DNA of 20,639 bases. Source: Myxococcota bacterium (GTDB lineage Bacteria > Myxococcota > JACRCW01). The stretch covers positions 1-20,639 of the forward strand of contig JBFMGU010000190.1 in NCBI GenBank assembly GCA_040752415.1. The letters run 5' to 3'. The notes under the pieces were generated by a model. It was not told where the DNA came from. It made no database searches and worked only from the letters and a program-made list of their open reading frames with translations. The translations under genes were made by a program, and so were the position numbers. Of the stretch, positions 1-20,639 are shown one piece after another (the first letter of the stretch is position 1; the number at the start of each line of letters is the position of its first letter).

Positions 1-1
1 C

Positions 2-85
2 GTCACGCCGACGCCCACCCCGGCCCCGCCCGCCGAGACCGCGCCCGCGCCGGCCGAGCAGCAGCTTATCCCTTCTGATACATGA
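2..85 (+). CDS. Possible 3' end of an upstream gene (Pro/Ala-rich tail, truncated by window edge)
   Basis: Frame from base 2 reads VTPTPTPAPPAETAPAPAEQQLIPSDT* with GC3-rich codons and stops at TGA 83-85; too short to identify. Confidence 0.35.
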   Translation, partial: VTPTPTPAPPAETAPAPAEQQLIPSDT

Positions 86-100
86 TTATCCGGCGGGATA
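67..100. promoter_or_regulatory. Tandem palindromes TATC-N6-GATA, putative RtcR upstream activating sequences for rsr
   Basis: TATCCCTTCTGATA (67-80) and TATCCGGCGGGATA (87-100), 20-bp period; same motif at same distance upstream of the rtcB promoter. Confidence 0.7.
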
Positions 101-142
101 GCGCGGCCGGGTGAGCTCCCCGGCGCCTCCTCGCGGCGCGCG

Positions 143-161
143 CTGGCACGTTGGCTGCTCC
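143..161 (+). promoter_or_regulatory. sigma54 (-24/-12) promoter of rsr
   Basis: CTGGCACG-ttgg-CTGCTCC; GG(145-146)-N10-GC(157-158) matches TGGCACG-N4-TTGC. Confidence 0.85.
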
Positions 162-196
162 TGCAGACCCCGAGCAATTCACGGAGGTCCTGCACC

Positions 197-1750
197 ATGG
201 CCAACCGTCAGCTGTTTCCCTCCTTCCGCGGCAACAACCCTCCTCCCGCCGACACCATCAACGAGGCCGGCGGCGTCGCCTACGCGCTGCATCCCAAGCA
301 CGCGCTGGCGCAGTACGCGGCCACCGGCTGCCTGAACCACACCTACTACGCCTCCGGCGAGGCGCAGCTGCAGCGCGTGGTGAACCTGGCCTACGAGGTG
401 GACGCGGAGTTCGTGGCGCGCACGGCGGTGTTCTGTCGCACGCGCTCGTTCATGAAGGACATGCCGGCGCTCTTGTGCGCGGTGCTCTCCCTGAAGGACG
501 GCAATGCGCTGGAGCGCGTGTTCCACCGCGTGATGGACGACGGAAAGATGCTGCGCAACTTCGTGCAGGTCCTCCGCTCCGGTGCCGTGGGTCGCAAGAG
601 CCTGGGTAGCCGTCCCAAGCGGCTGGTGCGCCAGTGGTTGGAGCGTCGCTCCGACGAGCAGGTGTTCCGCGCCGCGGTGGGTCAGTCTCCCTCGCTGCAG
701 GACGTGATCAAGATGGTCCATCCCAAGCCCAAGGACCCCGCGCGTGAGGCGCTGTACGGCTACCTCATCGGCAAGCCCAAGGCGGGTGCGCCGCTCTCCC
801 CGCTCGTGCAGGCGTTCGAGGAGTTCAAGCGCAACCCCGGCTCCGAGCTGCCCGACGTGCCGTTCCAGCTGCTGACCAGCGCGCCGCTGGAGGACCGTCA
901 CTGGATGGAGATTGCGCGCCAGGCCTCCTGGCAGATGACGCGCATGAACCTCAACACCTTTGCACGCCACGGCGTGTTCAAGGACCGCAAGATGACCACG
1001 CTCATTGCCGACCGTCTGAGCAATCCCGACGCCATCAAGCGTGCGCGGGTGTTCCCGTACCAGCTGATGGTGGCGTACCAGAACACCGGTGACGGCGTGC
1101 CGGCGGTGGTGGTGGACGCGTTGCAGGAGGCCATGGAGATTGCCATCGAGAACGTGCCGCGCGTGGAGGGAAAGATCTACGTGCTGCCCGACGTGAGCGG
1201 CTCCATGCTCTCTCCCGCCACCGGCCACCGTCAGGGTGCCACCAGCAAGGTCCGCTGCATCGACGTGGCGGCGCTGATGGCGGCGGCCATGCTGCGCAAG
1301 AACCCGGACGCGGAGGTCATCCCGTTCGCGGAGAGCGCGCGGCACGTGCGGCTCAACCCGCGCGACAGCGTCATGACCAACGCGGCGCGGCTGGCCAAGC
1401 TGGGTGGCGGCGGAACCAACTGCAGCGCGCCGCTGCGGGAGCTGAACAGCCGCAAGGCGCACGGAGAGCTGGTGATGTTCGTGTCCGACAATGAGTCGTG
1501 GATGGACAACCGGGGCTGGGGTCAGGCCACGGCCACCATGACGGAGTGGGAGGGCTTCAAGAAGCGCAACCCGGGCGCCAAGCTGGTGTGCCTGGACATC
1601 CAGCCCTACGGCCACACGCAGGCCGCGGAGCGCCACGACGTGATGAACGTGGGTGGCTTCTCTGACCAGGTCTTCGAGGCGGTGGCGGCGTTCGCGCAGA
1701 GCGCGGATACCTGTCACTGGGTGGACATGATCGAGCAGGTGAACATCTAG
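197..1750 (+). CDS. rsr: Ro60/TROVE-domain RNA-binding protein with C-terminal vWA domain (Rsr)
   Basis: 517 aa; N-terminal NEAGG..Y, MTRMNL..F.RHGVF, RVFPYQL, MIDAS DVSGSM, GGGTNCS, SDNESW, VGGFSD; SD GGAGG at 183-187; located in an rtc locus. Confidence 0.93.
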   Translation: MANRQLFPSFRGNNPPPADTINEAGGVAYALHPKHALAQYAATGCLNHTYYASGEAQLQRVVNLAYEVDAEFVARTAVFCRTRSFMKDMPALLCAVLSLKDGNALERVFHRVMDDGKMLRNFVQVLRSGAVGRKSLGSRPKRLVRQWLERRSDEQVFRAAVGQSPSLQDVIKMVHPKPKDPAREALYGYLIGKPKAGAPLSPLVQAFEEFKRNPGSELPDVPFQLLTSAPLEDRHWMEIARQASWQMTRMNLNTFARHGVFKDRKMTTLIADRLSNPDAIKRARVFPYQLMVAYQNTGDGVPAVVVDALQEAMEIAIENVPRVEGKIYVLPDVSGSMLSPATGHRQGATSKVRCIDVAALMAAAMLRKNPDAEVIPFAESARHVRLNPRDSVMTNAARLAKLGGGGTNCSAPLRELNSRKAHGELVMFVSDNESWMDNRGWGQATATMTEWEGFKKRNPGAKLVCLDIQPYGHTQAAERHDVMNVGGFSDQVFEAVAAFAQSADTCHWVDMIEQVNI

Positions 1751-1755
1751 GCCAA

Positions 1756-1841
1756 GGAGCTGGACGGCGCCGGATGCTGATCGGGAGTACATCCTGGAAA
1801 ATGCCCTCTCGACGAAGTCCTTGCCGGCGCCTTCCAGCTCC
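1756..1841 (+). ncRNA. Putative Ro60-associated (Y-RNA-like) structured RNA, unit 1
   Basis: Outer stem GGAGCTGGA-c-GGCGCCGG / CCGGCGCC-t-TCCAGCTCC; loop ATGCTGA; inner stem TCGGGAG/CTCTCGA; TACAT 1788-1792; CCTTG 1819-1823. Confidence 0.7.
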
Positions 1842-1906
1842 CGGGTCGCATGCTGAACGGGAGTACATTTCCAATGTGTCCCTCTCGTCGACACCTTGGC
1901 GACCCG
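1842..1906 (+). ncRNA. Putative Ro60-associated (Y-RNA-like) structured RNA, unit 2
   Basis: Outer stem CGGGTCGC/GCGACCCG; ATGCTGA; inner stem ACGGGAG/CTCTCGT (compensatory T-A to A-T versus unit 1); TACAT 1864-1868; CCTTG 1894-1898. Confidence 0.7.
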
Positions 1907-1922
1907 CACTTTCTTCAACGGT

Positions 1923-2022
1923 GTTGCAGGGGCGGCAGATGCCGCGGGAACTACATGGGATCCGGAAGTGCTCGCGAGAGCGCCGGAGTTGTTTCCGCCC
2001 CCCTTGTTGCCGCCCCTGCAGC
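1923..2022 (+). ncRNA. Putative Ro60-associated (Y-RNA-like) structured RNA, unit 3
   Basis: 16-bp outer stem GTTGCAGGGGCGGCAG/TTGCCGCCCCTGCAGC; ATGCC; inner stem GCGGGAAC/GTTTCCGC; TACAT 1952-1956; apical hairpin GTGCTC-GCGA-GAGCGC (GNRA loop); CCTTG 2002-2006. Confidence 0.7.
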
Positions 2023-2035
2023 TTCCTCTTCGTCT

Positions 2036-2098
2036 GGCAGATGCCCGCGGAATCCTCCGCCGCCCCCGGCCATGAGACCTCCGCACCCGTTTGCTGCC
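2036..2098 (+). ncRNA. Degenerate fourth unit of the structured RNA array
   Basis: GGCAG/CTGCC stem, ATGCCC, GCGGA/TCCGC stem, 3' GTTTG instead of CCTTG; TACAT absent. Confidence 0.4.
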
Positions 2099-2109
2099 GC
2101 AGCCCGTGC

Positions 2110-2832
2110 TCAGACACGCACCAACGGGAAGATCTCCACGTCCACCCCTTCCGCGTAGTGCGCGTACTCCGGCATCCCGGTGACGACGGGAAGGCCGGCC
2201 GCGCGCATCAGACCGTCACGCACCTCCACCACGGTGGCCCTCTGCGCGGGGTACGGCGCGTGGTGCACCTGCCCGCGGAACAGCGCACCGCTTCGCTCCA
2301 CGTAGAGCAGATAGCGTTCGAGCAGGAAGTGCTCCAGCGTGCCCACCGGGGAGGCACCGAGGTGCTCACCCGGGACATACGTGACGCGATGCACAGCGTC
2401 GAGTGTTCCACGTCGGACGGTCTCGTAGCGGATGGAGCCATCCGGCCGCACCTCCAGCGTCATGTTCGCGTGGAAATAGGGCAGCCCGAAGCCCCGGCGC
2501 GCCGCCTGGACCGCGAGCCACGACGACGCCTCCAGCGAAAAGAAAAACACGCCGGGATTCCCGCCGCGATGATGCACGTAGGTGCGGACGTTGGTCTCCA
2601 GGAAGTCCATCGCGGCGACGCGCGGAAGCCACCAGGGACGGATGTTGCGCATGGCAAAGGGCACCACTCCCACCAGCGCGCGCCCTTCCCACAGGTCCAG
2701 CTCGACGCTGCGGGGAACCAGCGGACGGATGACGTCGGGCGGGAAGGACCAATGCAGGAAGAGCAGCTTGCGCCAGCTCTGCGTTCCCACCACGCGCGCG
2801 CGGGGTCTGATGGTGGGCGAGACGCGGTCCAT
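2110..2832 (-). CDS. YqjF/DUF2071 family protein
   Basis: 240 aa; Q.W..LLFLHW, FLETNVRTYV, PGVFFFSLEA, FGLPYFHA, LEHFLLERY, VHHAPY motifs; starts 3 bp after rtcR stop. Confidence 0.85.
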   Translation of the reverse strand: MDRVSPTIRPRARVVGTQSWRKLLFLHWSFPPDVIRPLVPRSVELDLWEGRALVGVVPFAMRNIRPWWLPRVAAMDFLETNVRTYVHHRGGNPGVFFFSLEASSWLAVQAARRGFGLPYFHANMTLEVRPDGSIRYETVRRGTLDAVHRVTYVPGEHLGASPVGTLEHFLLERYLLYVERSGALFRGQVHHAPYPAQRATVVEVRDGLMRAAGLPVVTGMPEYAHYAEGVDVEIFPLVRV

Positions 2833-2835
2833 GGC

Positions 2836-4443
2836 TCACGCGCCCCTGCCGGTGACCTCGCGCCAGTCCAGGTCAAAGCGCGCCAGGTACTTCCGCAGGC
2901 GGTCCGCGTCATTGGTGGACTTCTTGAGCCCGCGGGAGTGCGCGAACAGCACCCGCCCCGCTTCAGACAGGTTGCGCGCCTCCGCGCACACGCTCAGCAC
3001 TTCCGCCAGCTGCGCGCGGTCAAACCGGTCCAGCTGCGCCGCACGACCCGGTCCCAGCACACGGGTGACCTCGTCGGCGCCGTCATTCGTGGCGGGAGCA
3101 CGACGCCACAGCTGCTTGAGGCGGTCCATCTCCTCCTCCACCACGTCGACGTTGATGCGACCGCCCGGCGCCAGCGTGGCCATGCGCGTCACCGCGGAGC
3201 TGAAGTCGCGGAAGTTGCCGGCCCACGCCGCGGACTTGCTGGTGGCGAACTTCAGGAACTTCTCCCGCGCCTCACGACTGAAGGTGATGTGCGTCCCCAT
3301 GCGTCGCCCCACCTCCGCCAGCTCGAACTCCAGGTTCGGCTCGACGTCCTCCGGGCGCTCGCGCAGCCCGGGGAGCTGGAAGGTCCAGAGGTTGATGCGC
3401 GAGAGCAGGTCCTCGCGGAAGCGCCCCTCGGACACGGCCGTCTGCAGGTCGCGGTTGGTGCCGGCAATCAGCTGGAACTCCACGTGCGTCTCACGGTCGG
3501 AGCCCATGGGCAGGAACACCTTCTCCTCGATGGCGCGCAGCAGCATGGCCTGCTCGTCCGCGCCCAGCTCGCCAATCTCGTCGAGGAAGAGCACCCCGCC
3601 GTGCGCCTTCTTGAGCAGACCGGGCCGGTCCCCCACCGCGCCGGTGAAGGCACCGCGCACGTGGCCAAACAGCGTGCTCATGGCTCCGTCGCCGCGCAGC
3701 GTGGCGCAGTTGACGTCGACGAATTCACCCTTCACCTGTCGGCGCGCCTTCTTCAGGTCGTGGATGCGTCGCGCCAGGTGGCTCTTGCCGGCGCCCGTGG
3801 GACCCATGAGCAGGATGGGCGCGGGAGAGCTGATGGCCACACGCTCAATGCGTTCGATGAGCCGGTTGAACGCCGCATTGCGCGTCTCGATGCCACCCTT
3901 GAGAAAGCTCAGCCCCTCCTTCTGCTCCTGCCGGAAGCGACTGGCGAGGCGGTCATACTTCGAGAGGTCCAGGTCGATGATGCTGTAGGTGCCCACGCCG
4001 TTGGGCTGTTCCTTCGTCGGGGGAGAGGTCTGGATGAGTCGCGCGGGGAAGTAGCGCGCCTCCGTCAGGAGGAACATGCAGATCTGCGCAATGTGCGTCC
4101 CCGTGGTGATGTGGATGAGATAGTCCTCCTTCTCCGGCTGGAAGTTGTAGCCGCGCGCAAAGTCGTGGAGCGCCGCGTAGACCACCTCCAGGTCCCACGG
4201 GTTCTCCATCTCCAGGTGCGAGGAGCGGACCGCCGTCTCCGGAGAGACCTGGCGGATGTCCGACGTCACCGTGTCCGCGAGCGCGGTGAAGCGCGGCTGG
4301 AAGAGCAGCTCCAGGCGGTGGACCAGCAGGTCCTCGTGCTGACAGAGCGCCACGGTGGGACGCCACCGCTCCCAACGGGCAGGCCCCTTCCCCGCGTCCA
4401 GGGTGGGCCCCAACAGGCTGATGACGACGGTCTTGCGCGACAT
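2836..4443 (-). CDS. rtcR: RNA repair transcriptional activator RtcR (CARF domain + sigma54 AAA+ domain + HTH)
   Basis: 535 aa; RWERWRPTVALC and HITTGTH N-terminal motifs, Walker A GPTGAGKS, GAFTGA, Walker B LFLDEIGE, FREDL, WAGNFRD, C-terminal NDADRLRKYL; divergent from rtcB. Confidence 0.96.
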   Translation of the reverse strand: MSRKTVVISLLGPTLDAGKGPARWERWRPTVALCQHEDLLVHRLELLFQPRFTALADTVTSDIRQVSPETAVRSSHLEMENPWDLEVVYAALHDFARGYNFQPEKEDYLIHITTGTHIAQICMFLLTEARYFPARLIQTSPPTKEQPNGVGTYSIIDLDLSKYDRLASRFRQEQKEGLSFLKGGIETRNAAFNRLIERIERVAISSPAPILLMGPTGAGKSHLARRIHDLKKARRQVKGEFVDVNCATLRGDGAMSTLFGHVRGAFTGAVGDRPGLLKKAHGGVLFLDEIGELGADEQAMLLRAIEEKVFLPMGSDRETHVEFQLIAGTNRDLQTAVSEGRFREDLLSRINLWTFQLPGLRERPEDVEPNLEFELAEVGRRMGTHITFSREAREKFLKFATSKSAAWAGNFRDFSSAVTRMATLAPGGRINVDVVEEEMDRLKQLWRRAPATNDGADEVTRVLGPGRAAQLDRFDRAQLAEVLSVCAEARNLSEAGRVLFAHSRGLKKSTNDADRLRKYLARFDLDWREVTGRGA

Positions 4444-4476
4444 AGATGACCGTCTAGCATGTTATCCCACGGGATA
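4443..4476. promoter_or_regulatory. Putative RtcR binding sites upstream of rtcB
   Basis: Perfect palindrome TATCCC-AC-GGGATA (4463-4476) plus variant palindrome TAGA-N6-TCTA (4443-4456) 20 bp upstream, touching the rtcR start codon. Confidence 0.7.
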
Positions 4477-4518
4477 CACCGGGCTCCGCCCTCCGCTCTC
4501 CGCCGAGGGCGACGCGCC

Positions 4519-4537
4519 CTGGCACGGCCCCTGCTCC
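4519..4537 (+). promoter_or_regulatory. sigma54 (-24/-12) promoter of rtcBA
   Basis: CTGGCACG-gccc-CTGCTCC; GG(4521-4522)-N10-GC(4533-4534). Confidence 0.88.
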
Positions 4538-4574
4538 GCTGCGGGATGTCCACCCGTGACATGAGGAGCAAACC

Positions 4575-5804
4575 ATGGAAACCCGCACCCACGAGATCAT
4601 CCACGTTGAAGGCGGAGCGCCCATCAAGGCCTGGACCCGCGGCGTCCCCGTGGAGGCGGAGGCCACCGAGCAGCTCAAGCGCATTGCCCGCATGCCGTTC
4701 ATCCACAAGTGGGTGGCGGTGATGCCGGACGTGCACGTGGGCAAGGGCGCCACGGTGGGAAGCGTGGTGGCCACCACGGGCGCGGTCATCCCGGCGGCGG
4801 TGGGCGTCGACATCGGCTGCGGAATGATGGCGGTGCGCACCTCGCTCACGGCGAGCAACCTGCCCGACAACCTGGCGGCGTTGCGCGCGGCGATCGAGAA
4901 GGCGGTGCCGCACGGTCGCACCGACAACGGTGGTCGCAATGACCGCGGCGCGTGGAAGCGTCCGCCCCAGGCGCACCAGGACGCGTGGCTGCGTTTGAAG
5001 GCGCGCTACGACGTCATCGTCGGAAAGCACCCGCGCATTGGCCGCGGTCCGGACCTCGAGCACCTGGGAACGCTGGGAACCGGCAACCACTTCATCGAGC
5101 TCTGCCTCGACGAGTCGCAGGGTGTCTGGTTGATGCTGCACAGCGGTTCGCGCGGGGTGGGTAACCGCGTGGGCTCGTTCTTCATTGAGCTGGCCAAGCA
5201 GGACATGCGCCGCTGGTTCATCAACCTGCCGGACGCGGATCTCGCGTATCTCCCCGAGGGAACCGAGCACTTCGCGGACTACGTGGAGGCGTTGGAGTGG
5301 GCGCAGGACTACGCGGCCCAGAACCGTGAGCTCATGATGCACAGCGTGGTTGCGGCGCTGCAGGCTTCTTCGCAGCTGCCCGCGTTCACTGCCGACCTCA
5401 CCGTGGTGAACTGCCACCACAACTACATGGCGCGCGAGTCCCACCACGGGAAGAACGTGCTCGTGACCCGCAAGGGCGCGGTGCGCGCTCGCGAGGGCGA
5501 CCTGGGTATCATCCCCGGCTCCATGGGCGCGAAGTCCTTCATTGTGCGTGGGCGTGGAAATGAGGAGAGCTTCCACTCCTGCAGCCACGGCGCGGGTCGG
5601 AAGATGAGCCGCACCGCGGCCCGCAAGGCGTTCACGCTGGAGGACCACGCGCAGGCCACCGCGGGAATCGAGTGTCGCAAGGACGCCGACGTGATCGACG
5701 AGACGCCCGCGGCGTACAAGTCGATTGAGGATGTGATGGAAGCGCAGGCGGACCTGGTGGAGATTGTGCATACGCTCAAGCAGGTCCTGTGCGTGAAGGG
5801 ATGA
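4575..5804 (+). CDS. rtcB: RNA 2',3'-cyclic phosphate/3'-phosphate-5'-OH ligase RtcB
   Basis: 409 aa; MPDVH.GKG, VGVDIGCG, LGTLGTGNHF, HSGSRG, HHNY, RKGA, PGSMG, SCSHGAGR, DETPAAYK; SD GAGGAG. Confidence 0.97.
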   Translation: METRTHEIIHVEGGAPIKAWTRGVPVEAEATEQLKRIARMPFIHKWVAVMPDVHVGKGATVGSVVATTGAVIPAAVGVDIGCGMMAVRTSLTASNLPDNLAALRAAIEKAVPHGRTDNGGRNDRGAWKRPPQAHQDAWLRLKARYDVIVGKHPRIGRGPDLEHLGTLGTGNHFIELCLDESQGVWLMLHSGSRGVGNRVGSFFIELAKQDMRRWFINLPDADLAYLPEGTEHFADYVEALEWAQDYAAQNRELMMHSVVAALQASSQLPAFTADLTVVNCHHNYMARESHHGKNVLVTRKGAVRAREGDLGIIPGSMGAKSFIVRGRGNEESFHSCSHGAGRKMSRTAARKAFTLEDHAQATAGIECRKDADVIDETPAAYKSIEDVMEAQADLVEIVHTLKQVLCVKG

Positions 5805-5807
5805 GTC

Positions 5808-6839
5808 ATGATCTCCATCGACGGCTCGGAAGGTGAAGGTGGTGGACAGGTGCTGCGCACGGCGCTGGCGCTCTCGCTGGTCACCGGGAAGGCGTTCCAG
5901 GTGGTCAATGTGCGCGCCCGTCGTGCGCGGCCCGGTCTCATGCGCCAGCACCTCACCGCCGTGCAGGCGGCCGCGGAGGTGGGCCACGCGCGCGTCGTTG
6001 GCGACACCGTGGGTTCGCGCGAGCTCAGCTTCGAGCCGGGCCCGGTGACGTCGGGGGAGTGGACGTTCTCCGTGGGAACCGCGGGCAGCGCCACGCTGGT
6101 CCTGCAGACGATCCTGCCCGCGCTCCTCACCGCCGACGGTCCATCCAAGCTCCTCATGGAAGGCGGCACGCACAACCCGCTGGCTCCGCCGTTTGAGTTC
6201 CTCACCGACGCGTTCCTGCCGCTCGTGGGACGGATGGGGCCGTGCGTGGAGGCCACGTTGCAGACGCGCGGGTTCTATCCCGCCGGTGGCGGCCGGTTCT
6301 CCGTCGTGGTGCAGCCGGTGCGCGCGCTGCAACCGTTCTTCCTGCGCGGACGCGGGAACCTGGTGAAGCGGGGAATCACCGTGCTGGTCTCCCAGCTCCC
6401 TCGTCACGTGGCCGAGCGGGAGACCCAGCTCCTGCGCGAGCTCCTGGGCTGGGAGGAGCACGAGCTCCGCATCGAGTCGGTGCGCAACTCGCCGGGCCCG
6501 GGCAACGTGCTGCTCGCGCGCCTGGAGTACGAGAACGTCACCGAGGTGGTGTGCGCGTTTGGTGAGAAGGGCGTGCGCGCGGAGGTCGTGGCGGAGAAGT
6601 TGGCGAGCGACGTTCGCGCCTACGTCGACGCGGGCGCCCCCGTGGGTGAGCACCTGGCCGACCAGCTCATGCTGCCGTTGGCCCTGGCGGGCGGCGGTGG
6701 CTTCCGCACGCGCACGCTCACCATGCATGCCAAGACGCAGGCGGAGCTCATTCCGCGTTTCCTCGACGTGCGCGTCAAGACCACGCCCGTGGAGGGTGGC
6801 CTGGTGGATGTGGAAGTGGTGCGCTGCGAAGTGCGCTAA
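5808..6839 (+). CDS. rtcA: RNA 3'-terminal phosphate cyclase RtcA
   Basis: 343 aa; DGSEGEGGGQVLR, R.RPGL..QH, GGTHNPLAPP, RGFYPAGGG, EHLADQL (adenylated His). Confidence 0.96.
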   Translation: MISIDGSEGEGGGQVLRTALALSLVTGKAFQVVNVRARRARPGLMRQHLTAVQAAAEVGHARVVGDTVGSRELSFEPGPVTSGEWTFSVGTAGSATLVLQTILPALLTADGPSKLLMEGGTHNPLAPPFEFLTDAFLPLVGRMGPCVEATLQTRGFYPAGGGRFSVVVQPVRALQPFFLRGRGNLVKRGITVLVSQLPRHVAERETQLLRELLGWEEHELRIESVRNSPGPGNVLLARLEYENVTEVVCAFGEKGVRAEVVAEKLASDVRAYVDAGAPVGEHLADQLMLPLALAGGGGFRTRTLTMHAKTQAELIPRFLDVRVKTTPVEGGLVDVEVVRCEVR

Positions 6840-6875
6840 ATGCGCCGAAGGGTTTCGGTTGTCGCCGTGAAAGCG

Positions 6876-7001
6876 TTCCGTGCCCCTGCCCCTGCCCGTG
6901 CGCGTGCCCGGTTTGGGAGTCCGTCGTCCAAGGGGGGGAGCCCGCCGACAAACCCCTGCGCCGCGTGTTCCGACAAGCCGGGCACGGGCACGGGCACGGA
7001 A
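6876..7001. repeat. Imperfect inverted repeat built from GTGCCC/GGGCAC hexamers between convergent genes
   Basis: Left arm 6876-6915 TTCC(GTGCCC-like)x5 GGTTTG; right arm 6974-7001 CAAGCC(GGGCAC)x3 GGAA. Confidence 0.7.
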
Positions 7002-7011
7002 TGGTCGCTGG

Positions 7012-8091
7012 TTATTGTGGCGCCACGACGTACGTCGCGAACATCCCCTCACCGACGTGGTCAATGAGGTGGCAGTGGTACATCCACTCGCCGGCGCGGC
7101 TCTCGTGCCATTCGATGGTGCGCCCGTGAAGCGGGGAGAGGTCGACGATGTTGTCGATGATTCCGCCGTTCGGACATTCACCCGTCTCGTCGGGAACACC
7201 GCCGCGGTCGCAGAAGCTGTGGCCGTGGACCCCAAAGGTGTGCCAGTCGTCCGGGGAAACATTCAGCAGACGCCAGCGGACCAGGTTTCCCACCGTCGCT
7301 GATGCGTGCAGGTCATTCGTCCTCCGATAGCCTTCGGGACGAAGCTCGATCACCGCCAGCCGACCGTCGGCACGTCCGTTGAAGGTCATGACAAATGAGC
7401 CCGGCGCTCCGCTGCCGGAACCGCTCCCGGAGCCATGGCCCTCCTCCACCTCCCCTCCCTCGACGCCGAGCTGCCCCATGAACAGCACGAACTCGCGGTC
7501 AGCAGGTGGCTCCTCCGGATCGGGAACCACAATCGCACCATAGAATCCGTGCGCCAGCTCCTCACCGGTATCCAGGTGGGGATGGAAGGGCCACACACCG
7601 GGAGTCCGCGCGGTGACGGTGTAGACGTGGGCGCAGCCCGGGTTGACCACGCCGCGCGGGAACTCCGCGGTGCCGTCGTCATCCAGCGGGTATTCCATGC
7701 CGTGGAAGTGGGCGCTGACCGGCCGGTCCATGCGGTTCCGCAACTTGATCCGCCGCGTCTCCCCCACCGCCAGACGCAGCACCGGACCCGGCACCGTGCC
7801 GTTGTACGTCCACGCCTCGAAGCTCATCCCCTCGCGCGGCTCCAGTGTGTTGTGCTCCGCCGTCCACTCGAGATCCGCCGCGGCGTCCGCATCCTCCGGC
7901 GTGGCGCACGGCAGGACCACCGGCGTCCCCGCGTCAGCCTGCCCCGCTGCGCTCCCCGCATCCGTTGACGCGCCCGCCCCCTGCCCGCCGGACTCCTGCG
8001 GAGAGCTGCATCCCGCCACTGCCGCCCAAACACTCAACACCACCAGCACCCAGCTGGCCGCATTCCCACGCGACACCCTCGTCTGGAACAT
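7012..8091 (-). CDS. Two-domain multicopper oxidase (small laccase-like) lipoprotein
   Basis: Start at ATG 8091 (SD GAGGTGG), 359 aa; lipobox VAGC; copper motifs HFHG, WPFHPH, HTFGVHG, YHCHLIDHVGEGM; YNGTVPGP. Confidence 0.85.
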   Translation of the reverse strand: MFQTRVSRGNAASWVLVVLSVWAAVAGCSSPQESGGQGAGASTDAGSAAGQADAGTPVVLPCATPEDADAAADLEWTAEHNTLEPREGMSFEAWTYNGTVPGPVLRLAVGETRRIKLRNRMDRPVSAHFHGMEYPLDDDGTAEFPRGVVNPGCAHVYTVTARTPGVWPFHPHLDTGEELAHGFYGAIVVPDPEEPPADREFVLFMGQLGVEGGEVEEGHGSGSGSGSGAPGSFVMTFNGRADGRLAVIELRPEGYRRTNDLHASATVGNLVRWRLLNVSPDDWHTFGVHGHSFCDRGGVPDETGECPNGGIIDNIVDLSPLHGRTIEWHESRAGEWMYHCHLIDHVGEGMFATYVVAPQ

Positions 8092-8140
8092 CCGCCACCT
8101 CGCCTCAACGACGCGCTCGCCACGGCGTCGCGTCATGATC

Positions 8141-8161
8141 TTGATTTTCATTTTCAATTTC
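8141..8161. promoter_or_regulatory. Fur-family box 1 (upstream of multicopper oxidase)
   Basis: TTGATTTTCATTTTCAATTTC, AT-rich TTGA-N9-TCAA, resembles the 7-1-7 TGATAAT-N-ATTATCA box. Confidence 0.6.
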
Positions 8162-8241
8162 ATTCCCGTGAACGTGAAGTCAAGCGAAGCTTCTTCGTCG
8201 ACACTCCGCAGGAAATGCGTCGGCAAACGCAGTCCGCGACT

Positions 8242-8270
8242 TTGACATTCAATTTCAATTTCCCTAGGTT
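8242..8270 (+). promoter_or_regulatory. sigma70-type promoter overlapped by Fur-family box 2
   Basis: TTGACA (8242-8247)-N17-TAGGTT (8265-8270), 6 nt before ATG 8277; box TTGACATTCAATTTCAATTTC 8242-8262 is 18/21 identical to box 1. Confidence 0.7.
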
Positions 8271-8276
8271 GCCACC

Positions 8277-9635
8277 ATGATCAGGACACGTGGCGCGGCC
8301 CCCGGCGTGGCGGAGGGGGTGATGGTGGTGGGGGCGGGCGTGGCCGGCTTGAGCGCGGCGGTGCTGCTGGCGCGGCGTGGTGTCGAGGTGGAGGTGTGGG
8401 AGGCAGCCGACGCGCCGGGTGGCCTGTTGGCGCCGGTGCGCTTCTCCGGCCACGACTGCGACCGAGGCTCGCACCGCGTGCACCCCGCGGCGCATCCGCT
8501 CCTGCTTGAACTGACACGTGCGGCGGCGTGGACGGAGCGGCCGCGGGAGGGCCGCCTGGTCCTCGGCGGTCGGCAGATCCGTTACCCCATCCATCCCCTC
8601 GGGTTCCTGCGCGGCCTGGGCGTGGGCGCCGCCGTGGACATGGGCCTGGGCTACCTGCTGCGACGTGCCCAACGCGACCGGTACCGTCGCTGGGAGCAGG
8701 AGCGCGGCGTGGCGGAACGCAGTGATCGCGGCTTCGAGGCCTTTGTGGTGGAGCGCGTGGGCTGGGGCGCGTACCGCCGCTTCTACCGTCCCTATGCGGT
8801 CAAGGTGTGGGGAGAGGAGCCGCGGTTCATCTCGCAGTCGGTGGCCAAGCAGCGTGTCTCCATGTCCCATCCGCTGCGCAGTGTGCTCTCCGGACGGCGG
8901 CGTGCGTCCAACGCGGGGACCTTCCTCTACCCGCGCACCGGGATGGCGGAGCTGATCCGGCTGTTGCGCGCGGAGGCCGAGGCCCTGGGCGTGCGCATGC
9001 GTTTCGGTCGTCGGTTTGACGTCGCGAACGCGCCACCGGACCGTCGCCCCATCATCTTCAGTGGCAACCTGGGTGACCTGGTTCCCGACGCTGGCCTGGA
9101 GCACCGCGGGCTCTACCTGCTGCACCTGTCATTCCCCGCCGACGCCGTGAGCGAGGTGGACACCTGGTACGTTCCCGAGGGCCGCTATTGGTTCGGGCGC
9201 GTCTCCCAGCCGGCGCAGTTCTCGTCGGGATTTGCCCAGGCGGACCGCACCATCCTGTGCGTGGAGATCCCCGAAGGGCGCTGGGGCGCGCGGCGCAACT
9301 TCCTCCAGGACCTGGACTCTGTCGCGGAGCAACTGAGGCACGCGGGCATCCTGCGACGGGACGCCGGTGTCATCGACGCTTCGCAGACCTTCGTTCCGGG
9401 AGTCTATCCGCTCTATGTGCGCGGCTGGTACGACCGATGGCAGCAGGCGCTGCAGCGTGTGTCGGAGCTGGGCAACGTGTTCCCGGTGGGCCGGCAAGGC
9501 CTGTTCCTCCACTGCAACATGGACCACAGCGTGAGGATCGCGGCGGACGCGGTGGAGCACCTGGTAGGCGGCGGTAGCGTCGAGGGCTGGATGGCGCAGT
9601 GTTCCCGCTACCTGGACTTCCAGGTGCGCGATTGA
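8277..9635 (+). CDS. FAD-dependent oxidoreductase (UDP-galactopyranose mutase/protoporphyrinogen oxidase-like)
   Basis: 452 aa; VVGAGVAGLSAA...E....PGG Rossmann motif, DRGSH, FLYPRTG, YPLY, GRQGLF...NMDH. Confidence 0.8.
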   Translation: MIRTRGAAPGVAEGVMVVGAGVAGLSAAVLLARRGVEVEVWEAADAPGGLLAPVRFSGHDCDRGSHRVHPAAHPLLLELTRAAAWTERPREGRLVLGGRQIRYPIHPLGFLRGLGVGAAVDMGLGYLLRRAQRDRYRRWEQERGVAERSDRGFEAFVVERVGWGAYRRFYRPYAVKVWGEEPRFISQSVAKQRVSMSHPLRSVLSGRRRASNAGTFLYPRTGMAELIRLLRAEAEALGVRMRFGRRFDVANAPPDRRPIIFSGNLGDLVPDAGLEHRGLYLLHLSFPADAVSEVDTWYVPEGRYWFGRVSQPAQFSSGFAQADRTILCVEIPEGRWGARRNFLQDLDSVAEQLRHAGILRRDAGVIDASQTFVPGVYPLYVRGWYDRWQQALQRVSELGNVFPVGRQGLFLHCNMDHSVRIAADAVEHLVGGGSVEGWMAQCSRYLDFQVRD

Positions 9636-11872
9636 AGGAACCGGAAACGGACGCACCGGGCGCCACCACCAGCGCGGTGCTCCTGGCCCTCACCGCCGTT
9701 GCACTGCTGCTGTCAGCCCGAAGCTATCTCGAAGGCGGCGCCCCCTACGGCAACGACAACTCCGCCCACCTGGCACTGGCGGTCCACGTGGCGCGGCTGC
9801 TGGGCGCGGGCATCACGGACTTCTACTGGGAGCAGAGCAATCTTGGTCTGGCGCTGTTCCTGGCCTACCAGCCGCTCCCCTCCTTCGTGCTCGGCGTGAT
9901 GATCCTGGCGCTCGACGGCGTCATGGAGCCCGTCACGGTCTTCAAGCTCTCCGTGGTGGCGTTGTGGGCGCTGATGCCGGTGTGCTGGTACCTGGGCGCG
10001 CGTTGGATGGGGCTGGGGCGCCTTTCCGCGCTGGCGTTCGCCCTGTTGACCCTGGCCCCCCGCGACAGCCGCGACGTGGGATTGGGCCCGGCGACGGTGG
10101 CCTATACGGGGCTATACACGGAGGTCTGGGGGCTCTTGGCATTTCCGCTGGTGCTGGGCGCGTTCCACCGGAGCGTGCGCGCGCGCGACCTCGCCCTCCC
10201 CTGGGCCATCCTGGCTCTGGCGCTGGGCACCATGTGCCACCTGTTCACCGGGATGTACGCGGGCATCGCCTCCGCGTGCATTCTTCTCGTCGATCCGCGG
10301 CATCTCCGTCACCACCTTCCGCGTGCCGTGACGGTGTACCTGGGCGCCGGCGCGTTGATGGCATTCTGGCTTGGCCCCTTGCTCACCCTGCGCGCGTACC
10401 TTGGCGGCCTGCCCTGGAAGCGCGCGGGGGATGACGGATGGCCCGCGGGGCAGGTGCTGCAATCCCTCCTGACCGGGGACGTGTTCGACTTCGGCCGGCT
10501 GCCCTGGCTCACGCCCCTGGTGCTGGTCGCGTTCGCCCACGCGGTGCGTTGCTGGCGGGATGTGGCGTACCGGGCGCCGCTGGCGCTGGGTGGCGTGACG
10601 CTTGCGCTCTTCCTGGGCCGCACGAACTGGGGCGAAGCGTATGACCTCCTGCCGCTGCACCGGCACGTCAACGTGATGCGCTACCTGGTGGGCCTCCACG
10701 TTTGCGGGGTGTGGCTGGTGGCGCTGTGGGCGCGTGACGTCGTCACCTGGCTCAGCCGTCAGCCGCACCTCTCCCGCGCGCTTCCTCTGGCGTTGGGCGT
10801 GACGTTCACGGGCTACCTGGCGGAGCGGAGCACGTTCTTCCACGAGATCCTCAAGACCTTCGACCACCAGGAGCCACATTTCTCGTCGGTGGCCACGCAT
10901 CTCGCGGACGACCCGGAGCACCGCTTCGCCGTTGACGAGACGCTGGGCACCGGCAGCCACTTCCACCGCGACCTCCTGCCCCTGCTGGCCGGTCGGGCCC
11001 AGCTCCAGTCCTATGCGCTGGGATTCCACGCCACGCTAAGCACCTACTATGCGGAGCAGTTCGTCCTGGATCGCAACTGGCTGCGCCTGTTCAACGTGGG
11101 CGAGCTGGTTTCCCGCGACGGGCGCTCGCCCGGGAACACGTTTCCGGTGGTGCATCGCGCCGGCCCCTACGCGGTCCATGCGGTGCCGGGCGCCGAGGAA
11201 TGGGGCTATTTCGACTTCGGTCGCGCCGCGGTCCAGGTGAAGGGTCCGCTGCGCGACATGCGTCCCACGCTGCGCCTGCTGGCCCCCGAGCTGTTCTCAC
11301 GCGGCATCCTGATTGGGCTCCTGCCCCTTGATGGACCGGTGATGACGCGCGTCGCCGGCGAGGACGCGTGGTGGCCCGCGGAGGACCCCAACACGTGGCG
11401 GCGGTTGAGGGACCTGCCCTCGCAGCCTGTTCCCGCCCGGGTGCTCAGCAGCCAGCGCGACCTCAGCGGCTACGCCGCGCGCGTCGTGGGCGACGGGGAC
11501 GCGTGGCTGATGCTGAAGGTCGGGTACTTCCCCTTCTGGCGTGCCGAGGTGGACAACCAGCCCGTCGTCATCCACCACGTGGCGCCCAACTTCATGGCCG
11601 TGGCGGTACCGCCTGGAGTCCACGACGTGCGTTTCACCTACCGCAATCCAACCTGGCAGAAGCTGCTGGCGGCGGTCAGCGGTGGCGCCTTGTTGCTGTG
11701 GCTCGGCCTTGCGCTCGTCGTCCGGTGGCGGAAGGACCGCGCCCGCGGCTTCACAACGGACCCCCGCCGCGCGCCGCCGCCCGCAGCATCTCCACATCAA
11801 ACCCCCACCGCGTATAGCTCCGCTCAATCACCTCCAGGTACCGCCGCGCGGGCGCGCGGGGCTCCCCGGTGA
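9632..11872 (+). CDS. Multi-pass membrane protein, YfhO/GT-C glycosyltransferase-like
   Basis: Many hydrophobic helices; D...H motif after TM1 (GNDNSAH), FLAYQP, C-terminal YFPFWRAEVD...NFMAVAVPPGVHDVRFTY plus final TM; start uncertain (TTG 9632 overlaps upstream stop). Confidence 0.7.
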   Translation: MKEPETDAPGATTSAVLLALTAVALLLSARSYLEGGAPYGNDNSAHLALAVHVARLLGAGITDFYWEQSNLGLALFLAYQPLPSFVLGVMILALDGVMEPVTVFKLSVVALWALMPVCWYLGARWMGLGRLSALAFALLTLAPRDSRDVGLGPATVAYTGLYTEVWGLLAFPLVLGAFHRSVRARDLALPWAILALALGTMCHLFTGMYAGIASACILLVDPRHLRHHLPRAVTVYLGAGALMAFWLGPLLTLRAYLGGLPWKRAGDDGWPAGQVLQSLLTGDVFDFGRLPWLTPLVLVAFAHAVRCWRDVAYRAPLALGGVTLALFLGRTNWGEAYDLLPLHRHVNVMRYLVGLHVCGVWLVALWARDVVTWLSRQPHLSRALPLALGVTFTGYLAERSTFFHEILKTFDHQEPHFSSVATHLADDPEHRFAVDETLGTGSHFHRDLLPLLAGRAQLQSYALGFHATLSTYYAEQFVLDRNWLRLFNVGELVSRDGRSPGNTFPVVHRAGPYAVHAVPGAEEWGYFDFGRAAVQVKGPLRDMRPTLRLLAPELFSRGILIGLLPLDGPVMTRVAGEDAWWPAEDPNTWRRLRDLPSQPVPARVLSSQRDLSGYAARVVGDGDAWLMLKVGYFPFWRAEVDNQPVVIHHVAPNFMAVAVPPGVHDVRFTYRNPTWQKLLAAVSGGALLLWLGLALVVRWRKDRARGFTTDPRRAPPPAASPHQTPTAYSSAQSPPGTAARARGAPR

Positions 11873-12200
11873 GCGGCAGGATGTACACCCATGCCTCCGT
11901 CCGCGCCTCACCCACGTCCACCGTCGTCACCACGCGCTCGTACTCGTGCGGGTGGCCTTCAAAGCCATCCAGCAACTGGAGGTCCTCCGCGGTGACGTCG
12001 TAGAGGACGCCGGGCACGTGCGCGCCGGCGCGCGGAACCACGGTGGCGGTGGCGCCGCCCCAGGAGCGGGAGAAGCCTCCAAACGCCAGCGCGTATTCTC
12101 GCAAGACGCCGCGCGGCCCCACCCGCGACGACGGGCAACGCCGCCGCATCTGCGCCTCATCCAGGTTGGAGCCGTAGGCAAAGTACCGGCGCGGAAGCAT
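11751..12200 (-). CDS. Gamma-glutamylcyclotransferase (AIG2-like) family protein
   Basis: YFAYGSNL, GVLY, LDGFEG, YER, AWVY; start taken at ATG 12200 (149 aa). Confidence 0.85.
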   Translation of the reverse strand: MLPRRYFAYGSNLDEAQMRRRCPSSRVGPRGVLREYALAFGGFSRSWGGATATVVPRAGAHVPGVLYDVTAEDLQLLDGFEGHPHEYERVVTTVDVGEARTEAWVYILPLTGEPRAPARRYLEVIERSYTRWGFDVEMLRAAARGGGPL

Positions 12201-12274
12201 GGCCCACTCTGCGTTGCCTGTGCGTGTCCTCGCAACCCGTGGTTTCCGCTCGCGTCCCGGGTTACGCACAGCGC

Positions 12275-13060
12275 ATGCAGACCGGTCTGAAGGAACGTGT
12301 TGCCGTCGTCGCTGCCTCCAGCCAGGGCATTGGTCTGGCGGTGGCCCATGCGCTGGCCGCGGAAGGTGCGCGCGTGGCCATGTTCGCCCGCCGTCCCGAC
12401 GTGCTCAGCCGCGCCGCCGACGAGGTCCGTGCCGCCCACAACGTCCCCGTCCTCTCCCGTCCTCTCGACGCCACCGACCCCGCGGGCGTCGAGGACTTCA
12501 TCAACCAGGTGACCTCCGAGTGGGGCCGGCTGGACATCTGCGTGGCCAACGCCGGCGGGCCGCCCGCCAAGCCCTTCGTCGAGACCACCACGCACGAGTG
12601 GCGCTCCGCCGTGGAGACCAACTTCCTCTCCGTGGTGCACCTCTTCCGCGCCGCCATCCCGCACCTGCAGCAGCGGAAGTGGGGCCGCCTCATCACCATC
12701 ACCTCCTCCACGGTGAAGCAGCCGCTGCAGGACCTGGTGCTCTCCAACGCCGTGCGCGCGGGCGTGGTGGGACTGGTGAAGAGCCTGGCCAATGAGCTGG
12801 GCCGCGACGGAATCCTCGTCAACAACGTGGCCCCCGGGTACACCGCCACGGATCGCCTGCATGAGCTTGCCGCTCGTCGGGCGGGGCCGGGTGGCAAGGC
12901 GCAGGACGTGTTCGAGCGCTGGGCCGCCGACGTCCCCGTGGGCCGCGTGGCCAATCCCGCAGAGATTGCCGACGCCGTGGTGTGGCTGGCCAGCGAGCGC
13001 GCGTCCTATGTCACCGGGCAGACGCTCCTCGTCGACGGCGGAAAGTATCCCGGGCTGTAA
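12275..13060 (+). CDS. Short-chain dehydrogenase/reductase (3-oxoacyl-ACP reductase-like)
   Basis: AASSQGIG, NAGGPP, SNAVR in place of YxxxK, VNNVAPG, TGQTLLVDGG; start ATG 12275 (261 aa). Confidence 0.88.
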   Translation: MQTGLKERVAVVAASSQGIGLAVAHALAAEGARVAMFARRPDVLSRAADEVRAAHNVPVLSRPLDATDPAGVEDFINQVTSEWGRLDICVANAGGPPAKPFVETTTHEWRSAVETNFLSVVHLFRAAIPHLQQRKWGRLITITSSTVKQPLQDLVLSNAVRAGVVGLVKSLANELGRDGILVNNVAPGYTATDRLHELAARRAGPGGKAQDVFERWAADVPVGRVANPAEIADAVVWLASERASYVTGQTLLVDGGKYPGL

Positions 13061-13116
13061 CGGCGTTGACTTGCGGCGAATCATGCCTATCGGTGGAGCG
13101 CAAAGGAGGTGTGGCT

Positions 13117-13704
13117 TTGAACAGGGTCCTCTTCCGTGGTGCAGGCGTGGTGGCTGTCGTGGTGATGCTCTCGGGTTGCGGCATCAACGAGGTGGTGGAC
13201 CGCGACGAGGACGTCAAAGCCGCGTGGGCGGAGGTGCAGAACCAGTACCAGCGTCGGGCGGACCTGGTGCCCAACCTGGTCAGCGTGGTGAAAGGCGCGG
13301 CCAACTTCGAGCAGCAGACCCTCACCGCCGTCACCGAGGCGCGCGCCAGCGTGGGGAGCATGAAGGTGGACGCCTCCATCCTCGACGACCCCAACCGCTT
13401 CCGCCAGTTCGAGCAGGCGCAGCAGCAGCTCTCCAGCGCGCTCTCGCGCTTGCTGGTGGTGAGTGAGAACTACCCGGACCTCAAGGCCAGCGCCGCGTTC
13501 CGCGACCTCATGGTGCAGCTGGAAGGCACGGAGAACCGCATTGCCGTGGCGCGACAACGCTTCAACCTCGCCGTGGCCGAGTACAACAAGGTGGTGCAGC
13601 GCTTCCCCACCATGATTGGCGCGATGATCCGCGGCAAGAACGTGCGGCCCACGTTCGAGGCGCACACGCCCGGCGCGGAGCGCGCTCCCGAGGTGAAATT
13701 CTGA
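13117..13704 (+). CDS. lemA: LemA family protein
   Basis: AW..V.NQYQRRADLVPNLV, ENYPDLKA, LEGTENRIAVAR; SD AAAGGAGG then TTG 13117; LSGC lipobox-like. Confidence 0.92.
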   Translation: MNRVLFRGAGVVAVVVMLSGCGINEVVDRDEDVKAAWAEVQNQYQRRADLVPNLVSVVKGAANFEQQTLTAVTEARASVGSMKVDASILDDPNRFRQFEQAQQQLSSALSRLLVVSENYPDLKASAAFRDLMVQLEGTENRIAVARQRFNLAVAEYNKVVQRFPTMIGAMIRGKNVRPTFEAHTPGAERAPEVKF

Positions 13705-14531
13705 TGACCTCCCGTGCGGCCGTGCTGGCGTTGTGGCTTGCCAGCGGGTCGGCCCTGGCGCTGGAGGTCCCCGCCGTCACCCGCCGGGTCAACGACCAAG
13801 CCGGCGTGCTCTCGTCGACGGACCAGGCGCGCCTGGAACAGCGGCTGGCCGACTATGAACGCCAGACCGGTCACCAGTTCGCGGTGCTGATCATTCCCTC
13901 GCTGCAGGGTGACCCGCTCGAGGATTACGCGCTGCGCGCGGCGGAGAAGTGGCGGCTGGGTGACAAGCGCCGTGACGACGGACTGCTCGTGCTGGTTTCG
14001 GTGCAGGACCGCAAGGCGCGCATCGAGGTGGGCTACGGCCTGGAGGGAGCCATCCCCGACGTGCTCGCGGGCCGCGTGATCCGGGAGGCTTTCGCCCCGC
14101 ACTTCGCCAGCGGGAACTATGCGCGCGGACTGGAGACGGGGCTGGAGCTGCTGATGCGCGCGGCGCGGGGGGAGAACGTGGGGCCGCCGTCGCGAGGGCC
14201 CGTGGGCACCGGACCGCCGCCGTTCATGTTCATCCTGGTCCTGCTGCTCTTCCTCAACGCGTTCTTCGGCTGGCTGCCGCGCCTGCTGCGCATGCCGTTC
14301 ATCGGGTTCTGCGGCGGCGCGCTGGGTTGGTTCTTCTGGGGCATCCTGGGCGCGGTGGGGCTGGGACTGCTCGGGTTCATGGTGGGGTTCGTGCGGCTCT
14401 CGAGTGGAATGGGCTTTGGTCATCACCACCACCATCACGGCTGGCGCTCCAGCGGGTGGCGCTCGTCGGGCGGCGGGTTCTCCGGCGGTGGTGGGCGCTT
14501 TGGCGGCGGTGGCGCCTCGGGAGGCTGGTGA
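13704..14531 (+). CDS. TPM domain-containing membrane protein (YgcG-like)
   Basis: Signal peptide, VND.AGVLS, RIEVGYGLEGAIPD, TM region, Gly-rich tail GGGFSGGGGRFGGGGASGGW; start overlaps lemA stop (TGATG). Confidence 0.9.
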   Translation: MTSRAAVLALWLASGSALALEVPAVTRRVNDQAGVLSSTDQARLEQRLADYERQTGHQFAVLIIPSLQGDPLEDYALRAAEKWRLGDKRRDDGLLVLVSVQDRKARIEVGYGLEGAIPDVLAGRVIREAFAPHFASGNYARGLETGLELLMRAARGENVGPPSRGPVGTGPPPFMFILVLLLFLNAFFGWLPRLLRMPFIGFCGGALGWFFWGILGAVGLGLLGFMVGFVRLSSGMGFGHHHHHHGWRSSGWRSSGGGFSGGGGRFGGGGASGGW

Positions 14532-15145
14532 TGGCGTTGCTCGACGAGAAGGACCTGGCCCGCATTGCCGCCGCGGTGAAGCGCGTGGAGGAGAACACCG
14601 CGGGTGAGATCGTCGTGGTGGTGGAGCCGCAGTGCGACACCTACGGCACCTGGCGCGCCCTGGGGGCGGCGCTGTTCACCCTGGCCGTCTCCCTCGGCGT
14701 GCACCTGTTCATCCCCGGTGTTCCCGAGGGGAGCGTGCTGGCGGCGCAATTGCCGCTGGGTCTGTTCGCGTGGTGGCTGTGCGGACTGCCGCGCGTCCTC
14801 ATCCGACTCGCGCCCCAGGCCGCGGAGATGGCCGCGGTGGACCGCCAGGCCAAGCTGGCCTTCCTCGAGAACGGCGTGCACCGCACGCGCGACCGCAGCG
14901 GCATCCTGGTGTTCATCGCAGAAGCGGAGCGTCGTGTGGAGATCCTTGCCGACGAGGGAATCCATCAACGCATGGGCGAGGCAACCTGGCAGCAGCACGT
15001 GGACGCGATGATCGGGGCCATTCGCAGTGGTCGCGCCGCGGATGGCATCTGTGAGCAGGTGGAGGCCATGGGCCGCGTGCTGGCGCAATCTTTTCCCCGT
15101 CGTCCCGACGACACCAACGAGCTGCCCGACACCGTCCGGCACTGA
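14531..15145 (+). CDS. TPM domain-containing membrane protein (second type)
   Basis: E..T.GEIV, T.DRSGILVFI..AERRVEILADEGI, DTNELPD; start overlaps upstream stop (TGATG); 204 aa. Confidence 0.88.
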   Translation: MALLDEKDLARIAAAVKRVEENTAGEIVVVVEPQCDTYGTWRALGAALFTLAVSLGVHLFIPGVPEGSVLAAQLPLGLFAWWLCGLPRVLIRLAPQAAEMAAVDRQAKLAFLENGVHRTRDRSGILVFIAEAERRVEILADEGIHQRMGEATWQQHVDAMIGAIRSGRAADGICEQVEAMGRVLAQSFPRRPDDTNELPDTVRH

Positions 15146-15262
15146 CTCCGTTGAACACGCGCAACCACGGCACCGTCCAACGACGTCGCGAGACATGGAC
15201 ACGGCCGCGGTGCGCGGTCCATCCTCCGTCGCGCGAATCCAACCCCTTCAAGGAGAAGAACC

Positions 15263-15844
15263 ATGAAGCGTATGCGCAATGCGTTGTTCCTCACCGCTTC
15301 CCTGCTCGCCGCCGTGAGCGCCGTGGCCCAGGAGGGCGGTGCCGCCCCCGCCGCGCCCGCCTCGCCGTGGCCCGCCAACGTGACGGAAGTGAAGGTGGAG
15401 AAGGGCAAGACCGCCAGCGTCAAGGGCAGCCTGGACAAGGGCGCGGTGGTGGAGGACCTGACCTGGGCGGCCAACAGCTCCGTGGCCTGCTTCCCCGCCA
15501 CGCAGAATGAGCGCTTCCGCGGCAACCACGTCTTCTACGCCACGCAGATCCCGCCCAAGTCCATCATGAAGATCACCGTGGTCCCCGACGATCCCAAGGC
15601 GGACATGAGCATCTACGCGTACACGGTGGGCACCACCAACTACGCGCTCCCCCCCAAGCTCTCCTCGGTGGTGTCCTGTGAGGCGGAGCACAAGTGGGAC
15701 CGGCCCAAGAAGGGCAAGACCCAGGATCACACGCGCACCGTGCAGCTCAACGCGGTGGGCAACCCGTACAACGTCGTCATTGCCGTGGCCGGTCCCAAGG
15801 ACGTGAAGGCCGGCAGCTACACGCTGAACATCGAGCTGCAGTGA
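15263..15844 (+). CDS. Secreted hypothetical protein
   Basis: 193 aa; SD AAGGAG; signal peptide ending AVA-Q; strong codon bias; two Cys; beta-rich. Confidence 0.8.
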   Translation: MKRMRNALFLTASLLAAVSAVAQEGGAAPAAPASPWPANVTEVKVEKGKTASVKGSLDKGAVVEDLTWAANSSVACFPATQNERFRGNHVFYATQIPPKSIMKITVVPDDPKADMSIYAYTVGTTNYALPPKLSSVVSCEAEHKWDRPKKGKTQDHTRTVQLNAVGNPYNVVIAVAGPKDVKAGSYTLNIELQ

Positions 15845-16006
15845 TTTCCGGGACGCGGTCGCCGACTTCTCCTCGCGCGACGAGCCGTCCCCACCCCGCC
15901 CATGCAACCGACATCTCCGGCGGAGTCTTCATCATGGACTCCAGCGACGGCGATGCCACGTCGTCACATGAGGGTTACCTCTGGCCTTGGGGGACTGGAG
16001 GTTGTC

Positions 16007-16528
16007 GTGGCCACCAAGAGCTTTGACCTGGACGGATACCTTGACGCAATCCGGCGCAAGGACATCGAGGGTGTCCTGAACATGTACGCGGATGACGTTG
16101 TCATCACGGACGTCAACAGCGACGCGGAGCTGCGCGGGAAGAGTGCGCTGCGGACCCTGATGACCAACATGAAGAGCGCGCTGCCCGACGTCGACATCGA
16201 CCCGGTGAAGGTGGTGCGGAGCAATGGAAGCCTGGCAGTGCTGGCGCACGTCCGCGCGTCGTACCCCAAGGACTTCACGGCGCCAGGCGGCGCCACGCTG
16301 GCGGTGGGCGGCAAGAAGCTGGACACCCACGCGGTGTTCTTCGTCGACGTGGACGACACCGGGCGCATCAAGCACGTGCACCGCTTCGCCGACCTGGCCG
16401 CGGTGAGCAAGCAACTGGGCCTGGACGTGGAGCAGTTGGAGGAGGTGCGCAAGCAGGTGATGGCCAGCGTCCGTCCCAAGGCGGAACGTCCCCCGCCCGG
16501 GGAGGTGATGCCGCCGCCAGCCATCTGA
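16007..16528 (+). CDS. SnoaL-like/NTF2 family protein
   Basis: D.EGVL.MYADD, LRGK.A.R, D..GRI pattern; SD GGAGG before GTG 16007. Confidence 0.75.
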   Translation: MATKSFDLDGYLDAIRRKDIEGVLNMYADDVVITDVNSDAELRGKSALRTLMTNMKSALPDVDIDPVKVVRSNGSLAVLAHVRASYPKDFTAPGGATLAVGGKKLDTHAVFFVDVDDTGRIKHVHRFADLAAVSKQLGLDVEQLEEVRKQVMASVRPKAERPPPGEVMPPPAI

Positions 16529-16546
16529 CCTGCTGCTTCCTCGTCG

Positions 16547-17113
16547 TCACACCGGCGCGCTGACCGGCGCTTCCGCGGGGACCTCCGGGCCCAGCTCCAG
16601 CCCCACCGCCGCGGCGTGGATGGTGGCCCCGATGCGGATGGCGTCATGGACCTGGTCCTCGGTGAGGCCGCCCTCCGTGACCACCTTCTCGTGCGACTGC
16701 ACGCACATCTCGCAGCCGTTGATGGCGCTCACCACCAGGCAGAACAGCTCGAAGTCCGTCTTGTTGGTGGCGGGCTTCACCAGGCGGTTCATGCGCAGGC
16801 GCGCCGGCTTCTCGGAATAGCTGCTCTTCCCCACGATGTGCCGGAACCGGTAGTACACGTTGTTCATGGCCATCAGGGCCGCCGCCGCCTGCGCGTCGTC
16901 GATCACCGGGCCATCCACCTCGCGCAGCGCGTCGGCGATGACGGCGTCGCGGAGGAACGCATTGCGCGCTGCCACCGCGGCCGCCACCGCCACGCCCCAC
17001 CGCTGCGCCGCGCTCAATGAGCCGCCCTGCAACACCGACTGCAGGTTGAGACGGATGTCCCGGGCCGGTTCCGGGATGGCGTTCCGGGCGTTCTCGAGAG
17101 CGTTCATGGTCAC
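16547..17113 (-). CDS. ahpD: Alkyl hydroperoxide reductase AhpD
   Basis: MAMNNVYYRF, FEL...VSAINGCEMCVQSHE (CxxC + His); coupled to ahpC; start GTG 17113 or ATG 17107. Confidence 0.93.
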   Translation of the reverse strand: MTMNALENARNAIPEPARDIRLNLQSVLQGGSLSAAQRWGVAVAAAVAARNAFLRDAVIADALREVDGPVIDDAQAAAALMAMNNVYYRFRHIVGKSSYSEKPARLRMNRLVKPATNKTDFELFCLVVSAINGCEMCVQSHEKVVTEGGLTEDQVHDAIRIGATIHAAAVGLELGPEVPAEAPVSAPV

Positions 17114-17649
17114 GCCGCCTCCAGGGTGGCTTCACCCTTCTTCCAGTTGCACGGGCACAGCTCGTCGGTCTGAAGCGCGTCCAGCACCCGCAGCACCTCG
17201 TCCACGTTGCGCCCCACCGAGAGGTCATTGACGCTCACGTGACGGATGATGCCCTCCGGGTCGACGATGAACGTGGCCCGCAACGCCACTCCGTCGTGAC
17301 GGTGCAGCACGCCCAGCGCGGTGGAGAGCTCGCGCTTGGTGTCGGCCACCATGGGGAACGGCAGCGCCTTGAGATCGGGGTGGTCCTTGCGCCAGGCCAG
17401 GTGCACGTAGTGCGTGTCCGTGCTGGCTCCCAGGACCTGCGCGTCACGCTCCAGGAAGTCGCGGTTCCTGCGTCCAAACTCGGCGATCTCCGTGGGACAG
17501 ATGAACGTGAAGTCCATGGGCCAGAGGAACACCACCTTCCACTTCCCCTGGAAGCTCCTGTCCGTGACCTCCTGGAACTCCTTGCCCTTCTCCAGCCCCA
17601 CCACCGCCTGCAGCTTGAACTCGGGGAAACGATCACCAACGGTCAGCAT
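17110..17649 (-). CDS. ahpC: Peroxiredoxin AhpC
   Basis: 179 aa; PMDFTFICPTE, RATFIVDP, GRNVDEVLR, ELCPCNW. Confidence 0.95.
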   Translation of the reverse strand: MLTVGDRFPEFKLQAVVGLEKGKEFQEVTDRSFQGKWKVVFLWPMDFTFICPTEIAEFGRRNRDFLERDAQVLGASTDTHYVHLAWRKDHPDLKALPFPMVADTKRELSTALGVLHRHDGVALRATFIVDPEGIIRHVSVNDLSVGRNVDEVLRVLDALQTDELCPCNWKKGEATLEAA

Positions 17650-17734
17650 CTGCTTTCATCCTTTTCTCGTCGGCCGGTGTCCATTCACCGTGCCGGAATG
17701 CGTGCAGGATGCGCTTCCGCTGGTTATTGGTCCA

Positions 17735-17771
17735 AGACATCGTTTCTATGGAACTGATAGGGTGTACCTAT
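17735..17771. promoter_or_regulatory. OxyR binding site between ahpC and oxyR
   Basis: AGAC-N7-CTAT-N7-ATAG-N7-CTAT, 14/16 match to ATAG-N7-CTAT-N7-ATAG-N7-CTAT; overlaps oxyR start. Confidence 0.85.
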
Positions 17772-18714
17772 GACAGCCGCTCCCCATCCCTTCTCCCTGC
17801 GACAACTCCAGTACGTGGTGGCGCTGGCGGACACGCTCTCGTTCCGACGCGCGGCGGAGCGGTGCCACGTCTCGCAGCCGTCGTTGAGCGCGCAACTGGC
17901 GCAGCTGGAGGAGGTGCTGGGTGTACAGCTGTTCGAGCGGGATCGACGTCGGGTGCTGCCCACCGCGGCGGGGAAGGAGCTGGTGGAGCGCGCGCGCCGG
18001 CTGCTGGTGGAGGCGGATGATTTCCTGGAGGCCGCGCGGCGCGTGGGTGACCCGCTGGCGGGCACGCTGCGCATTGGCGTCATTCCCACCATCTCGCCGT
18101 ACCTGCTGCCCGCCATCTCTCCGGCGCTGCGCAAGCAGTATCCCCGACTCACCATCCAGTGGGTGGAAGACAAGACCGCGGTGTTGGTGCGCAGCCTGGA
18201 GCAAGGGAGTTTGGATGCGGCGCTGCTGGCCCTGGAAGCGGAGCTTGGCGACGTGGAACGTGAGATCATTGCCCGCGACGATTTCATGCTGGCCGCCGCG
18301 CGTGGCCACGACCTGGCGGAGCGGACGGCCCGCGTGAAGCCCGCCGACCTGCGGGACTCCGACGTGCTGCTGCTCGAGGAGGGTCATTGCCTGCGGGAAC
18401 AGGCGCTGGCGTTCTGCTCACGCGCACGCGCGCAGGAGCTGGAGTTCCGCGCCACCAGCCTGCCCACGCTGGCGCAGATGGTGGCCAACGGCGCGGGCAT
18501 CACGTTGTTGCCGCGGCTGGCGGTGGAGACGGAGGCGCAACGCGCGGGCCTGGTGGTGCGAGAGTTCGAGGATCCGTCACCGCATCGCACGCTCGCGCTC
18601 ATCTGGCGTCGGCGCTCTCCGCTCGCGAACGCGCTCAAGCAGGTGGCGGGGACCATCCGCGAGGCCTATCCCCGCGGTGGCGCGCGCCCGCGGAGCACCG
18701 CCGCTCGACGATGA
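17770..18714 (+). CDS. oxyR: Hydrogen peroxide-sensing LysR regulator OxyR
   Basis: 314 aa; LysR HTH (VSQPSLS), GVIPTISPYLLP, LEEGHCLREQALAFC (both redox Cys), RATSL.TL.QMV; divergent from ahpC. Confidence 0.93.
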   Translation: MTAAPHPFSLRQLQYVVALADTLSFRRAAERCHVSQPSLSAQLAQLEEVLGVQLFERDRRRVLPTAAGKELVERARRLLVEADDFLEAARRVGDPLAGTLRIGVIPTISPYLLPAISPALRKQYPRLTIQWVEDKTAVLVRSLEQGSLDAALLALEAELGDVEREIIARDDFMLAAARGHDLAERTARVKPADLRDSDVLLLEEGHCLREQALAFCSRARAQELEFRATSLPTLAQMVANGAGITLLPRLAVETEAQRAGLVVREFEDPSPHRTLALIWRRRSPLANALKQVAGTIREAYPRGGARPRSTAARR

Positions 18715-18750
18715 GGAGGCCCCGCGCAAGATGTGCTACGCGGTCTGGCC

Positions 18751-19200
18751 ATGAGCCCCCTGCCGCCCATCCGACTGAGCACCATCGACGAGATGCTGGC
18801 CGAAGTGGACCGCTGGGCATCCCGCCCCAACGCCCCGGCCCGACTCGCCCGCGACCTGGCCCACTGCGCGCAGAGCATTGAGTGCGCGGTGAATGGGTTC
18901 CCGGTGCACCGCGGCTGGCTGGTGCGACGCGTGGCCGGCCCCCTGGTGCTGCGTGGTTTCCTGAAGCGGGGCCACATGAAACACGACGTGGACGCGGCCA
19001 TTCCCGGCGTGCCCCCCGTGGCACACGACATCACGGTGACGGCGGCGGTGCAGCGGCTGCAGGGCGCGGTGACGAGCTTCCGGAACGCGGCGGAGCTGCA
19101 ACCCCACTTCGCTTATGGCGTGGTGGACCGGGCGAGCTACGAGAGGGCTCAGGGCATGCACGTGGCCGATCACCTCTCACACCTGGCGCGCGCCGGCTGA
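18751..19200 (+). CDS. DUF1569/DinB-like protein
   Basis: LAHCAQSIE, PHFAYG, HVADHL His motifs; start ATG 18751 assumed. Confidence 0.75.
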   Translation: MSPLPPIRLSTIDEMLAEVDRWASRPNAPARLARDLAHCAQSIECAVNGFPVHRGWLVRRVAGPLVLRGFLKRGHMKHDVDAAIPGVPPVAHDITVTAAVQRLQGAVTSFRNAAELQPHFAYGVVDRASYERAQGMHVADHLSHLARAG

Positions 19201-19201
19201 A

Positions 19202-20197
19202 TCAGCAGGGAACCGGGGAGCCTTCCAGGTCGTAGCAGGACTGGTCGTCGACGCCACCGGAGCCATCGGTGGGGTCGGGCGTGGTGGTGCCGCCACCGTT
19301 GTCGTCGGGGGTGGTGCCGGGGTCCACGGGCGTCTCACCGGAGGGGTCGGTGCCGTCGGTGGGATCGTCGCTGCCGTCGGTGCCGTCGGCGGGATCGTCG
19401 GTGCCGTCGGCGGGCGGGTTGACCTGGTCACACGGCACCAGCGTGCCTTCCGTGGAGTAGCAGAGATCCTCGGGCTCGCCGGAGCCGTCGTCACCGGGCT
19501 GGTCGGTGCCGCCGGGCTGGTCGTCGTCGCCGGGCGTGGGATCCAGCGGGTCGGCGGGCGGGACGGAGCAGTCATCCTGCGTGCCCAGGTTGAGGTCGCG
19601 CAGCTTGATGACGGGGCGGAGGATGAAGGTGTCATCCGCGCCGCGACCGTGGATGTGGATGGACTTCTTCACGTCCATGTCCAGGTTGACCACGGCGTCG
19701 TCGCAGGCGTTGAGGTTCCACGGTCCCTTGATCTTGATGCCGCTCTGCAGACCGGAGGGCACCTTGAGCGGATGCTGCGTGCCATCCTCGGCCAGCACGT
19801 AGGAGGCGGGGTCCTCGGCGACGTAGAGGCGGATCTGCGTGACCTTGCCTTGCGGCATGTTGGCAAAGCCCAGCTCGGCGGTGTGGTCGCCGAGGCGGAG
19901 CAGGTCGATGGTCACGGGATCCTCGGAGAGGACCACCCAGCCCTGCCCGGCCGCGTGGGCCACCACCTTGCGCACGGATACGACGATCTCCTGAAGGCCC
20001 CCGACCCCATGGGGTCCGTTCCCCCGGGAGAGCTGGGCGCTGCCCGGAGCCGCTTGGAGGCGAACCGCCAGACGGGAGGACGCTGTCCGCGCCGCACCAC
20101 CCAACATGGCGCTCATTCCGACGTCAGCAGGCCCGAATTGCCCGCAGCCGAGAAACAGCACCGCACCACCCAGGACCCAACCACGCAGCTTGCGCAT
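19202..20197 (-). CDS. DUF4382 domain lipoprotein with acidic low-complexity tail
   Basis: Lipobox FLGC; TIDLL.L, G..TQIRL, LKVPSG.QSGIKI, LDMD..KSI, ILRPVI; D/G/P/T-rich C-terminus; SD GGAGG. Confidence 0.85.
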   Translation of the reverse strand: MRKLRGWVLGGAVLFLGCGQFGPADVGMSAMLGGAARTASSRLAVRLQAAPGSAQLSRGNGPHGVGGLQEIVVSVRKVVAHAAGQGWVVLSEDPVTIDLLRLGDHTAELGFANMPQGKVTQIRLYVAEDPASYVLAEDGTQHPLKVPSGLQSGIKIKGPWNLNACDDAVVNLDMDVKKSIHIHGRGADDTFILRPVIKLRDLNLGTQDDCSVPPADPLDPTPGDDDQPGGTDQPGDDGSGEPEDLCYSTEGTLVPCDQVNPPADGTDDPADGTDGSDDPTDGTDPSGETPVDPGTTPDDNGGGTTTPDPTDGSGGVDDQSCYDLEGSPVPC

Positions 20198-20229
20198 CGC
20201 CTCTCCTCCGGTCAGTTGCCGTCACCATC

Positions 20230-20245
20230 AGCAAGCGGTGCGCCA
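20230..20245 (-). promoter_or_regulatory. sigma54 promoter of the DUF4382 gene
   Basis: Minus strand TGGCGCA-CCGC-TTGCT, GG-N10-GC, 32 bp upstream of the start codon. Confidence 0.7.
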
Positions 20246-20509
20246 GCCCTTCCGGGGCGTGAAGCGCGTTCCGCCTGGGGGCCGCCGGCCCCGGCATGCC
20301 CGGCCGTTCACAGCGGTCGGACGGCCACGCCGCGAAGAGCCGTGATGGTGCGCCATGCACCCGCACCGCCGCGCGCGTCGTGATGGTGGCGTTATGAACC
20401 GCGCCGGAGGTTGCGCGCGTGCGTCAGCCATCCGAGGTGACCGTCGGCACACCCGAAAGCGCGAGCGGGAGCGGAGAGCGAGCGGGGTACTACCGACAAG
20501 GAGCTGTGT

Positions 20510-20551
20510 GTGAGCAATCTGCCCAATTCGTTGTGGCCGGCGAACACCTAA
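20510..20551 (+). CDS. Candidate 13-aa small ORF (MSNLPNSLWPANT)
   Basis: AAGGAG (20498-20503) 6 nt before GTG 20510; stop TAA 20549-20551. Confidence 0.3.
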   Translation: MSNLPNSLWPANT

Positions 20552-20581
20552 CCCCCCCCGTTCAAGCCGTCCTGCTCGCTC

Positions 20582-20635
20582 GCCCCCCTTCCCCAGTACC
20601 AATTTCCCGTCGTCACCGAGCCGGGGAAGGGGGGC
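20582..20635. repeat. Perfect 13-bp inverted repeat
   Basis: GCCCCCCTTCCCC (20582-20594) / GGGGAAGGGGGGC (20623-20635), 28-nt loop. Confidence 0.75.
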
Positions 20636-20639
20636 AATC

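Follow-up and report, generated by a model that had tools for sequence, protein, structure and literature searches.

What kind of gene is the tandem array of hairpins that directly follows the Ro60 gene (rsr) of this Myxococcota bacterium, and what would its products do next to genes for RNA repair? We analyzed the whole stretch of 20,639 nucleotides (the window), for which a first-pass annotation had proposed a new class of Y RNAs, together with the 11-Mb genome and a collection of related loci.

The array and its neighborhood

The features on which the argument rests are listed here; R1 is the family model described in the next section.

67-80 and 87-100, upstream of rsr: two TATC-N6-GATA palindromes, putative RtcR enhancer sites
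144-158, + strand: sigma54-type -24/-12 element (TGGCAC-N5-CTGC) before rsr
197-1750, + strand: rsr, Ro60/TROVE protein of 517 aa (Pfam vWA_Ro60 and TROVE)
1756-1841, + strand: unit 1, candidate YrlB-type Y RNA (Rfam YrlB 28.4 bits; R1 49.9 bits, E 7e-9 genome-wide)
1842-1906, + strand: unit 2, candidate YrlB-type Y RNA (Rfam YrlB 25.2 bits; R1 44.0 bits)
1923-2022, + strand: unit 3, same predicted Ro-binding module with another apical domain (Rfam YrlA 27.4 bits, module only; R1 44.2 bits)
About 2034-2100, + strand: unit 4, degenerate copy with a weak fold (R1 18.3 bits, E 0.005 in the window)
2110-2832, - strand: DUF2071 gene (Pfam PF09844), convergent, ending 10 to 12 nt past unit 4
2836-4443, - strand: rtcR, sigma54 activator with a CARF-type sensor (NCBIfam NF038308, above cut-off)
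4463-4534, + strand: TATC-N6-GATA box (4463-4476) and sigma54-type element (4520-4534) before rtcB
4575-5804, + strand: rtcB, RNA ligase, divergent from rtcR (Pfam PF01139)
5808-6839, + strand: rtcA, RNA 3'-phosphate cyclase (NCBIfam TIGR03399, above cut-off)
G000:C213:167-393 (L026), another contig of this genome: canonical YrlA before a GNAT gene (Rfam 69.0 bits, equal to the threshold)

The rsr product matched the structure of Deinococcus radiodurans Rsr (2nvo, E 2e-25). Its basic residues K141, R142, and K177 are kept and, under the numbering offset that we infer, align with three of the four residues named for Ro60-Yrl2 binding in a phage. The rsr stop codon occupies 1748-1750, and unit 1 begins 5 nt downstream on the same strand, within the 4 kb of rsr that serve as a Y RNA criterion.

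Units 1 to 3 lie where the first-pass annotation had placed them (1756-1841, 1842-1906, and 1923-2022), and the layout it described, with ATGC, an inner stem, TACAT, CCTTG, and an outer stem, held for each. In unit 1, these parts are AUGC at 1774-1777, the inner stem at 1781-1787/1806-1812, UACAU at 1788-1792, and CUUG at 1820-1823; in unit 2, they are AUGC at 1850-1853, the inner stem at 1857-1863/1882-1888, and CUUG at 1895-1898. Both units are long hairpins that end in a small apical loop and lack a tRNA elbow. The apical domain of unit 3 is longer and consists of a stem, a 3-nt bulge, a second stem, and a GCGA (GNRA-type) tetraloop, without an anticodon-like loop. Its start and fold are common to the related loci L007, L008, and L010; beyond these, only 1 of 301 genomes carried it, and this one was already known, while the four matches in viral sequences all lacked the flanking module. 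A long stem made of the paired 5' and 3' ends together with a large internal loop, within about 65 to 130 nt, is present in units 1 to 3 and weak in unit 4. Folding z-scores were -5.7, -2.6, -5.4, and -1.6 for units 1 to 4, and 11 of 200 shuffles of unit 4 folded equally well. Unit 4 keeps the outer stem, AUGC, and UUUG (TTTG) and is 81% like unit 3 over 16 nt; its lack of TACA, its 18.3 bits, and its fold justify the earlier label of a degenerate copy.

A coding reading of the array was rejected, as its four overlapping ORFs had no Pfam match and a third-position GC of 0.56 to 0.69, versus 0.92 in rsr. No sigma70 promoter was found inside 1600-2300, and the Y-RNA-type genes are probably co-transcribed with rsr. 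A weak terminator-like site at 2006-2022 coincides with the end of unit 3, and unit 4 is therefore perhaps not transcribed.

Two further observations concern the window. Directly past the rtcA stop, 6833-6868 contains ATGC and a Yrl-like 3' end; its score is only 6.9 bits (E 6), and it may be a vestige or a chance match. The window closes with a repeat (about 20530-20639) that matched many dozens of the genome's contigs.

A conserved module and its family

We collected 60 Rsr loci, the window being one of them. A descriptor search returned 137 units in 48 of the 60 loci, 129 of them on the rsr strand, and removal of duplicates and of nine hits judged false left 120 units. An inner stem was no requirement of the descriptor, yet it reached at least 6 bp in 97/120 units, compared to 20% when 3' halves were swapped. 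At one position of this stem, a G-U pair is kept in 75 of the 97 units. This bears on the strand, for which the first-pass annotation had cited G-U pairs that work only on the plus strand: homology and the conserved G-U pair place the units on that strand, whereas folding energy alone is undecisive, minus-strand folding being about equal for units 1 and 2 (z -5.8 and -2.4).

When the two strands of the internal loop were left free in turn, AUG was found in 133/134 units and YUNG in 131/155. On this basis, the conserved core is an AUGC/YUYG internal loop flanked on both sides by covarying stems. The 3' strand has been called poorly conserved in the passages that treat it (PMC4201824; 10.1101/312249), yet it is visible in the Rfam consensus. 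The published 5' motif, GNCGAAN0-1G, is absent from the window units, which read GCCGGAUG, GUCGCAUG, and GGCAGAUG. This motif is too narrow, because in its strict form only 41 of the 120 relatives satisfy it, the changed bases stay paired, and AUG is near-invariant. The pairs beside AUGC in the window units (GG/CC, GC/GC, and AG/UU) are compensatory variants. A unit can be described as a Yrl module (outer stem, AUGC/YUYG loop, inner stem with G-U, and UACA) carrying a swappable apical part.

Thirty-one short units, chosen by hand and all from outside the window, served to build model R1. In its alignment, pairing holds in 92.9% of cells, and each of the 15 pairs shows changes on both sides; for the outer helix this is circular, since that helix had been selected for. 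Over the 11-Mb genome, R1 found only units 1, 3, and 2 (E 7e-9, 2e-7, and 3e-7; 150 of 1,154 candidates scored); as in all genome searches with R1, only part of the candidates was scored, and weak copies may have been missed. Two of 61 relatives matched, both with a close Rsr and one of them a training source, and the third TROVE carrier among these relatives (29% identity) gave no match. In a sample of 141 genomes, the three that matched were exactly those with an Rsr at 54 to 58% identity; in the two new ones, the match lay 24 nt before and 39 nt after rsr, respectively, and the six genomes of the sample with only distant TROVE proteins had none. Twelve of a further 150 genomes matched, 11 of them new, and in 10 of these 11 rsr was within the 3 kb that had been fetched. 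In 10 training-source genomes, every match was at the rsr locus, and the Rsr locus of phage Mx1 (48% identity) had no R1 match. The short form thus tracked the close Rsr clade in three genome samples and is spread far beyond Salmonella. This clade comprises at least 8,000 clusters at E 1e-50, from several phyla.

These searches agree with the first-pass annotation in that the units are linked to TROVE genes rather than scattered over the genome, and a REP/BIME-type repeat was rejected on the same grounds, as no dispersed copies were found among the candidates scored and matches are linked to rsr. The hairpins could nevertheless be imagined as a cis element of the rsr mRNA (a stabilizer, or a terminator against the convergent DUF2071 gene) or as a REP-like repeat, given that the array starts 5 nt past the rsr stop, that it contains the terminator-like site at 2006-2022, and that the genome holds many dispersed repeats. 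We regard this as very improbable: no other copies of the array were found genome-wide, relatives occur ahead of rsr, in a divergently oriented cluster, or among tRNA genes, and the homologous YrlB is an RNA bound by Rsr (PMC4201824). Unit 4 may nevertheless be such an element.

Several related loci hold larger sets. In L024 (G034:C16), four Yrl units are located upstream of rsr; they are encoded on the other strand, and the interval that separates them from it holds a TATC/GATA-type box. Five units lie between rsr and the next gene in Rhizobium etli CIAT 652 pA (L080:4610-5281) and four in the same position on a Methylosinus OB3b plasmid (L081:4572-5117); one of these nine passes the Rfam threshold, and both hosts can be cultured. 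Two unverified enteric records contain, after YrlB and YrlA and before rtcB, a third Yrl unit that has just a T arm (L078:924-1037 and L082:1077-1190).

To which family do the window units belong? Rfam matches coincided exactly with units 1 to 3, all below the gathering thresholds, which are 97 bits for YrlB (RF02565) and 69 bits for YrlA (RF02553). Units 1 and 2 scored 28.4 and 25.2 bits with YrlB and are filed here as YrlB-like, not as Rfam members; unit 3 scored 27.4 bits with YrlA, the T-arm/D-arm domain being deleted in the alignment. The Rfam YrlB consensus contains AUGCU..GAUUACAU..AUG..UUUG, and TACAT, previously seen as an additional element of the array, is not one, as UACAU already belongs to that consensus. 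Furthermore, a genuine YrlB (Rfam 105.5 bits; unverified enteric record), located 13 nt behind an Rsr fragment to which the window Rsr is 55% identical, scored 54.7 bits with R1, compared to 44 to 50 bits for the window units; neither it nor the window units were among the training sequences.

What survives of the proposed new Y RNA class is that these are Y-RNA-type genes linked to Rsr loci; as a class it fell, a genuine YrlB scoring alike on the same model. As judged from sequence, units 1 to 3 and YrlB are one family, and the array is a variant of it and not a new class. The scores below Rfam gathering and the unmatched 5' motif could be read as signs of a categorically new RNA class, unrelated to YrlA and YrlB, but this is hardly credible, as a single model catches the window units, the genuine YrlB, and YrlA modules, and TACAT is present in YrlB. 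The units are, on this comparison, very probably Y RNAs bound by Rsr, and the array can, with reasonable likelihood, be read as YrlB-type Y RNA genes in polycistronic arrangement.

The closest known counterpart is YrlB of Salmonella Typhimurium (RF02565), which is bound by Rsr and, as described in PMC4201824, is likewise the first RNA past the rsr stop in an RtcR/rtcBA context. The array shares with it the outer stem, AUGC, the inner stem, UACAU, a CAU/AUG apical stem with a small loop, YUUG, and the lack of a T or D arm. Unlike YrlB, the array is far below the Rfam threshold, GG/CC, GC/GC, and AG/UU replace the GA/UC beside AUGC, two short units and a third type stand in tandem, and the loops resemble Ser and Gly anticodon loops. 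With YrlA (RF02553), the window units have in common the Ro-binding module including the YUAY element, as far as that module is described (PMC4201824; 10.1101/312249). YrlA differs in its T-arm/D-arm elbow and, in the Salmonella RNA as described there, in having no anticodon loop, whereas the window units have no elbow and two of them show an anticodon-like loop. Hairpin Y RNAs without the full tRNA module have already been described, and in two other species, Y RNAs are cut from polycistronic precursors (both PMC4201824). Several Y RNAs per locus are also reported for D. radiodurans (Yrn1 and Yrn2), Mycobacterium smegmatis (YrlB) (PMC4201824), and a Thermus phage (Yrl1 and Yrl2) (PMC12135203); polycistronic precursors and long small-loop hairpins are, in these accounts, common to them and the array, although their Rsr proteins belong to distant clades (24 to 29% identity range).

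Anticodon-like apical loops

Anticodon loops follow the 7-nt consensus Y-U-N-N-N-R-H. The 8-nt apical loop of unit 1 holds CUGGAAA (1794-1800), which is the anticodon loop of the host tRNA-Ser(GGA), plus one extra C; it contains the exact 7-mer inside a longer loop. In unit 2, an ACA/UGU stem closes the 7-nt loop UUUCCAA (1868-1874), which fits the consensus on a 3-bp stem and is Gly UCC-like, one base off the loop CUUCCAA of the host tRNA-Gly(UCC). The loop stems of units 1 and 2 have 3 to 4 bp rather than 5, and neither is shared with the host tRNA, which argues against a fresh tRNA copy. The earlier description of the array as non-tRNA-like consequently needs dividing: the window holds no tRNA and, as had been stated for the array, there is no GTTCRA in 1751-2110, but the apical loops do resemble anticodon loops.

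Among the related units, 136 distinct apical inserts were obtained (73 T-arm, 39 short, and 24 other) and compared to real anticodon loops. The latter came from 314 tRNAs that ARAGORN identified in this genome and in the loci, and they numbered 156, of which 55 occurred two or more times. In the null model, stems were fixed and only loops were shuffled, in 2,000 rounds. By the rule used, 32 of the 39 short units had a hairpin and 7 had none. An exact real anticodon loop was present in 13 of these 32, versus 1.4 expected (maximum 7 in 2,000 rounds); with the stricter loop set, the figures were 9/32 and 0.6, and for the Y-U-N-N-N-R-H pattern 19/32 and 5.8. The 13 exact loops carry 11 different anticodons. 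The other 19 of the 32 are not exact anticodon loops, and neither is the loop of the enteric YrlB.

Eleven genomes fetched afterwards served as a held-out set, in which 7 of 10 short units had a hairpin. The pattern fitted 6/7 loops (null 1.7, p 0.0006) and 3/7 were exact (null 0.33, p 0.003), p-values that kinship among the units makes too small; with the strict set, the result was 1/7 (p 0.06), not significant in this small set. The T-arm units of the first set also showed exact loops (7, versus 0.8 expected), but the held-out Planctomycete-group genomes had 0/17, and the idea that anticodon loops are general in T-arm (YrlA-type) units was dropped.

Could the loop be a stable U-turn or a tRNA relic only, the triplet being irrelevant and the RNAs gating the Rsr cavity or tethering PNPase like D. 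radiodurans Yrn1? Gate and tether are the sole roles shown for bacterial Y RNAs in the portions of the literature at hand (PMC4201824; 10.1101/312249), the phage Yrl1 and Yrl2 form PNPase complexes (PMC12135203), and an origin of Yrl RNAs from tRNA genes is assumed (10.1101/312249). In addition, many Rsr loci lie in tRNA arrays and many loops are imperfect. Against this stand the 11 different real anticodons on one conserved non-tRNA stem and the related units of L019, L056, and L058, which switch the loop (Trp, Gly, and Ser) while keeping the frame. We consider a triplet-independent loop rather unlikely and lean, with some reserve, toward selection of the apical loop as an anticodon mimic. 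No prior description of anticodon loops in YrlB-type RNAs was found in the literature searched, Sim and Wolin 2018 and Chen 2013 lying outside it.

Other inserts were seen in the related loci. The "V arm" of some YrlA-type units is a mini-hairpin whose loop equals a real anticodon loop (Asp, Leu, Thr, Tyr, Asn, or Trp; L017:6749 and 7232, L018:4995, L021:6900, L014:6850, L019:6838, and L080:4880). A two-hairpin subtype combines a tetraloop hairpin with a preceding stem of 4 to 6 bp that bears a 7-nt anticodon-like loop, the triplet differing among paralogues and orthologues (L003:6776 and 7190, L002:3335, L022:7127, L006:3202, and L037:5241). In a third form, the insert of the Yrl module opens with about 25 to 29 nt identical to Escherichia coli 23S rRNA, a stretch that we take to be the helix 69-70 region (L004:2281-2470, L037:4651-4854, and L089-L093 in G612, G602, G617, G637, and G589, with a degenerate copy in L037). 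This form occurred in 6 of 401 genomes of one order, three of them with near-identical elements, inside tRNA arrays and with rsr nearby in 5 of the 6; one viral scan gave a single chance match inside an ORF and another none.

A predicted split regulon and possible uses of the loops

The promoter elements were named after what we take to be the sigma54 -24/-12 consensus. TATC-N6-GATA occurs at seven sites in the genome, four of which lie upstream of rsr (two), rtcB, and the YrlA on contig C213. Of the seven boxes, only these four are followed by a sigma54-type element, of which the genome has 331. In the related loci, the box is found upstream of rsr in 6 of 25 with rtcR, 2 of 22 without, and none of 47 control stretches; for the sigma54 element, the counts are 12/25, 2/22, and 0/47. 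The box is a putative RtcR site; no sequence of an RtcR binding site was found in the accessible text of the literature searched. The Salmonella rsr promoter is described as dependent on sigma54 and RtcR (PMC9879122), and we regard co-induction by RtcR and sigma54 as quite probable here.

The rsr and YrlA genes are on separate contigs, both starting near these genes; no end overlap of the rsr contig with the YrlA contig or with the contig carrying an array of 24 tRNA genes was found. A YrlA apart from rsr is a layout that the within-4-kb filter of the 2014 survey could miss. The 24-tRNA array lies at G000:C471:45565-47816 and a smaller one at C479:223-2509, neither with a link to the rsr contig, and the rsr genes of several relatives sit in tRNA arrays.

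In Salmonella, tRNAs cut in the anticodon loop yield halves with a cyclic phosphate that act through RtcR on the sigma54-dependent rsr-yrlBA-rtcBA operon, as reported in PMC7790460 and PMC9879122. The same five gene types and a sigma54-type promoter are present here. Unlike the Salmonella operon, they would form three transcription units (rsr with the array, rtcBA, and YrlA alone), and a DUF2071 gene separates the array from rtcR. What Rsr and the Y RNAs contribute to the repair operon was, by their own statement, not addressed by Hughes et al. (PMC7790460).

A working model would run as follows. Halves of tRNAs with a 2',3'-cyclic phosphate would activate RtcR, a step known from Salmonella, and RtcR would fire three sigma54 promoters, those of rsr with the array, of rtcBA, and of the separate YrlA. 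The array transcript would be cut into units, each of which Rsr would protect by binding to its AUGC/YUYG loop. On their 3- to 4-bp stems, units 1 and 2 would expose anticodon loops like those of tRNA-Ser(GGA) and tRNA-Gly(UCC), unit 3 may recruit or mimic something else, and unit 4 may be decaying. The likeliest use of the loops of units 1 and 2 would be as baits that draw anticodon nucleases off real tRNAs while RtcA and RtcB repair these. Such a decoy use, which we suggest only tentatively, would agree with the response of the operon to anticodon-loop cleavage and with the competitive inhibition of a nuclease that has been proposed for YrlA (PMC7790460).

The loops could also act as sensors, in that a nicked, Rsr-protected 5' piece with a cyclic phosphate would activate RtcR in a positive feedback or be a substrate of RtcA/RtcB. 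The units do stand within an RtcR-controlled unit beside rtcBA, and RtcR binds 5' tRNA halves that end in the anticodon loop, according to the binding data presented in PMC7790460. In those data, RtcR binds some halves better than others, and a short hairpin may not suffice; moreover, these RNAs would be made only once RtcR is already on. Such sensing is improbable in our view.

Baits remain the use that we favor, and the finding reaches beyond this locus. What is new is the likeness of the apical loops of short units to anticodon loops; of value besides are the broad occurrence of the short form, a better-defined module, and a regulon divided over several predicted transcription units. The short form accompanies a large Rsr clade across several phyla, whereas YrlB had been found by BLAST in S. 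enterica only, within the survey described in PMC4201824. The conserved part is redefined as the AUGC/YUYG internal loop with covarying flanks, and the exposed loop would mimic the place in tRNAs at which cleavage triggers induction of the operon. It is conceivable, though doubtful, that YrlB-type RNAs form a widespread, stress-induced library of Ro60-protected anticodon stem-loops whose exchangeable anticodons are tuned in each lineage to the tRNAs attacked by toxins or defense nucleases, as decoys or as sensors for RtcR/RtcAB. If so, the Yrl module would be a general display scaffold whose cargo could be an anticodon loop, a segment of 23S rRNA, or the elbow of a tRNA, and Y RNAs would become anti-nuclease baits or signal amplifiers.
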